The notes: generated by a model not told the origin, from the sequence alone. Shown: positions 1-64,000, counted from the first letter of the stretch. The stretch is DNA of 64,000 nt from Pseudomonadota bacterium (GCA_021325135.1 JAJPHT010000046.1:128001-192000); one strand, 5' to 3'. Numbers and translations: made by a program.

Positions 1-504
1 CGACTCGCCCACGACGTCCACCACCACGAGGCCCCCCTGCGCTCGGGCCGCGACGGAGAAGACGGTGCGCTCCGGGTTGACGCCGGGCTCCAGGCGGCAG
101 AACGCGGTGAAGTCGTGCGTGCCCACGAAGGGCTGGAGCGCGGAGGCGACCGCGTCGGCGCCGGCCCGCGTGCGGAGGAAGTAGCGGTAGCGCCGGCGGC
201 GCGCGTGACGCGGCTCGAAGGAGTCGTCCACCGGCGCGAGGGCCCACGCCCAGGCGTCCTCCATGGCGAAGGTGAGCGCGGGGAGAAGCGAGTCCTCCGG
301 GTGCGACGTCTCCAGCGCGACGACGTTGCCCCGCGCCGAGACGCCCGCGTCGGTGCGCCCCGCCCACCGCATGGTGGCGGGCGCCGCCGGGTCCAGCGAG
401 GCCAGGGCGCGCGCGACCTCGGAATGCACGGTGCGGACGCCGGGCTGCACCTGGCTCCCCGCGAAGCGCGCGCCGTCGTAGGCGACCTTCAGCGCGTAGC
501 GCAC
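1..504 (-). CDS. truA: tRNA pseudouridine(38-40) synthase TruA (5' part; runs off the window edge)
   Basis: Manual minus-strand translation from GTG 504 gives VRYALKVAYDGARFAGSQVQPGVRTV...WAGRTDAGVSA, containing the TruA YDG and GRTDxGV motifs. Confidence 0.9.
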   Translation of the reverse strand, partial: MRYALKVAYDGARFAGSQVQPGVRTVHSEVARALASLDPAAPATMRWAGRTDAGVSARGNVVALETSHPEDSLLPALTFAMEDAWAWALAPVDDSFEPRHARRRRYRYFLRTRAGADAVASALQPFVGTHDFTAFCRLEPGVNPERTVFSVAARAQGGLVVVDVVGES

Positions 505-559
505 ACGGCGCCCACGCCCTCCCGCAACAAATAGGAGCCTCCCCCGCCTTCCGCGCGCC

Positions 560-1282
560 GTGCCCCGGACCCGGACGCTGCCCCCCGTCGACGAGCTCCT
601 CGCCGCGCTGCGCGAGGCCGGCGTGGAGGACGCTCCTCAGGACGCGCCCGACGAGGCGAGCCACCAGGGGCTCCTGGACCTGGCGCTCCACGTCGCGGAG
701 CATCGCAAGCGCGTCTCGTTCCCCGGGTTCTCCTGGGACGACCCCGCCTTCGAGGCGGCCGACGCGAAGCTCGCCATGCGCGTCGCCTACGTGCGCCTGC
801 CCGACGCGGCCGCCTTCGCGGACGCGCTGCGCGCGCACCTGCCCCGCGCCTCGCGCGGCCACTCGCTCCTCGCGGTGGACGCCCACGCGACGGCGCTGCG
901 CGAGTTCGACGCCGTGCACGACCTCTACGGGCGCGTCACGCTCTTCGAGCACCGCACGCCGGTCCCCGAGCCCGCGGACCCCCGCGTGGACGCGGCGCGC
1001 GAGCGCGGCTGGGCCCGCGCCCTCAAGGAGCACAACCTCCTGCCGGGCCGCGGCCTCGTCGTCCTCGACGAGCACCAGGGGCTCTACCTGCGCGAGGAGG
1101 CCTTCCAGCGCCTCATGGGCATCCTGCTGCTCCTGCCCGACGGCCACACGACGCTCCTGTGGAACCCCTTCGTGGAGGCCGAGCGCAACGACAGCGAGAT
1201 CCAGTACTGGCTGGGCTGGGGCGAAGGGACCGGGCGCTCCTCCGAGTGGCGGGAGCTCGTGCGGTTCGAGGGCGAGGAGTAG
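560..1282 (+). CDS. hypothetical protein (240 aa)
   Basis: Globular-looking composition, GC3-rich codons, A/T box about 25 nt upstream, divergent from truA. Confidence 0.7.
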
Positions 1283-1323
1283 GCACCCTTTTTTCAAGGG
1301 TCGCGCCTGCCGGACCCGTCCCC

Positions 1324-3590
<2,267 letters not shown>

Positions 3591-3591
<1 letters not shown>

Positions 3592-4451
3592 TGCACGTCG
3601 CCAATGGCGACGCCTTCGCCGCGCGCCTCCGCGAGGCCGGGATCGAGGGCGATGTCCTTTCCTGGGCGGACATGCTCAGCGAGGGCCCGCTGCCCCACGG
3701 CCTGCGCGGCGAGGAGGACTGGCGCCTGCGGGCCCGCCTTCTCGCCGAGGACTACCCGCTGGACGCGGACCGCTACGTGCGGGACGCCGCGGAGCGCCTG
3801 AAGCGGCTGGGCGAGGCGGCCCAGAGGGAGGAGATCGTCCTCTGGTTCGACGAGGAGCTGTTCTGCCAGGCGAACGCGTGCTATCTTCTGGACTGGCTCG
3901 CGCTGGAGGCGCCCGACGCCAAGGTGAGCCTCGTCGCGGAGCCCGGCGCCGCGCCCGTGGGCGGCCTCTCCGAGCTTCTCGCCGAGCGGGAGCTTCTCTC
4001 CCGCGAGCGCCGCACGCTGGCGCGCGCCTTCTGGAACGCCCTGGGCCACCCGGACCCCTCGGGCGTCCCGCGCCTCCTGCGCGCCGACCTCTCCGCGTGG
4101 CCGCGCCTCGCGCTGGGCCTGCGCGCGCACCTCGCCCGCTTCCCCGACGCGTCGGGCCTCGACGCCATCGAGGAGGAGCTTCTTCGCATCCTCGCCCGGG
4201 GGCCCGTGGAGCTCCCCGAGCTTTTCGCCACCTGGCAGGAGACGCCGCTGGGCCGCGCGTGCGGATTCGGCGACGCGCAGGTCGAGGTCGCGCTCCGGAG
4301 GATGGGGCCCCTGGTGGAGCGCGAGGGGAAGCGCCTCGTCGCGCGGCCCGACGCCGAGCGCCCTCCACGCGAGCGCTGGATCGGCGGGTGCCGCCTGGTG
4401 CCGGGTGCGCCCGGGTGGCGCCGGGCGGGCGACGCGCTGCGGCGCGCCTGA
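3591..4451 (+). CDS. DUF1835-like protein
   Basis: TGATG overlap with maeB; N-terminus MHVANGD...WADMLSEGP and IVLWFDEELFCQ resemble DUF1835. Confidence 0.7.
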
Positions 4452-4682
4452 TCAGAGCCCCTTCGTCTCGTCCCCCAGCGCCGCGAAGAGCTGCCCCGGG
4501 TCGCGGAACTCCTTGTCGGGCAGGCGGCGGATCTCCTCCAGCGCGTCCTCGTCGGCGCCCTCCTGCCGGGCGAGGCGTTCCAGGTCCTCGCGGCGCGCCG
4601 GGAAGCGGGCCCCCTTGAGGAAGCGGGCGGCGTTCACGACGGCGGCCGCGGCGATGTCGTCCTCCAGCGTGTCGTCAGGCAT
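4452..4682 (-). CDS. DUF2795-like small protein (76 aa)
   Basis: FLKGARFPARREDLERLARQEGADEDALEEIRRLPDKEF matches the DUF2795 pattern. Confidence 0.75.
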   Translation of the reverse strand: MPDDTLEDDIAAAAVVNAARFLKGARFPARREDLERLARQEGADEDALEEIRRLPDKEFRDPGQLFAALGDETKGL

Positions 4683-4729
4683 GCTGCGCGCGAGCCGCCC
4701 ACGCCGGGATGGCGCTTCTGGCCGCTTCG

Positions 4730-5710
4730 TCACGCCACCGCGGCGAGGAAGCGCTCCGCCGCCTCGTTGGGCCTCTCCACGGCGCCCCCGGTGCGCGCAT
4801 AGTGCGCCTCCAGGGCGGCGAGGACCTGCGCCGGGTCGGGCGCGTCGCGGGGCACGCGCTTCTCCAGCCCCAGGTCGGGGTTGATCTCGTAGCCCACGGC
4901 GCGGCGGCCCAGCGCGCGGGCCACCCAGAGCGTCGTGCCCGTGCCTGCGAAGGGGTCCAGCACGGTGTCGCCCAGACAGGAGAGCATGCGCACGAGCCGG
5001 TAGGGGATCTCCGGCGGGAAGGGCGCCGTGCGCGCGTCGTCCTGCGAGGCGCCGCGCACGTCCCACACCTGGGAGAACCACGCGTCGCGCTCCGCCTTGC
5101 TGAACTGGCTCGCGTAGCGCAAGGGGTCCTTGGGCGCGAAGGCGCGCGCGCCGCCCTTGCGGAAGAGGAGGATGAACTCGCAGTCCAGCGTGACGTAGGC
5201 GTTGGTGGGCAGGAAGCCGCTGCCCAGGAACGCGTTGGGCTTGTTGGTGGGCTTCTTCCACAGGATGGGCACGAGGCTCTGGAGGCCCAGCGCCTCGCAG
5301 TCGCGCGCCACCTGCGCGTGGTTCATCATGCAGCGGAAGTCGCCGCCCACCTTGCGCGTCGCGTCGCCCACGTTCACCGCGAGGATGCCGCCCGGGGCCA
5401 GCGCGCGGGCGCACTCGGCCCACACGCGGGAAAGAAGCGCGTGGCTCGCGGCGAAGCCCTCCTCGCTGGCGGTGGGGACGCCGGTCTGCTCGGCGAGCTG
5501 CGCGTCCCACATTTCGATGAGCGGATAGGGCGGCGACGTCACCACGAGGTGCACGCTCGCGTCCGGGACCTCCGCCATACGCTCGCTGGAGCGCAGCGCG
5601 ACGCGGGGGGCGAGGTCGCGCTCCTTCAGCGCGGCCAGCACGGCGTCGCGGCTCTCGCGGAGGGCATCCAGGGGGCCGTGCACGCGGGGGCGAAGCCGCG
5701 CGGGGCTCAT
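4730..5710 (-). CDS. orphan N4-cytosine DNA methyltransferase (beta class), resembling archaeal CTAG methylases (Zim/M.MthZI type)
   Basis: Motif IV VTSPPYPLIEMWD precedes motif I VLDPFAGTGTT; NVGDATR and ILWKKPTN..FLGSG.LPTNAYVTL blocks; no adjacent restriction endonuclease. Confidence 0.85.
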   Translation of the reverse strand: MSPARLRPRVHGPLDALRESRDAVLAALKERDLAPRVALRSSERMAEVPDASVHLVVTSPPYPLIEMWDAQLAEQTGVPTASEEGFAASHALLSRVWAECARALAPGGILAVNVGDATRKVGGDFRCMMNHAQVARDCEALGLQSLVPILWKKPTNKPNAFLGSGFLPTNAYVTLDCEFILLFRKGGARAFAPKDPLRYASQFSKAERDAWFSQVWDVRGASQDDARTAPFPPEIPYRLVRMLSCLGDTVLDPFAGTGTTLWVARALGRRAVGYEINPDLGLEKRVPRDAPDPAQVLAALEAHYARTGGAVERPNEAAERFLAAVA

Positions 5711-5751
5711 GGCCCTTTCCAGCGGGCGCGCCTGGAAATCCAGCGAGGGGA

Positions 5752-6141
5752 TCAGGAGCGGGCGCGCTCGATCAATTCCACCCAGTTGCCGTCCAGGTCG
5801 TGCACGAAGGCGATGGTGCTCCCGGAGCCCGAGAGGGAGTAGGGCTCCTTGGCGACGCGCACGCCTTCGGCCTTGAGGCGCGCGACGAGGCCGCGCACGT
5901 CCTCCACGATGAGCGCGATGTGGTCGAAGGTGGAGCCTTCGACGTAGTCCTCGGGCTTCCAGGCGCGCCAGTGGGTCAGCTCCAGCTTCATCTGGTCCTC
6001 GCCGTAGCCGACGAAGGCGATCTCGGCGTTGGTCTCCTTGATCTCGCGGCGCGAGAGGAGCTTCATGCCGAAGCTGCGCTCGTAGAAGCGGATGGCGGCG
6101 TCCATGTCGCGGACGTTGAGGCAGCAGTGGTCGAGGCGCAT
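5752..6141 (-). CDS. VOC family protein, glyoxalase I (lactoylglutathione lyase)-like
   Basis: DHCCLNVRDMDAAIRFY, LELTH, FDHIAL, IAFVHDLDGNWVELIE. Confidence 0.88.
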   Translation of the reverse strand: MRLDHCCLNVRDMDAAIRFYERSFGMKLLSRREIKETNAEIAFVGYGEDQMKLELTHWRAWKPEDYVEGSTFDHIALIVEDVRGLVARLKAEGVRVAKEPYSLSGSGSTIAFVHDLDGNWVELIERARS

Positions 6142-6159
6142 GCGCAGCCCGAGGCGGGG

Positions 6160-6441
6160 CTACTGCATGGGGGTTTCGGCCGCGCCGGCCTCTTGGGGCG
6201 CCTCGTGGTCGGCCTCGTGCTGGCGCGCGGCGGCGTCGGCCCGCGCGTGGAGCGCCTGCATGCGCTTGGTCTTCCACCAGAGCATCGTGAGGCCCGAGCC
6301 GGCCATGACGCCGCCCACGGCGAAGCCGCCCGTGACGGCGGTGCTGGCACCCACGGCGCCGGCGCCCAGCCAGGTCAGGGCCCACAGGCTGGTGAAGCCG
6401 CTGGCCGCGACGACGACGCGCTCGGAGCCGGATTCGCCCAC
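6160..6441 (-). CDS. small hypothetical membrane protein (2 TM)
   Basis: Two hydrophobic segments; GTG 6441 lies about 21 nt after CTTAAAC. Confidence 0.6.
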   Translation of the reverse strand: MGESGSERVVVAASGFTSLWALTWLGAGAVGASTAVTGGFAVGGVMAGSGLTMLWWKTKRMQALHARADAAARQHEADHEAPQEAGAAETPMQ

Positions 6442-6559
6442 GGGGAACCCTCTGCGGCGCCGGTTTAAGCACGTTCCGGTCCGGCCGAAAGCCCTCGCGC
6501 CTCGGGGGCCGAGTCCCAACCTATGTAAATGGGAGGGGTCTTAGGCCCCCGCGACACCC

Positions 6560-7309
6560 ATGGCGGACGACTCCGAGCTTCAGGTGCACGAGTTCGAGAA
6601 CGTGGACCTCAAGGGCGCCACCATCATCGACGGCTTCCCCAGCGTCGGGCTCGTCTCCACCATCACGGCCAACTACCTCATCGACGTGCTGGAATTGCAG
6701 CAGGTCGGGATCATGGACTCCAAGTTCTTCCCGACGGTGAGCATCGTGCGCAACGGCGTGCCCCTCTACCCCGTGCGCATCTACGCGGGGAAGGGCGTCT
6801 GTGTCTTCATCAGCGAGTTCCAGCCCGCGCCCAAGCTCATCCGCCCCATCGCGGAGGCCATCCTCGCCTTCGCCAAGCGCAAGGGCGCCAAGACCATCAT
6901 CAGCCCCGAAGGCCTCGTGCTGGACCAGGAGGGCGAGGGCGAGCAGGAGGTCCAGGTCTACGCCCTGGGCTCCACCGCCGGCACGCGGGAGATGCTCACG
7001 CACCACAAGATCGAGCAGTTCGGCAACGGCATCATCACCGGCGTCTCGGGCGTCCTGCTGAACCTGGGCAAGAAGGAGAACCTCGACGCCATCAGCATCC
7101 TCGCCGAGGCCAACCCCAACTACCCCGACGCGCGCGCGGCGGCGAAGGTCATCGAGGCCATCGACAAGCTGCTTCCCCACCTCAAGATCGACGTGAAGCC
7201 GCTCTACACCGAGGCGGAGAACATCGAAAAGACCCTCCGCATGATGCAGAAGCAGGCCGCGCCCGCACAGGCCGCCCACGCGGACGAAGTCCCCAACATG
7301 TACGGCTAA
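6560..7309 (+). CDS. proteasome assembly chaperone PAC2 family (PbaA/PbaB-like) with C-terminal HbYX motif
   Basis: IIDGFPSVGLVSTI, GIITGVSGVLL, PNYPDARAAA; ends M-Y-G. Confidence 0.92.
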   Translation: MADDSELQVHEFENVDLKGATIIDGFPSVGLVSTITANYLIDVLELQQVGIMDSKFFPTVSIVRNGVPLYPVRIYAGKGVCVFISEFQPAPKLIRPIAEAILAFAKRKGAKTIISPEGLVLDQEGEGEQEVQVYALGSTAGTREMLTHHKIEQFGNGIITGVSGVLLNLGKKENLDAISILAEANPNYPDARAAAKVIEAIDKLLPHLKIDVKPLYTEAENIEKTLRMMQKQAAPAQAAHADEVPNMYG

Positions 7310-7455
7310 CGCCGCAGGCTTGTCGCCCCCGGAGCCGCGCGAAGCGCGGCGGAGCGGGGCGCGCAGGGCGCATTGCCGGCTGGTGCGCCAGCCGATGCGG
7401 AGCAGGCCGCGCCCGCACAGGCCGCCCACGCGGACGAAGTCCCCAACATGTACGG
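7251..7455 (+). repeat. 55-bp perfect direct repeat (7251-7305 and 7401-7455) duplicating the PAC2 3' end
   Basis: AGCAGGCCGCGCCCGCACAGGCCGCCCACGCGGACGAAGTCCCCAACATGTACGG occurs twice, 150 bp apart. Confidence 0.97.
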
Positions 7456-7531
7456 GTAGGGAGACGGAGCCGGTCTCACCGAATCGGTTATCCACGGGCT
7501 CGGGCGTGCCCGCCGCGGGAGGCCCCCGTCC

Positions 7532-10500
7532 ATGGTCCACGTCCGCGCCTCGCTTGCTTCCGCGCTCCTCCTCGGCTCCATCGTCCTGGGCCCCGCGCTG
7601 CTGGCGCCGCCGGGCGCCGCCACGCCGGGCGACTACGTGGCGACGGCCACCGTGCCCGTCCCCGCCAGCATCGGCGTGGGCCTCACGTTCGACGGGCACA
7701 CGTTCTACTACACCAACTACCAGGACCCCACGCTCTACGGCTACACCGTCTCGTGCGCGGGCTCCTCGTGCTCCACGACGCTGACGCTCACGCAGGCCAT
7801 CCGCGACGCGACGACGCTCTCCCCCGTCTCCGTGGGCGCCATCGCCTACGACGCGACGCGCGGCGTCATCTGGGGCGGCGCGGACGGAAGCTCCGCCATC
7901 TACCGCATCGACCCCGCGACGGGCCTGGCCACCTTCGCGTTCACCGCCAGCGCGTGCGGCTCCTCCTACGGCCTCGTGGACGGCATCGCCTTCGACGCGC
8001 AGGCGGACACCATCTACTACAGCCCCGACGTGTCGTACTCCGCGTGCGCGTTCAGCCCCGCGGGCTCGCTGCTCGACCAGGTCCCCGTGGCCAGCGTCGC
8101 CGGCTTCCCCGCCTGCTACAACTCGGGCCTCGCCATCGGCGGCGACGTGCTCTACATGGGCTCCGACGGGTGCGGCCAGATCGTCGCCGTCGACAAGGCC
8201 TCGCACCAGGGCCTCGGCGTCTTCGCGTCGCCCGGCGGCCGCGACGAGGGGATGACGTGCGATCCCGTCACGTTCGCGCCGCAGTCGGTCATCTGGTCCA
8301 AGGACGCGTACAACAACCGGGCCACCGCGTTCGAGATCGCGCCTGGCACCTGCGGCGTGGGCGGCCTGCCGCCGTGCACGGCCGACGTCGCGGCGCAGAT
8401 CGACGACCCGCAGCCCGGCTTCGACTACTACGGCGGCGGCAAGCAGGCGCAGTCGCCCCAGGGCCCGCTCCCGCGCGTCGCGGGCGTCGTCACGCTGCGC
8501 GCCGAGGGCTCGCCCGCGGGCCGCGCGACGCGCGCGGACTTCCGCGTCGACGGCGCGCTCGTGGGAAGCTCGGACGTGGAGCCCTTCGCCGTCAGCTGGG
8601 ACGCGTCCAGCGTCTCCCCCGGCGCGCACTCCCTCACCGTCGCCCTTGAGGACGACGCGGGGTGCCCCACGCAGGCGTCGCAGGCGTTCCTCGTCACCTG
8701 CGGCGCGCCCATCGCCGTGGACGTCTCGCGCCCCGCCGCCGGCACGACCTACTTCCAGGACGCGGCGCACCCCGGCGCGCCCGGCCCCGCCGTCGTCCTG
8801 GGCGACCTCACGCTGGAGGCCGCCGCCTCCGACCCCTCGCGCATCGTCAGCGTGGACTGGAGCGTCGATGGAAATGATATCGCCACCGGTGTCGTGGGCG
8901 CGCCGTGGAGCGCGCCCTGGCAGGCCAGCGCGGCCTCGCCCGGCCTGCACACGATCCGCGCGCTGTTCCACGAGACGAACGGAGGCTGCACGGACCTCGC
9001 CGTCGCCACCGCCAAGGTGTCGCTCCTGCGCGACGAGTCCAGCGCGCAGGGCGTCTTCGCGACCGTCTCGCAGCCCGCCGAGCCCACCCTCGTCTCGCAC
9101 CCCGTCGAGGCCCCCGGCGAAAGCTGGGTCGTGGACCGCTCGTTCGACCCCCTGGGCCTCCGCGTCCAGGCCTCCCACGACGAGGCGGACGACGCGCCCG
9201 GCGCCGCGCACGCCGCGAGCGAGGTCGCCAACGTGAGCCTCCTGGGCGGCACGGTCACCGCCAAGCTCCTGCGCGGCGAGGTCGCGCTCTCCCTCGACGC
9301 CGCGGACCTGTCGCTCCCCTACGACGCCTCGGGCTCCCGCATCGTCGACCTCGCCGTCAACGGCCTCCCCGTCGCCGCGCAGCAGCCCAACACGCGCGTC
9401 GACCTCCCCGGCGTGGGCCACCTCGTCCTGAACGAGCAGATCGTCACCGACGCGCCGGGCCACCGCGAGGTGCAGGTCAACGCGTTGCATCTCTACGCGG
9501 ATGTCAACGGCCTGCGCGGCGAGGTCGTGCTGGGCTCCGCCCTCGTGGGCATCGACGACGCGCTGGGCTCCTTCGCGGGCCGCGCGCACGAGATCGACCC
9601 GCAGGATGACGCCGGCAGCGGCCACGACGCGGGCGACGCGCCGGCCTCCGGCCTCGTGCTCCCCGTGGGCCAGGGCGGCACCGACCTGGGCGCGACCCTC
9701 GTGGGCGGACGCCTGGGCCCCTACGACCCGGCGGACCACTACCTCGTCCGCGTCGCCGAAGGCGAGAAGCTCCTCGCCACGCTCAAGCCCGCCGAGGCCG
9801 CCACCGTGGGCCTCGCCACGCTGGGCACGCCCCCCGCGCCGCCGGGCGCCTCGGTGGACAGCCTCGCCATCCCGCAGCAGACGCTCCGCCTGCTGGAGCC
9901 CTCCGACCGCCGCGTGGCCACCGAGTCCGCGCTCCCCCTCTCGGCCCCGCAGCGCGTCGACCTCAACGTCAACGAGACGGGCCTCTGGGACCTCGTCGTC
10001 GCGGGCGACGTGGGCAACTACACGCTCCAGGTCAGCGTCGTGCCCGCGCCCCTGGCGCCCCCGGCCGCCGCGGGCGCCTCGTGCGGCGACGCCAGCGCGC
10101 CCTTCCTCGAGGCCAGCGGCGCCGCCAGCAGCTTCCACGCGCATGATATCAATCAGGTCTGGCGCCTCAACGCCAGCATCGGGGACGACGTGGGCGTCGA
10201 GCTTGTCATGCCGGACCCCGACGGGCAGGACTTCGACCTCACGCTCTACGACGACGCGTGCCACGTCCTCGCCCAGTCGCAGCTTGGGAAGCCCCTCTTC
10301 TGGCCCGGCGACGCGCCCAAGGGCATCAGCGACTTCGTGGCGCCCCCGCCCGCCCCCTACACGGGCGTCTACTGGGTGGAGGCCACGCGTGTCACGGGCG
10401 CGGGCAACTTCGCTCTCCTTCCCCAGGTGGCGAGCCCCATCCCGACGATCCCCGGCAACGACGCGCTCACCGGCCAGGACGCCAGCAACGACCCCTCCAG

Positions 10501-10807
10501 CCCCACGGCGCTGCCCCTCTCCGAAGGCGTCTTCGAAGGGCGCTTCGAGGACCACGACCCCGCCGACGTCTACAGCGTCCCGCTGAGCGCCGGCGAGCGG
10601 CTCCTCGTGACCTTCGTCCCCTCGCCCGCCAACACGGGCACCATGGAGATCACCGGCGCCGGGATCAGCATCGACCGGCAGGAGGACGTGGGCGGCCGCG
10701 TCGCGTTCCAGCTCACGGCGCCCGCGGGCCAGGACGGCAGCGCGGTCATCACGCTGAGGCCCACGCTGGGGGGCGGCAACTACGCCCTCGCGGTGATCCA
10801 CAAGTAG
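7532..10807 (+). CDS. large secreted modular protein (signal peptide, beta-propeller-like N-terminus, two Ig-like domains, PPC-like C-terminal domains)
   Basis: Hydrophobic N-terminus; GLTFDG/AIAYD/GIAFD/GLAIGG blade-like motifs; FRVDG...WDASSVSPGAHSL and WSVDG...SPGLHTI Ig repeats; DFDLTLYD and DVYSVPL PPC-like motifs. Confidence 0.8.
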   Translation: MVHVRASLASALLLGSIVLGPALLAPPGAATPGDYVATATVPVPASIGVGLTFDGHTFYYTNYQDPTLYGYTVSCAGSSCSTTLTLTQAIRDATTLSPVSVGAIAYDATRGVIWGGADGSSAIYRIDPATGLATFAFTASACGSSYGLVDGIAFDAQADTIYYSPDVSYSACAFSPAGSLLDQVPVASVAGFPACYNSGLAIGGDVLYMGSDGCGQIVAVDKASHQGLGVFASPGGRDEGMTCDPVTFAPQSVIWSKDAYNNRATAFEIAPGTCGVGGLPPCTADVAAQIDDPQPGFDYYGGGKQAQSPQGPLPRVAGVVTLRAEGSPAGRATRADFRVDGALVGSSDVEPFAVSWDASSVSPGAHSLTVALEDDAGCPTQASQAFLVTCGAPIAVDVSRPAAGTTYFQDAAHPGAPGPAVVLGDLTLEAAASDPSRIVSVDWSVDGNDIATGVVGAPWSAPWQASAASPGLHTIRALFHETNGGCTDLAVATAKVSLLRDESSAQGVFATVSQPAEPTLVSHPVEAPGESWVVDRSFDPLGLRVQASHDEADDAPGAAHAASEVANVSLLGGTVTAKLLRGEVALSLDAADLSLPYDASGSRIVDLAVNGLPVAAQQPNTRVDLPGVGHLVLNEQIVTDAPGHREVQVNALHLYADVNGLRGEVVLGSALVGIDDALGSFAGRAHEIDPQDDAGSGHDAGDAPASGLVLPVGQGGTDLGATLVGGRLGPYDPADHYLVRVAEGEKLLATLKPAEAATVGLATLGTPPAPPGASVDSLAIPQQTLRLLEPSDRRVATESALPLSAPQRVDLNVNETGLWDLVVAGDVGNYTLQVSVVPAPLAPPAAAGASCGDASAPFLEASGAASSFHAHDINQVWRLNASIGDDVGVELVMPDPDGQDFDLTLYDDACHVLAQSQLGKPLFWPGDAPKGISDFVAPPPAPYTGVYWVEATRVTGAGNFALLPQVASPIPTIPGNDALTGQDASNDPSSPTALPLSEGVFEGRFEDHDPADVYSVPLSAGERLLVTFVPSPANTGTMEITGAGISIDRQEDVGGRVAFQLTAPAGQDGSAVITLRPTLGGGNYALAVIHK

Positions 10808-10810
10808 GGA

Positions 10811-11083
10811 TCAGCGCGCCTTCCGGCGGGGCTCCGCCTTGCGGATCGCCCCGCCCTGCTGAAGGACCGCCAGGAGCGCGTCGTGGGCGTCCCCCGTGTG
10901 GAAGTGGGTCATCTCGACCTCCCGCGCGGAGAGCCCCAGCGCGGCCCGGTCCTCGGTGGAGAGGCCCAGCGTGTCCCGGCTCGTGGGGACGTGCATCGGC
11001 TCGACGTCGTCCCAGGAGGGCGCTTCGGGCGCGGACGACTTGGCCAGCGGCGGCACGGAGGGCTTGGAGGGCATCCTTTTCAC
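10811..11083 (-). CDS. hypothetical protein (about 87-90 aa)
   Basis: Fills the gap convergently with the upstream gene; plausible codon usage; alternative ATG at 11074. Confidence 0.55.
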   Translation of the reverse strand: MKRMPSKPSVPPLAKSSAPEAPSWDDVEPMHVPTSRDTLGLSTEDRAALGLSAREVEMTHFHTGDAHDALLAVLQQGGAIRKAEPRRKAR

Positions 11084-11200
11084 TCCAATTCACGAAAACA
11101 GGGGGTCCTGCATATGGCTGTCGGCAGCGCCAACGGCACCCGACGACACGGGGGTTGTTCGGCTGGTGGGGGAATGACGGGGAATGGGGCAAGCGGGGGC

Positions 11201-11294
11201 GCCACGGGTGTGGTCACACCCGGGGGCCCAGGCCGTCGCACCCGTGGTCACGCCCGTGGGGACCCGCGCCCCCGGGCGCGACCACACCCGTGGC
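11201..11294. repeat. 27-bp imperfect inverted repeat with internal ~12-nt GTCACACCCGTG-like units
   Basis: 11201-11227 GCCACGGGTGTGGTCACACCCGGGGGC versus reverse complement of 11268-11294 GCCACGGGTGTGGTCGCGCCCGGGGGC (2 differences). Confidence 0.85.
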
Positions 11295-11355
11295 CGCCCC
11301 GGACCCCGCCCGCAGGCCCGAACCTTCAAGCGGCCCCCCCAGCGTTCCGTCGCCC

Positions 11356-12501
11356 ATGGACACCCGCGGCCGCCCCCTTGACGAGATCAGGGCCCGCCTG
11401 CGGGAGGCCCGCGCCCGGGACACGCCCTTCGCGTCGGGCCGCATCCTGGGCTCCATGTGCACGGCGCCCCACCCGGTGGCGCTGGAGGCGTGGCGCCTCT
11501 TCGAGGAGGCCAACCTGGGGGACCCCCACCTGGTGCCCGGGGCGCGGGCGCTGGAGGAGGCTGCTCTGGGGAGCCTGGGGGCCTTGCTAAGGGCGCCCCC
11601 CGGGGGCCGCGGCGTCTTCGTGACCGGCGGCAGCGAGGCGAATCTCACGGCGGTGCTGCTGGCGCTGCGCAAGCGCGGGGGGCGCGAGGTGGTGCTGCCG
11701 GAGAGCGCGCACTTCTCGTTCGACAAGGCGTGCTCCTGGCTGGGGCTGCGGCAGGTGACGGCGCGGGTGAAGGCCGACGGGACGGTGGACGTGGACGACG
11801 TGGCGGAGCGCCTCGGCCCGCAGACGGCGTGCGTCGTGGGCATCGCGGGGACCACCGAGCTTGGCGCCGTGGACGACGTGCCGGCCCTGGGCCGCGTCTG
11901 CGCGGAGGCGGGCGTGCCGCTGCACGTGGACGCGGCGTGGGGGGGCTTCGTGATCCCCTTCGCGCGGCGGCTGGGGCGGCGGCTTCCGGAGTTCGACCTC
12001 GCGGTGCCCGGCGTGACGACGCTGGGCGTGGACCCCCACAAGATGGGCCTGGCGCCGATCCCTTCGGGCGTGCTCTTCGCGCGGGATGCGCGGGACTTCG
12101 AGCCCCTGGCGGTGCCCAGCCCCTACGTGAGCGTGGAGCGCCAGCCGACGCTCCAGGGCACGCGCAACGGAGCGGCGCCCGCGGCGACGTGGGCCGTGAT
12201 GGAGCATCTCGGGATCGAAGGCTACACGCAGGTGGTCCGCCAGTGCCTCGCCGTGACCGACCGCCTGGCCAAGGGGCTGGAGGCCGCGGGCTTCCCCCCG
12301 GCGATCCCGCCCCCCCTGTCCATCGTGGTCTTCCGCGTGGCGGACCCGGCGCAGGCCCGCGCGCGGCTGCGCGAGAAGGGCTGGCTCCTGAGCCTCGCTC
12401 CCCTCACCGGGGGCCTCAAGGTCGTCGTGGGCCCCCACGTCACGGCCGAGGCCGTCGACGCCTTCCTCGAGGTCCTGCCCTCCTGCGCGGAGGCCGCCTG
12501 A
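11356..12501 (+). CDS. mfnA: L-tyrosine/L-aspartate decarboxylase MfnA (PLP group II)
   Basis: ILGSMCTAPHP, ANLGDP, TGGSEAN, GIAGTTELG, LHVDAAWGGF, DPHKMG (PLP lysine). Confidence 0.92.
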   Translation: MDTRGRPLDEIRARLREARARDTPFASGRILGSMCTAPHPVALEAWRLFEEANLGDPHLVPGARALEEAALGSLGALLRAPPGGRGVFVTGGSEANLTAVLLALRKRGGREVVLPESAHFSFDKACSWLGLRQVTARVKADGTVDVDDVAERLGPQTACVVGIAGTTELGAVDDVPALGRVCAEAGVPLHVDAAWGGFVIPFARRLGRRLPEFDLAVPGVTTLGVDPHKMGLAPIPSGVLFARDARDFEPLAVPSPYVSVERQPTLQGTRNGAAPAATWAVMEHLGIEGYTQVVRQCLAVTDRLAKGLEAAGFPPAIPPPLSIVVFRVADPAQARARLREKGWLLSLAPLTGGLKVVVGPHVTAEAVDAFLEVLPSCAEAA

Positions 12502-13079
12502 TGGGCGAGCTTCTGCGGCGCAGCCTGCTGGAGGCGCCCATCGTGGACTTCGGGGGCTACTCCTACTTCGTGCATCCCCTCACCGACGGCATCCCGGCCA
12601 TCGAGCCCGCGCTCCTCCGGGAGATCGTGGCGGAGATCCGCGCCGCGGCGGACCTGCGCGGCGTCGACCGCATCGTGACCGTCGAGGCCATGGGCATCCC
12701 GCTCTCGACGGCCCTCTCGCTGGAGACGGGCATCCCGGTCACGGTGATCCGCAAGCGCCGCTACGGCCTGCCCGGCGAGCAGGAGGTCGGCCAGAGGACG
12801 GGCTACGCCAAGGGGTCGCTCTTCCTCAACGGCCTCCAAAAGGGGCAGCGCATCGTCTTCGTGGACGACGTGATCAGCACCGGCGGCACGCTGGCGCCGC
12901 TCCTTCTGGCCTTCCGCGAGGCGGGCCTCGTCGTCGCGGACATCGTGGTCGTCATCGAGAAGGGGGAGGGCCGGGCGCGCGTGGAGCGCGACCTGGGCGT
13001 CCGCGTCAAGACGCTCCAGAGGATGCAGGTCCTTCACGGTCGGGTCGTTCTGGACGATGTCGGAAAAGCGCCGGGTTGA
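12501..13079 (+). CDS. hpt: archaeal hypoxanthine/guanine phosphoribosyltransferase
   Basis: YFVHPLTDG, EAMGIP, IRKRRYGL, PRPP motif FVDDVISTGGT; TGATG overlap with mfnA. Confidence 0.92.
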   Translation: MGELLRRSLLEAPIVDFGGYSYFVHPLTDGIPAIEPALLREIVAEIRAAADLRGVDRIVTVEAMGIPLSTALSLETGIPVTVIRKRRYGLPGEQEVGQRTGYAKGSLFLNGLQKGQRIVFVDDVISTGGTLAPLLLAFREAGLVVADIVVVIEKGEGRARVERDLGVRVKTLQRMQVLHGRVVLDDVGKAPG

Positions 13080-13115
13080 AAGCCACCAGACCGCGATGCT
13101 CCCGTTGAGCGCGCG

Positions 13116-13886
13116 ATGGTTTCCGAAGCCCAGGTCGCGGTCCAAGGCGGGCTGGCCCTCATGACGGGGGCCCTCTACGGCTACGTGGCGCGCAACATCC
13201 GCAACCGCCGCCTCTCCCCCGAGGCCCGCGCCGCGAACCTGACCTTCGCCGTCTGGTGGCTGGCCCTGGGCGCGGTCGACCTCGCGGCGGGCGCGCTCAA
13301 CCTCGCCACCGCCTTCGGCTTCCGCGACGTCGCGATCTTCGTCACCTACGTCAACGTCGTGCTCCTCCTCATCTGCCTCGCCTTCTGGGGCCTCACGTAC
13401 TACCTCACCTACCTCTACACCGGCAGCCGGCGCGCGCTCTGGGTCCTCGGCGCGTTCTACGGCGGCCTCGGGCTGGCGCTGCTCTACCTCATCGCGTGGC
13501 TCCAGCCCACCGGCTTCGACGAGACGCAGGCGACGCTCACGCTCACCTACACGCACCAGGCGCCCCCCTTCGTGGGCACGCTCATCGGCGCGGCCCTGGT
13601 CATCCCCGTCGTCCTGGCCGCGCTGGCGTACGGCTCGCTCTTCTTCCGCGTGCGGGACCGCGCGCACCGCTTCCGCATCGGCGTCGTCGCGGGCTCGTTC
13701 CTGGGCTGGTTCGGCTGGAGCCTCCTCTCGACGCTCCTGGGGCTCAGCACGCGCTACCCCGGCTCCACCGCGCTCCTCGTGGTGAACCAGCTCATCGGCC
13801 TGGGCGTCCCCGTGGCGGTCATCGTCGCCTATCGCCCTCCGCGCTGGATCCGGCGCCGCCTCGACTCGGCGACCTACGCCCTCTGA
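13116..13886 (+). CDS. stand-alone 7-TM membrane protein; paralogue of 63107-63880
   Basis: About seven hydrophobic segments; shares motifs with 63107-63880. Confidence 0.8.
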   Translation: MVSEAQVAVQGGLALMTGALYGYVARNIRNRRLSPEARAANLTFAVWWLALGAVDLAAGALNLATAFGFRDVAIFVTYVNVVLLLICLAFWGLTYYLTYLYTGSRRALWVLGAFYGGLGLALLYLIAWLQPTGFDETQATLTLTYTHQAPPFVGTLIGAALVIPVVLAALAYGSLFFRVRDRAHRFRIGVVAGSFLGWFGWSLLSTLLGLSTRYPGSTALLVVNQLIGLGVPVAVIVAYRPPRWIRRRLDSATYAL

Positions 13887-13919
13887 AGGCTTTTATCCCA
13901 GGGGAGCCTCGGCCCAACC

Positions 13920-15029
13920 ATGCCCTACGAGGGCGAGCACCAGCGGCGCGCCACGGGCCCCCTGTTCGAGTCCTACGACATGGACCTGGACGCCGTGGTC
14001 GCCCGCATCCGCGGCCGCGCCGGGACCAAGAGCGTGGGCCTCCAGTTCCCCGACGGGCTGCGCGACTACGCCACCGAGATCGAGCGCATCCTCGCCGCGC
14101 AGACGCCGGGCGTCGAGTACGTCATCAGCGCCGACCCCAGCTACGGCGCGTGCGACCTGGCGCTCAACCTCCAGCGCCTGGGCGTCGACCTGCTCATCCA
14201 CTTCGGGCACACCGAGATGCCCAGCATCAACCACCTCTTCGACTGGGACGTCATGTACGTCAGCGCGCGCCACAAGCTGGACGTGGGCCCCGTGAGCGCC
14301 GCGGGCGCCAGGAAGCTGTCCGAGCGGACGAACGGCGGCAAGCGCGTGGGCATCGTCACCACTGCGCAGCACCAGCACAAGCTCCACCAGATGGCGGACG
14401 CCATGAAGCGGGAGGGCTTCGAGGTCTTCGTGGGCGCGGGCGACAACCGCCTCGCCGGGCTGGGCCAGCTGCTGGGCTGCAACTACACCGCGGGCACCAG
14501 CATCGAGGAGGACGTGGACGGCTTCGTCTACGTGGGCAGCGGCGACTTCCACCCCATCGCCATCGCGTGGGGCACCGACAAGCCCGTCGTCCTGGCGGAC
14601 CCCTACAGCGGCGAGGTGCGCACGCTCGACGAGGTCATGGACCGCCTCATGCGCCAGCGCTTCGCCGCCATCCAGCGCGCCAAGGACGCCAAGGCGTTCG
14701 GCGTCCTCGTGGGCACGCGCGTCGGCCAGGAGCGCATGCGCCTCGCCCGCGGCATCAAGAAGATGCTGGAGCAGAAGGGGCACGAGGCGCACCTCATCGC
14801 GCTGGACTTCTTCTCGTGGGACAACCTGCAGTACTTCCGCCACCTGGACGCGCTGGTCAACACGTCGTGCCCGCGCATCACCACCGACGACTACGCGCGT
14901 TACCCCATGCCCATGCTGACGCCTCCGGAGCTGGAGATCGTCCTGGGCAAGCGCACGTGGGAGGAGTACGCCTTCGACGAGTTCAAGGGGACGAAGCCGC
15001 GGCCCGAGGAGCGGGTCGTGCGGCTCTGA
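13920..15029 (+). CDS. dph2: 2-(3-amino-3-carboxypropyl)histidine synthase (diphthamide biosynthesis)
   Basis: GLQFPDGL, YGACD, HFGH, GQLLGCNY, GDFHP, TSCPRI; all three Fe-S cysteines present. Confidence 0.95.
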   Translation: MPYEGEHQRRATGPLFESYDMDLDAVVARIRGRAGTKSVGLQFPDGLRDYATEIERILAAQTPGVEYVISADPSYGACDLALNLQRLGVDLLIHFGHTEMPSINHLFDWDVMYVSARHKLDVGPVSAAGARKLSERTNGGKRVGIVTTAQHQHKLHQMADAMKREGFEVFVGAGDNRLAGLGQLLGCNYTAGTSIEEDVDGFVYVGSGDFHPIAIAWGTDKPVVLADPYSGEVRTLDEVMDRLMRQRFAAIQRAKDAKAFGVLVGTRVGQERMRLARGIKKMLEQKGHEAHLIALDFFSWDNLQYFRHLDALVNTSCPRITTDDYARYPMPMLTPPELEIVLGKRTWEEYAFDEFKGTKPRPEERVVRL

Positions 15030-15033
15030 CCGC

Positions 15034-15633
15034 CTACGCCTTCAGCGCCAGGGTCGCCAGCCGCGCGTCGATGAGGTCGAGCAGTTCGGGGAGGAGCGCG
15101 TCGGCCTGCTCCTGCGTCCAGCGGTGCTCGTCGATCTCCTCCGAGGCGGGGTTGATCAGGTCCGAGACCTCGTCGGTGTCCTGCTCCTCGAAGAAGGTGA
15201 GCGTCAGCGCGGTGGGCTTGATCCAGTGGGGCACCTTGGCCGGAAGCTCGTAGACCGTGCCGGCCGGGTGCTGGTGCGTGTGCTTCGTCAGGCGGTAGGC
15301 CTGCCCGTGGAGGAAGCGGTCGCCCGCCGGGTCCGGGTCCGCGCGGTAGGTGTAGTGCTCCAGGTGCCCGAGGAGGACCGTCCCGCGGATCCAGCCCGCG
15401 TGGTAGTGGATCGTGCCCCAGAAGCGGTCGTCGAAGGAGCACCAGTCGGGGTGGAAGACGTGCATCTTCCGCCAGACGCCGTCCTCCCGCGACAGGCCCC
15501 ACTGCAGCATGTCGCCATACTGGTCCATGGACGCCATGCCCCGCTTCCGCAGCACCGCCTGGGCCTCCTGCAGGAGGCCCGCGAGCCGCGCGGGGGGCGC
15601 CTGGGCTTGCTTGACGGGGTGGAACTCGAGCAT
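15034..15633 (-). CDS. hypothetical protein with cupin-like His motif
   Basis: IHYHAGWIRGTVLLGHLEH and a downstream VPHWI fit a cupin HxH...H arrangement. Confidence 0.6.
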   Translation of the reverse strand: MLEFHPVKQAQAPPARLAGLLQEAQAVLRKRGMASMDQYGDMLQWGLSREDGVWRKMHVFHPDWCSFDDRFWGTIHYHAGWIRGTVLLGHLEHYTYRADPDPAGDRFLHGQAYRLTKHTHQHPAGTVYELPAKVPHWIKPTALTLTFFEEQDTDEVSDLINPASEEIDEHRWTQEQADALLPELLDLIDARLATLALKA

Positions 15634-15761
15634 GGGCCCTCGACGGGCCTCAGAAAGGGCGCCCGATCATAGCTTTGCCTGTCACGGGCGGGTCCAAAAG
15701 TCCTTCCTCCAGGGGGCCGCTCGCGCGCCATGCCTGTCAGGTTCCCGGGGGCGGCGTAGCC

Positions 15762-16127
15762 GTGGGCGCGCTCCAGGTCGGAGCCCTGGTGGCCATCGGC
15801 CTCGTCGCCGCGCTGGGCGCCGCCTAGGTCGTCACGGGCGGCCACCTCTTCGACGGGTGCCGCATCCACGTGGAGAGCGAGGCGAGCCGCCCCCTGGCCT
15901 ACGCGGTCGATTACAAGGGGAAGGTGGACGCGGCGCGCGGGACGCTCATGCCGGGCACCACGGCGGACGTGAGGCTCTGCACGCTCTCCCCCCGCGGAGG
16001 GCCCGAGGGCACCCTGCGCGTGGCGGGCCTGGGCAACGCGACGTTCCGCCTCGACCCCACCTGCGACGACTGGCGCTTCCTGGCCAACGACACGGCCCTC
16101 GTGGCCGGGTCCCGGGCGTGCGCGTGA
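15762..16127 (+). pseudogene. membrane-anchored hypothetical protein interrupted by an in-frame TAG at 15825-15827
   Basis: GTG 15762 VGALQVGALVAIGLVAALGAA*VVTGGHLFDGCRIH continues in frame into ORF 15870-16127. Confidence 0.55.
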
Positions 16128-16197
16128 GCTTGTCACCCCCAGGTACAGGTCAGTTATTAATGGGCCCCTGGCCTTCGCGCGCCTGGAGGCTTCCCCG

Positions 16198-19100
16198 TTG
16201 TCCACCTTGCGAGTGGCCACGCTCACGTGCGCGCTTCTCCTCATCCTGCCCCTCGCGGCCCCCTTCGCGGGCGCTGACGCCGTCGCCGACGACTCCACGA
16301 GCGGCGCCCGCAACGTGAAGGACCCCTCGACCGTCCTCAGCGTGGGCAACCCCATCCGCGTCGTCCACTTCCGCGACGTCCTCTCGGTCTCGCCCGTCGT
16401 CTACCCGGAGAACGGGACCATCGACTACGGCCAGACCTACGACCTCACCCTCACGGCCCTGGACAGCGCGACGGTCGACCCCTCGGCCGGCACGCAGTAC
16501 CAGCTCGTCGCCCCCTCGGGCACGCTGGTGGGCCCCACCCGCAGCGCGTATGCCGACAATGAGCACTGCGGCCAGGGCGCCGGCGCGCCCCTCACCTACC
16601 AGAGGCCCTGCGGCGCGCCCTACTCCTTCGCGAACCTCAGCTTCCCCAACGTGCGGTTCAACGAGGGCGGCGTGTGGCTCGTGACGAGCGAGACCAGCGG
16701 GGCCACGGTGGCCCGGTTCGTCGTCTCGCCCCACACGGAGATCGCGGTCTCCCTGAGCAGGACGAGCGCCGCCTACAACCCCGAGGGCTCCTTCAGCTAC
16801 ATCCTCACCGCGATCTACGCGGCGAACGGCACGCCCGTCTCCGGCGCGACCATCGACGTCTTCCCCGCCGGCTCGGGGCTGGCCAACGGAGTCACCACCG
16901 ACGCCTCGGGCAGCGCCACGGTCCTCCAGACGGGAACGCCTCGCGCCAACACGTACCATTACTTCGTGAACGCCTCCGTCGCCGACGCCGTCGCGGGCTC
17001 GTGCGCCCCGGGCGATCCCGTGAGCGCGTGCAGCGATATCATGGGCGAGGCAAACCTGACCGTCGTCCCGGCGACGCTCTCCTTCGGAGCCTCCCCCTCC
17101 CCTGACGTTGGCACGCAGGACCCCGTGGCGCTCACGCCCGCGTTCCCTGACGCCAACGGCACCCTGGTCTGGACCGGCGTGCAGGACACGCCCGGCGTCT
17201 CGCTGGGCTCGGGGTACTTCCCCAACGCGTCGACGTTCAACGTCTCGGTGACCTTCCCCAACGGGACGGTCCTCTACGAGACGGGCGTGACGCGCGGCTC
17301 GCTGAGCTACCCCGTCGCGGACTTCCTCGCGTCGGACCACCTCCGGTGCTTCGATCCCAACGACGGCTCGTGGCTCTCCGGACCGGGCTCGCCCTGCTCC
17401 GCCACGGCGGCGCTGGCCTCCGCGTTCGGCGTCGACCAGGACACCGGCCAGGTCTTCTTCCAGCCCGGCTCCCTGGCGTGGCAGCCCGGCGCGTACACGG
17501 TCGCGATGCGCGTCAACAACGACGCGGCGGGCGGCTCGGAGTACGCCGGCGCGGCGACGCTGGGCTCCCCGACGCCCCCGCCCGAACTCCACCTCGCGCT
17601 CATGGACGAGGCGGGCAACCCCCTCTCGTCCCTCCCCGTGCTCCCCGCCTCGCAAGGCGCGCTCCAGCCGCAGACGGTGAAGCTGCTCCTCACGGGCGCC
17701 ACGGAGGACCAGCACCCCGCCGGCGGCACGGTGGTCGTGCTCGTCGAAGGCGCCCTCCTCACGGGCCCCGGCTACGGCGTCGTCTCCTACGACGAGGCCA
17801 CCGGCGTCGCGACCATCGCGGGCCTCGTGCCCACCGGCGCGGGGGACGTCACGTTCTTCGCGTTCTCGCAGGACGCGGCGGCCACGCTGAGCGTGCCCAC
17901 GACCGGCGGCGCGCTCCTCTCCCCCTCCGTGGGCGCCATCACGGCGGGCCCGCCCGCGGGCTTCTCCGTCTTCGTGCGCGACGCCAACGGCAACCTCGTC
18001 CCCACCGCGCAGGTGGACGCCCTCTTCGAGGACGGGACGCCCGTCTCGCCGGACCTCATGCCCGCGGACCCCTTCCCCCTCCAGGGCAACGGCGCCCCCG
18101 GGGCGGGCCGGGGCGGCGTCTACGACGTGAACCTCACCGTGGCGAGCCCCCGGAGCCTCATCCTCCAGGCCACCCTCCAGCCCCCGGGCGGCGAGGCGAG
18201 CTACGCGCTGGCGCGCGTCGACGTCCTGCCCGACCAGGCGCCCAGCGTGGCCATCGGCTCGCCCGCCTCGGGCGCCACCGTGGGCGGCCTCCTGGAGGTC
18301 CGCGGCACGGCAAGCGACCCCGACGGCAACCCCGTCTCCGTGCAGGTGCGCGTCGACGATGGCGCGTGGGTCCCCGCCAGCGGAGGCGAGTCGTGGACGA
18401 GCCTCCTCGACGCGCGCTCGCTTTCCGACGGGCCGCACGACGTGCAGGCCCAGGCCAGCGACGGATTCCTCTCCTCCCCCATCGCGACGACGCAGGTGGT
18501 CGTGCAGAACCGCGTCGCGCCCAACGTCTCCATCGTCTCGCCCTCGACGCTGGGCCCCTGGAGCGGCGACCTCCTGGTCCAGGGCCGCGCGGGGGACCTC
18601 GACGGGGGCGCTCTCACCGTGCAGGTGCGCGTCGACCAGGGCGCGTGGATGCCCGCCCGGGGCGGCGCCTCGTGGAGCCGCGTCGTCGACACGCGGGTCC
18701 TCTCCGACGGCCTCCACGACGTGGAGGCGCAGGCCCTCGACGGGGACCTCGCGTCGCCCATCGCCGAAGCGCAGTTCCGCGTGCAGAACGGAGCCGCGCC
18801 CGCCCTCGCCGTCGACTCGCCCGCCAACAGCAGCGTCGTGAGCGGCACGGTCGTGGTGACCGGCCGCGCGTACTCGCCCACGAGCGAGATCGTCAGCGTC
18901 CAGTGGAGCCTCCCCAACGGCTCGCTCCAGACGGCGTTCGGCAAGGAGAGCTGGAGCTTCTCCTTCGACTCCGTGCCGCTGACGACCGCGGGCACGCTCG
19001 AGGCGCTCGTCGTCGCGACGGACGCGCGCGGCGTCTCCACGGGCGCGATCGTGGCCCTCCACGTCGACAACCGCCCCGACCCCGCCATCGCGGCCCGTGA

Positions 19101-19500
19101 TATCACCGTGGAGCGCGCCCCCATCGTGACCGACGCGGGCAGCGTCCCCAACGTCGCGACCGAGCACCGCATCGTCCACGTCCGCGTGAGGAACCTGGGC
19201 ACCGTGGCCTCCGAAGCCTCGACGCTCGACCTCACCGCCCGCTCGCGCGACCCCACCGGGCTCAACGGAGGCGCGTGGAGCGTGGACCGCGTCCACGTCC
19301 CCGCCATCCCCGCAGGCAGCTCCGTCATCGTGGACGCCACCTGGGACACCACCGGCACCGTGGGCGACCTGGACCTCTGCGCCGCGATCGACTACGCCAA
19401 CGCCGAACGAGACACAGGCAACGACGCCGCCTGCACGCCGCAGCACGTCCTCCTGGGCGGCCTCGGCTACGGCTTCCGGCTGCCCTTGCTGGGACTCTAG
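16198..19500 (+). CDS. large secreted/surface protein with three tandem Ig-like domains and a C-terminal CARDB-like domain
   Basis: Signal peptide; repeats APSVAIGSP...VQVRVDDGAW...LSDGPHDV and APNVSIVSP...VQVRVDQGAW...LSDGLHDV; VRNLG...ATWDT...ERDTGND. Confidence 0.82.
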   Translation: MSTLRVATLTCALLLILPLAAPFAGADAVADDSTSGARNVKDPSTVLSVGNPIRVVHFRDVLSVSPVVYPENGTIDYGQTYDLTLTALDSATVDPSAGTQYQLVAPSGTLVGPTRSAYADNEHCGQGAGAPLTYQRPCGAPYSFANLSFPNVRFNEGGVWLVTSETSGATVARFVVSPHTEIAVSLSRTSAAYNPEGSFSYILTAIYAANGTPVSGATIDVFPAGSGLANGVTTDASGSATVLQTGTPRANTYHYFVNASVADAVAGSCAPGDPVSACSDIMGEANLTVVPATLSFGASPSPDVGTQDPVALTPAFPDANGTLVWTGVQDTPGVSLGSGYFPNASTFNVSVTFPNGTVLYETGVTRGSLSYPVADFLASDHLRCFDPNDGSWLSGPGSPCSATAALASAFGVDQDTGQVFFQPGSLAWQPGAYTVAMRVNNDAAGGSEYAGAATLGSPTPPPELHLALMDEAGNPLSSLPVLPASQGALQPQTVKLLLTGATEDQHPAGGTVVVLVEGALLTGPGYGVVSYDEATGVATIAGLVPTGAGDVTFFAFSQDAAATLSVPTTGGALLSPSVGAITAGPPAGFSVFVRDANGNLVPTAQVDALFEDGTPVSPDLMPADPFPLQGNGAPGAGRGGVYDVNLTVASPRSLILQATLQPPGGEASYALARVDVLPDQAPSVAIGSPASGATVGGLLEVRGTASDPDGNPVSVQVRVDDGAWVPASGGESWTSLLDARSLSDGPHDVQAQASDGFLSSPIATTQVVVQNRVAPNVSIVSPSTLGPWSGDLLVQGRAGDLDGGALTVQVRVDQGAWMPARGGASWSRVVDTRVLSDGLHDVEAQALDGDLASPIAEAQFRVQNGAAPALAVDSPANSSVVSGTVVVTGRAYSPTSEIVSVQWSLPNGSLQTAFGKESWSFSFDSVPLTTAGTLEALVVATDARGVSTGAIVALHVDNRPDPAIAARDITVERAPIVTDAGSVPNVATEHRIVHVRVRNLGTVASEASTLDLTARSRDPTGLNGGAWSVDRVHVPAIPAGSSVIVDATWDTTGTVGDLDLCAAIDYANAERDTGNDAACTPQHVLLGGLGYGFRLPLLGL

Positions 19501-19531
19501 TCCTCGTTCTCTGATCCCCACGACCTGAACG

Positions 19532-19553
19532 TCAGGGGGGCGAGCCCCCCTGA
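19532..19553. terminator. GC-rich hairpin after the surface-protein gene (possible terminator)
   Basis: TCAGGGGGG-CGAG-CCCCCCTGA, a 9-bp perfect stem, followed by a second GCGCGCGC stem. Confidence 0.5.
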
Positions 19554-19709
19554 AACCCCCCATTTTGCGCGCGCTGCGGCGCGCGCGAACTGGCAAGAAA
19601 CCCAGATGCCTGGACGCGGGGGAAAACGCTCCTGGCGCCGGCGCCGGAAAGCGGACTTGCGGCAAGGAGAAGCCCTCCACGCCCTTCCCGGGCGGGAGGT
19701 GAGGAACCC

Positions 19710-20060
19710 ATGCAGTTCCTTGTCGTCGAGAAGGTATCCACGGAAACCGCCATCACGCCGGAATTGTACGCGCAGGTCCCCGAGATCGTCCAGGCCATCG
19801 GCGACTACAACGCCGCCCTCACCAAGCAGGGCAAGGTCAAGGCATCGTGGAACCTCGCCGACGGGCCCGGCGGCGCCTTCGTCCTCGACGTCGAGTCGGG
19901 CGAAGAGCTGGAGCGCATCCTCCTGGGCTCGCCCTCCAACGCCTTCCCGATCACGCGCGAGGTCCACCCCGTGACGGGCGTGGCCTCGGGCGTGAGCGCC
20001 ATCGCCTCCACCGTCCGCGAAGCCATCGCGCACCAGAAGGCGATGCAGGCGCACCGCTAG
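19710..20060 (+). CDS. muconolactone-isomerase/DUF3303-like small protein
   Basis: GKVKASW...GGAFVLDVESGEELERIL..SP pattern; archaeal SD GGAGGTGA just upstream. Confidence 0.65.
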   Translation: MQFLVVEKVSTETAITPELYAQVPEIVQAIGDYNAALTKQGKVKASWNLADGPGGAFVLDVESGEELERILLGSPSNAFPITREVHPVTGVASGVSAIASTVREAIAHQKAMQAHR

Positions 20061-20332
20061 GCCTTCGCCTCCATGGCCGCCTTCACGCGCGCCGCCAGGT
20101 GCCGCTCGTCGTCGGCCCGGGCCACGTCCAGGAGCGACGCCTCGCCGCCCCAGTTGCGGATGTCGTGCGCGAGCGACTCCAGCGCCTGGCGGTTGGCCTC
20201 GGTGGGCTTCGCCACGTAGGCGCCGTCCTGGAGGTACGCGCCGTCCATGCGCTTCAGCGCGCGCCACGCCGCGACGCGGGGCGCGCTGGGCTCGCTGGGG
20301 ATTCGGTAGAGGAGAAGCAGCCACTTCGCCAT
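20057..20332 (-). CDS. ChrB N-terminal domain-only protein (PaaX/ChrB_N-like)
   Basis: WLLLLYRIPSEPSAPRVAAWRALKRMDGAYLQDGAYV...GGEA. Confidence 0.85.
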   Translation of the reverse strand: MAKWLLLLYRIPSEPSAPRVAAWRALKRMDGAYLQDGAYVAKPTEANRQALESLAHDIRNWGGEASLLDVARADDERHLAARVKAAMEAKA

Positions 20333-20333
20333 G

Positions 20334-20750
20334 CTATCGTTCCGCCTGCGCCCTGGCGCGCGCGTAGAGGGCGTCGAAGACGGCGGACGCGCGCTCCAGG
20401 ACCTTGTGGTCGTCGGGCTCCGCGAGGGTGAGGCCGCGCAGCACTGCGTCGACGCCCGGGCTCTCGGGAAGCTCCAGCAGGTGGAGGTCGATGTCGTGGA
20501 CGATCCGCGCCACGGCGACGAGGCCCGCGTCGCCCGCGAGCTTGTGGTCCTCCACGAGCGCCTCGAAGGTGCACGCCTCGCCGCGGTGGCCCGCCCTGGC
20601 GCCGGGCACGTCGAAGGGCGTGGCGCCCGCGGGGAAGTCCGCGCCGGGGGGCACGAAGGCGAAGCTCGCCCGGGGGTCGATGAACCGCTTGATGAGCCAC
20701 GCGCTGCCGCACCGGTCCACGTGCGGCCGCGCCCGGGTCGCCCACTGCAT
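20334..20750 (-). CDS. ChrB C-terminal domain-only protein (ChrF-like)
   Basis: WATRARPHVDRCGSAWLIKRFIDP, ATPFD, HRGEACTFE, IVHDID. Confidence 0.9.
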   Translation of the reverse strand: MQWATRARPHVDRCGSAWLIKRFIDPRASFAFVPPGADFPAGATPFDVPGARAGHRGEACTFEALVEDHKLAGDAGLVAVARIVHDIDLHLLELPESPGVDAVLRGLTLAEPDDHKVLERASAVFDALYARARAQAER

Positions 20751-20779
20751 GGAGCGGAGTGGAGCGCCCGGAAGCTTAA

Positions 20780-20846
20780 ACGTAACGATCGTTACGTGTC
20801 GTAACGACCGTTACGTTCATGCTCCTGGTCGCGTAACCATCGTTAC
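20780..20846. promoter_or_regulatory. three GTAAC-N4-GTTAC palindromes (putative operators) next to the chrB-like TATA box
   Basis: ACGTAACGATCGTTACGT 20780-20797 (perfect), GTAACGACCGTTAC 20801-20814, GTAACCATCGTTAC 20833-20846; minus-strand TTTAAG at 20780-20775. Confidence 0.8.
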
Positions 20847-20961
20847 ATGACGCTGGGCCCCGGCGACGCGGCAGCGCTGCGGGCGGAGCGCGTCGCGCTC
20901 CCGCGCCCGCCCGCGCGGCGCCCCCTCGCGTGGGGCGGCCTCGCGGCGGCGCTGCGCCGGC

Positions 20962-21342
20962 TCACCGCGGCTGCACGACGCAGAACTCGTGCCCGTCGGG
21001 GTCGCGCATGACGATCCAGTTGAGCCCCTCCTCGTCGGGGTAGGGCCAGCCCTCGGCGCGCGTCGCGCCCAGCTTCTCCAGGCGCTTCGCCTCGCGCTCC
21101 ATGTCGTCGGTGAACACCTCCAGGTGCACGGCGTTCACCGCGTCCGCCGGCTTGCGCTCGTCCGTGGGCTGGAGGCCGATGCGCGCCGCGCGCGTGTCCG
21201 TGGGGTGGCGCAGCGACCAGAACTCCTCGCTCTTGTGGGCGACCTTGTAGCCCAGCGCGCGGGACCAGAAGCGCGCCGCGCGCTCCACGTCCGTCGTGTC
21301 CAGGACGATGCGGGCGAGCTTGAGGCCGGGGCGGTCGGGCAT
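20962..21342 (-). CDS. VOC family protein (Glyoxalase_6-like)
   Basis: IVLDTTDVERAARFWSRALGY, VHLEV, WIVMRDPDGHEFCV. Confidence 0.88.
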   Translation of the reverse strand: MPDRPGLKLARIVLDTTDVERAARFWSRALGYKVAHKSEEFWSLRHPTDTRAARIGLQPTDERKPADAVNAVHLEVFTDDMEREAKRLEKLGATRAEGWPYPDEEGLNWIVMRDPDGHEFCVVQPR

Positions 21343-21401
21343 GCGTGGCGCAGCGCGCCCGCCCGGGATGAGCCTGCTGCCGGCGCTGGCCGGGGCGCGC
21401 C

Positions 21402-22064
21402 CTACGGGGCGGCGGCCCGCGCGACGAGGCCCGCGTCCCGCAGGCGCGCCTCGAAGGCCGAGGCGAACGCGCGCACGCACGCGTCGCGGTTGGCCTCGGT
21501 CACCTGCATGGAGTGGACGTCCAGGTGCAGCACGAGGTCGATCCCGCCGCCTGCGGGCCGCGCCTCGCCGTGGACCTTGACGCCGCCGCGGCGCTCCAGG
21601 GCCCGCCGGGCCGCGGCGCACGCCTTGGCCGCGGCCTTGCGCAGCACGCGGTCGGAGGGCGCTCCGTCCACGCGCCAGCGCAGGGTCCGGCGCGAATGGC
21701 TCTCCCAGTCCCACGACGCGGGGTTGCGGAAGCGGTTCCAGGCCGCCGAGCCGCCCAGCGGGTTGTCCGGGGTCCAGTTCCAGCCCGGGTAGACGAGCCC
21801 GACGTGGATGACGGGGGGCTCGCCAGGCTTGGGCTCGCGCAGGGGCGGCGTCACGTAGGGCGGGGGCGGAGCCGGGCTGCCGGAGGGAGCGGTCGCGCCG
21901 CCACGCAGGCCGGCGAGGCCCGCGGCCGCCAGGGCGGCGCCGAAGACGAGCGGCGAGACGACGAAGGTGGGGCGCCCTCCCGCCCCGCCCAGGGCGGCGA
22001 CGATCCCCAGGAGCATGACCAGCGCGCCCGCCGTGGCGAGCGCGATCGAGAAGCCTCTTCGCAT
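21402..22064 (-). CDS. hypothetical protein, two N-terminal TM segments and a Pro-rich linker
   Basis: C-terminal part of ORF 21402..23216, read from ATG 22064. Confidence 0.6.
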   Translation of the reverse strand: MRRGFSIALATAGALVMLLGIVAALGGAGGRPTFVVSPLVFGAALAAAGLAGLRGGATAPSGSPAPPPPYVTPPLREPKPGEPPVIHVGLVYPGWNWTPDNPLGGSAAWNRFRNPASWDWESHSRRTLRWRVDGAPSDRVLRKAAAKACAAARRALERRGGVKVHGEARPAGGGIDLVLHLDVHSMQVTEANRDACVRAFASAFEARLRDAGLVARAAAP

Positions 22065-22129
22065 GGGGCTTCGAGCCGATGGCCAGGTCTTGAGGGCTTC
22101 GTGCTTACTCCAGGGGGGTTCCGAGATCG

Positions 22130-23668
22130 TTACTCGACCTCGAACTTCACGCCCTGCGCCAGGGGCAGCTTCGTCGTGTAGTTCACGGTGTTGGTGCTGC
22201 GGCGCATGTACTGCTTCCAGGAGTCCGAGCCGCTCTCGCGCCCGCCGCCCGTCTCCTTCTCGCCGCCGAAGGCGCCGCCGATCTCGGCGCCCGAGGTGCC
22301 CAGGTTGACGTTGGCGATGCCGCAGTCCGAGCCCGCAGGGCCCAGGAACTCCTCGGCCTCCAGGAGGTTCGTGGTGAAGATGGCGCTGCTGAGGCCCTGC
22401 GGCACGCCGTTGTGGATGGCGATGGCGTTGGCCAGCGGGCCGTGATATCGCATGACGTACAGGATGGGCGCGAAGGTCTCCTGCTTCACGATGTCGGTCT
22501 GCGCGGGCATGGCGACGATGGCCGGCTCCACGTAGCGCGAGCCGAGGTCGTCGCGCCTCCTCCCGCCCACGAGCACCTGGCCGCCCTGCTTCTTCGCGGC
22601 CTCCAGCGCCTCCATCATCTCGGTGACGGCGCGCTCGTTGACCAGGGGGCCCACGAGCGTCTTCTCGTCCAGCGGGTGCCCGATGGGGAGCGTCTTGTAC
22701 GCGGCCACGAGCTTCCGGGTGAGCTTGTCCGCCACGTCCTCGTGGACGATGATGCGGCGCGTGGAGGTGCAGCGCTGCCCCGCCGTGCCCGCGGCGCCGA
22801 AGACGATGGCGCGCGTGGCCATGTCGAGGTCCGCGCTGGGCGTGACGACGATGCCGTTGTTGCCGCCAAGCTCCAGGATCGCGCGGCCGTAGCGCTGCGC
22901 GACGGTCTGCGCGAGGCGCTGGCCGATGCTGCACGAGCCGGTGAACGAGACGAGGGGGATGCGGGCGTCCTTGGCGATGCGGTCGCCCACGGTGCGGCCG
23001 GGCCCGACGGCCAGCGTGCAGACGCCCTCGAAGCCGTGCCGCGCGAGGACGCGGTTGGCGATCTTCGAGACCGCGATGGCGGTGAGGGGCGTCTCGCTGC
23101 TGGGCTTCCAGACCATGGTGTCGCCGCAGACCGCCGCGAGGAAGGCGTTCCACGACCAGACCGCGACGGGGAAGTTGAACGCGGTGACGATGCCCACGAC
23201 GCCCAGGGGGTGCCACTGCTCCATCATGCGGTGGCCGGGGCGCTCGCTCTGCATGGTGTTGCCGTAGAGCTGGCGCGAGAGGCCGACGGCGAAGTCGGCC
23301 ACGTCGATCATCTCCTGCACCTCGCCCTTGCCCTCGGTGAGGATCTTGCCCATCTCCAGGGAGACCAGGGCGCCCAGGTCGTCCTTGTGCCGGCGGAGCT
23401 CCTCGCCCATCTCGCGCACGATGAGGCCGCGCAGGGGCGCGGGCGTCACGCGCCAGCGCAGGAACGCCTCGTGGGCGCCCTTCATCACGCGCTCGTAGTC
23501 CGCCTCGCCGGCCTGCTGGACCTTCGCCAGGAGCCTGCCGTCGGCGGGGCTGAGGACGTCAAGAAGGTCGCCGGAGCCGAACCACGCCTTGCCGTCGGTG
23601 GCTCCGGGGTTCACGTCCGCGATCTCGAGGCGCCGCAGGAGCGCGGGCACGTCGTGGTGGCTCTGCAT
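22130..23668 (-). CDS. aldehyde dehydrogenase family 7 (antiquitin/alpha-aminoadipate semialdehyde dehydrogenase-like)
   Basis: AFNFPVAVWSWN, WKPS, SFTGS, LELGGNN, GTAGQRCTS, GAEIGGAFGGEKETGGGRESGSD, LPLAQG. Confidence 0.93.
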   Translation of the reverse strand: MQSHHDVPALLRRLEIADVNPGATDGKAWFGSGDLLDVLSPADGRLLAKVQQAGEADYERVMKGAHEAFLRWRVTPAPLRGLIVREMGEELRRHKDDLGALVSLEMGKILTEGKGEVQEMIDVADFAVGLSRQLYGNTMQSERPGHRMMEQWHPLGVVGIVTAFNFPVAVWSWNAFLAAVCGDTMVWKPSSETPLTAIAVSKIANRVLARHGFEGVCTLAVGPGRTVGDRIAKDARIPLVSFTGSCSIGQRLAQTVAQRYGRAILELGGNNGIVVTPSADLDMATRAIVFGAAGTAGQRCTSTRRIIVHEDVADKLTRKLVAAYKTLPIGHPLDEKTLVGPLVNERAVTEMMEALEAAKKQGGQVLVGGRRRDDLGSRYVEPAIVAMPAQTDIVKQETFAPILYVMRYHGPLANAIAIHNGVPQGLSSAIFTTNLLEAEEFLGPAGSDCGIANVNLGTSGAEIGGAFGGEKETGGGRESGSDSWKQYMRRSTNTVNYTTKLPLAQGVKFEVE

Positions 23669-23724
23669 GGGTGGCCCATGCCGGGTCCGCTCCTTCAAGG
23701 TAGCGGGGAGCCGCCCCGCGGGGC

Positions 23725-24213
23725 CTAGAGCCGGCCGACGAGCTGGAGGAAGCGGGGGTGGTCGCGCAGGTGGCCGAAGGCGGGGTCGTCCGCAGCCTCC
23801 TCCACCAGCGTCTTGTCCAGGGAGAACGCCTCGCCCAAGAGATCCATGGCCTCGCGGTGCGCGCCCTCCCGCGCGACGATGCGCGCGAGGTGCAGCGTCA
23901 CGTCGCCGCCCGCGTCGGGAAGCTGGAGCGCGTCCAGGAGCGACTCCGCCGCCTCGGCCTCGTCCCCAAGCTGGGCCAGGCACATGGCGCGCCCCAGGTG
24001 CGCGACGGGCAGGTCGGGCCGCAGGTGGAGCGCCTCGTCGAAGCACGCCAGCGCGAGGCGCACGTTCCCCGCGCGCAGCGCCTCGCGGGCGTGGGCGAGG
24101 CGCACGTGCGCGGCGTCCGCGGGCTCGCCCGGCTGCCGGGTCGCGGAGGGGGGCGGCGCAAGGGCCAAGGCAGCGGCGGGTCCGGCGCACCAGGAGGATG
24201 CGGTCAGTCGCAT
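23725..24213 (-). CDS. TPR-repeat protein
   Basis: ALACFDEALHLRPDLPVAHLGRAMCLAQLG TPR; C-terminal AADDPAFGHLRDHPRF motif; start uncertain (up to 24258). Confidence 0.75.
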   Translation of the reverse strand: MRLTASSWCAGPAAALALAPPPSATRQPGEPADAAHVRLAHAREALRAGNVRLALACFDEALHLRPDLPVAHLGRAMCLAQLGDEAEAAESLLDALQLPDAGGDVTLHLARIVAREGAHREAMDLLGEAFSLDKTLVEEAADDPAFGHLRDHPRFLQLVGRL

Positions 24214-24329
24214 GCGCCCGCCGTTGGCCTCCCGCCCGTAGAATGCAGGGGAGGGCACGAAGCGGACGTGGCGGAGGGTTCAAGCCCTCCATCGAAAGGC
24301 CCAAGAGCGGGGCCCCCCTCAGCCCGCCC

Positions 24330-25205
24330 GTGAGCCCGAAGCCCCGCGTGGTGCGCGCCGCCGCGATCCAGATGCGGATGCACGAGGACGTCGGCACGAA
24401 CGTGAAGCGCTGCGTCGAGATGGTCCACAAGGCCGCCGACCAGGGCGCGACGCTGGTCGTCACGCCGGAGCTCTTCGGGAGCCTCTACTTCTGCCAGCGC
24501 GAGGACGCCGCGTTCTTCGACCTCGCGGAGCCCATCCCGGGCCCCACGACGCGGACGCTCGCCGCGGCGGCCAAGGAGCGGGGAATCGCGCTCGTGGGCT
24601 CCCTCTTCGAGCGCCGCGCGCCGGGCCTCTTCCACAACACCAGCGTCGTCTTCGACAAGACGGGCGAGATGGTGGGCAAGTACCGCAAGATGCACATCCC
24701 GGACGACCCCAACTACTACGAGAAGTTCTACTTCACGCCCGGCGACCTGGGCTTCCAGGCCTTCGCCACCAGCGCCGCCAAGGTGGGCACGCTGGTCTGC
24801 TGGGACCAGTGGTACCCCGAGGGCGCGCGCCTCACCGCCATGAAGGGCGCCGAGGTGCTCACCTACCCCACGGCCATCGGCGCGCACGCCCGGGAGCCCG
24901 CCGGCATCCCCGAGCGGCAGCGCGACGCGTGGATGACCATCCAGCGCGCGCACGCCATCGCCAACGGCGTCTTCGTCGTCGTCGCCAACCGCGTGGGCCA
25001 GGAGGAGGAGATGCGCTTCTGGGGCAGCAGCTTCATCGCCGGCCCCCTGGGCGAGATCCTCGCGCAGGGCTCGCAGGACAAGGAGGAGGTCGTCGTCGCG
25101 GACCTGCCCATGGACGACGTCGACGTCGTGCGCGAGGGGTGGCCCTTCTTCCGCGACCGGCGCATCGACGCCTACGGGGAGATCACGCGGCGCTGGGGCG
25201 AGTGA
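24330..25205 (+). CDS. aguB: N-carbamoylputrescine amidase-like carbon-nitrogen hydrolase
   Basis: E-K-C triad: PELF, YRKMHIPDDP.YYEKFYF, VCWDQWYPE; ends WPFFRDRRID. Confidence 0.9.
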   Translation: MSPKPRVVRAAAIQMRMHEDVGTNVKRCVEMVHKAADQGATLVVTPELFGSLYFCQREDAAFFDLAEPIPGPTTRTLAAAAKERGIALVGSLFERRAPGLFHNTSVVFDKTGEMVGKYRKMHIPDDPNYYEKFYFTPGDLGFQAFATSAAKVGTLVCWDQWYPEGARLTAMKGAEVLTYPTAIGAHAREPAGIPERQRDAWMTIQRAHAIANGVFVVVANRVGQEEEMRFWGSSFIAGPLGEILAQGSQDKEEVVVADLPMDDVDVVREGWPFFRDRRIDAYGEITRRWGE

Positions 25206-25829
25206 TCACCACACGCCCGGCACCAGGCGCTTGACCTCGCGCTTGTAGGACTCGAACTCGGCCCCGAACTGTTCCGAGAGAAGCTTCTCCTCGGCGCGGA
25301 TCTTCAGGACGAACGTGACGAGGAGGACGCCGACGGCCAGGAAGAGCGCCGCGTTCCCCTCGGCGAGCGCGCTGCCCAGCGCCATGGCCAGGATGCCCGC
25401 GTAGATGGGGTTCCTGACGATGGCGTAGGGGCCGGAGCGGATCAGCTGGTGCCCCTCCTTCAGGGTGACGCGCCCCGACCAGAAGCGCCCCAGGTGCACG
25501 CGCGCCCACACCGCCAGCGCGACCCCGCCGTAGAGGATCGCGAGGCCCAGCACGACGAGGGGCAGCGGCTCGGGGAACGCGGCGCTGCGCAGGGAGGGCC
25601 CCGCAAGCCCGCTGCGCCAGGCGAGGAGCCCCGCGGCGAGGGCGAGCGCGATGAGGACGCGGTCCCAGCCGGGCGCGCTCTTCACGGTCCGCGCGTTGCC
25701 GAAGGCGCCGGCCAGCCAGACGACCCAGAACGTGAGCCACGCGAGAAGGACGAGGATCTCGGGGATCGGCACGCCGCGTCCAGGCGGCCCCAGCGCATCA
25801 ACGTTGGCGGGCCGCCGCGGCGCGGGCAT
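25206..25829 (-). CDS. isoprenylcysteine carboxyl methyltransferase/PEMT family membrane protein
   Basis: HQLIRSGPYAIVRNPIYAG, EEKLL..FGAEF..YKREV; true start may be about 25772. Confidence 0.88.
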   Translation of the reverse strand: MPAPRRPANVDALGPPGRGVPIPEILVLLAWLTFWVVWLAGAFGNARTVKSAPGWDRVLIALALAAGLLAWRSGLAGPSLRSAAFPEPLPLVVLGLAILYGGVALAVWARVHLGRFWSGRVTLKEGHQLIRSGPYAIVRNPIYAGILAMALGSALAEGNAALFLAVGVLLVTFVLKIRAEEKLLSEQFGAEFESYKREVKRLVPGVW

Positions 25830-25865
25830 ACTGCTTTATGCCGCCAGCCCCAGTCCGCGCCCGCC

Positions 25866-26921
25866 TTGACCACCCCCGCGTCCCTGGGCTACCGCATGCC
25901 CGCCGAATGGGAGCCCCACGCCGCCACCTGGCTCTCCTGGCCCCACGACCCCGTCACGTTCCCCGGCCGCGTCGAGGCCGCCGAGGATTGCTATCGCCAG
26001 ATGATCCGCGCCCTGGCGCCCCACGAGCGGGTGAACCTCCTGGTCAAGGACGACGACGCCCACGAGCGCGTCGCGCGCTGGCTCGTCGCCGAGGGGATCA
26101 AGAACGTCGTCCTGTGGGACGTCCCGCCCGCGGACGTGTGGTTCCGCGACTACGGCCCCATCTTCGTGAAGCGCGAGACGGGCGGGGGCCGCGCGGAGGT
26201 GGCCATGACCAAGTGGCGCTTCAACGCGTGGGGCGACAAGTACGAGACGCTCCTCCCCGACAACGAGATCCCCCACCGCCTTCAGCCGCACCTGGGCCTC
26301 CCCATGTTCGAGGCGGGCATCGTCATGGAGGGCGGCTCGCTGGAGGTCAACGGCGCGGGCACGCTCCTCACCACCGAGCAGTGCCTTCTCAACCGCAACC
26401 GCAACCCCTCGCTCTCGAAGGCGCAGATCGAGCAGAAGCTCAAGGACTTCCTGGGCGTCACGAACGTCCTCTGGCTCAAGGAGGGCATCGAAGGGGACGA
26501 CACCGACGGGCACATCGACGACATCGCCCGCTTCGTTAACCCCACCACCGTCGTCATCGCGCAGGAGGAGGACGAGGACGACGAGAACTTCCGCCCCCTG
26601 CGGGAGAACCTGAAGCTCCTGCGCGCCATGAAGGACCAGGCGGGCCGTCCGCTGGACGTGGTGGAGCTTCCCATGCCCGGGTTCGTCGGCGACGAGGAGG
26701 GGCGCCTCCCCGCGAGCTACGCCAACTTCTACGTGGGCAACCGCGTCGTGCTGCTGCCCGTCTTCGGCGCGGTCCACGACGCGCGGGCGACCGCCGTGCT
26801 CCAGAAGCTCTTCCCCTCCCGCGCCGTCGTGCCCATCGACGCCAGCGACCTCGTCTTCGGCATGGGCACGTTCCACTGCGTGACGCAGCAGCAGCCCCTG
26901 GCGGTGGCCAGCGCGCCGTAG
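25866..26921 (+). CDS. aguA: agmatine deiminase
   Basis: RMPAEWEPH, WFRDYGP, FNAWG, EGGS, DDTDGHID, SYANF, FHCVTQQQP; TTG start 25 nt after CTTTATG. Confidence 0.93.
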   Translation: MTTPASLGYRMPAEWEPHAATWLSWPHDPVTFPGRVEAAEDCYRQMIRALAPHERVNLLVKDDDAHERVARWLVAEGIKNVVLWDVPPADVWFRDYGPIFVKRETGGGRAEVAMTKWRFNAWGDKYETLLPDNEIPHRLQPHLGLPMFEAGIVMEGGSLEVNGAGTLLTTEQCLLNRNRNPSLSKAQIEQKLKDFLGVTNVLWLKEGIEGDDTDGHIDDIARFVNPTTVVIAQEEDEDDENFRPLRENLKLLRAMKDQAGRPLDVVELPMPGFVGDEEGRLPASYANFYVGNRVVLLPVFGAVHDARATAVLQKLFPSRAVVPIDASDLVFGMGTFHCVTQQQPLAVASAP

Positions 26922-27195
26922 CCCACGGAACGATCGTGGCCTTCACACACGAGCGATGCCTCAGCGAGGGCCATGGAAGGCGATCGAGCACCATTCTTAT
27001 TTCTGCGACGACAAAATTACCGAAGATTTGATTTCTTCCTTCACACCAAGAAGCGGTTTCTTGAAAACGACGAAAGCAATTGTAAACCATCCAATATTTT
27101 TCACTCAAATTCTCTAGCACATTCATGCATCACATGCGAGTGTAACAGCCACGCCGGAGGGGCGGAATGACGCCCCCCTGCTAGAGCTGATATCG

Positions 27196-28068
27196 ATGAG
27201 AACATTCAGGATTGCCACGTTGATTGCTGGACTTGCGACGTTGAGCGCCTTTGCAGGCGCGGGGATCATCCCGGAGGCGTCGGCCACCTGCGGCGTGAAC
27301 AGCGCCTCGGGCGACTGCTCGAGCCTCTACGGCGTCTGCGTGATCAACTCGGGGACGTGCGGGCCTGGCTGCGTCAGCGTCTCGAACTCCGGACACTGCA
27401 ACCACATCTGCGTGGTGAACTCGGGCAAGTGCGCGAATCTCCGGTCGTCCTCGTGTTGGATCAGCCAGCCGGTGCACACCTATGGCTCGTCCATGGCTCT
27501 GGGCACGAACTCGAACACGCTCTCTGAGCAGACCTCGGGCGCCCCCACGGGCTCTGTCGAAGGTGGCGGAGCCGGATTCGTGACCGTCCAGGACAGCAAC
27601 GTCGCGGACTGCAACGGCGATGGGATCCCCGGCGACTATGACGGCGACTATGACATCGGCACGGGGGGCGGCTTCTTCGGCTCCTCCAGCGAGTGGGATA
27701 CGGCCGACAACTGCGGCTACGACCTCAGCGTCCACGCGTCCACTGGCACGGCGACCGACATCAGCAGCCTGCCCGTGGGCGGCGTCTTCGGCGTCGACGA
27801 TGTCGCGGGCCCCGTCGTCGTGACGGACCCCAACAGCGGCGCCACCGTCTCGTGCCAGGTCGACGGCTCGATCACCCCCGGCACGGACGCGAACGACTGC
27901 CTCAACGTCTGGGTCAACACCTGGAGCCCCGGCTCGGACCCCGTCTGCGCCATCGGCCACGGCGGCGATGACGGCTACTGGCTCATTCTCCAGAGCGGCG
28001 TCTCCGAGAACGGCGGCAGCGTCACCGCGGCCACGGCCACGACCGGCACCCTCGCGGCGGACTCCTAA
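27196..28068 (+). CDS. secreted Cys-rich protein (14 Cys; four C-x-NSG-x-C-like repeats; acidic DCNGDG motif)
   Basis: Signal peptide; CGVNSASGDC, CVINSGTC, CVSVSNSGHC, CVVNSGKC; DCNGDGIPGDYDGDYD. Confidence 0.8.
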   Translation: MRTFRIATLIAGLATLSAFAGAGIIPEASATCGVNSASGDCSSLYGVCVINSGTCGPGCVSVSNSGHCNHICVVNSGKCANLRSSSCWISQPVHTYGSSMALGTNSNTLSEQTSGAPTGSVEGGGAGFVTVQDSNVADCNGDGIPGDYDGDYDIGTGGGFFGSSSEWDTADNCGYDLSVHASTGTATDISSLPVGGVFGVDDVAGPVVVTDPNSGATVSCQVDGSITPGTDANDCLNVWVNTWSPGSDPVCAIGHGGDDGYWLILQSGVSENGGSVTAATATTGTLAADS

Positions 28069-28286
28069 GCCTGCAAGTCGCCCATGACCCTGCTCCGCAG
28101 GCGAGGCCAAGTTCTTCTTTTGGACCGTTGGACCGACGCGCAAGGGCGTCATCGCCACGCGCGCCCTGAACCTCTCCATGCTGAGGCCCTAGTCGAATTC
28201 TTTTCTACCAAAAAGGACTTGTCTACTGTGGAGACTGCCGGCCGGGAGGCTTCCACAGAGGAGGCCCCATTCGGAGGTTTCGAGAC

Positions 28287-28739
28287 ATGAAGCAGTTCTT
28301 CGCGATCGCCCTCGTCGCCGCGTCGCTCTTCGCCGCGACCGGCCACGCCGACACGACCCAGCAGCAGTCCTACCTGGCGCCCGGCGGCGTCAACGGCTCC
28401 GGCCTCACGGCGACCATCGCGGGCAACGCCATCGGCGGCGTCGCCTTCGCGGCCAACGGCGAGGTCCCCACCCACGTCACCGTGAACGACGACTCCGGCG
28501 CCGCGGTCTGGATCAACGTCTGCCAGGACATCGACGGCTCCGCGACGTGCGACGCCGGCGAGCCCACCGCGACCGGCTGCGGCAGCGTCGACCTCGTCGG
28601 CTTCGTCTCCGACGTCGACGTCACCGTCTTCGTCTCCGCGACCAGCTCGTCCGCCCTCAACCTCGTCCTCGAGGGCGGCAACTGCGCGGGCCCCGCCACC
28701 AGCGGCGTCGTCGAGCTGACGACCGCCACCGCCGCGTAA
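28287..28739 (+). CDS. secreted protein (150 aa, 4 Cys)
   Basis: SD GGAGGT; signal peptide MKQFFAIALVAASLFAATGHA; beta-rich mature part. Confidence 0.8.
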   Translation: MKQFFAIALVAASLFAATGHADTTQQQSYLAPGGVNGSGLTATIAGNAIGGVAFAANGEVPTHVTVNDDSGAAVWINVCQDIDGSATCDAGEPTATGCGSVDLVGFVSDVDVTVFVSATSSSALNLVLEGGNCAGPATSGVVELTTATAA

Positions 28740-28752
28740 GCCGCGGAAGACC

Positions 28753-28785
28753 GGGCCCGCGCGGAGGCGGGCCCCCATCTTTTTT
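28753..28785 (+). terminator. hairpin plus U-tract terminator
   Basis: GGGCCCGC-N6-GCGGGCCC followed by CCATCTTTTTT. Confidence 0.65.
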
Positions 28786-28786
28786 C

Positions 28787-29191
28787 TCAGTACGTCCGGA
28801 GCCTCAGCCCGGGCACCCGGCCGAACTCGCGCGCCTTGCGCGTGACCAGCTCCTCGTCCCGCGCGAGCGCGACGCCGGCGATCATGGCGTCCTCGGGGTC
28901 CAGCGGCTCGCCGGCCGCCCACAGGCGCGCGTCGAGCCCCCCGGCCCGCGCGGCGGCCGCCGCATCCAGGGCCTGCACGACGCGCCCCTCCACGGCCTCC
29001 GCGACGCGCCGCTTCTCGGCCGCGGGGAGGTCCACGGTCTCCAGGCCGCGGTGGAACTCGAAGAGCGTGACGCTCGCGACGCGGACGGGCTCCCCCGCGG
29101 CCTCGAGCCGCTCCAGCATCTCGATGGCGCGCTCGCGGCCGCGCATGAGGTCCAGGAGGAACAGCGTGTCGGCGAGGACCACGGCGCTCAC
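28787..29191 (-). CDS. vapC: VapC PIN-domain toxin
   Basis: VLADTLFLLD, SVTLFE, DAMIAGVAL, LVTR...F.RVPGL; GTGA overlap with vapB. Confidence 0.9.
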   Translation of the reverse strand: MSAVVLADTLFLLDLMRGRERAIEMLERLEAAGEPVRVASVTLFEFHRGLETVDLPAAEKRRVAEAVEGRVVQALDAAAAARAGGLDARLWAAGEPLDPEDAMIAGVALARDEELVTRKAREFGRVPGLRLRTY

Positions 29192-29415
29192 ACCCTCAGC
29201 TGCTTCGTGCGGCGCTTGCGGCTGCGCTCGCGGCCGGCCTCGATGCGGGCGGCCAATCGTTCGGCCTGCGCCTCGTCGAGCACGCCGACGATATCGTAGA
29301 GCGACCGCTCCCCGGCGAGGCGCCTGATCACGTCCGTGAAGCTCTCGCCTTCTCCCTTGAGGCTCGCCAGGAGGTGGTACGCCTCGTCGGTGACGTTCAG
29401 CGTGCGGCTTGGCAC
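29188..29415 (-). CDS. vapB: archaeal VapB antitoxin
   Basis: RTLNVTDEAYHLLASLKGEGESFTDVIRRL matches the archaeal VapB pattern; GTG 29415. Confidence 0.9.
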   Translation of the reverse strand: MPSRTLNVTDEAYHLLASLKGEGESFTDVIRRLAGERSLYDIVGVLDEAQAERLAARIEAGRERSRKRRTKQLRV

Positions 29416-29431
29416 TTCGTTTTCCCCTTTG

Positions 29432-29546
29432 GTCAAGGGTCCAAAGAACGCGATGAGCGCGAAGAGCGCCAAGGTCGCAAAGTTTCCTTTCTCGTCGTCG
29501 CGTCCTTTGCGCTCTTCGCGCTCGTCGCGTTCTTTGGACCCTTGAC
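29432..29546. repeat. 43-bp inverted repeat (long hairpin; MITE/REP-like)
   Basis: 29432-29474 matches the reverse complement of 29504-29546 with 2 mismatches; internal ~9-nt periodicity. Confidence 0.9.
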
Positions 29547-29577
29547 GAGAGGCAAATACACCTCTTCACACTATCAA

Positions 29578-29595
29578 TGTGTTGCCACCAACACA
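29578..29595. promoter_or_regulatory. palindrome TGTGTTG-N4-CAACACA, candidate VapBC operator
   Basis: Perfect 7-bp inverted repeat in the AT-rich patch upstream of vapB. Confidence 0.5.
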
Positions 29596-29659
29596 GATGA
29601 GCCCCGGCGGCCGCAAGGCTCATCCCCCCGGCCGCAGCATGCCGCCGCAGGCGCTCCCC

Positions 29660-30772
29660 ATGACGAAGTCCGTCTCCAATTTCGAGGACTGGGTCGACCT
29701 CTTCCACCAGTGGCAGAAGGACATCGGCTACGACACGACGCTCCTGGGCGACTTCCAATTCGAATCGAAGTTCGCCGACGAGGACTCCCCCGTCATCGAG
29801 TTCGGCGACTACAAGGGCCGCCCCAAGTGGCAGACCTTCAACCAGATCCCCAACCAGCAGGTGAAGGACGCCCTCCTCTCCCTCATCGTCTACCAGGGCG
29901 ACACCGAGTTCGCCAGCGTCGAGCAGCAGCGCCACCTCGTCAGCACCGCGCCCAGCGACTACGACCTCAAGAGCCTCGTGCGCATCAACTCCGAGGAGAT
30001 GCGCCACGGCTGGCAGATGGCCACGCTCCTCGTCAACCACTTTGGCGAGACCGGCAAGGTCGAGGCCGCCAAGCTCCTGGAGCGCCGCAGCTGGGACAAC
30101 CAGCGCCTCCTGGGCAGCTTCAACGAGCCCGTGCGCCACTGGCTCGACTTCTTCGTCTTCACCGAGTTCGTCGACCGCGACGGCAAGTACCAGCTGAAGA
30201 TGCTCTCGCGCAGCGCCTTCTCGCCCCTCGCGCGCAGCATGGGCCCCATGCTCAAGGAGGAGGCCTTCCACCTGGGCACGGGCCACACGGGCCTGCGCCG
30301 CGTCGTGCAGGCCGGCAAGATCCCGACGCCGCTCCTCCAGAAGTACGTCAACCACTGGGTCCCCACCGCCTACGACCTCTTCGGCAAGGACGCCAGCAGC
30401 ACCGCGCACTGGGCCTACGTCTGGGGCATCAAGTGCCGCTTCAACGAGCTGGAGACCGAGGACGCGGTGGACAAGAAGACGCTCAACGACTACAACCGCA
30501 CGCTCTACTACAACGAGTGCGTCGAGCTCATGGACCAGCTCAACACCATCGTCCCCGCGAGCCAGCCCAAGCTCGTCGCGCCCTCGCTGAAGTTCAACCG
30601 CAAGATCGGCCAGTGGGAGGGGCAGAAGTTCACCGTCGAGGGCGAGGCCTTCCACGGCAGCGACGCCGCCTACGCGGACTACCTCAAGAGCGTGCTGCCC
30701 AGCGCCGAGGACGAGGCGCGCCTCGCGGAGATCTTCAAGACCCACGACTGGATCGCGCCCAAGGGGAAGTGA
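29660..30772 (+). CDS. BoxB/PaaA-like diiron aryl-CoA epoxidase subunit
   Basis: QGDTEFASVEQQRHL..APSDYDL, EEMRH, FVDRDGKYQL, EEAFH (two ExxH diiron motifs). Confidence 0.88.
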   Translation: MTKSVSNFEDWVDLFHQWQKDIGYDTTLLGDFQFESKFADEDSPVIEFGDYKGRPKWQTFNQIPNQQVKDALLSLIVYQGDTEFASVEQQRHLVSTAPSDYDLKSLVRINSEEMRHGWQMATLLVNHFGETGKVEAAKLLERRSWDNQRLLGSFNEPVRHWLDFFVFTEFVDRDGKYQLKMLSRSAFSPLARSMGPMLKEEAFHLGTGHTGLRRVVQAGKIPTPLLQKYVNHWVPTAYDLFGKDASSTAHWAYVWGIKCRFNELETEDAVDKKTLNDYNRTLYYNECVELMDQLNTIVPASQPKLVAPSLKFNRKIGQWEGQKFTVEGEAFHGSDAAYADYLKSVLPSAEDEARLAEIFKTHDWIAPKGK

Positions 30773-30776
30773 GCGC

Positions 30777-31397
30777 GTGACGATCGCCCACGTCACGGGC
30801 GGCGTCAGAGGCCTCGCTCCGAAACGCTATCTCGCGGAGCCCGCGTTCCTCGCGAACCTCAAGCCCCTCTTCTGGGCCAACCAGGCCCACGAGGCGGACG
30901 CCTACGAGGCGCTCATCTACGCGCTCCACCCCCCCGCGCACGCGGACTTCGCCAACCGCCTCCTCTCCTTCCGCCAGCAGGGCAACGTCGCCGCGCTGGG
31001 CAAGAAGGAGACCGAGGACCGGCTCGCGCGCGTCATGCGCACCATCCGTTACCCCGGGGTGGAGCCGCTGCTGGACCTCGCGGGCACGGAGGGGCTCACG
31101 CTCCCGCGCTTGACGACGATCCTGCACTTCCACCACCCCGCGTACCCCATCTACTCGCAGGACCTCGTGGACGGCCTCAACATGCTGGGCATCCCCTGCG
31201 TCTACCGCGAGGAGCTGACGGAGGAGTCGGTGGCGGACTACGCGGGCGTCATGGCCGCGCTGGACCGCCTGAAGACGGGCGTCACCTTCGAGAACGTGCC
31301 CGAGAGCAACTGCTATCTCACGCGCGTTGTCGAGGGCGCCCTCGTGCAGTACGCGCGCGAGTCCCGCGAGAGGCCGCAGGCGAACCTCGGGTTCTGA
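30777..31397 (+). CDS. hypothetical protein (possible degenerate helix-hairpin-helix fold)
   Basis: Starts 4 nt after the boxB-like gene; GLTLPRLTTILHFHHPAYPIY resembles HhH-GPD-type segments. Confidence 0.65.
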   Translation: MTIAHVTGGVRGLAPKRYLAEPAFLANLKPLFWANQAHEADAYEALIYALHPPAHADFANRLLSFRQQGNVAALGKKETEDRLARVMRTIRYPGVEPLLDLAGTEGLTLPRLTTILHFHHPAYPIYSQDLVDGLNMLGIPCVYREELTEESVADYAGVMAALDRLKTGVTFENVPESNCYLTRVVEGALVQYARESRERPQANLGF

Positions 31398-31400
31398 GGC

Positions 31401-31949
31401 TCACGGCAGCGTGCTCTGCACGTCGCCCGACGTGCAGGCGACCTGGGGCAGGGCCGTGCCGGAGCCCCACGACGCGCCGCCCTGGTTCGCGTCGCCCACC
31501 GCGAGGAGGTAGAGGGCGCCGTAGGAGCTGACGCCCTCGGCGCAGAGGCCGTTGTAGGAGGCCTGGCCCTCCCACACGGACTCGCCCACGGAGGGGTGCG
31601 GCTGCGAGTAGTCCGTGCTGCCGACGTAGGCGAAGTAGCCGTGGCTGCCGTAGGCGTAGTCGTAGCCATACGAGGGGTTGTCGTAGCTCTGGTACGCGCT
31701 CTGCGCGCCGGCCTGCGCGACGTAGCCCGCGGGGAGGCCGCTCACCGTGACGGCCGTGGAGTTGGACTGCGCGTAGCCCGTGCCGCCGTAGAAGTCGGTG
31801 TACGAGTCGCGGCACGAGGAGGTGCTGGCGTCGACGAGGACGCCGCCGGCGCCCGCCTGGCGGTCCAGGGCCTGGCACTGGGGCGTGGCGAGGGCGGAGG
31901 AGGCGGAGAGCGCGAGCAGGCCGAGGATGATGGCAAAAGACCGGATCAT
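31401..31949 (-). CDS. secreted Tyr/Gly/Ser-rich protein (4 Cys)
   Basis: Signal peptide MIRSFAIILGLLALSASSALA. Confidence 0.75.
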   Translation of the reverse strand: MIRSFAIILGLLALSASSALATPQCQALDRQAGAGGVLVDASTSSCRDSYTDFYGGTGYAQSNSTAVTVSGLPAGYVAQAGAQSAYQSYDNPSYGYDYAYGSHGYFAYVGSTDYSQPHPSVGESVWEGQASYNGLCAEGVSSYGALYLLAVGDANQGGASWGSGTALPQVACTSGDVQSTLP

Positions 31950-32017
31950 GGGACGATTCCCGGAGCCGCACGCTGCCGCCGGCCGTTTGAGCGTGTCGTC
32001 CGCGCAGCCGGGGCGCG

Positions 32018-32611
32018 TCAAGCGGCGCGCAGCACGCGGAGGATGTCCTCGCCGTAGCGCTCCACCCGCGCCTCGCCCATGCCGGGCACGCCGCGAAGCG
32101 CCTCCGGCGTGCCGGGCTTGCGGCGCGCGATCTCGCGAAGCGAGCGGTCCGGCGCGACGATGAAGGCGGAGATCGCCCGCTCGCGCGCAACGCCCAGGCG
32201 CCACTCGCGCAGCGCGCGGAAGCGCGCCTCTTCCTCCTCCGAGAGCGGCGCCTCGGAGGGCGCCTTCTCCTCGCTCCACGCGATCTCGCTCCCCGCCTCC
32301 GGCGGCGCCTCGCTCTCCGCGGCCTCGAAGGGCGCGTCGTCGACGCGGTGCGTCCACGCCGGAGTGCCCTCCAGGCGCAGGCATTGTCCCCCGGGACGGC
32401 CCACCTCCAGGAGGAGCCGGCCCTCGACGGTCCACACCTTGGGCTTGGGGCCGCTCATCCAGAAGTCGGGGGACGTCCCCTTGCGCAGGCCGTGGACCAC
32501 GACGCTGCCGTCGTCCTTGACCACGAGGAGGAGCGCGCCCTGGGCCTCGCGTTTCACGCCCTTCCCGACGTAGGTCAGGGTGGCGTCGTGGAGCAGCGCC
32601 GCCAATGCCAC
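32018..32611 (-). CDS. NucS N-terminal-like domain fused to an HRDC domain
   Basis: TYVGKG...LLLVVKDDGSVVVH...PDFW (NucS-N like); FRALREWR...AFIVAPDRSLREIA.RKP...GVPGMGEARVERYGEDIL (HRDC). Confidence 0.78.
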   Translation of the reverse strand: MALAALLHDATLTYVGKGVKREAQGALLLVVKDDGSVVVHGLRKGTSPDFWMSGPKPKVWTVEGRLLLEVGRPGGQCLRLEGTPAWTHRVDDAPFEAAESEAPPEAGSEIAWSEEKAPSEAPLSEEEEARFRALREWRLGVARERAISAFIVAPDRSLREIARRKPGTPEALRGVPGMGEARVERYGEDILRVLRAA

Positions 32612-32771
32612 GCAGCCGGCGGGCGGCAGCGGCCCCGTCAACCTTTGGGGGAGCGGGCCGGAAGTGGTCGGCGAGGGTCCAGAAAGCAGTGGCAAGTGAA
32701 CCGTTCTCCGCGCCGCGCCGGGGCGGGGCTCGCCTTCTTCACCCCCGCGCGCCCTCCCGCCTCCGGTTCTC

Positions 32772-33611
32772 ATGACCCTTCGACGGATGGCTCCCCTCTT
32801 CGCTCTGCTCCTTGTCGCCTCGGCCTTCGCGTGGTTGGCACCCCCCGCCGCCGCCGAGGATTGCATGGACACCAGCATCTGCAACAGCGTGCTCCAGTGC
32901 GTGGCCGGCCTTGAGCAGCACCCCGCGGTCATCTGCGCCATCGTCGACGTCCAGTGCGTCGACCTCATCGGCTGCTGCCAGTCCGGGCCTGCGGTCTCGT
33001 GCTACGTGGATGCGGGCAACTGCGGCGCCACGGGCGCGTTCGTGACGCTCTTCACGCAAGGGACGGCCCGCACCTCCGCCTGCGTCGACGCGTGCGGCGT
33101 CGGCGCCGGCTACAGCCTGGGCGTGGGCTCGGTGACGAGCGCGGGGTGCGTCACCGCGTGCGCGCTGCCCAGCGTGGGCGTCGTCGTCTTGGGCAAGCCC
33201 TTCTGCGTCACCGGCGTGCCCAGCGGCCCGCCCGGCGCCACCCGCTGCACGCTCTACGGCGGCTATCCGGGCCAGGACGGCGTCGTGATCGACTTCCCGC
33301 CCACGGGCCCCGGCGGGGGCGACGTGCCCCTCTGCGCGGGCCTGGGCTGCCCCGCCGCCACGCCGGTGGGCCTCGTCGTGAACAACGCGCCGGAGTGCGC
33401 CGGCGCCCCCACCCTGTGCAGCCTTCCCGGTCCTGGCTGGACCGTGGGTGTTGGCACCACCTGCGTGGGCGCCCCGTGGATCGGCACCACCCCCGCCCTC
33501 CCCGGCAACCCGCCCTCCTCGTGCCCCGGCGGCACGACCATCGGCATCACCGTCATCTGGGGCACGACGCCCGTCCTGGGAGGCCCGAACTACAACGCGT
33601 TCTGCTTCTGA
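32772..33611 (+). CDS. secreted Cys-rich protein (22 Cys)
   Basis: Signal peptide ending PAAA; Gly/Pro/Val/Cys-rich, few charged residues. Confidence 0.75.
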   Translation: MTLRRMAPLFALLLVASAFAWLAPPAAAEDCMDTSICNSVLQCVAGLEQHPAVICAIVDVQCVDLIGCCQSGPAVSCYVDAGNCGATGAFVTLFTQGTARTSACVDACGVGAGYSLGVGSVTSAGCVTACALPSVGVVVLGKPFCVTGVPSGPPGATRCTLYGGYPGQDGVVIDFPPTGPGGGDVPLCAGLGCPAATPVGLVVNNAPECAGAPTLCSLPGPGWTVGVGTTCVGAPWIGTTPALPGNPPSSCPGGTTIGITVIWGTTPVLGGPNYNAFCF

Positions 33612-33639
33612 GCGCGCTGGCGGGCCCCCCGGTGTGGCC

Positions 33640-35337
33640 TCACCTGTGGGCGAAGTAGAGCGTCAGCTCCGGCTCGTGCGCGTCGACCCGCGCGAACCCC
33701 ACGCGCTCCAGCTGCACGATGGTGCCCACGGGCTCGCGGGCCAGCGCCGGCTCCGCGAGGCCCGCCTGCACGGTGGCGTCGGGCATGACGAGGCGCGCGG
33801 GGACGGCGTCGGGGCCGACCCACTGCACGATGGGCGCGCGGTGCTGCTTCGCCCACGCCAGGTCGTTGTTGGCGTAGCGCGCCGCGCCCGCGGCGACCTC
33901 CACGTTGGCGAGATCCTTGAGGCGCAGTGGACCGTCGCGCAGGTCCTCCGCGGGCACGCGCACGTGGATGGGGCTCGCGAGGCGGACGTGCCGCGCGCCG
34001 CGCTCGGGGTGATCCGGGTGGAACGGCGCGCGGGCCTCCAGCTCGTGCGCGCCCGCGACGCTGAGGCTGCGCGGCTCGGGCACGAAGAAGTAGCGGTTGA
34101 CCCGGGGCTCCAGCACCTTCTTGTTCTCGGCCTCCAGCGTGACCTGGCTGGCGGCGACGTCCTTCTCGCTGATGCCGAAGGAGAGCCAGAAGTTGCGGAT
34201 CCCTTCGGGGGTGAAGCCGCGGCGGCGCAGCGCGGGGAACGTGGGCAGGCGCGGGTCGTCCCACCCGGTGTACTCGCCCGCCTCGATGGCCTTGTTGAGG
34301 AGGCTCTTGCTGAACTTGCCGAACTCGTGCACGCTGACGCGGCCCCAGTAGGTGGTCTCGGGGTACGTCCAGCCCAGGTGCTCGTAGAGGAACTCCTGCT
34401 TGGCCGTGCTATCACGAAGGTCCTTGCCACGGATGATGTGCGTGACGCCCTCGTCGTGGTCGTCCACCGCGCTCTGGAAGTCCAGGAGCGGCCAGACCTT
34501 GTAGCGGTCGCCCACGCGGGGGTGCGGCTCCTCCGCGATGCGGAAGGCGACCCAGTCGCGCAGCGCCGGGTCCTTGTCCTGCATGCTGGTCTTCACGCGC
34601 ACGGCCACGGTGCCGCGCCGGTACTTGCCCGCCAGCATGTCGCCCCACTTGGCGAGGTTCTCCTCCGCGCTCTGCCCGCGGTGGGGGCAGTCCTCGGCGC
34701 GCTCCTTGTGCGCGCGGAACGCGTCCCCCTCGCACTCGCAGACGTAGAGCGCGCCCATCTCCAGCGCCTGCCGCGCGACCTCGTAGTGCCGCTCGATGCG
34801 GTCGCTGGCGTAGATCACTCGGTCGGGCCTGCGCCCCGTAAGCCACTCGACGGTCTCCTGGAACATCTCGTAGGCGGGGGGCCAGGGCGGCTTCACCGTG
34901 GTGTCCGTGTCGTCGAAGCGCAGGATGAACGTCCCGTCGTACATGCGCTTGTACTCGTCCGTGATGACCATGCCGCGGCCGTGCCCGAAGTGCGGCGGCC
35001 CCGAGGGGTTGGGCGCGAGGCGCAGCACGACCTTGCCCTTCGTGGCGTTGGCCAGCGGCTTCAGCGGCCCTTCGCGCTCGGCGCGCTCGCGCTTCACCAG
35101 CGTCGACTCGACCTCGGCGAAGGCGGCCTTCTGCGCGTCGGGCGCCATGGCGTTGACCTCCGCCACGACGGCCGCGATGAGGGGCTGCATCTCCTTGGCG
35201 CGCGCCCGCAGGTCGCCGGCCTCGCCCATGACCTTGCCCACGACGGCGCCCGGCGTCGCCTGGCCGCCGAACTTCACCGCGTTCTCCAGCGCGTACTTCC
35301 GCGCCAGGGCCCGCACCGTCGACTCGAAGTCGCTCAC
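33640..35337 (-). CDS. gltX: glutamate--tRNA ligase (archaeal type)
   Basis: RKYALENA, RLAPNPSGPPHFGH, LRFDDTD, THIIRGKD, KFSKS, GWDDPRL, QLERVGF. Confidence 0.96.
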   Translation of the reverse strand: MSDFESTVRALARKYALENAVKFGGQATPGAVVGKVMGEAGDLRARAKEMQPLIAAVVAEVNAMAPDAQKAAFAEVESTLVKRERAEREGPLKPLANATKGKVVLRLAPNPSGPPHFGHGRGMVITDEYKRMYDGTFILRFDDTDTTVKPPWPPAYEMFQETVEWLTGRRPDRVIYASDRIERHYEVARQALEMGALYVCECEGDAFRAHKERAEDCPHRGQSAEENLAKWGDMLAGKYRRGTVAVRVKTSMQDKDPALRDWVAFRIAEEPHPRVGDRYKVWPLLDFQSAVDDHDEGVTHIIRGKDLRDSTAKQEFLYEHLGWTYPETTYWGRVSVHEFGKFSKSLLNKAIEAGEYTGWDDPRLPTFPALRRRGFTPEGIRNFWLSFGISEKDVAASQVTLEAENKKVLEPRVNRYFFVPEPRSLSVAGAHELEARAPFHPDHPERGARHVRLASPIHVRVPAEDLRDGPLRLKDLANVEVAAGAARYANNDLAWAKQHRAPIVQWVGPDAVPARLVMPDATVQAGLAEPALAREPVGTIVQLERVGFARVDAHEPELTLYFAHR

Positions 35338-35480
35338 AGGCGCGCGATGGGGGGCCTCGTCTTTAGAGCTTCGGCGCGGGTCGCTGGCTGCCCACCGAAA
35401 ATCCTTCAAGCCCCAGGGCGATGGGGCCAGGCTCGCCCCTGCCCCCACGACGCGCAGGGCCAGCTTGGGGAACGTGAACC

Positions 35481-36683
35481 ATGGCCAAGGTCCTCTGCGT
35501 GCTCTACGACGATCCCACCACCGGCTACCCTCCGAAGTACGCGCGCGATCGCATTCCCGAGATCACGCGATACCCGGGCGGCGCCTCGACGCCCACGCCC
35601 AAGGGGCGCGACTTCGTGCCCGGCGAGCTGCTGGGCTGCGTCTCGGGCGCCCTGGGGCTGCGCGGCTTCCTGGAGAGGGGCGGGCACGAGCTCGTCGTGA
35701 CCTCCGACAAGGACGGGCCCGGCTCGGTCTTCGAGCGCGAGCTTCCCGACGCGGACGTCGTCATCTCGCAGCCCTTCTGGCCCGCGTACCTCACCGCCGA
35801 GCGCATCGCCAAGGCGAAGAGCCTCAAGCTCGCCATCACCGCGGGCATCGGCTCCGACCACGTCGACCTGCAGGCGGCCTCCGAGCGCGGCGTCACCGTC
35901 GCCGAGGTGACCTACTCCAACAGCATCAGCGTCGCCGAGCACGTCGTCATGATGATCCTCGGCCTCGTGCGCAACTACATCCCCTCCCACCAGGTGGTCG
36001 TCGAGGGCGGCTGGAACATCGCGGACTGCGCGTCGCGCTCCTACGACCTGGAAGGCATGCAGGTGGGCTCCGTGGGCGCGGGGCGCATCGGCTCCGCGGT
36101 GCTGCGGAGGCTGAAGCCCTTCGACGTGGGCCTGCACTACACCGAGCGCCACCGCCTCCCCGCGCAGGTGGAGAAGGAGCTGGGCCTCACGTACCACGCC
36201 TCGGTCGCGGAGATGGTCGCCGCGTGCGACGTCGTCACCATCAACACGCCCCTCTACCCCGAGACGGAGAACCTCTTCGACGCCGCGATGATCTCCAGGA
36301 TGCGGCGTGGCGCCTACCTCATCAACACCGCGCGGGGCAAGATCTGCAACCGCGACGCGGTGGCCAAGGCGCTGGAGTCGGGCCACCTCGCGGGCTACGC
36401 GGGCGACGTGTGGTTCCCGCAGCCCGCGCCGCAGGACCACCCGTGGAGGACGATGCCCCACCACGGCATGACGCCCCACGTCTCGGGGACGAGCCTCTCG
36501 GCGCAGGCGCGCTACGCGGCCGGCACGCGGGAGATCCTGGAATGCTGGCTGGAGAAGCGGCCCATCCGCGAGGAGTACCTCATCGTGGCGGGCGGCAGGC
36601 TCGCCGGGACCGGCGCCGTCTCCTACGGCGCGGGCAACGCGACGCGCGGCTCCGAGGAGGCCGCCCGCTTCAAGAAGGCGTGA
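35481..36683 (+). CDS. fdh: NAD-dependent formate dehydrogenase (metal-independent)
   Basis: MAKVLCVLYDDP, ISQPFWPAYLT, TAGIGSDHVDL, GAGRIG, NTARG, GDVWFPQP, MTPH.SG. Confidence 0.96.
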   Translation: MAKVLCVLYDDPTTGYPPKYARDRIPEITRYPGGASTPTPKGRDFVPGELLGCVSGALGLRGFLERGGHELVVTSDKDGPGSVFERELPDADVVISQPFWPAYLTAERIAKAKSLKLAITAGIGSDHVDLQAASERGVTVAEVTYSNSISVAEHVVMMILGLVRNYIPSHQVVVEGGWNIADCASRSYDLEGMQVGSVGAGRIGSAVLRRLKPFDVGLHYTERHRLPAQVEKELGLTYHASVAEMVAACDVVTINTPLYPETENLFDAAMISRMRRGAYLINTARGKICNRDAVAKALESGHLAGYAGDVWFPQPAPQDHPWRTMPHHGMTPHVSGTSLSAQARYAAGTREILECWLEKRPIREEYLIVAGGRLAGTGAVSYGAGNATRGSEEAARFKKA

Positions 36684-36725
36684 TCGCCGGTCCACGTGCG
36701 TTTCTCGCTGCGGGGGCGGGACGGC

Positions 36726-38033
<1,308 letters not shown>

Positions 38034-38039
38034 GATGGC

Positions 38040-38331
38040 TTGTCTCGTGGGCGGGACGTCCTCAGCGCGAAGCGCGCAGGGGTTCCGTATCGCCTGCAAC
38101 CGCGACGACCCTTCGCGCCGCAGCGCGTGGGGGCCTCGCGGACGGGGGCAGACCGACCTTGAAAAGGGGCGATCGCGGGCTGCCTTGCCGGAATGTACCG
38201 ATTCCAGGCCTACCGAGACGGGCATCCCATATGAACCCTCGTCTTTCCGGCCGGTGGGTTCCGGGCCGGCCTCCCTTCTCAGGGCCCCGGCGGAAGTTAG
38301 GATTTCCACCCCGGTTTCCGCGGTTTTATAT
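38040..38331 (-). promoter_or_regulatory. TATA box (ATATAAAA 38331-38324) plus ~270-nt potentially structured leader of the helicase
   Basis: Only canonical TATA in the interval; several pairable segments; CCCCTTTT mid-leader. Confidence 0.5.
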
Positions 38332-38360
38332 CGCGGCCGACCCCCTCGCCGGGGCTGGCG

Positions 38361-41300
38361 ATGCCTTCCGCCGAGCCTTCCCGGGTCAAGGGCCTCCTCG
38401 ACCGCTACGCGCGCCAGCAGCCGCGCCGCGCGCAAGGGGGCCTCGCCAACCTCGCGGGCCTCGACTTCCAGCTTCGCTGCTATCTCGCCGCGTTCGTGGA
38501 GGAGATGGCCTCCTCGTCGGCCGTGGCGCCCGCGGGTGCGCGCTTCCTGGAGGCGCTCTCGGACCTCAGCCTCGTCTCGGACGACGCCGTCGCGTGCGTG
38601 CAGGTGAAGCGCACCCTCACCCGCGCGAGCCTGGCCAAGGCCGCGGAGGAGGCGGTGGCGCTCGACGAGTTCCTGGAGCGCGAGGCGCCCGACCTCCACG
38701 CCGCGTTCCGCTTCGAGGTCGTGGGGCTCCTGGGCCGCGCCGACGGCTTCGCGCCGGGCTGGGAGGGCGTGCAGCTTCCCCACGACGCCGAGGGGCGGGA
38801 GGCAAGGCAGGCCCGCTTCGAGCGCATGCTCGCGCAGGGGAAGCTCGCGCCCCCGCGCCTGGAGCCCGACCCGTGGTGGCGCGTCATCGCCGCCGCATGG
38901 CCCGTGCTGGACGAGCCGTTCGCCTTCGCCCGCGAGGCGCTGGACATCTGCCTGCGCCGCGGCCTCGACCCCTCGGGCGCGGAGCGCACGCGCGACGAGG
39001 TCGCCGAGGCGTTCGCGCGGCGCCGCCGGGACGCGGGGCTCATGGGCATGTGCCTGAGGCCCGAGGACGTGGCGGCGGACGCCCACCAGTCGCGCGAGAC
39101 CGTGCTGGGGCAGCGGCCCACCCTGGCTCACCTGCGCGACGGACGCTTCATGGAGCGTCCCGAGCGCGTGGACGCCGCGCTGGCGGAGTTGGACAGGCAC
39201 GTGGCGGAGCGCGACCTGCGCCAGGAGCCCTACATCCACGCCCTCTGGATCGAAGGCCGCTCGGGCAACGGGAAGAGCGTGCTCCTCCTGAAAGCCATGC
39301 GCCGCCTCGTCGAGGAGCGCGCGGCGCCCGTGATCTGGCTCGACGACGCCAGCGAGCAGCTTCTGCCCCTCCTCCAGACGTGGGCCCGCCTGCCGGAGGG
39401 CTCCATGGGGCTCTGCTACGTCTTCGTCGACGACTTCTACTCGCCCAACAAGCGCGCCGACATCGGCTTGCCCGAGATCGCGCGCCTGCTGCGGCGCAAG
39501 GACCGCTCCGACTGGCCGGTGCTGGTCACGTGCGGGCCCCCCGAGCAGCGCCTGGAGTGGGCCGCCAGCGGGCAGGACGAGGTCTTCCGCGTCGCCCACT
39601 GGCTCCTGCCCCCCGCCGAGGCCGACGAGCGCGAGGGGCTGCGCGGCTGGTTCCGCGAGCGCACGGGCGTCGAGAGGCGCGCGGGCGCCGCCTTCGGGGA
39701 GAACGACGGCCTCATGATCTCCATGATGTTCGAGATGCGCGAAGGGGACATGGTGGAGTTCGGCCGCCGCTTCCACCAGCGCCTCAGCGACCTCAACCTC
39801 GTGGACTCCATCATCCAGCCCCTGGCCCTCAACCGCCTCTACATCTGGGCGCCGGGCCGCTGGCTGGACGAGTCGCAGAGCGACGCGCTGCGCCGCCTCA
39901 ACCAGGACCGCGACTTCTCCTTCCTCTCCTTCCGCGGCCGCCCCGACACCTACATCCGCATCACGCACCCGCACCTGAGCGACGGCATCTACAACGCGGT
40001 GCGGAGCCGCGCGGACGGCATCGTGCGGGCGCGCGACCTGCACCGCGCCTTCGAGCGCAGCCTGGACACGGACCCCACCGTCGCGCACCTCGTCCTCGAA
40101 CGGGTCGCGCGGCAGCACGAGCGCCTCGCCTCGCTGGACGAGGGCGAATTGGCGCGCGGCATGGCCGCCGCGTGGCGCGCGTGGCTGGCCCGCGGCGGCG
40201 CCGCCGGCTTCCACGCCGCGCCCATGTGGACGAACTGGGCCGTCTGGAGCGCGCGCCAGCCCGAGGTCGCCGCCCTCCTGGGCGAGGCCCCCTCCGAGCA
40301 TGCGGCGCGGGCGCTCCACGAGGGGCACCCCTACTGGTCCACCCTTTGGGAGCGGCTCGCGACGCTGCCCCCGGAGGCGATGGGCCCCGCGACGCGCGCC
40401 CGCCTCCTGGAGCGGGGCCACCGTTGGCTGCGCGGCAACGAGGCGCGCCCGGAATGGACGTTCGTGTGGCGCCTCCTGGTGGACTCGCCCCCGGAGAGCC
40501 TCCCTGCGGGCATCGGACGAAGCGACCTCCTGCTCCAGGGGCTCGGCTGGCTCGCGGGGCGCGAGGACCGCCCCGAGTTCCCCTACGTCTGGCGCCGGCT
40601 CGTGGAGTTGCGCGACGCGCTGCCGGACGCGGCCGCCCTCGACGGCGTCCTGCGCCGGGGAGAAGGATGGCTCGCGGGCCACGAGGATCGGTTCGCCTGG
40701 TCGCGCATCTGGGAGGCGCTGCTGGACCTGCGCGCCCAGGCCGCGCCCGAGCGCGCCCGCCTGCTGCGGCAAGGACGGGAATGGCTTGCCGGCCGCGAGG
40801 AGCGCCCCGAGTGGAATTTCGTCTGGAAGCGCCTCCTGGACCTGCGCGCCGAGCTTCCTCCCGGCGAGGGGGACGATCTGGCCCGCGAAGGGCGTCTCTG
40901 GCTGGTGGGGCGCGAAGAGAGCGCCCAGTGGCCCCACGTCTGGCAGAAGCTCCTGGAGACGGACCTCCCCGCGGACGTGCCGCGGAGGGACCTGCTCCTG
41001 CTGGGCCTGGGGTGGCTGCAGGGGCGCGCCGACCGCCCCGAGTGGAGCTTCGTGTGGCGCCGGCTGGTGGAAGCGCGCCGGGAGCTCTCCGGTGGGGACG
41101 CGCTGTTGATCGAGGGGCAGGCCTGGCTCTCGGGCCGCGAGGGGAACCCCGCGTGGAGCTTCGTGTGGCAAGCCCTCGCGCAGGAGCGCCAAGGGCTCCC
41201 CGCGACGGGCTCCACGGCGCTCCTGGAGGAGGGGTTCCGCTGGCTCCAGGGGCGCGAGGAGCGCCCCGAGTGGGCGTACGTGTTGCAAGCCCTCGTGGAC

Positions 41301-42695
41301 CTCGGGCCCGACCTGCCCCCCGGCATCCCTCTCTCGCATCTCGTCGAGGCGGCTCTGGGGTGGGCGGCGAAGCGGCGCGCCAGGCCCGACTGGTGGCCGC
41401 TCTGGCGGAAGGTCGCCGACGGCTGCGCCCTGCTCCCGCCGGGGCCCCTGCGGGACGCGGTCCTCGCCGAAGGGAGCCAGTGGCTCGCGGAGCACCAGGA
41501 TCGCCCGGAGTGGTGCTTCGTCTGGCAACGGCTCGTGGACCTCCAGGCGAAGATCGCGCCGGAGGCCGACCTCGGCCCGATCCTGCGCCAGGGGCTCGCG
41601 CGGCTCCGGGGCGGCGAGGACCGCCCCGAATGGACGCACGTGTGGAGGACGCTCGTGGACCTGCGCGCGCACATGCCGGACCAGGCGCAGGTCGCGCCGC
41701 TCCTGGAGTCCGGCCACCGCTGGCTCGCAGGCCGCGAGGAGCGCCCTGGGTGGGGCTTCGTGTGGCAGCGGCTGGTCTGGCTGCGCGACGAGCTTCCCCC
41801 TTCGATCCCCTTGGATGACCTGCTCCTGAAGGGCCGCGAGTGGCTTTCGGGCCGCGAGGGGGACCGGTCGTGGTCGTACGTGTGGGAGAGCCTGGCGGAC
41901 GTCGGGAGGGAGCGCCACGGCGAGGCGGAGTTCAGCCGTCTGCTGGTCTTGGGGCATGGATGGCTCCCGGGGAACGAGGACCGCCCGGATTGGAGCTACA
42001 TCTGGCGCAAGCTGCGCCGGGGGAGCGCGGACCTTCCGGGCACCCTCGACCACGACGCGCTGCTCGCCACCGGGCGCCGTTGGCTCTGCGACGGGCCGCC
42101 CCGCGGGGAGTGGCCCCTCGTCTGGCTTTCCCACCACAAGGACAAGGCGACAGGCCCCGAGGACCGGGCCTTCCTGGGCGACCTGGCGTGGGCCTGGCTC
42201 CAGCGGCCGGAGAGCCGCGCGCGCCCCGAGTGGACCCAGGTGTGGAGGACCTGCTGCAGGGCGGGCCGCCGGGACCCGGCGTTCATGGAGGCGGGCTGGG
42301 CGCGCCTCCTCGCGCATCCTGACGCCGTGGAGGCCCCGATGCTTGCGGGCGAGCTCGTGTCGGCCTCCAGGAAACCGGGCGCCTGGGCTCCGCCCGCGGA
42401 CCTCAGGGCGTGGACGCACGCGTGGCTCCGGGCGAACCCCGACAACCCCAGCTGGGCGCCCCTCTGGCGCGCCCTTTGGGGCGCGGAGAGGTCCGAGGCG
42501 AGCGCGCGGCTCGCCCTCGAATGGCTCGCCGGAGGCGCCGCCCCGGGGCGGACGGGCTCCGTCGTGAAGCGTCTCTGCCGCGAGCCGCCGCCCGACGTGC
42601 GCGCCATGCTGGAGGCGTGGCTTGCGCTCCACCCCGAGTCCCCCTTCGCCGCGCCCCTGCGCGAGGCGCTGGAGCAGCCGGCCCCGCAGGCGTGA
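38361..42695 (+). CDS. STAND/Avs-like protein: PD-(D/E)xK-type nuclease, P-loop NTPase and Trp-rich helical repeats
   Basis: GGLANLAGLDFQ...EALSD...VQVKR; Walker A GRSGNGKS (39255-39278); Walker B YVFVDD; ~16 repeats of LLxxGxxWLxGRExRPEWxFVW. Confidence 0.8.
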   Translation: MPSAEPSRVKGLLDRYARQQPRRAQGGLANLAGLDFQLRCYLAAFVEEMASSSAVAPAGARFLEALSDLSLVSDDAVACVQVKRTLTRASLAKAAEEAVALDEFLEREAPDLHAAFRFEVVGLLGRADGFAPGWEGVQLPHDAEGREARQARFERMLAQGKLAPPRLEPDPWWRVIAAAWPVLDEPFAFAREALDICLRRGLDPSGAERTRDEVAEAFARRRRDAGLMGMCLRPEDVAADAHQSRETVLGQRPTLAHLRDGRFMERPERVDAALAELDRHVAERDLRQEPYIHALWIEGRSGNGKSVLLLKAMRRLVEERAAPVIWLDDASEQLLPLLQTWARLPEGSMGLCYVFVDDFYSPNKRADIGLPEIARLLRRKDRSDWPVLVTCGPPEQRLEWAASGQDEVFRVAHWLLPPAEADEREGLRGWFRERTGVERRAGAAFGENDGLMISMMFEMREGDMVEFGRRFHQRLSDLNLVDSIIQPLALNRLYIWAPGRWLDESQSDALRRLNQDRDFSFLSFRGRPDTYIRITHPHLSDGIYNAVRSRADGIVRARDLHRAFERSLDTDPTVAHLVLERVARQHERLASLDEGELARGMAAAWRAWLARGGAAGFHAAPMWTNWAVWSARQPEVAALLGEAPSEHAARALHEGHPYWSTLWERLATLPPEAMGPATRARLLERGHRWLRGNEARPEWTFVWRLLVDSPPESLPAGIGRSDLLLQGLGWLAGREDRPEFPYVWRRLVELRDALPDAAALDGVLRRGEGWLAGHEDRFAWSRIWEALLDLRAQAAPERARLLRQGREWLAGREERPEWNFVWKRLLDLRAELPPGEGDDLAREGRLWLVGREESAQWPHVWQKLLETDLPADVPRRDLLLLGLGWLQGRADRPEWSFVWRRLVEARRELSGGDALLIEGQAWLSGREGNPAWSFVWQALAQERQGLPATGSTALLEEGFRWLQGREERPEWAYVLQALVDLGPDLPPGIPLSHLVEAALGWAAKRRARPDWWPLWRKVADGCALLPPGPLRDAVLAEGSQWLAEHQDRPEWCFVWQRLVDLQAKIAPEADLGPILRQGLARLRGGEDRPEWTHVWRTLVDLRAHMPDQAQVAPLLESGHRWLAGREERPGWGFVWQRLVWLRDELPPSIPLDDLLLKGREWLSGREGDRSWSYVWESLADVGRERHGEAEFSRLLVLGHGWLPGNEDRPDWSYIWRKLRRGSADLPGTLDHDALLATGRRWLCDGPPRGEWPLVWLSHHKDKATGPEDRAFLGDLAWAWLQRPESRARPEWTQVWRTCCRAGRRDPAFMEAGWARLLAHPDAVEAPMLAGELVSASRKPGAWAPPADLRAWTHAWLRANPDNPSWAPLWRALWGAERSEASARLALEWLAGGAAPGRTGSVVKRLCREPPPDVRAMLEAWLALHPESPFAAPLREALEQPAPQA

Positions 42696-42698
42696 TCG

Positions 42699-44537
42699 TC
42701 AGCTTTCCTCGGCGCTCTCGACGCGCTTGTGCCCCTGCTGCTTGAACATGGAGATGATCTCGTCCAGCGTGGTCGCCTCCTCGGGCTTCTTGTCGTCGCG
42801 CACCTTCCCGGTGAAGCGCGGGAAGCGCACGGAGAGCCCGGCCTCCTCCTTGAGGACGCCCCAGCCGGCGGTGTGCAGGGGCGAGAGCGTCAGCTCGGCG
42901 CCCACGACCTCCAGCACCTTCACGGGGGCGAACCACGCGTCGGCGGCGATCCTCGCGCGCACGCGGGGGTGGGGCCCCCCCTCGTGCTGATAGCTTTTCA
43001 GCTCCTCGGTCATGGCCTGGAGCGTGGCGTCGTCGAAGCCGGTGCCCAGCTTGCAGATGGTCTCGAAGACGTCCTCCTCGGGGTTGTACGAGGCCATGAT
43101 GAGGGCGCCGTACCAGCCCGCGCGCCGGCCGCGCCCCGCGATGGCGCCCACCACCACGAGGTCCAGCGAGTCCTGGAGCTCGCTGCTGTACTCGCGCTTG
43201 TACTTGATCCATTGATAGCCCCGCGAGCCGGCCTTGTAGAAGCTGTCAGGGCCGACGCTCTTGACCATGATGCCCTCGGCGCCTTCGGCGACGCTCTGCT
43301 CGAAGAAGGCGACGACCTCCTCGGGGGTCGTGACGCGCTTCGCGCGGGAAAGCTGGATGCGCTCGAGCCCCTCCTCGTCGGCGCCGCGCGCGAGGTCGAA
43401 GCTGCGCGTCAGCGCCTCGCGGCGCTCGGGGAGCGGCTTCTCCGTGAGGTCCTCGCCGTCCAGGAGGAGGCAGTCGAAGAGGAAGAGCGTCACGGGCACC
43501 TCCGCGATGACCTCCTCCACGTTCTTCCTGCCGCGGCGCTTCGCCACCTCCTGGAAGGGCTTCATGTCGCCCGTCTGCGGGTCCACCGCGACGACCTCGC
43601 CCTCCACGATGGCCTCGCGGCCGCGGAACGACTCGCGCAGATAGCCCGCGACGTCGGGGAACTGCCGCGTGAGGTCCTCCAGCCGCCGGCTGTAGAAATG
43701 GATGGCGCCCTGCGCCGGGATGTGCGCCTGGAGGCGCAGCCCGTCGTACTTCAGCTCGCAGAGCCCCTCGCCGCCCATCTTGGCGAGGATCTCCTCGGGC
43801 GTGGGCAGGCGCTCCGCGAGCATGGCGCGCATGGGCACGCCCACCTGCGCGCGCATCTCCTCCACCGCCGCGAGGCCGCCCTTGAGCAGCGTCTCGCCCA
43901 CGAGGCCCAGGTCGCTGCACACGTTGTACGCGCGCTCCAGGTCGGGGCGGTACTCCTTGGTGGCGAAGGCCGCCGCCATGGCGTCGAGGATCGTCATGTC
44001 CGCGATTCCCAGGCGCAGCTTCCCCGTGACGGTGCGCACGAGGTAGCGCGCCTCGCGGGGGCTCGCGCGGGCGAGGAGCTTCTGGAGGAGCGAGAGCTTG
44101 CCCGACTGCGAGCCGGCGCCCGCGGAGCGCGCGATCTCGTGGAAGCGCTCGAACACCTCGGTGACGGGCATGGAGGCCTGCGGCTGGTTCTCCTCGGCGA
44201 AGAGGCTCGCCTGGCGCCGGCGCGCCTTGCGCTGCGAGAGCACCTCGAAGGCCGCGTCGCCCAGGTCGCCCGCCTTGTGGTACGCCTTGGTGAGGTCCTC
44301 CTCGGAGACGCCGGTGGACTCGTGGAGCGCGCGCATGACGAGCTTCTCCGCGACGCCAAGCTCGATGCCCTCGAAGTCGGCCGCCAGCTGCCCGCGGGTG
44401 AGGTACACGACCGCGCGCAGGTCGCCGTCCGCCTCGCGCAGCAGCTCCACGAGGATGTCCGTCATCTCCAGGCGCTTGGTCGTCTCCTCCAGCCGCTCGT
44501 AGAACTGGCAGAGGCGCTCGTAGTCCACGCTGGGCAC
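42699..44537 (-). CDS. lig: ATP-dependent DNA ligase (archaeal LigI type)
   Basis: Motif I ELKYDGLR, EGEVVA, FDCL, EGIMVK, WIKYKREY, SVRFPRF. Confidence 0.96.
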   Translation of the reverse strand: MPSVDYERLCQFYERLEETTKRLEMTDILVELLREADGDLRAVVYLTRGQLAADFEGIELGVAEKLVMRALHESTGVSEEDLTKAYHKAGDLGDAAFEVLSQRKARRRQASLFAEENQPQASMPVTEVFERFHEIARSAGAGSQSGKLSLLQKLLARASPREARYLVRTVTGKLRLGIADMTILDAMAAAFATKEYRPDLERAYNVCSDLGLVGETLLKGGLAAVEEMRAQVGVPMRAMLAERLPTPEEILAKMGGEGLCELKYDGLRLQAHIPAQGAIHFYSRRLEDLTRQFPDVAGYLRESFRGREAIVEGEVVAVDPQTGDMKPFQEVAKRRGRKNVEEVIAEVPVTLFLFDCLLLDGEDLTEKPLPERREALTRSFDLARGADEEGLERIQLSRAKRVTTPEEVVAFFEQSVAEGAEGIMVKSVGPDSFYKAGSRGYQWIKYKREYSSELQDSLDLVVVGAIAGRGRRAGWYGALIMASYNPEEDVFETICKLGTGFDDATLQAMTEELKSYQHEGGPHPRVRARIAADAWFAPVKVLEVVGAELTLSPLHTAGWGVLKEEAGLSVRFPRFTGKVRDDKKPEEATTLDEIISMFKQQGHKRVESAEES

Positions 44538-44578
44538 TTGGCCTCCGCCCGGATATGCCCTTGCCCGGGCGCGGGTCC

Positions 44579-44812
44579 CTACTCGTGGGAGCGCAGCGCG
44601 CGGTGGTGCAGCTCCACGACGCGCTCGAAGCCCCACGCGACGATGACGAGGCCCACCAGCGCGACCGCGCGCCCCGCCACGTCCAGCGCGGGCGTCGCGT
44701 AGCGGAGCCCCACGTTCACGAGCGCGGCCAGCTGGGAGAGGCCCATGAGCGTCCAGCCGAGCAGGCGCAGGCGCACGAGGCGGTGCTCCGCCCGGATCAC
44801 GCTGGCCGCCAT
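44579..44812 (-). CDS. small membrane protein (2 TM)
   Basis: Two hydrophobic helices, read from ATG 44812. Confidence 0.55.
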   Translation of the reverse strand: MAASVIRAEHRLVRLRLLGWTLMGLSQLAALVNVGLRYATPALDVAGRAVALVGLVIVAWGFERVVELHHRALRSHE

Positions 44813-44858
44813 CGCTCCCCCTGGGCCGCGGGGGGCGTTTCTTCTCTGCGGCCGAAGC

Positions 44859-45224
44859 ATGGGCGAGAAAGGCCAAGGGCGCGGCGCGCGAGGTCCCCGC
44901 ATGGACGACAAGGCGTCGACGCGCCCCCGGGGCCGCGCGCGGCCGGACCCCGGGAGGCCCGATCACCAGCCCGGCCTCGATGACGCGCCCGGCGCGCCCG
45001 CGGCGAGCCCGCTGGGCCGCGGCGCGAACCCGGGCACGGTCCCCGACACGTACCCCCTCGCCGATCCGCGCGGCAGCATCGCGGGCCTGCGCGGCATGGA
45101 CGTGCCTGGCGCGCGGGGCGGGCCCTCGGGCTTCGAGGACCGCGAGAACGAGGACGTGACGCCCCGCGCGCGGCGAGGCGCGACCGAGGGCATCCAGTCC
45201 GAGGACAACGAGGCGGAGCGCTGA
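44859..45224 (+). CDS. hypothetical hydrophilic, probably disordered protein
   Basis: GC3-rich codons; stop abuts the convergent gene at TGATCA. Confidence 0.55.
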   Translation: MGEKGQGRGARGPRMDDKASTRPRGRARPDPGRPDHQPGLDDAPGAPAASPLGRGANPGTVPDTYPLADPRGSIAGLRGMDVPGARGGPSGFEDRENEDVTPRARRGATEGIQSEDNEAER

Positions 45225-45974
<750 letters not shown>

Positions 45975-46013
45975 GCAGCGCGCAGCCGTGCGGCCTCGGA
46001 TGAGGGTTTGCGG

Positions 46014-46040
46014 AAAAAAGGGGCGGTCCCGAGCGGGACC
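46014..46040 (-). terminator. hairpin plus U6 terminator
   Basis: Minus strand GGTCCC-GCTC-GGGACC-GCCCC-TTTTTT. Confidence 0.7.
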
Positions 46041-46044
46041 CGGG

Positions 46045-46113
46045 CTACTTCTTGGCGTTGGCCTTGGTCATGTGAAGGATGAGCATGGCCTCGCCACTCG
46101 TATCATCAATCAC
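46045..46113 (-). CDS. candidate 22-aa small protein MIDDTSGEAMLILHMTKANAKK
   Basis: GTG about 25 nt after a TCAATA box; followed immediately by a terminator. Confidence 0.4.
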   Translation of the reverse strand: MIDDTSGEAMLILHMTKANAKK

Positions 46114-46208
46114 GCCCGGAACGTCGTCCGCGCAGGTATTGAGAGTTGCGGTTCGACCCCCGACGCGACCCGTCACTTTGACGGCGGCTGGCGGCCTGTG
46201 CGCTCCCG

Positions 46209-46583
46209 CTAACGCTGGATGAGCAGGAACTCGTTGCCGTCCGGATCGGCGATGGTCGCGTAGGTGGGGCCCCAGGGCGCCTTCCAGGCCTCGTCCACGA
46301 TGTGGCCGCCGCGCTTGCGGATCTCCTCCGCGCTGGCCTTGGCGTCGCGGGCGGTGAACATGACGCCCGTGATGGTGCCCGGCGGCCTGCCCGGCTCGTT
46401 GGGGCGCATGACGTGGGCGACGAGGGTCGCGCCGCCGGGGATCTGCCAGACGCCGCGCCCGTCGCCCTCCTCCCAGGAGAGCTCCTTGAGCCCCAGCACG
46501 CGGGAGTAGAACTCGCGGGCCTTGCCCTTGTTCGGCTCGGTGAGGTGGACCGTGATCGCGTCGAGCCCCTGGATGACGTCCAT
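46209..46583 (-). CDS. VOC family protein
   Basis: AREFYSRVLGL, PWGPTYATIADPDGNEF. Confidence 0.88.
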   Translation of the reverse strand: MDVIQGLDAITVHLTEPNKGKAREFYSRVLGLKELSWEEGDGRGVWQIPGGATLVAHVMRPNEPGRPPGTITGVMFTARDAKASAEEIRKRGGHIVDEAWKAPWGPTYATIADPDGNEFLLIQR

Positions 46584-46611
46584 GCGTCCCCGGCACGCGC
46601 GGGGGACCGCT

Positions 46612-47466
46612 TCAAGGCCACCGGTAGAAGCCCTGCCCCGACTTCTGGCCCAGCCTCCCCTCGGCCACCATGCGGCGCAGCAGCGCGGGCGGCTCGAAGC
46701 GCCGGCCCAGCGTCTTCGAGAGGCCCTCGGCGATGTGCAGGCGCACGTCGAGGCCCACCAGGTCCGTGAGCCGCAGCGGCCCCATGGGGTGGTTGTAGCC
46801 CAGCGTCATCGCCTTGTCGATGTCCTCGGGGCTCGCCACGTCCTCCTCCACCATGCGGATGGCCTCCAGGCCCAGCGTGACGCCCAGGCGCGAGGTGGCG
46901 AAGCCGGGCGAGTCGCGCACGACGATGGGCTCCTTGCCCATGCGGCGCGCGAGGTCCACCACGGCGGCGGCCGCGGCGTCCGACGTCGCGGGCGCGCGCA
47001 CGACCTCGACCAGCTTCATCACGGGGACCGGGTTGAAGAAGTGCATGCCCACGACGCGGCCGCGCTCCGCCTCGGGCAGGCCCGCCGCGATCTCCGCGAT
47101 GGGCAGGCTCGACGTGTTGCTGGCCAGCACCGCGTGGCGCGGCGCGAGGCGCAGCGCGTCGGCGAGCACGCCGCGCTTGAGGTCCATCCGCTCGGGCACG
47201 GCCTCCACCACGAGGTCCGCCTGCTGGAGCGCGGCGGGGAGGTCCGTGGTGGGCCGCACGCGGGCGAGCGCGGCGTCGGCCTCCTCGCGCGTGGCCTTCC
47301 CCTTCTCCACGGCCTTCTCCAGGCTCTTCCGGATGCCCGCGAGGCCCTTCTCCACGGCGGCGTCGTTCACGTCGCGCAGCGCCACCTCCGCGCCCGCGAG
47401 CGCGGCGACCTGCGCGATGCCGTGGCCCATGGTGCCCGCGCCCAGGACGGTGACGTGGCGGATCAT
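46612..47466 (-). CDS. 3-hydroxyacyl-CoA dehydrogenase (Hbd/PaaH-like)
   Basis: VLGAGTMGHGIA, VEAVPE, ASNTSS, GMHFFNP, HPMGPL..DLVGLD, GQKSGQGFY. Confidence 0.94.
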   Translation of the reverse strand: MIRHVTVLGAGTMGHGIAQVAALAGAEVALRDVNDAAVEKGLAGIRKSLEKAVEKGKATREEADAALARVRPTTDLPAALQQADLVVEAVPERMDLKRGVLADALRLAPRHAVLASNTSSLPIAEIAAGLPEAERGRVVGMHFFNPVPVMKLVEVVRAPATSDAAAAAVVDLARRMGKEPIVVRDSPGFATSRLGVTLGLEAIRMVEEDVASPEDIDKAMTLGYNHPMGPLRLTDLVGLDVRLHIAEGLSKTLGRRFEPPALLRRMVAEGRLGQKSGQGFYRWP

Positions 47467-47600
47467 CGGCCGGCGCACGCGGAAGCGCGCGAAAAGGCTT
47501 TCGCGGGGCGAAAGGCCAACCCCCTTGCGCCGCCCGCGACAACTCTCCTCCACAATCCCCTTCCCCTGGTCGCGGCATGGCGGGGCGGAGACCTGAGACC

Positions 47601-47948
47601 GTGCGGCTCGAGCCCTTCGTCCTGGCCGGCGTCGCCCTCGTGGCGCTGGCGCCCTTTGCTTCTGCGATCCCCCTCGGTCCCGTCCCGCCGCCTCCCGTCT
47701 GCGTGGCGGGCGTCTGCGTGACCCTGCCTCCGGTGGACCTGCCAGGGCCCGTCTGCGTCACCCTCCCTGCCCAGAGCCTCCAGGTCCCCGGCCTCCTGCT
47801 GTGGGTCCCCGCCACCAGCCTTCCCATCACGCTCAACGGACAGGAGATCGCGCGGGTCGATCTCCCGGGCGCCTCCGTGGCCGTCGATCCGTGGGGCGCG
47901 AGCGTGGGCGGCTCCGTCGTCTGCGTGGGCCTTCCGCCGACGGGCTAG
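47601..47948 (+). CDS. small secreted Pro/Val-rich protein (4 Cys; VCVTLP repeat)
   Basis: Signal-like N-terminus from GTG 47601; VCVTLPP and VCVTLPA. Confidence 0.6.
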   Translation: MRLEPFVLAGVALVALAPFASAIPLGPVPPPPVCVAGVCVTLPPVDLPGPVCVTLPAQSLQVPGLLLWVPATSLPITLNGQEIARVDLPGASVAVDPWGASVGGSVVCVGLPPTG

Positions 47949-48721
47949 CGCCCCTCGTAGCGCGCCGCGCGCTTCTCCTTGAGCGCGTCGACGCCCTCGC
48001 CGTGGTCGCGCGTGGCGTAGGCAAGCCCTTGGAGCGCGGCCTCGCGGGCGAGCGCGCCTTCGAGGTTGTCCGCCGTCCCCAGGACGATGGCCTTCTTCGC
48101 GAGCCCCAGGGCGACGGTGGGCCCCTCCGCCCAGCGCCTCGCGACCTCCTGCGCCTTCGCGCCCGCGTCCTCGGCGACGAGGTTCACGAGGCCAAGCTGC
48201 TCCGCGCGCTTCGCGTCCATCGCGTCGGGCAGGAGCGCCAGCTCGCGGGCGGCGCGCAGGCCCAGCGTCTTGGGCAGGAGCCACGAGCCCGCGGTGTCGG
48301 GGACGAGGCCGATGCGCGTGAACGACGCGGCGAACCTGGCCGCGGGCGCCGCGACGGCGTAGTCGCACGCCAGCGCCAGCATGAGGCCCGCGCCGTGCGC
48401 GTCGCCGTTGACGTGCGCCACCACAGGCTTCTCCAGGACGAGGATGTCCTTCGCCAGCGCGCCGAAGAGCGTCTCCTGCGCGTGCTGCGCGGCGAAGGCG
48501 TTGCCTCGGCGCGAGACCATGGCGTCCAGGTCGCCGCCCGCGCAGAAGGCCGGCCCCGCGCCGGTGAGGAGAAGCGCGCGCACGCCGGGGTCCTTCGCGG
48601 CGTCCGCCACCGCGGCGCGCAGGGCGAGGAGAAGCTCGGGGTTGAGGGCGTTGCGCTTCTCGGGGCGGTTCAGCGTGAGGCGCAGGACGCCGCCGTCGCG
48701 CTCCTGGAGGAGGACGCTCAT
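47945..48721 (-). CDS. enoyl-CoA hydratase/isomerase (PaaG-like)
   Basis: LNRPEKRNAL, AFCAGGDL, GAGLMLALACD, FTRIGLVPDTAGSWLLP (Asp in place of the catalytic Glu pair). Confidence 0.88.
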   Translation of the reverse strand: MSVLLQERDGGVLRLTLNRPEKRNALNPELLLALRAAVADAAKDPGVRALLLTGAGPAFCAGGDLDAMVSRRGNAFAAQHAQETLFGALAKDILVLEKPVVAHVNGDAHGAGLMLALACDYAVAAPAARFAASFTRIGLVPDTAGSWLLPKTLGLRAARELALLPDAMDAKRAEQLGLVNLVAEDAGAKAQEVARRWAEGPTVALGLAKKAIVLGTADNLEGALAREAALQGLAYATRDHGEGVDALKEKRAARYEGR

Positions 48722-48744
48722 GCGTCGCGCATCCGCGCCTCGCG

Positions 48745-49275
48745 CTAAAGCCTCTCGCCGGCCTCGACCTTCATCGGCAGCCGGTTCTCCGGCGGCGGCA
48801 GCGTGCAGCTCCACGCGTCGTCGTGCGCGCAGTACGGGTGGTACGCGCGGTTGAAGTCCAGCACGTAGCGGTCCCCCGCGTGCGGCTCCAGGTCCAGGTA
48901 GCGCCCCGCGCCGTAGGTCTCCTTGCCGGAGGTCGCGTCGCGGAATGGGACGAGGAGGTACGCCTCGTCGGCCTCGCCCGGCGCGGGCTCGAAGGCCAGG
49001 AGCTGGACGCGCTGCCCCAGGAGGTCGAGCTCGAAGGCGCCCACCTCCAGCATGGCGATGGCGTCGTCGCCCGTGGACGCGAGGCGACCGGGCCTGGGCG
49101 CGGCGTGGCGCCGCAGCGTCGCCTCCACGCGATAGCGCGCGTCCAGGGGCCACCAGCGCAGCCCGCGGAACGCCTTGCGGCTCTCCGGCGAGAGCGGCGT
49201 GTCGGGGCCCTTGTAGTGCGCGTCGCGGGCCTCGCGCTCGGACTCCACGTCAGCGCGCCACTCCGCCTCGTCCAC
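48745..49275 (-). CDS. DUF1684 family protein
   Basis: PFRDATSGKETYGAGRYLD, LDFNRAYHPYCA, WSCTLPPPENRL...AGE. Confidence 0.9.
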   Translation of the reverse strand: MDEAEWRADVESEREARDAHYKGPDTPLSPESRKAFRGLRWWPLDARYRVEATLRRHAAPRPGRLASTGDDAIAMLEVGAFELDLLGQRVQLLAFEPAPGEADEAYLLVPFRDATSGKETYGAGRYLDLEPHAGDRYVLDFNRAYHPYCAHDDAWSCTLPPPENRLPMKVEAGERL

Positions 49276-49369
49276 GAGGCTTCCAACCGGGCCCGCGGAT
49301 TCAACCTTGCGGGGCCGCGAAGCCCGACGACCCGGAAGCCTCATCTTGGGGGCCCCGGCTCGTCCCGCG

Positions 49370-51376
49370 ATGACGGACGCGGGCGCCCGCCTCGACGCGA
49401 TCCTCGCTCGCCACAAGCTCCCGCTGCGCGACGCCGCCGCGCAGGACGCGCTCTGGCGCGAGCTTGCGGAGGGCCCCTTTGCGGAGCCCGGCGCGGTGCC
49501 CTTCGAGCGGCAGTGGGACGCGTGGCGGCGCGTCTTCGCGGAGCGCCCCGCGCACGCGCCGCCGCCCCCCGCGTACCAGCCTGACGCGGCGCGCGTAGAA
49601 CGGGCGAACGTGACCGCCCTCGCGCGCGAGGTGGGCGTCGCCAGCTACGCGGACCTTCAGCGCTGGAGCGCGGCGGACCGCGACGGCTTCTGGGCGCGCG
49701 CGATCCAGGCCCTGGACGTGCCGTTCCGCGACCCGCCCCGCGCCATCCGCGAAGGCGGCGCCGAGGACCCCGCGTGGCTCCCCGGCGCGACGCTCAACGC
49801 GGTGGACCTCTGCTTCCGGGCTCCACCCGAGCGCGTCGCCATCGTGCTGGGCCGCGAGGGCGAGGAGCGCCTCCGCCACGTCACCTACGGCGAGTTGGAG
49901 CGCATGACGAACCGCGTCGCGCACGGCTTCCGCGCGCTGGGCCTCGCGGCAGGCGACGCGGTCGCGCTCTACCTGCCCATGACCGTGGAGTGCGTCGCGG
50001 CGTACCTGGGCGTCATCCGCGCGGGCGGCGTCGTGGTGAGCATCGCGGACAGCTTCGCGCCTCCCGAGGTCGCGACGCGCCTGCGGCTGGCCGACGCCAA
50101 GGCGATCCTCACCACCGCCGCGTTCTCGCGGGGCGGGAAGACCTTCGACCTCTACGCCAAGGCGCGGGAGGCCGCCGCGCCGCGCGCCATCGTCGTGGGC
50201 GGCAAGCCCGAGCGCGAGGGCGACCTCGCGTGGGAGACGTTCCTGGGGCCCGCGCAGCCCTTCGAGAGCCTCGCCCTGGAGCCCACGGCGCCGACCAACG
50301 TCCTCTTCAGCAGCGGCACGACGGGCGACCCCAAGGCGATCCCGTGGACGCACCTGACGCCGCTGAAGGCCGCCATGGACGCGCGATATCACCAGGACGT
50401 CCACGAGGATGATATCATCGCCTGGCCCACCAGCATCGGCTGGATGATGGGCCCGTGGCTCGTGTACGCCTCGCTGGCCAACCGCGCGACCATGGCCCTC
50501 TTCGAGGGCGCGCCGCAGTCGCCCGAGTTCCCGCGCTTCGTGGAGCGCGCGGGCGTCACCGTGCTGGGCGTCGTGCCGGCCCTCGTGCGCGCGTGGCGCG
50601 CCTCCGGCGCGGTGCAGCGCGAGCTCGCGAAGATCCGCGTCTTCAGCAGCACGGGCGAGGCCTCCAACGTCGAGGACTACCTCTGGCTCTCCAGCGCGGC
50701 GGGCCACCGCGCGCCCATCGTGGAGTACTGCGGCGGCACGGAGATCGGCGGCGGCCACCTCACGGGCACCGTCGTCCAGCCGCAGAGCCCCGCCACCTTC
50801 AGCACGCCCGCGCTGGGGCTCGACTTCGTCGTCCTCGACCACGAGGGCAAGCGCGAGGTCGCCGAGAACGAGATGGGCGAGATCTGGCTCATCCCCCCCA
50901 GCATCGGCCTCTCGCAGCGCCTCCTCCACCGCGACCACCACAAGGAATACTACGCGGACGCGCCGCGCGGCCCCCGGGGCGAGCTCCTGCGCCGGCACGG
51001 CGACGAGGTGGAGCGCCTCCCCGGCGGCCACTGGCGCGCCCACGGCCGCGCGGACGACACCATGAACCTGGGCGGCATCAAGGTGAGCAGCCTGGAGCTG
51101 GAGCGCGTCGTGGACCGCCACCCCCAGGTCTACCAGAGCGCGGCCGTCGCGGTGATCCCGCCCGAAGGGGGCGCGGACCAGCTGGTGGTCTTCGTCGTGC
51201 CCCGCGAAGGCGCGCGCCCCGAGCCCAAGGCGCTCCAGAACGAGCTTCAGGACTTGGTGAAGAGGGACCTCAACCCACTCTACCGCATCCACGACGTGGT
51301 GCTGGTGGACGCGCTGCCGCGCACGGCGAGCAACAAGATCGTGCGGCGGGAGCTGAGGAAGCGTTACCGGAAGTAG
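49370..51376 (+). CDS. acyl-CoA synthetase (AMP-binding; AAE17/18-like)
   Basis: LFSSGTTGDPKAIPW, GWMMGPW, SSTGEAS, CGGTEIGG, HGRADDTMNLGGIK, PRTASNK. Confidence 0.92.
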   Translation: MTDAGARLDAILARHKLPLRDAAAQDALWRELAEGPFAEPGAVPFERQWDAWRRVFAERPAHAPPPPAYQPDAARVERANVTALAREVGVASYADLQRWSAADRDGFWARAIQALDVPFRDPPRAIREGGAEDPAWLPGATLNAVDLCFRAPPERVAIVLGREGEERLRHVTYGELERMTNRVAHGFRALGLAAGDAVALYLPMTVECVAAYLGVIRAGGVVVSIADSFAPPEVATRLRLADAKAILTTAAFSRGGKTFDLYAKAREAAAPRAIVVGGKPEREGDLAWETFLGPAQPFESLALEPTAPTNVLFSSGTTGDPKAIPWTHLTPLKAAMDARYHQDVHEDDIIAWPTSIGWMMGPWLVYASLANRATMALFEGAPQSPEFPRFVERAGVTVLGVVPALVRAWRASGAVQRELAKIRVFSSTGEASNVEDYLWLSSAAGHRAPIVEYCGGTEIGGGHLTGTVVQPQSPATFSTPALGLDFVVLDHEGKREVAENEMGEIWLIPPSIGLSQRLLHRDHHKEYYADAPRGPRGELLRRHGDEVERLPGGHWRAHGRADDTMNLGGIKVSSLELERVVDRHPQVYQSAAVAVIPPEGGADQLVVFVVPREGARPEPKALQNELQDLVKRDLNPLYRIHDVVLVDALPRTASNKIVRRELRKRYRK

Positions 51377-51522
51377 ACCCGCCACCCTCCGAACCCGGGC
51401 CATGGCCGTTACATTCTTGCATGGGGAGCGCATCCGTCGGCATCTTGGCCAAGCGGGGAGGGTTAGTCGTGCCGCCGGTCACGTTCGGATCGTAGGATGC
51501 CTTCTCTGCCTGGGGAGCCCGC

Positions 51523-53475
51523 ATGCCCAACCGCCAGGCCACGCACGATCCCGAGATCGCCCTTCGATGGCTTCTGGCCATCCAGCGTGCTCCCGGTTTG
51601 ACCTTCAGCGCGCTGCATCGCAAGGTCGGAGGAAAGGCGCTCCTGGCCCGGGAGCTTCTCGACGACCTGGAAGCCCGTCAGCTTGTCCGCACCGGTGAAG
51701 AGGAGAAGGATCGCCCCGGGCCCAGCGCCGACGGCCACTGGCTCACGTCGGATGGAGCGGTCTTCCTGGAAGACCTGCAGCGCATCCTGCAGGAGTTCCC
51801 CAACCTCATGTTCGCGCACCGGCTCCTCCGGATCATCGGGGAGCAGCCGGACATCGCGTGGGCGCAGCTGCGCGACGAGGCGAGCACGAACAGCCAGAGC
51901 ATGGCCGTCCACCGGGACCACCTGATCCACGAGGGATACGTGGAGCTTTTCGAGCGGGACCGGAAAGGGCACCGCCACCGCCGGACCGCGAAAGGGGACG
52001 AGACCTTCAGGCGCATTGAGCAGGCCATGGGCAAGCTGGTGAAGCTCGACCAGCCCGAGGTGGGAGCCAAGCCTCCGGTGCGCGCCCCTCTCCCCCGGGC
52101 GATGGAGTCGTGGAGCAAGCTCACCTCGGTGCTCAAGCCCGCGCTCCGGATGGGGAAGGACGGCGTCACGGTCCACGACCCGGAGGCCCTCCGGGGAGAG
52201 CCCATCGACGCTCTCGCCCAGACGGCGGTCTTCGCCGTGGGGCCTACGCGCGACAGGGCGCGGGAGATCGTCCGGGCCCTGGCGCATCAGCAAGGCCTCG
52301 TTCCGGCAAGCCTCCAGCGGTTCTATCTGGCCCGCGCGCGAGGGCACATCGGGTCCTCCTTCACGGTCCCGGCATTCAACATCCGCGGCGCCACCTACGA
52401 GGTCGCGCGGGCCGCGTTCCGCGCCGCCAAGCGCCGCCACGTGGGCGCCATGATCTTCGAGATCGCCCGCAGCGAGACCGGCTACACCGAGCAACGCCCC
52501 GCGGAATACGCCGTGGCGATCCTGGCTGCGGGCGTCAAGGAGGGGTTTCGCGGGCCCCTCTTCCTCCAGGGGGACCACTACCAGTTCACCCGACCCATCG
52601 AGTCCGCGCACCTCCAGGCGACTCAGTTCCAGCTGGAGAACCTCGTCCTGGAGAGCCTCGATGCCGGCTTCCGCCAGATCGACGTCGACGCCTCGCCCCT
52701 TGTCAACCCCGCCCTTCCGACCATCCCGGACCAGCAGGCCCTCAACGCGGTCCGCTCCGCCCGCCTGACGTCCTTCGTCCGCGACCAGGAGGACGTTGGC
52801 CCTGGCGTCTGCGTCGGGGCCGAGGTGTCCGAGATCGGGGGGCCTCCGACAAGCCTGGCGGACGTCCACGCCTTCATGGATCGCTACACCCACGAGCTGC
52901 GCCGCCTGGGCCAGGGTCCGGGGCCGGCCAAGCTCAGCGTCAACACGCTCACGGGGACCGGAGGCTCCGGAGGCGCCCAGGTTTCCTTTGATCTTCTCTC
53001 TTCCATCTCGGAGGTCTGCCGCGAGACCTACGGCATGGCAGGAGTCGCGCAGCACGGGACGGCGGAGCTTCCCGACGCCGAGCTTCATCGCTTCGTGAAG
53101 GCGGGCGCTTGCGAGCTCCACGTGGCGACGGGGCTGCAGAACGCGCTCCTCGACCACCCCGAGTTCCCCCACGCGCTGCGCGCGAGGATGGACGCGTGGG
53201 TCAAGGCTCAGCAGGTGGCGAGCCCGGGGCAGACGCTCCAGAAGCTCCGGAAGCGAGCGTTCGGCCCTTTCAAGCGCGACCTGTGGGCCATCGAGCCGCA
53301 CGTCATGGAGGCCATCGGGAAGGACCTGGAGGCCAAGTTCGACGTGATGTTCCAGGAGCTCGGGGTCGTGGACACCATGCCGCTCGTCGATCGCCTTGCG
53401 CGGAAGGATCCGCCCGGGTGGGGCGCAGGGACTTCCGGGTCACGGACGGCGCGTTCGACGACGCCGAGTTCCTGA
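51523..53475 (+). CDS. fusion of two winged-HTH-like domains with a class II fructose-bisphosphate aldolase-like domain
   Basis: Two units ending HWLTSDG and HRRTAKG (wing motif); FTVPAFNIRG, IFEIARSE.GYT.QRP, FLQGDH, IDVDAS, VAQHG, ELHVATG.QN. Confidence 0.82.
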   Translation: MPNRQATHDPEIALRWLLAIQRAPGLTFSALHRKVGGKALLARELLDDLEARQLVRTGEEEKDRPGPSADGHWLTSDGAVFLEDLQRILQEFPNLMFAHRLLRIIGEQPDIAWAQLRDEASTNSQSMAVHRDHLIHEGYVELFERDRKGHRHRRTAKGDETFRRIEQAMGKLVKLDQPEVGAKPPVRAPLPRAMESWSKLTSVLKPALRMGKDGVTVHDPEALRGEPIDALAQTAVFAVGPTRDRAREIVRALAHQQGLVPASLQRFYLARARGHIGSSFTVPAFNIRGATYEVARAAFRAAKRRHVGAMIFEIARSETGYTEQRPAEYAVAILAAGVKEGFRGPLFLQGDHYQFTRPIESAHLQATQFQLENLVLESLDAGFRQIDVDASPLVNPALPTIPDQQALNAVRSARLTSFVRDQEDVGPGVCVGAEVSEIGGPPTSLADVHAFMDRYTHELRRLGQGPGPAKLSVNTLTGTGGSGGAQVSFDLLSSISEVCRETYGMAGVAQHGTAELPDAELHRFVKAGACELHVATGLQNALLDHPEFPHALRARMDAWVKAQQVASPGQTLQKLRKRAFGPFKRDLWAIEPHVMEAIGKDLEAKFDVMFQELGVVDTMPLVDRLARKDPPGWGAGTSGSRTARSTTPSS

Positions 53476-53608
53476 CCGTTCCTCCAGGGACGGCGGCTCC
53501 GCAGCACCGCACGAGACGCGAGGAACCCGCGGCATCTGAAGGATTAACTTGTCCAACGGAACTGCGCGCGCGGCGTCGCCTGGGAGGCGTCGCCTTGGAG
53601 GACCCGTC

Positions 53609-55126
53609 TTGACCACTGCCCCCGCCAGCCCCACCACGCCCCGCCTCGACGAGCTCACGTCGAACCCGCGCCGCCTCGACGCGCAGCGGGTCGACAAGCT
53701 CCGCCGCCTCGACGCGATGGGCTACGCGCCGCCCTACCGCTTCGTCCCGACCCACGACATCGCCCAGTTCCACGCGACGTTCGGACGCCTCGGCGTGGGC
53801 GAGGAGGCCCCCGACGAGGTCGCCGTGCACGGCCGCGTCGACGCGATCCGCCGGATGGCGAAGGCCATCTTCGTCGACCTGCGCGACCCCGAGGGCGCGC
53901 GGCTCCAGATGTGCGTCCAGCGCCCCGCCGCAGGCCCCCTCTTCGACGGAGCGGCGCTCCTCGACACCGGGGACCGGATCGCCGTCCACGGTCGCCCCCT
54001 GCGCACCCAGAAGGGCGAGCTCTCGGTCCGCGCCGAGAAGCTCGTGCTGCTCTCGAAGTGCCTCCAGGCCGCGCCCAACGCCGGCCTCGACGCGGAGAAC
54101 CGCCTGCGCGAGCCGTGGCTGGACCGCCTCTTCGATGACGCCGCCCGCCAGCGCCTCCTCGCGCGCGCCCGCGTCAAGCGCGCGCTCCACGACGTCATGG
54201 CCGTGGAGGGCTACGTCGAGATCGACCCGCCGCTCCTGAGCCGCAGCTACGGCGGCGCGGCCGCGCGCCCCTTCGTGACCGAGAGCAACGGCCTGGGGGG
54301 CGAGCAGCTCTTCCTCCAGATCTCCCCCGAGATCGCGCTCAAGAAGTGCGTCGTCGGGGGCCTCGACGCGGTGTACGCCGTCACGCGAAACTTCCGCAAC
54401 GAGGGCATCGATCCCAGCCACACGCCCGAGTTCGACGCCTTCGAGTGCTACCGCGTGGGCGCCGACTACGTCGACATGATGGACCTGACGGAGCGCATCT
54501 TCCGCGCGTGCGCGCAGGCGGCCAACGGCACGACGCGCGTGACCTGCCGCGGCGCTGAGATCGACTTCGCGGCGCCCTGGCGCCGCGTCCGCATGCGCGA
54601 CGCGGTCTGCGAGGCGCTCAAGCTGGGCGATCCGGACCTCGACGCGCTGCGCGACGCGCTTCAGGAGCACTCGCTCGACGCGAGCCGCGCGTCGAGCGAG
54701 GCCATGGCGATCAACCTCCTCTTCGAAGCGCGCGTGCAGGAGACGCTCGTCCAGCCGACCATCGTCCTCGACTACCCCGAGGAGATCTCGCCCCTCACGC
54801 GCGCCCACCGCGCGGCGCCGGGGCTCGTCGAGCGCTTCGAGGCGTTCATCGGCGGGACCGAGTTCGCCAACGCCTACACCGAGCTCAACGACCCCTTCGA
54901 GCAGGAGCGCCGCCTGCGGCTCCAGGAGGAGGAGCGCCGCCGCGGCAACGACGAGGCCCACCCCCTGGATTGGAGCTTCGTGGACGCGATGCGGTGCGGC
55001 TTCCCGCCCACGGGCGGCCTCGGGATCGGGCTCGACCGCATGGTCATGCTCCTGACGAGCTCGCCCACCATCCGCGCCATCCAGACCGAGCCGCTGGTCC
55101 GCTCCCTGCCCGAGGAGGCCGGGTGA
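53609..55126 (+). CDS. lysS: divergent class II lysyl-tRNA synthetase (OB-fold plus catalytic domain)
   Basis: KGELSV, GGAAARPFVT, motif 2 RNFRNEGID, ERFE, ANAYTELNDP, motif 3 GGLGIGLDR; TTG start with GGAGGA SD. Confidence 0.88.
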   Translation: MTTAPASPTTPRLDELTSNPRRLDAQRVDKLRRLDAMGYAPPYRFVPTHDIAQFHATFGRLGVGEEAPDEVAVHGRVDAIRRMAKAIFVDLRDPEGARLQMCVQRPAAGPLFDGAALLDTGDRIAVHGRPLRTQKGELSVRAEKLVLLSKCLQAAPNAGLDAENRLREPWLDRLFDDAARQRLLARARVKRALHDVMAVEGYVEIDPPLLSRSYGGAAARPFVTESNGLGGEQLFLQISPEIALKKCVVGGLDAVYAVTRNFRNEGIDPSHTPEFDAFECYRVGADYVDMMDLTERIFRACAQAANGTTRVTCRGAEIDFAAPWRRVRMRDAVCEALKLGDPDLDALRDALQEHSLDASRASSEAMAINLLFEARVQETLVQPTIVLDYPEEISPLTRAHRAAPGLVERFEAFIGGTEFANAYTELNDPFEQERRLRLQEEERRRGNDEAHPLDWSFVDAMRCGFPPTGGLGIGLDRMVMLLTSSPTIRAIQTEPLVRSLPEEAG

Positions 55127-55815
55127 TCCCGATGCTTGGCTCGCCCCGCCGCGAGGTCGACAAACGCGCGTTCGACGCGGTCCGCCGCGAGCTGGGGTTC
55201 TCCCTCGTGCGCTGCGCGGGCCACTCGCCGGAGGGCTGGGAGATCGAGTACCAGTCGCCCGAGGGCACGCTCAAGATGGCCACGCTCGCCGGCCGCATCG
55301 AGCTGCGCCAGGGCGCGCTCATCGCCGCCCTCACCCGCCTGGACAACGACGCCCTGGGGCGCGTGCAGGAGCGGTGGGAAGTCCGCGCCGGCGAGGTCGT
55401 GGAGGCCACGGAAGAGCCCGCCACCGACCTTCACCTCCTCAAGGCCGTCGTCCGGACGCACCCGCACGTGCGCCAGCTGCTGGCCACGGGCTTCTGTGGA
55501 CGCCCGGGCTATCCCGAGGAGCCCCAGGATCTCGTGGGCGCGCACTTCGCGATCCTGGCCAACGCGCGCCCCAAGGCCTTCCCCTCTGTCGGCATCCAGA
55601 GCGAAGGCATGTTCCTGGGCTGCGAGAGCGACGACCACGTCGGGCTGCTGCGCTTCCGGCTTCCGCCGGCCGTGCGCCATCTGGAGCGCAACCTCGTGGA
55701 CTGGCGGCTCTCGACCGACGGGCGCATCGCCGTTCCGGGCTGCTGGTTCGTTCGGAGGTTCTTCCCCGCCGAGCTCGCCTTCGGCGATTTCCCCACGGGA
55801 TGGCCGGTCCAGTAG
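55123..55815 (+). CDS. protein containing a Trbp111/CsaA/EMAP II-like tRNA-binding OB domain
   Basis: EVRAGEVVEA...RQLLATG...DLVG...LANARPK...GIQSEGMFL; GTGA overlap with lysS. Confidence 0.72.
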   Translation: MIPMLGSPRREVDKRAFDAVRRELGFSLVRCAGHSPEGWEIEYQSPEGTLKMATLAGRIELRQGALIAALTRLDNDALGRVQERWEVRAGEVVEATEEPATDLHLLKAVVRTHPHVRQLLATGFCGRPGYPEEPQDLVGAHFAILANARPKAFPSVGIQSEGMFLGCESDDHVGLLRFRLPPAVRHLERNLVDWRLSTDGRIAVPGCWFVRRFFPAELAFGDFPTGWPVQ

Positions 55816-55881
55816 CCACACGCCCATGCGACGCCAGGAAGCGTGGTCGGGCCAACCGCAGATGCAGGTGCGGCGAGGCGC

Positions 55882-56154
55882 TCACTCCGTCGGCGGCAGC
55901 GTGCAGTCGAAGACCTCGCGGCCCAGGACGAAGTAGCCGCACTCCTGGTGGCCGGCCGCGCTGCCCTGGTGGGCGTAGACGACCGTCTGGCCGTCCTCGA
56001 CGCAGGTGAGGCGGTACGAGTCGCCCACGTCGTACTGGCTGGTCCACAGGTCGCAGGGGCCGACGCGGTGGTCGCCGAAGGGGTTGGGGACGGGAGTGGC
56101 CAGCGCGAGGGGCGTGGCGGCGAGCAGGATCGTAAGAAGCAGAAGAGTGCGCAT
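55882..56154 (-). CDS. small secreted 4-Cys protein, array member 5
   Basis: Signal peptide; VGPC-x16-C-x20-C-x11-C. Confidence 0.82.
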   Translation of the reverse strand: MRTLLLLTILLAATPLALATPVPNPFGDHRVGPCDLWTSQYDVGDSYRLTCVEDGQTVVYAHQGSAAGHQECGYFVLGREVFDCTLPPTE

Positions 56155-56205
56155 GGTGGTGCCTCCACAGGCGCACCACCAGGCGGGAAGATGACGTTTG
56201 CGGGC

Positions 56206-56499
56206 TCAGTTCACGAGGGGGCCGCAGCTGTAGAGGTCGTGGCCGTCGACCCAGTAGCCGCACTCCCACACGAGGCCGGCCTGGCCCTGGTGGAAGTAGA
56301 TGCTGTGGCCCTCGACGTCGCACGTCAGGCGCGACGAGTCGCCCACGTCGAACTGGTTCGTCCAGTAGTCGCAGGGGCCGACGTAGTGGTCGCCGTAGGG
56401 GCTGGGGTGCGGGATCGCGATGGGGCCGGGGAGCGGGCCTGCAAGCGCGAGGGGGGTCGCCAGGAGCGCGAGCGCAGCAAGGACAAGGGGGGTTCGCAT
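56206..56499 (-). CDS. small secreted 4-Cys protein, array member 4
   Basis: Signal peptide; VGPC-x16-C-x19-C-x11-C. Confidence 0.82.
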   Translation of the reverse strand: MRTPLVLAALALLATPLALAGPLPGPIAIPHPSPYGDHYVGPCDYWTNQFDVGDSSRLTCDVEGHSIYFHQGQAGLVWECGYWVDGHDLYSCGPLVN

Positions 56500-56565
56500 G
56501 GGTGTGCCTCCGCCGCGTGACGGTGGCGGGGAGGCATCACCCTTGCGGCGGAGCAGCGTCGCGGG

Positions 56566-56838
56566 TCAAGCCGGCACGCCGCAGGGGACGAAGACCGTGG
56601 CGCCGTCCACGTTGGCGTACGCGTAGTCGCCCAGCGCGCACGTGCCGTAGCTGGCGCGGGCGGACTGGCCGGCTGCGGCGCAGCCGACGCCCAGCGCCTC
56701 GCCGGGCCAGAGGAGCGACCACGAGACGACGCAGGGGCCCACCGTGACGGGGGGCTGCGGGAGCGAGGGGCGCGCGGCGGCGAGGGGCGCCAGCAAGGCG
56801 AGCGCCACGAGAAGAAGGGCGACACGCACGGCGCTCAC
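56566..56838 (-). CDS. small secreted 4-Cys protein, array member 3
   Basis: GTGA overlap; signal peptide; VGPC-x16-C-x13-C-x18-C. Confidence 0.75.
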   Translation of the reverse strand: MSAVRVALLLVALALLAPLAAARPSLPQPPVTVGPCVVSWSLLWPGEALGVGCAAAGQSARASYGTCALGDYAYANVDGATVFVPCGVPA

Positions 56839-57116
56839 TCCGTCCCGGGGGAGCACTGCTCCAGGGTCTGGCCGAGGACGCGCAGGTGGCACGAGTGGCC
56901 CAGGAGCGTCATGCTGTCGGCGTAGTCGAAGACCTCGATGCCTTCGGCGGAGCACCCGGCGGCGCGCGACTCGGCGTCCACATTGAAGCCCCACGACGCG
57001 TGGCACGGGCCCACGACGTAGCTGCCGTGGTCGAGGGGGGGCAGGGGCGAGGCCTGCGCGAGGGGCGCCAGCGCAAGGAGGGCCAGGAGGCCGGCCAGGA
57101 CGGGGGCGCGCATCAT
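56835..57116 (-). CDS. small secreted 4-Cys protein, array member 2
   Basis: ATGA overlap; signal peptide; VGPC-x16-C-x20-C-x11-C. Confidence 0.8.
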   Translation of the reverse strand: MMRAPVLAGLLALLALAPLAQASPLPPLDHGSYVVGPCHASWGFNVDAESRAAGCSAEGIEVFDYADSMTLLGHSCHLRVLGQTLEQCSPGTE

Positions 57117-57397
57117 TCCCCCTCCGGGGGCGGGCACTGCTCGAGGGTCTGGCCCGCGACGCGCAGGCCGCAGGAGTGGCCCCCGATGGTGGTGCCGTCC
57201 CAGTACGAGAGGACCTCCTGGCCCGCGACCCCGCACGAGACGGAGGTGACGCTGCCTTCGAACCACGTGACCTTCTCCACGTGGCAGGGGCCGACGGTCT
57301 CGTCGACGTTGCCGTTGGGCAGCGGGGGCGCGGCGGACGCGGCCGGGAGCAGGAGAAGCAGGATGAGCAGCGCGGGGAGCGCAAGCAGGGTTCGCAT
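57113..57397 (-). CDS. small secreted 4-Cys protein, array member 1
   Basis: SD GGAGG; signal peptide; VGPC-x16-C-x20-C-x11-C. Confidence 0.82.
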   Translation of the reverse strand: MRTLLALPALLILLLLLPAASAAPPLPNGNVDETVGPCHVEKVTWFEGSVTSVSCGVAGQEVLSYWDGTTIGGHSCGLRVAGQTLEQCPPPEGE

Positions 57398-57492
57398 GGG
57401 GGTTTGTGCCTCCGGAAGCGGAGAGCGCCGCTGCACGTTTGGGGATTGCGGGCCCGCAGACCCTTAAATGCCAGGCGTTCCCTGCGGAGGCC

Positions 57493-58854
57493 GTGAGCCC
57501 GCCCCTCGTCTCCATCCGCAGCGTCCTCTCGGGCCAGCACACCGGCCAGAAGGTCCACCTGCGCGGCTGGATCCACCGCTACCGCACCAGCGGCAAGATC
57601 GTCTTCGCCACGCTGCGCGACGCGACGGGCACCCTCCAGACGACGACGAAGAAGGGCGTCGCCGACGACGCGTCGTTCGAGGAGGCCCTCAAGGGGAGCA
57701 TCGAGGCCTCGGTGGAGCTGACCGGCACGGTCAAGGCGGACGAGCGCGCGCCGGGCGGCTTCGAGGTGGGCGTCGAGCAGTTCCACCTCGTGGGAAGCTC
57801 CCACGACTTCCCCATCTACGAGAGCACCGTGGACGCCGACGCGCAGGAGACGCTCCTGGACAAGCGCCACCTCTTCCTGCGCAGCCGCCACCTGGCCAAC
57901 GCCATGATCCTGCGCGCGAAGACGCTCAAGGCCTTCCGCGAGTGGTTCGACGAGCACGGCTTCTTCGAGACGACGCCCAGCGTCATCACCACCAACAACT
58001 GCGAAGGCGGCAGCGAGGTCTTCGAGTTCGACTACTTCGGCCAGAAGGCCTTCCTCAGCCAGAGCAGCCAGCTCTACCTCGAAGCGCTGGTGTTCGGCCT
58101 GGAGCGCGTCTACTGCCTGCTGCCCAGCTTCCGCGCCGAGAAGAGCCGCACCCGCAAGCACCTCACCGAGTTCCAGCACCTGGAGGCCGAGGAGGCCTGG
58201 GTGGACAACAAGGGCAACATGGAGATCCAGGAGCAGCTCGTCTCCTACGTCGCGCGTCGCGTCGCCGACACCGCAGAGGAGCAGCTCGTCGCCCTGGGCC
58301 GCGAGCCGGCGGACCTGCGCAAGGTCACGACGCCGTTCAAGCGCCACACCTACGACGAGGCCATCTCGCTGCTGCGCAAGAAGGACTACGACCGCGGCCG
58401 CGACGCCAAGGGGCGCAGGCGCGGCGCCATCGAGTGGGGCGAGGACCTGGGCGCGCCCGACGAGGCCGCGCTGGTGGAGGGCGAGGAGAAGCCCGTCTTC
58501 GTCATGAACTGGCCCGCCGACATGAAGGCCTTCTACATGCACAGCAACGGCGACGGCACCGTGGCCAACGCCGACATGATCGCGCCCTTCGGCTTCGGCG
58601 AGATCATCGGCGGCAGCCAGCGCAGCACCGACGTCGAGTGGATGAAGGGGCGCCTCGTGGAGCAGGCCAAGCGCGACGGCACCGCGCTGGACCTCAACGC
58701 CTACGAGTGGTACTTCGACCTGCGCCGCTACGGCAGCGTGCCCCACGCCGGCTTCGGCCTGGGCACCGAGCGCGTCGTCCGGTGGCTGGGCAACCTGGAC
58801 CACATCCGCGACGCGACCCCCTTCCCCCGGACGCCGAGCCGCGCGTACCCGTAG
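57493..58854 (+). CDS. asnS: asparagine--tRNA ligase
   Basis: CEGGSEVF, LSQSSQLYLE, SFRAEKSRTRKHLTEF, GEIIGGSQR, YGSVPHAGFGLG. Confidence 0.95.
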   Translation: MSPPLVSIRSVLSGQHTGQKVHLRGWIHRYRTSGKIVFATLRDATGTLQTTTKKGVADDASFEEALKGSIEASVELTGTVKADERAPGGFEVGVEQFHLVGSSHDFPIYESTVDADAQETLLDKRHLFLRSRHLANAMILRAKTLKAFREWFDEHGFFETTPSVITTNNCEGGSEVFEFDYFGQKAFLSQSSQLYLEALVFGLERVYCLLPSFRAEKSRTRKHLTEFQHLEAEEAWVDNKGNMEIQEQLVSYVARRVADTAEEQLVALGREPADLRKVTTPFKRHTYDEAISLLRKKDYDRGRDAKGRRRGAIEWGEDLGAPDEAALVEGEEKPVFVMNWPADMKAFYMHSNGDGTVANADMIAPFGFGEIIGGSQRSTDVEWMKGRLVEQAKRDGTALDLNAYEWYFDLRRYGSVPHAGFGLGTERVVRWLGNLDHIRDATPFPRTPSRAYP

Positions 58855-58880
58855 GCGAGGACGCCGACGGACGTGGCAGG

Positions 58881-58935
58881 GTCACGTGACCGGTCACGTG
58901 ACGCGGTCGGCTGCATCACGTGACCGGTCACGTGA
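58881..58935. repeat. two perfect palindromes built from four TCACGTGA units
   Basis: GTCACGTGACCGGTCACGTGAC 58881-58902 and TCACGTGACCGGTCACGTGA 58916-58935. Confidence 0.95.
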
Positions 58936-59020
58936 ACCACGGACCCCCCTTTGGCGCCCGTGGCGCGTCGGCGTTTGCCGCAGGGCCGCGAAGCGCGGGA
59001 CCGCCCAACCCAGCCCCCGC

Positions 59021-59689
59021 TCAGCACGCCACGTTGTAGGCGAGCCCGTCGGAGCCCACGACGCCCCCGATGGAGCCCGCGGGGTCGGCGACGATGTCGT
59101 TCCATGTGGTGGGGTCGGAGTCCGAGGGGAGGGGCACGCCGCCCACGCTGCGGACGTTGGTGACCTGCGCGAGGCCGATGGTGGCGACGACGGTCTTCGC
59201 GCTGGGGCACTGGAAGACCTCGCCGAAGATCTTGACCTCCGCGTTGGTGCTGAAGAAGCCGCTGCTGGCGGACGCGCTGCCGTCGTAGGCGAACCAGTAC
59301 GCCTGCGCGCGGTTCGCCAGCGTGCGCGTGCCCTGCGCCGGCGAGCCGGAGAGCGAGATGCCCTGCGCGGTGGCGGAGTCGCGGATGCGCTGCGAGAGGT
59401 CCTTCCGCACGGTGTCCTCGTTGGGCCGCAGCAGCTCGCGCAGCGTCCGCACGGCGAGCTGCCCCTGATAGCCCGACCCCGAGCCTGCGGGGTGGTCGTA
59501 CACGAGGACCTGGCTCTTGGAGAACGCGCTCCCCGAGGGCGCCCCCTGGGAGGCGGTGGCGTTCTTCTGCCAGCCGTTCCCGCCTGCGCCCTCCAGCAGG
59601 CGGTCGGGCACGCGCGCGGGCCGCAGGTCGAGGCAGCCCGGGAGCGCCAGGGCCGCGGCCAGGAGGAGGGCGAGGAGCCGGAGGCGCAC
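59021..59689 (-). CDS. putative lipoprotein
   Basis: VRLRLLALLLAAALALPGC lipobox-like N-terminus. Confidence 0.75.
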   Translation of the reverse strand: MRLRLLALLLAAALALPGCLDLRPARVPDRLLEGAGGNGWQKNATASQGAPSGSAFSKSQVLVYDHPAGSGSGYQGQLAVRTLRELLRPNEDTVRKDLSQRIRDSATAQGISLSGSPAQGTRTLANRAQAYWFAYDGSASASSGFFSTNAEVKIFGEVFQCPSAKTVVATIGLAQVTNVRSVGGVPLPSDSDPTTWNDIVADPAGSIGGVVGSDGLAYNVAC

Positions 59690-59746
59690 GCGTCGCCACC
59701 GCAGGGCCGGGAAAAGAACCTTTTCGGAGGCCGCCCGTGCCGCCGC

Positions 59747-60271
59747 GTGATCGAGTTCGAGGTGAAGGCCCCCGTCCCCCCGGAGCGGGTCGACGCCCTG
59801 CGCGCCATGCTCGGACCCCCGCGGAGGGTCGAGGAGCACGAGGACGCGTACTACGCGCACCCGTGCCGCGACTTCGCCGCCACCGACGAGGCGCTGCGCC
59901 TCTCGCGCCGCGGCGGGCGCGCCGACCTCACCTACAAGGGGCCCCGGCTCGACGCCCGCACCAAGGCGCGCCGCGAGATCGTGCTGCCCGTGGCGGACGA
60001 GCGCGCCGCGCAGGCCCTCGTCGAGGCGCTGGGGTTCCGCCCCTCCCTCGTCGTGCGCAAGCGCCGCTCCCTCCACGAGGCGCAAGGCTTCGAGGTCGCG
60101 CTGGACGAGGTCCCGCCCCTGGGGCACTTCGTCGAGGTCGAGCGCCAGCTCCCGGAGGGCTCGGACCGCGCGGCCGCCGAGCGCGAGGCAATGGCGCTCC
60201 TCGCGTCGTGGGGCCTTGTCCACACCGAGCGGCGCAGCTACCTGGAGATGCTCCTGGAGGCGCGCCAGTGA
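59747..60271 (+). CDS. cyaB: class IV adenylate cyclase (CYTH)
   Basis: IEFEVK, DAYYAHPCRDFAATDEALRL, TYKGP, LGHFVEVE, RSYLE. Confidence 0.92.
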   Translation: MIEFEVKAPVPPERVDALRAMLGPPRRVEEHEDAYYAHPCRDFAATDEALRLSRRGGRADLTYKGPRLDARTKARREIVLPVADERAAQALVEALGFRPSLVVRKRRSLHEAQGFEVALDEVPPLGHFVEVERQLPEGSDRAAAEREAMALLASWGLVHTERRSYLEMLLEARQ

Positions 60272-60693
60272 AGGCCCTCCTCGTCGCGGCCGCGCTCCTC
60301 CTGGCCGGCTGCGCCGCCCCGCCGCGCGACCCCTACGCGGGCCGCGCGCCTGCCGGCACGCAGACGCAGACGCTGGTGGTGCCGCGCCAGCAGTTCGCGC
60401 ACCCCACCTTCGGCGCGCCCTCGCCGGTCCACGCGCGCGTGACGTGGAACTCCTCGCAGCGCATCGACGCGTGGATCACGGGCGACTTCGAGCACGACTG
60501 CGCGGGGTACGGCCTGCGCACGTTCCACCCCGCCGCGGCGATGCTCAACTCCACTGGCGGCGTCCTGGAGGCCGACCTCCCGGCGGGGACCGACTGCCTG
60601 ATCCTCGACAACGCGGACTTCGCCGGGGGCCAGGCGCCCGCGGGGCCCGATGCCACCGTGAGCTTCACCATCGACGTGTGGGTCCGGGGATAG
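60268..60693 (+). CDS. putative lipoprotein
   Basis: VKALLVAAALLLAGC lipobox; GTGA overlap with cyaB. Confidence 0.78.
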   Translation: MKALLVAAALLLAGCAAPPRDPYAGRAPAGTQTQTLVVPRQQFAHPTFGAPSPVHARVTWNSSQRIDAWITGDFEHDCAGYGLRTFHPAAAMLNSTGGVLEADLPAGTDCLILDNADFAGGQAPAGPDATVSFTIDVWVRG

Positions 60694-60956
60694 CCCGCCG
60701 GCTTGCAAGGGGTCGCTTGCGGCGCCAAGACGCCCGGAAAACCGGAGGTTGGATCAACGCGCGCGACCATGAGGGCCCCATGGCACTCTCCGCCCCCAGG
60801 TTCTCCGACAACCCCCAGCACCCCAGCCTCCGCGAGGCGCGCATCGAGAGCGACCGCCCCCAGCGCGACCCCGGCATGGCCGCCTCCCCGCGCCCGCGCG
60901 CCTCGGAGACGGGGCCGCCCCTCGCGCCCTCCGCTGGCGGGCCCGCGGAGCCCACC

Positions 60957-61427
60957 ATGCGGACCATGACGCGGGCCGAGATCGATCAGTTCGTCGACCA
61001 GGGCAGCTTCGCGATCCTCTCGCTGGCGGGAGGAGACGCCGCCTACGGCGTGCCGCTGTTCTACGGCACGGACGGATACGCCATCTACTTCCAGACGCGC
61101 GCGGGCCTCAAGACGCCCTACCTGCGCGCGACGCGCGAGGCGTGCCTCACCATCTCGCGCATCCGCAGCCACGAGGAATGGGCGAGCGTCCAGCTCCTGG
61201 GCTCCATCGAGGTCGTGGACGCGGCGGCGCGCGGCTCGCAGTCGCGCAACGCCCTCGTGGGCATCCCGCCTCCGCTGGACTGGTGGGAGAGCGACGAGCG
61301 CGCCGGAAGCGCAGAGCCCCCCGGGCTCACCACCTACCGCCTCGTCCCCCGCAAGCTCATCGGGCGCTACAGCATGCCCGCCGAGGGGACCGCGACCGAG
61401 CGCAACGCCGGCTTCGAGGGGATGTGA
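60957..61427 (+). CDS. pyridoxamine 5'-phosphate oxidase/NimA-like flavin-binding protein
   Basis: MTRAEID...AYGVPLFY...IYF...GLK...ACLTI...WASVQ; start may be further upstream (60876 or 60780). Confidence 0.82.
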   Translation: MRTMTRAEIDQFVDQGSFAILSLAGGDAAYGVPLFYGTDGYAIYFQTRAGLKTPYLRATREACLTISRIRSHEEWASVQLLGSIEVVDAAARGSQSRNALVGIPPPLDWWESDERAGSAEPPGLTTYRLVPRKLIGRYSMPAEGTATERNAGFEGM

Positions 61428-61428
61428 C

Positions 61429-61794
61429 GTGCGCGTCCGCGACCTCATGACCACGCCCGCGTTCTGCCTCCACCCGGCCGACACGTTCGCGCACGCCCGC
61501 GCGGAGGCCCTCGGACGCCACGTCCATCAGCTTCCGGTCGTGGACGGCGAGGGCCGCCTCGTGGGCATGCTGGCGCCTTCCGAGGTGCCGGCGCCGCGCG
61601 AGCGAAGCCAGTCTCCCGTCTCGCGCCTGATGGAGACGGGACGGCTCGCGCTGCGCCCCGAGATGACCGCCTCCGAGGGGCGCAGCCTCCTGGAAGCGGC
61701 CCACGTCCAGTCGGCGCCCGTCCTCTCCCGCAGGCGCGTCGTGGGCATGATCACGCTGCGCGACCTTGCGCGCGCGGAGGCGAGCGCCCCGTGA
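61429..61794 (+). CDS. CBS-pair protein
   Basis: VRDLMT, QLPVVDGEGRLVGM, VSRLM, PV...VVGMITLRDL. Confidence 0.88.
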   Translation: MRVRDLMTTPAFCLHPADTFAHARAEALGRHVHQLPVVDGEGRLVGMLAPSEVPAPRERSQSPVSRLMETGRLALRPEMTASEGRSLLEAAHVQSAPVLSRRRVVGMITLRDLARAEASAP

Positions 61795-61889
61795 GCCCCG
61801 CGGCGCTGTGGCTGGCCTTCCGCGCGTCGTGACGCGACAAGCCCCGCCACGTGCGAATCTTCAAGCGGCCGACGCCACGTGGCCGTCGT

Positions 61890-62378
61890 ATGCCCCATCT
61901 GCCCGCCACGCGCGCCATGGGCGAGAGCCGCGCGAGCATGGTCCGCCTCATGATGCCCTCGGACGCGAACCCGCACGGCAACGTGCACGGCGGCGTCATC
62001 ATGAAGTTCGTGGACGAGGTGGCGGGCATCGTCGCGCACCGGCACGCGCGGCGCAACGTCGTCACGGCGCGCCTCGACCGCATGGACTTCCTGGAGCCCG
62101 TCTTCGTGGGCAACGCGCTGACGCTGGACGCGCGCCTCGCCTACACGGGCCGCACCAGCATGGAGGTCATGGTGGACATCCGTGCCGAGAACCTGGACAC
62201 GGGCGAGGTCGTGCACACCGGCACCGCGTGGCTCACCATGATCGCCCTCAACGAGCGCGGCCGCCCCGTGCCCGTCCCTCCCGTGGTCGCGGAGACCGAG
62301 GACGAGAAGGCGCTCCACGAACTGGCGCGGCTCCGCTACGAGGCGAGGCGCGCGGAGAGGAAGGGCGCGAAGCAGTGA
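61890..62378 (+). CDS. acyl-CoA thioesterase (YciA-like hotdog fold)
   Basis: MMPSDANPHGNVHGG, VVTA, FLEPV, YTGRTSMEV. Confidence 0.92.
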   Translation: MPHLPATRAMGESRASMVRLMMPSDANPHGNVHGGVIMKFVDEVAGIVAHRHARRNVVTARLDRMDFLEPVFVGNALTLDARLAYTGRTSMEVMVDIRAENLDTGEVVHTGTAWLTMIALNERGRPVPVPPVVAETEDEKALHELARLRYEARRAERKGAKQ

Positions 62379-62429
62379 CGCGCCTGGCCTGTTAGGAAGG
62401 GTTATCTCCTTCCCCGGGAACGGCCTCGC

Positions 62430-63110
62430 GTGCTCGAGGAGGCTTTGGGGCCGGAGGCTGGCGACGAGGAGGAGCGGGGGTCCCGCGTGGGAGGGCCCGA
62501 GCGCGTCCGCGTCCTCATGGAGCAGTACGACATCCTCAGCGCCGAGCTCCGGGTCCTGCGCGCCTCCTACGACCGCGTCCTGGGGCTGGGCATGGTGGCC
62601 CTGGCGGCCCTCTACGTCTACGGCGTGAAGGAGAACCTCTCCCCCATCGTCGTGGGCCACCCCGTGCTGCTCTTCGCCCTGCTCCTGTTCATGATGGACA
62701 TGATGAACCTCACCATGGCGCTGGGCGCGCACAAGCAGGCGCTGGAGCACCTCGTCAACGCGGAGCTTGGGGGGAACCTCGTGGCCTGGGAGAAGATCGC
62801 GCACACGCACGTCCATCGCGGCCCCTACGCCATGCTGGGCGTCATGGTGGTCTACGTCAGCTTCATCGCGTTCTCCGTCTACACGTCCCTCACCACGGCC
62901 TACGCCACCGCCCCCGCCCCCCTCTTCTGGGGCTTCGCCGCGTTCCTCGGCGTGCTCGCGGTGTGGACCGTCGTGAGCTGGATGATCTCCTGGGACCGGT
63001 ACGACAAGGTGCTCCAGGAGTCCCTCCGGCACGCCAGCGGGCCGCTTGCGCCCTGGCCCGAGGGGACGGCTCCCCGCGAGGTCCCCGTGAAGACGCCGCC
63101 AACGCGCTAG
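62430..63110 (+). CDS. hypothetical 4-TM membrane protein
   Basis: Four hydrophobic segments after EQYDILSAEL; TTATCT about 22 nt upstream. Confidence 0.75.
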   Translation: MLEEALGPEAGDEEERGSRVGGPERVRVLMEQYDILSAELRVLRASYDRVLGLGMVALAALYVYGVKENLSPIVVGHPVLLFALLLFMMDMMNLTMALGAHKQALEHLVNAELGGNLVAWEKIAHTHVHRGPYAMLGVMVVYVSFIAFSVYTSLTTAYATAPAPLFWGFAAFLGVLAVWTVVSWMISWDRYDKVLQESLRHASGPLAPWPEGTAPREVPVKTPPTR

Positions 63111-63880
63111 ATCAGCTCGCGCACCCGCGCGTCCAGCGCGGTGCGGCGGGCGCGCTCGTGGTGGTCGGGCTCTCCGCGCGCGGGGCGCGTGGCGGCGAAG
63201 ATGCCTGCCGCCGCGACGAGTCCGAGGAAGTGCTCCACGAGGCGCCACGTGGGCGTGGGGCCGTTGAGCACGACGAGGATCTCCGGGACGAAGAAGAGGA
63301 CGAGGCTCCCCGAGGTGAGGAGCACGCGGCGGCGCGCGTCGCGGTCGCGGGCGAGGCGCAGCAGGCTCGCGTACCCCAGGGCGGCCAGGAGGGGCGGGCC
63401 CAGGAGGAGGACCACCAGCGCGGCCCAGACGGGGGCGACCTGCGGGCGGGCGAAGTCGAGGACGAGGCTCCACTCGTTCTCGTGGTGGCCGATGGGCCCG
63501 CGCCAGCCCAGGTAGGTGGCCCAGGCGCCGACGAGGCCGACGTAGCCCGCGCCCACGAGCCAGCGCGCGCCGGGGCGGCCGGTGAAGATGACGAGGAGAT
63601 AGCAGACGAGGCCCGCGAAGCTGCCGCAGAGGGAGAGGAGCTTGGCCTGCTGGATGGCGAGGTCGATGGGGAGCGTGCGCAGGCCCGCGAGGTGGAGGAG
63701 CGTCCACGTCGCGTCCGCGGCGGCATAGGCCGCGGCGCCCAGCCAGAAGGCGGCGAAGGCGCGCAGCGCGCTGGCCTCGGGCGTCGTGGCGCGACGGGCG
63801 GTGCGCCACCCGGCGAGGGCGAGGAGCACGGCCCCGGCCAGGCCCAGGCTGGCCCCGCCCAGGAGCGTCGCGTCGCTCAT
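63107..63880 (-). CDS. stand-alone 7-TM membrane protein; paralogue of 13116-13886
   Basis: About seven hydrophobic segments; shared motifs with 13116-13886. Confidence 0.8.
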   Translation of the reverse strand: MSDATLLGGASLGLAGAVLLALAGWRTARRATTPEASALRAFAAFWLGAAAYAAADATWTLLHLAGLRTLPIDLAIQQAKLLSLCGSFAGLVCYLLVIFTGRPGARWLVGAGYVGLVGAWATYLGWRGPIGHHENEWSLVLDFARPQVAPVWAALVVLLLGPPLLAALGYASLLRLARDRDARRRVLLTSGSLVLFFVPEILVVLNGPTPTWRLVEHFLGLVAAAGIFAATRPARGEPDHHERARRTALDARVRELI

Positions 63881-63944
63881 CGGGGGCGCCTCCGCGACAC
63901 GCCTATTTGAACGTCGCTGCGCGGGGGCCTCGCCTGGGCGCCCC

Positions 63945-64000
63945 TCAGGCGGCGGGCGCGCCGCCGACGTAGCACGACTGGTGGGCGTAGGGCACCTTGT
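63945..64000 (-). CDS. 3' end of an unidentified gene entering from the window edge
   Basis: Minus strand reads ...KVPYAHQSCYVGGAPAA*. Confidence 0.4.
   Translation of the reverse strand, partial: KVPYAHQSCYVGGAPAA

Follow-up and report, generated by a model that had tools for sequence, protein, structure and literature searches.

A rare class II lysyl-tRNA synthetase clade with a predicted tRNA-binding OB-fold partner in an archaeal lineage possessing class I LysRS

The inserted gene trio

Through analysis of a 64,000-nucleotide stretch of DNA (hereafter the window) from an uncultured soil archaeon, three co-oriented genes have been identified on the plus strand at 51523-55815. These genes encode, successively, a winged-helix/aldolase fusion (gene 1), a class II lysyl-tRNA synthetase (LysRS2) and a tRNA-binding OB-fold protein (the partner). 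The three open reading frames proposed in the initial annotation are confirmed, and their GC3 of 0.88-0.96 in the respective frames, in a genome of 72% GC, marks all three as coding.

The trio is located between the native acs (ending at 51376) and the native asnS (starting at about 57406), in an interval (51377-57405) where the minus strand additionally encodes five small secreted proteins. In a congener (G001) acs and asnS are separated by about 750 bp with one lipoprotein-like ORF inside, whereas the spacing in the window is about 6 kb; the trio and the secreted-protein genes, absent from the congener's gap, are thus an insertion in native DNA. The flanks share 74-90% identity with those of congeners and the contig, 228 kb in length, matches the rest of the genome in GC content, so that contamination (estimated at 5.6% for the MAG) is ruled out for this locus. 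No direct repeats flanking the insertion were found, and none of the three proteins matched a PADLOC defence-system model at E 0.01.

Gene 1 (51523-53475, 650 aa) combines two putative MarR-like winged helices with a degenerate class II aldolase, as indicated by Pfam. The winged helices occupy separate stretches, residues 14-64 (51562-51714) and 99-141 (51817-51945), both scoring below the Pfam cut-off (MarR_2, 23.6 bits against 27; MarR, 19.7 against 24.6). The aldolase domain, residues ~190-640 (52090-53442), matches F_bP_aldolase (PF01116) with 32.2 bits against a cut-off of 25.5. Its family is widespread and consists of proteins of about 470 aa that their sources label class II FBP aldolase; in relatives from the same class the unfused ~470 aa aldolase gene lies directly 3' of a phosphofructokinase gene. 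The histidine of the GTxHG motif, found in 100% of 116 unfused relatives, is threonine in the window (Thr479, codon 52957-52959) and serine in the second known copy of the trio, L019; this position aligns with the zinc ligand His180 of AgaY. Further degradation includes (i) deletion of the DG loop that follows the GTxHG position; (ii) a change in the invariant AST after the HG motif; (iii) alteration of 48 of the 138 columns with at least 90% conservation. The metal positions His83 (D351-H352) and His208 (H511), in AgaY numbering, are kept. With His180 lost the three-histidine metal site is incomplete, and a catalytic class II fructose/tagatose-bisphosphate aldolase was rejected; the label "pseudoaldolase" given to this gene earlier is supported.

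The fusion has been seen only beside the LysRS2-partner pair (two of two cases), and gene 1 of the window is 52% identical to that of L019. The two loci also share an upstream element, ACATT(T)CTTGCATG followed by GAGCGC, at 51411-51436 (plus strand) in the window and at 1768-1795 in L019, in both cases about 75-100 nt 5' of the aligned gene 1 start. The DNA around the element differs between the two, and the element may serve gene 1 as a promoter or operator.

LysRS2 and its partner protein

LysRS2 (53609-55126, 505 aa) has been identified by Pfam, NCBIfam and alignment to solved LysRS structures. Its start is more likely the TTG at 53609, preceded by a GGAGG 8 nt 5', in a reading frame open from 53549. 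The enzyme comprises an anticodon OB domain at 53819-54052 (PF01336, 41.5 bits) and a catalytic domain at 54092-55084 (tRNA-synt_2, 232.9 bits). The NCBIfam lysS models are passed barely: 475 bits against 468 for TIGR00499 and 429 against 427.6 for NF001756. The FRNE, H-x-PEF, E-x-Y, ERFE, NAYTE and GLDR motifs align with the solved LysRS 9JKL and 3A74, which, together with the Pfam match, bears out the earlier statement that the anticodon OB-fold and the Lys/ATP motifs are retained. Compared with 48 other LysRS2, the residues of motifs 2 and 3, of the Mg/ATP site and of the lysine pocket are invariant, these roles being assigned by reference to the LysU structures. The same comparison (alignment numbering) showed that the anticodon-domain invariants R81, F88, Q100, T133 and E137 are kept, whereas the universal glycine G104 is changed. 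By its retained residues and family scores the enzyme looks competent. Charging of a lysine analogue, which had been suggested for it, is disfavoured because all mappable lysine-pocket residues are kept. Two other identities were considered and rejected, namely EpmA/PoxA (an anticodon domain is present, and the genX model gives 195 bits against a cut-off of 286.9) and the MprF-LysRS fusion LysX (387.9 bits against 742, with the match limited to the LysRS part).

The divergence of this enzyme is considerable. The three motif departures listed in the initial annotation are real, and several of them are specific to the clade relative to both bacterial and archaeal LysRS2. Among the clade-specific changes, L262I and R266K lie within the ELYLKR stretch, T296D within HNPEFT and F514E within the FP motif near the C-terminus; the clade shares about 11 changes at positions that are otherwise fixed across bacterial as well as archaeal LysRS2. 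At 154 conserved columns the clade members depart 35-43 times, against a median of 4 in a mostly bacterial top-hit set and 17-28 in housekeeping archaeal LysRS2. Identity to bacterial LysRS2 is about 40-45%. The three known members are monophyletic (100 SH-aLRT, stem 0.58), the tree that sets them among archaeal LysRS2 being a quick search with long branches.

The partner (55123-55815, 230 aa) begins within the stop of LysRS2: the GTGA overlap noted earlier is real, with the TGA at 55124-55126 and the GTG at 55123-55125, and an ATG follows 9 nt further on. The protein consists of an N-terminal domain (residues 1-82, 55123-55368) and an OB fold of the Trbp111/MetRS-C type (residues 83-230, 55369-55812), the latter supported by Pfam (tRNA_bind, PF01588, 31.7 bits against a cut-off of 27), hhalign and an AF2 model. 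The N-terminal domain had no match in Pfam even at E 10, and no GST-like domain was detected there by the Pfam search. Of the architecture first described, the OB domain and the N-terminal segment stand; the supposed C-terminal extension is mostly an insertion of about 40 residues (179-218) inside the OB domain, ahead of its last strand.

The two other family members fall below the tRNA_bind cut-off on their own (19.9 and 23.9 bits). The comparison with 23 MetRS C-terminal domains by hhalign gave a probability of 97.6% (E 3e-12). In the structural model (pLDDT 79) the closest folds are MetRS-C domains and CsaA (Z 12.5-11.7), with 5H34 (Z 12.5, rmsd 3.5, 110 residues) and 1MKH (Z 12.1) among them, followed by Arc1p-C, p43-C and EMAPII-like domains (Z 9.1-9.3 over residues 74-224). 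The alignment behind the model was seeded with MetRS-C domains, so that the model leans towards that fold, and residues 1-82 are barely covered by the fold searches. The partner keeps R117, N147, S160, G162, M163, L165 and G226, invariant across 26 sequences. The large insertion of the partner corresponds in alignment to an extra subdomain present in EMAPII-like proteins that are monomeric, a feature that would speak against dimerization of the Trbp111 type.

Class I LysRS and the distribution of the module

A separate housekeeping LysRS, the presence of which had to be checked, is encoded on a different contig (C6) and belongs to class I (500.8 bits). Class I LysRS was found in 20 of the 21 genomes searched (G000 and 20 relatives), while LysRS2 of the present clade is absent from 40 of 40 relatives; class I is the lineage's own enzyme and class II the second one. 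The accessory status proposed for LysRS2 is thereby supported, as it is neither the only LysRS of the genome nor vertically inherited. The tRNA-Lys genes are the usual CUU and UUU only, and a search of the genome for odd or extra tRNA or tRNA-like RNA found none.

The partner family comprises three distinct members in 1.84e9 representative proteins (5.8e9 clusters); no member was found in GTDB species genomes or JGI metagenomes, and no full-length match was found among 401 genomes of the phylum. Each partner is located directly 3' of a LysRS2 from the same three-member clade, a co-occurrence that is strict, with weak statistics since only three lineages are known. The genes also occur together elsewhere: L019 carries all three genes, whereas the third lineage (L020/L021) holds the LysRS2-partner pair without gene 1, which is thus not essential to the pair. 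Across the three lineages identity is 50-64% for LysRS and 30-60% for the partner. The dN/dS ratio between the window and L019 is 0.35-0.47 for all three genes, about 0.4 being high for a translation enzyme; at 93% GC3, however, dS has probably reached saturation or carries a bias. The module is mobile, and its distribution is patchy. A true LanM (641.5 bits) is encoded two genes away from the pair in L020/L021, and genes for a radical SAM enzyme, an ATP-grasp enzyme, a methyltransferase and a CN-hydrolase follow just downstream; no biosynthetic genes adjoin the module in the window or in L019. No description of a LysRS2-partner-regulator set was found in the literature.

Possible roles and relation to known systems

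The interpretation that we tentatively favour, at somewhat less than an even chance, is an accessory two-subunit LysRS that would charge tRNA-Lys with the help of an Arc1p-like cofactor and would be switched by a sugar-phosphate-sensing regulator. LysRS2 would be the catalytic subunit, activating lysine and reading the tRNA-Lys anticodon. The partner would be its private cofactor, translationally coupled to it: the Trbp111/EMAPII-type OB domain would hold the tRNA and stimulate its charging, and the unique N-terminal domain would dock on LysRS2, a role that is a guess, since this domain has no match. In this way the partner could offset the clade changes in the inter-domain linker, just past motif 2 and in the C-terminal FP motif. 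The switch of the module in two of the three lineages is probably gene 1, acting as a winged-helix regulator whose ligand sensor would be an inactivated copy of the phosphofructokinase-linked aldolase of the lineage; the second synthetase would then be expressed, with some presumed benefit to the host, according to a sugar-bisphosphate or triose-phosphate signal.

The physiological role of such an enzyme may be bypass of an inhibitor or self-resistance, which is compatible with the two-subunit mechanism. The class II enzyme and its cofactor would be insensitive to a compound or lysine analogue blocking class I LysRS, or would protect a producer; we regard this as unlikely. It accords with the mobile, patchy module and with the LanM and tailoring genes that neighbour the pair in L020/L021, but the window and L019 have no such neighbours, lanthipeptides are not known to inhibit LysRS, and no paper was found tying LysRS to self-resistance in a gene cluster. 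Duplicate synthetases often give resistance, and the LysRS classes differ in analogue sensitivity (PMC1475646, PMC9437257); however, class I is already the less analogue-sensitive class (PMC1475646), which makes a class II back-up the less obvious direction.

Rather improbable is a non-translational use, in which Lys-tRNA or lysyl-adenylate would serve for an Ap4A-type alarmone, for lysine transfer to a peptide or small molecule, or for protein lysylation. LysRS paralogues with such jobs are known, namely LysU, PoxA/EpmA and LysX (PMC9437257). The changes T296D, D476S and F514E affect universal positions near the acceptor-end side, and the tailoring-enzyme context in L020 and the invariant K151 of the partner are consistent with this use. 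However, the full anticodon-binding domain is kept with its invariant residues, unlike in EpmA; no aminoacyl-tRNA-dependent transferase (MprF, Fem, cyclodipeptide synthase or LanB type) adjoins the pair in the three contexts; and K151 is typical of ordinary tRNA_bind domains too. Candidate activities are LysU-like Ap4A synthesis and, by analogy with EpmA/EF-P, lysylation of the OB partner. There is a slight chance that LysRS2 and the partner form a mobile lysine-transfer device outside translation, with a peptide, a small natural product or the partner as acceptor. If so, it would be gated in the lineage of the window by a regulator whose dead aldolase domain senses a glycolytic intermediate. 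Of these acceptors, a peptide or small natural product is hinted at by the LanM, ATP-grasp and radical-SAM genes near the L020 pair.

It is very unlikely that the partner is a trans-acting deacylase for quality control, hydrolysing tRNA mischarged by a sloppy LysRS2. We know of no editing need in LysRS2 enzymes. The Trbp111-like OB folds of Trypanosoma brucei MCP1 and yeast Arc1p deacylate Ala-tRNA through conserved K, R and S (PMC12021450), and in the partner the serine (S160) is retained, as is a basic residue ahead of the proline; however, both the window and the L019 copies have FPSVG instead of the LRG arginine, which persists only in L020, and the residue correspondence to the published sites is by-eye. 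Equally little probability is given to a passing stage of LysRS class replacement or a nearly neutral passenger, in which the module would be a recent horizontal arrival about to be lost or to replace the class I gene, and to an assembly or binning artefact. In favour, both-class organisms have been interpreted as transition stages (PMC1475646), the relatives lack LysRS2, dN/dS is rather high and the MAG has some estimated contamination. However, in all three divergent lineages both ORFs are intact and still next to each other, substitutions peculiar to the clade have become fixed, and the native flanks, long contig and matching GC exclude a contaminant.

The accessory two-subunit LysRS favoured here may be compared with several known systems. 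Arc1p possesses an N-terminal docking domain and a C-terminal tRNA-binding domain and stimulates aminoacylation (PMC4394549). The combination of an N-terminal domain with a C-terminal Trbp111/EMAPII-type OB, found in Arc1p (with MetRS/GluRS), p43/AIMP1 and MCP1/MCP2 (PMC4394549), is predicted for the partner from sequence and model. In contrast to Arc1p, the partner is archaeal, is associated with a single LysRS, to which it is translationally coupled, has three known members and showed no GST-like N-domain in the Pfam search. The OB fold and signature residues are also those of Aquifex aeolicus Trbp111/MetRS beta and the archaeal MetRS C-domain (8VTZ, 1PYB, 1MKH, 2CWP, 5H34), where the OB domain is a free protein or a synthetase appendix. 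The differences relate to the 82-residue N-domain, insertions of 4 and about 40 residues, the loss of the DHPxAD and LRG motifs in two of three partner copies, and the tie to LysRS.

Genomes of Methanosarcina and of the Bacillus cereus group have been described as encoding LysRS of both classes, of which one was acquired laterally (PMC1475646, PMC2916919). Here a class I lineage has acquired a class II enzyme; neither a dedicated tRNA-binding partner nor a sensor-regulator has been described for those organisms, and no counterpart was found in this genome of the extra tRNA-like RNA on which the B. cereus pair acts. Escherichia coli LysU, which is stress-inducible, is likewise a second LysRS of class II, and its active site is intact (PMC9437257); it is, however, a close LysS duplicate without a partner, whereas the present LysRS2 belongs to a divergent clade. 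Gene 1 resembles GatZ/KbaZ in being an aldolase fold with part of the catalytic metal site lost, but derives from a different, phosphofructokinase-linked family of about 470 aa, and its fusion to two winged helices suggests that it is a sensor that binds DNA and not a chaperone subunit of an aldolase.

Organization and genomic setting of the module

The three co-oriented genes of the module (51523-55815, plus strand) are taken as coding on the basis of their third-position GC content of 0.88-0.96. Gene 1 (51523-53475) encodes a class II aldolase/GatZ-like domain preceded at the N-terminus by two weak MarR-like winged helices. Gene 2 (53549/53609-55126) encodes a class II LysRS (LysRS2), which scores narrowly above both NCBIfam cut-offs, and is followed by gene 3 (55123-55815), encoding a tRNA_bind OB domain protein referred to here as the partner; the two genes overlap in the sequence GTGA. 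Comparison of the window with L019, the other locus carrying the full trio, gave dN/dS values of 0.35-0.47 across all three genes, which indicates, with the caveat of an extreme GC3, a purifying yet fairly relaxed selection.

The window lies on a 228 kb contig of a 3.77 Mb MAG (G000; completeness 94%, contamination 5.6%) with a GC content of 72% on every contig; a 16S gene was not found in the assembly. The neighbours of the module are ordinary chromosomal genes: a DNA ligase, beta-oxidation genes, an acetyl-CoA-synthetase-like gene (acs) and the AsnRS gene (asnS). On both sides of the insertion, the sequence around acs and asnS shares 74-90% identity with congeners, and the spacing between them is about 750 bp in the congener G001 versus about 6 kb in the window. 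The native flanks and the widened gap show that the module was inserted into native DNA, and contamination as its source is ruled out by the same flanks together with the uniform GC content. Inspection of the module borders for signs of a mobile element revealed neither flanking direct repeats nor an adjoining tRNA gene.

The remainder of the acs-asnS insertion is occupied by genes for small secreted cysteine-containing proteins (55882-57436, minus strand), convergent with the partner gene and characterized by signal peptides and a common VGPC motif; tblastn with three of these proteins gave no match at the corresponding loci of three congeners, nor in L019. Just 3' of asnS (58887-58930) a strong palindrome, described as duplicated TCACGTGA boxes, is present. 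The search for tRNA and Rfam families in the window region, L019 and L020 identified no dedicated RNA, the sole Rfam match (a microRNA family, on both strands) being a chance match to this palindrome.

A class I LysRS is encoded on contig C6 of the same genome (500.8 bits); when G000 and 20 relatives were searched, 20 of these 21 genomes proved to have such an enzyme. The class II gene has no orthologue in any of 40 relatives, four congeners among them, where the best matches to LysRS2 are AspRS or AsnRS with an identity of about 25%. Among 401 sampled genomes of the phylum, a class II LysRS occurs in 30, with merely 34-37% identity to that of the window. In a genome of the same family, a 1-kb contig (L009, G006:C789:4-606) carries part of another class II LysRS, with 31% identity to that of the window; this fragment may represent either a real second LysRS or contamination.

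The LysRS2 clade and its partner protein

Close relatives of LysRS2 are limited to two among 5.8 billion protein clusters: L019 (64% identity) and L020/L021, a third lineage with the LysRS2-partner pair (50% identity); ordinary LysRS2 proteins follow at 45% or less. In the phylogenetic tree the three sequences form a fully supported clade with a long stem, placed loosely amid archaeal LysRS2 and outside any Thermoplasmatota group, a position which is uncertain since the tree is a quick one with long branches. In the alignment, catalytic, lysine-pocket and anticodon-domain residues are retained. Clade members depart at 35-43 of 154 conserved columns, compared with a median of 4 for the mostly bacterial set of top matches and 17-28 for housekeeping archaeal LysRS2. 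About 11 changes, at positions fixed in bacteria and archaea alike, are common to the clade (G104, R189P, Y190W, L193, E226D, L262, R266, T296D, Y304G, D476 and F514), and the three divergent stretches pointed out in the initial annotation all fall among them. Still more divergent LysRS-like genes are present at contig ends in two other Thermoplasmatota genomes, G097 (L032:6181-7650; 375.6 bits, 52 conserved-column departures) and G161 (L033:67-1416; 277.8 bits, 80 departures), both with scores below the cut-off.

The partner family comprises three distinct members among 1.84 billion representatives of all lengths, found in the window (two records), L019 and L020/L021; the same search also returned two weak repeat-type matches. 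No further member was added by profile search, pattern scans revealed no further homologue, either in GTDB species genomes or in JGI metagenomes, and a profile search of the 401 genomes of the phylum gave nothing beyond ordinary tRNA_bind domains. Each partner gene is located directly 3' of a clade LysRS2 gene, the two either overlapping by 4 nt or lying 4 nt apart, and the other two members show 60% and 30% identity to the window partner.

Profile comparison of the partner with 23 MetRS C-terminal domains gave a probability of 97.6%. In the joint alignment the OB domain is complete; it spans residue 83 to the C-terminus and carries one insertion of 4 and another of about 40 residues. R117, N147, S160, G162, M163, L165 and G226 are invariant in 26/26 aligned sequences, the DHPxAD and LRG motifs normally present are changed, and residues 1-82 gave no family match. 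A structure model based on 3 sequences (pLDDT 39) was discarded, and the AF2 model from the enlarged alignment (pLDDT 79) was used alone. It matches MetRS-C, CsaA and Trbp111 with Z scores of 12.5-11.7, and the longer EMAPII-type domains of Arc1p, p43 and TyrRS with Z scores of 9.1-9.3 over residues 74-224; since MetRS-C domains served as seeds for the alignment, the model leans to that fold. Prediction of the complex from LysRS2 (49-row alignment) and partner (3 rows) scored 0.00, the partner fold itself being uncertain in this run, and this score argues neither for nor against a complex.

The aldolase-derived protein

The aldolase domain of gene 1 is a member of a widespread family of about 470 residues, named class II FBP aldolase in the sources. 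Copies with 40-50% identity occur in 6 of 20 class relatives, and at all four loci examined the gene is situated directly 3' of a phosphofructokinase gene. This is probably the glycolytic gene pair of these archaea and the origin of the gene 1 sensor domain. In L040:1465-4379, L041:2-2916 and L043:1439-4202 of class relatives, the gene directly following that for phosphofructokinase encodes a class II aldolase which is divergent and about 490 residues long. The phosphofructokinase gene of G000 has no adjoining aldolase; two small ORFs downstream of it, in the place of the aldolase of relatives (G000:C39:89242-90382), look by eye like a putative nucleotidyltransferase/HEPN pair.

The winged-helix extension of about 190 residues is limited to the window and L019 copies. 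Only these copies have lost the invariant histidine aligned with the AgaY zinc ligand His180, and they are also devoid of the adjacent DG loop and of the invariant AST following the HG motif; in gene 1, changes affect 48 of the 138 strongly conserved columns. An element upstream of gene 1, ACATT(T)CTTGCATG and then GAGCGC, is common to both loci. We infer that gene 1 encodes a putative DNA-binding regulator with a dead-enzyme sensor; it would be a clear case in which an enzyme has become a ligand sensor, and through it central carbon metabolism would influence how a translation enzyme is expressed. Since gene 1 is missing from L020, the module reduces to LysRS and its partner as the core unit. 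The 231-aa protein encoded upstream in L020 was rejected as a stand-in, as no similarity was found.

Proposed function and comparison with known systems

The best-supported reading of the module is a predicted two-subunit accessory LysRS, laterally acquired, in which LysRS2 and an Arc1p-like private cofactor would form the two subunits (PMC4394549). In two lineages this enzyme would have been put under a metabolite-sensing regulator. Trbp111-like folds are able to deacylate tRNA (PMC12021450), and by analogy the partner might instead act as a tRNA deacylase, a testable alternative. A link of the pair with natural-product synthesis is a possible rival reading in view of L020/L021, where the pair adjoins a true LanM, with a methyltransferase, a radical SAM enzyme, an ATP-grasp enzyme and a CN-hydrolase downstream. 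Nothing comparable surrounds the module in the window or L019. The L020 neighbourhood (L020:1154-15095, a metagenome contig of 65% GC) brings together the LanM lanthipeptide synthetase, the LysRS-partner pair and tailoring-type genes, its radical SAM enzyme being MSMEG_0568-like. A limited literature search found no paper on LysRS as a resistance gene in a cluster. A pyrrolysine-like pathway in L020 was dropped, because the radical SAM and ATP-grasp proteins match neither PylB nor PylC models.

As regards the accessory LysRS, the occurrence of both LysRS classes in one organism (PMC1475646, PMC2916919) and of stress-specific or repurposed LysRS copies (PMC9437257) is already known, and the module offers a new case for the old question of why both classes persist in some organisms. 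Neither a LysRS with a dedicated Trbp111-type partner nor an aldolase-derived regulator adjoining one was found in a limited literature search. The practical value of the module is modest for now; if the reading is true, it would provide a simple system for how a trans-acting tRNA-binding domain aids a synthetase. In the archaeal synthetase complexes described so far, the scaffold is itself a synthetase (PMC4394549). Cofactors of the Arc1p/p43 type are regarded as a eukaryotic elaboration, and a prokaryotic LysRS with a co-evolving Trbp111-type subunit would represent a minimal, movable form of the Arc1p/p43 arrangement.
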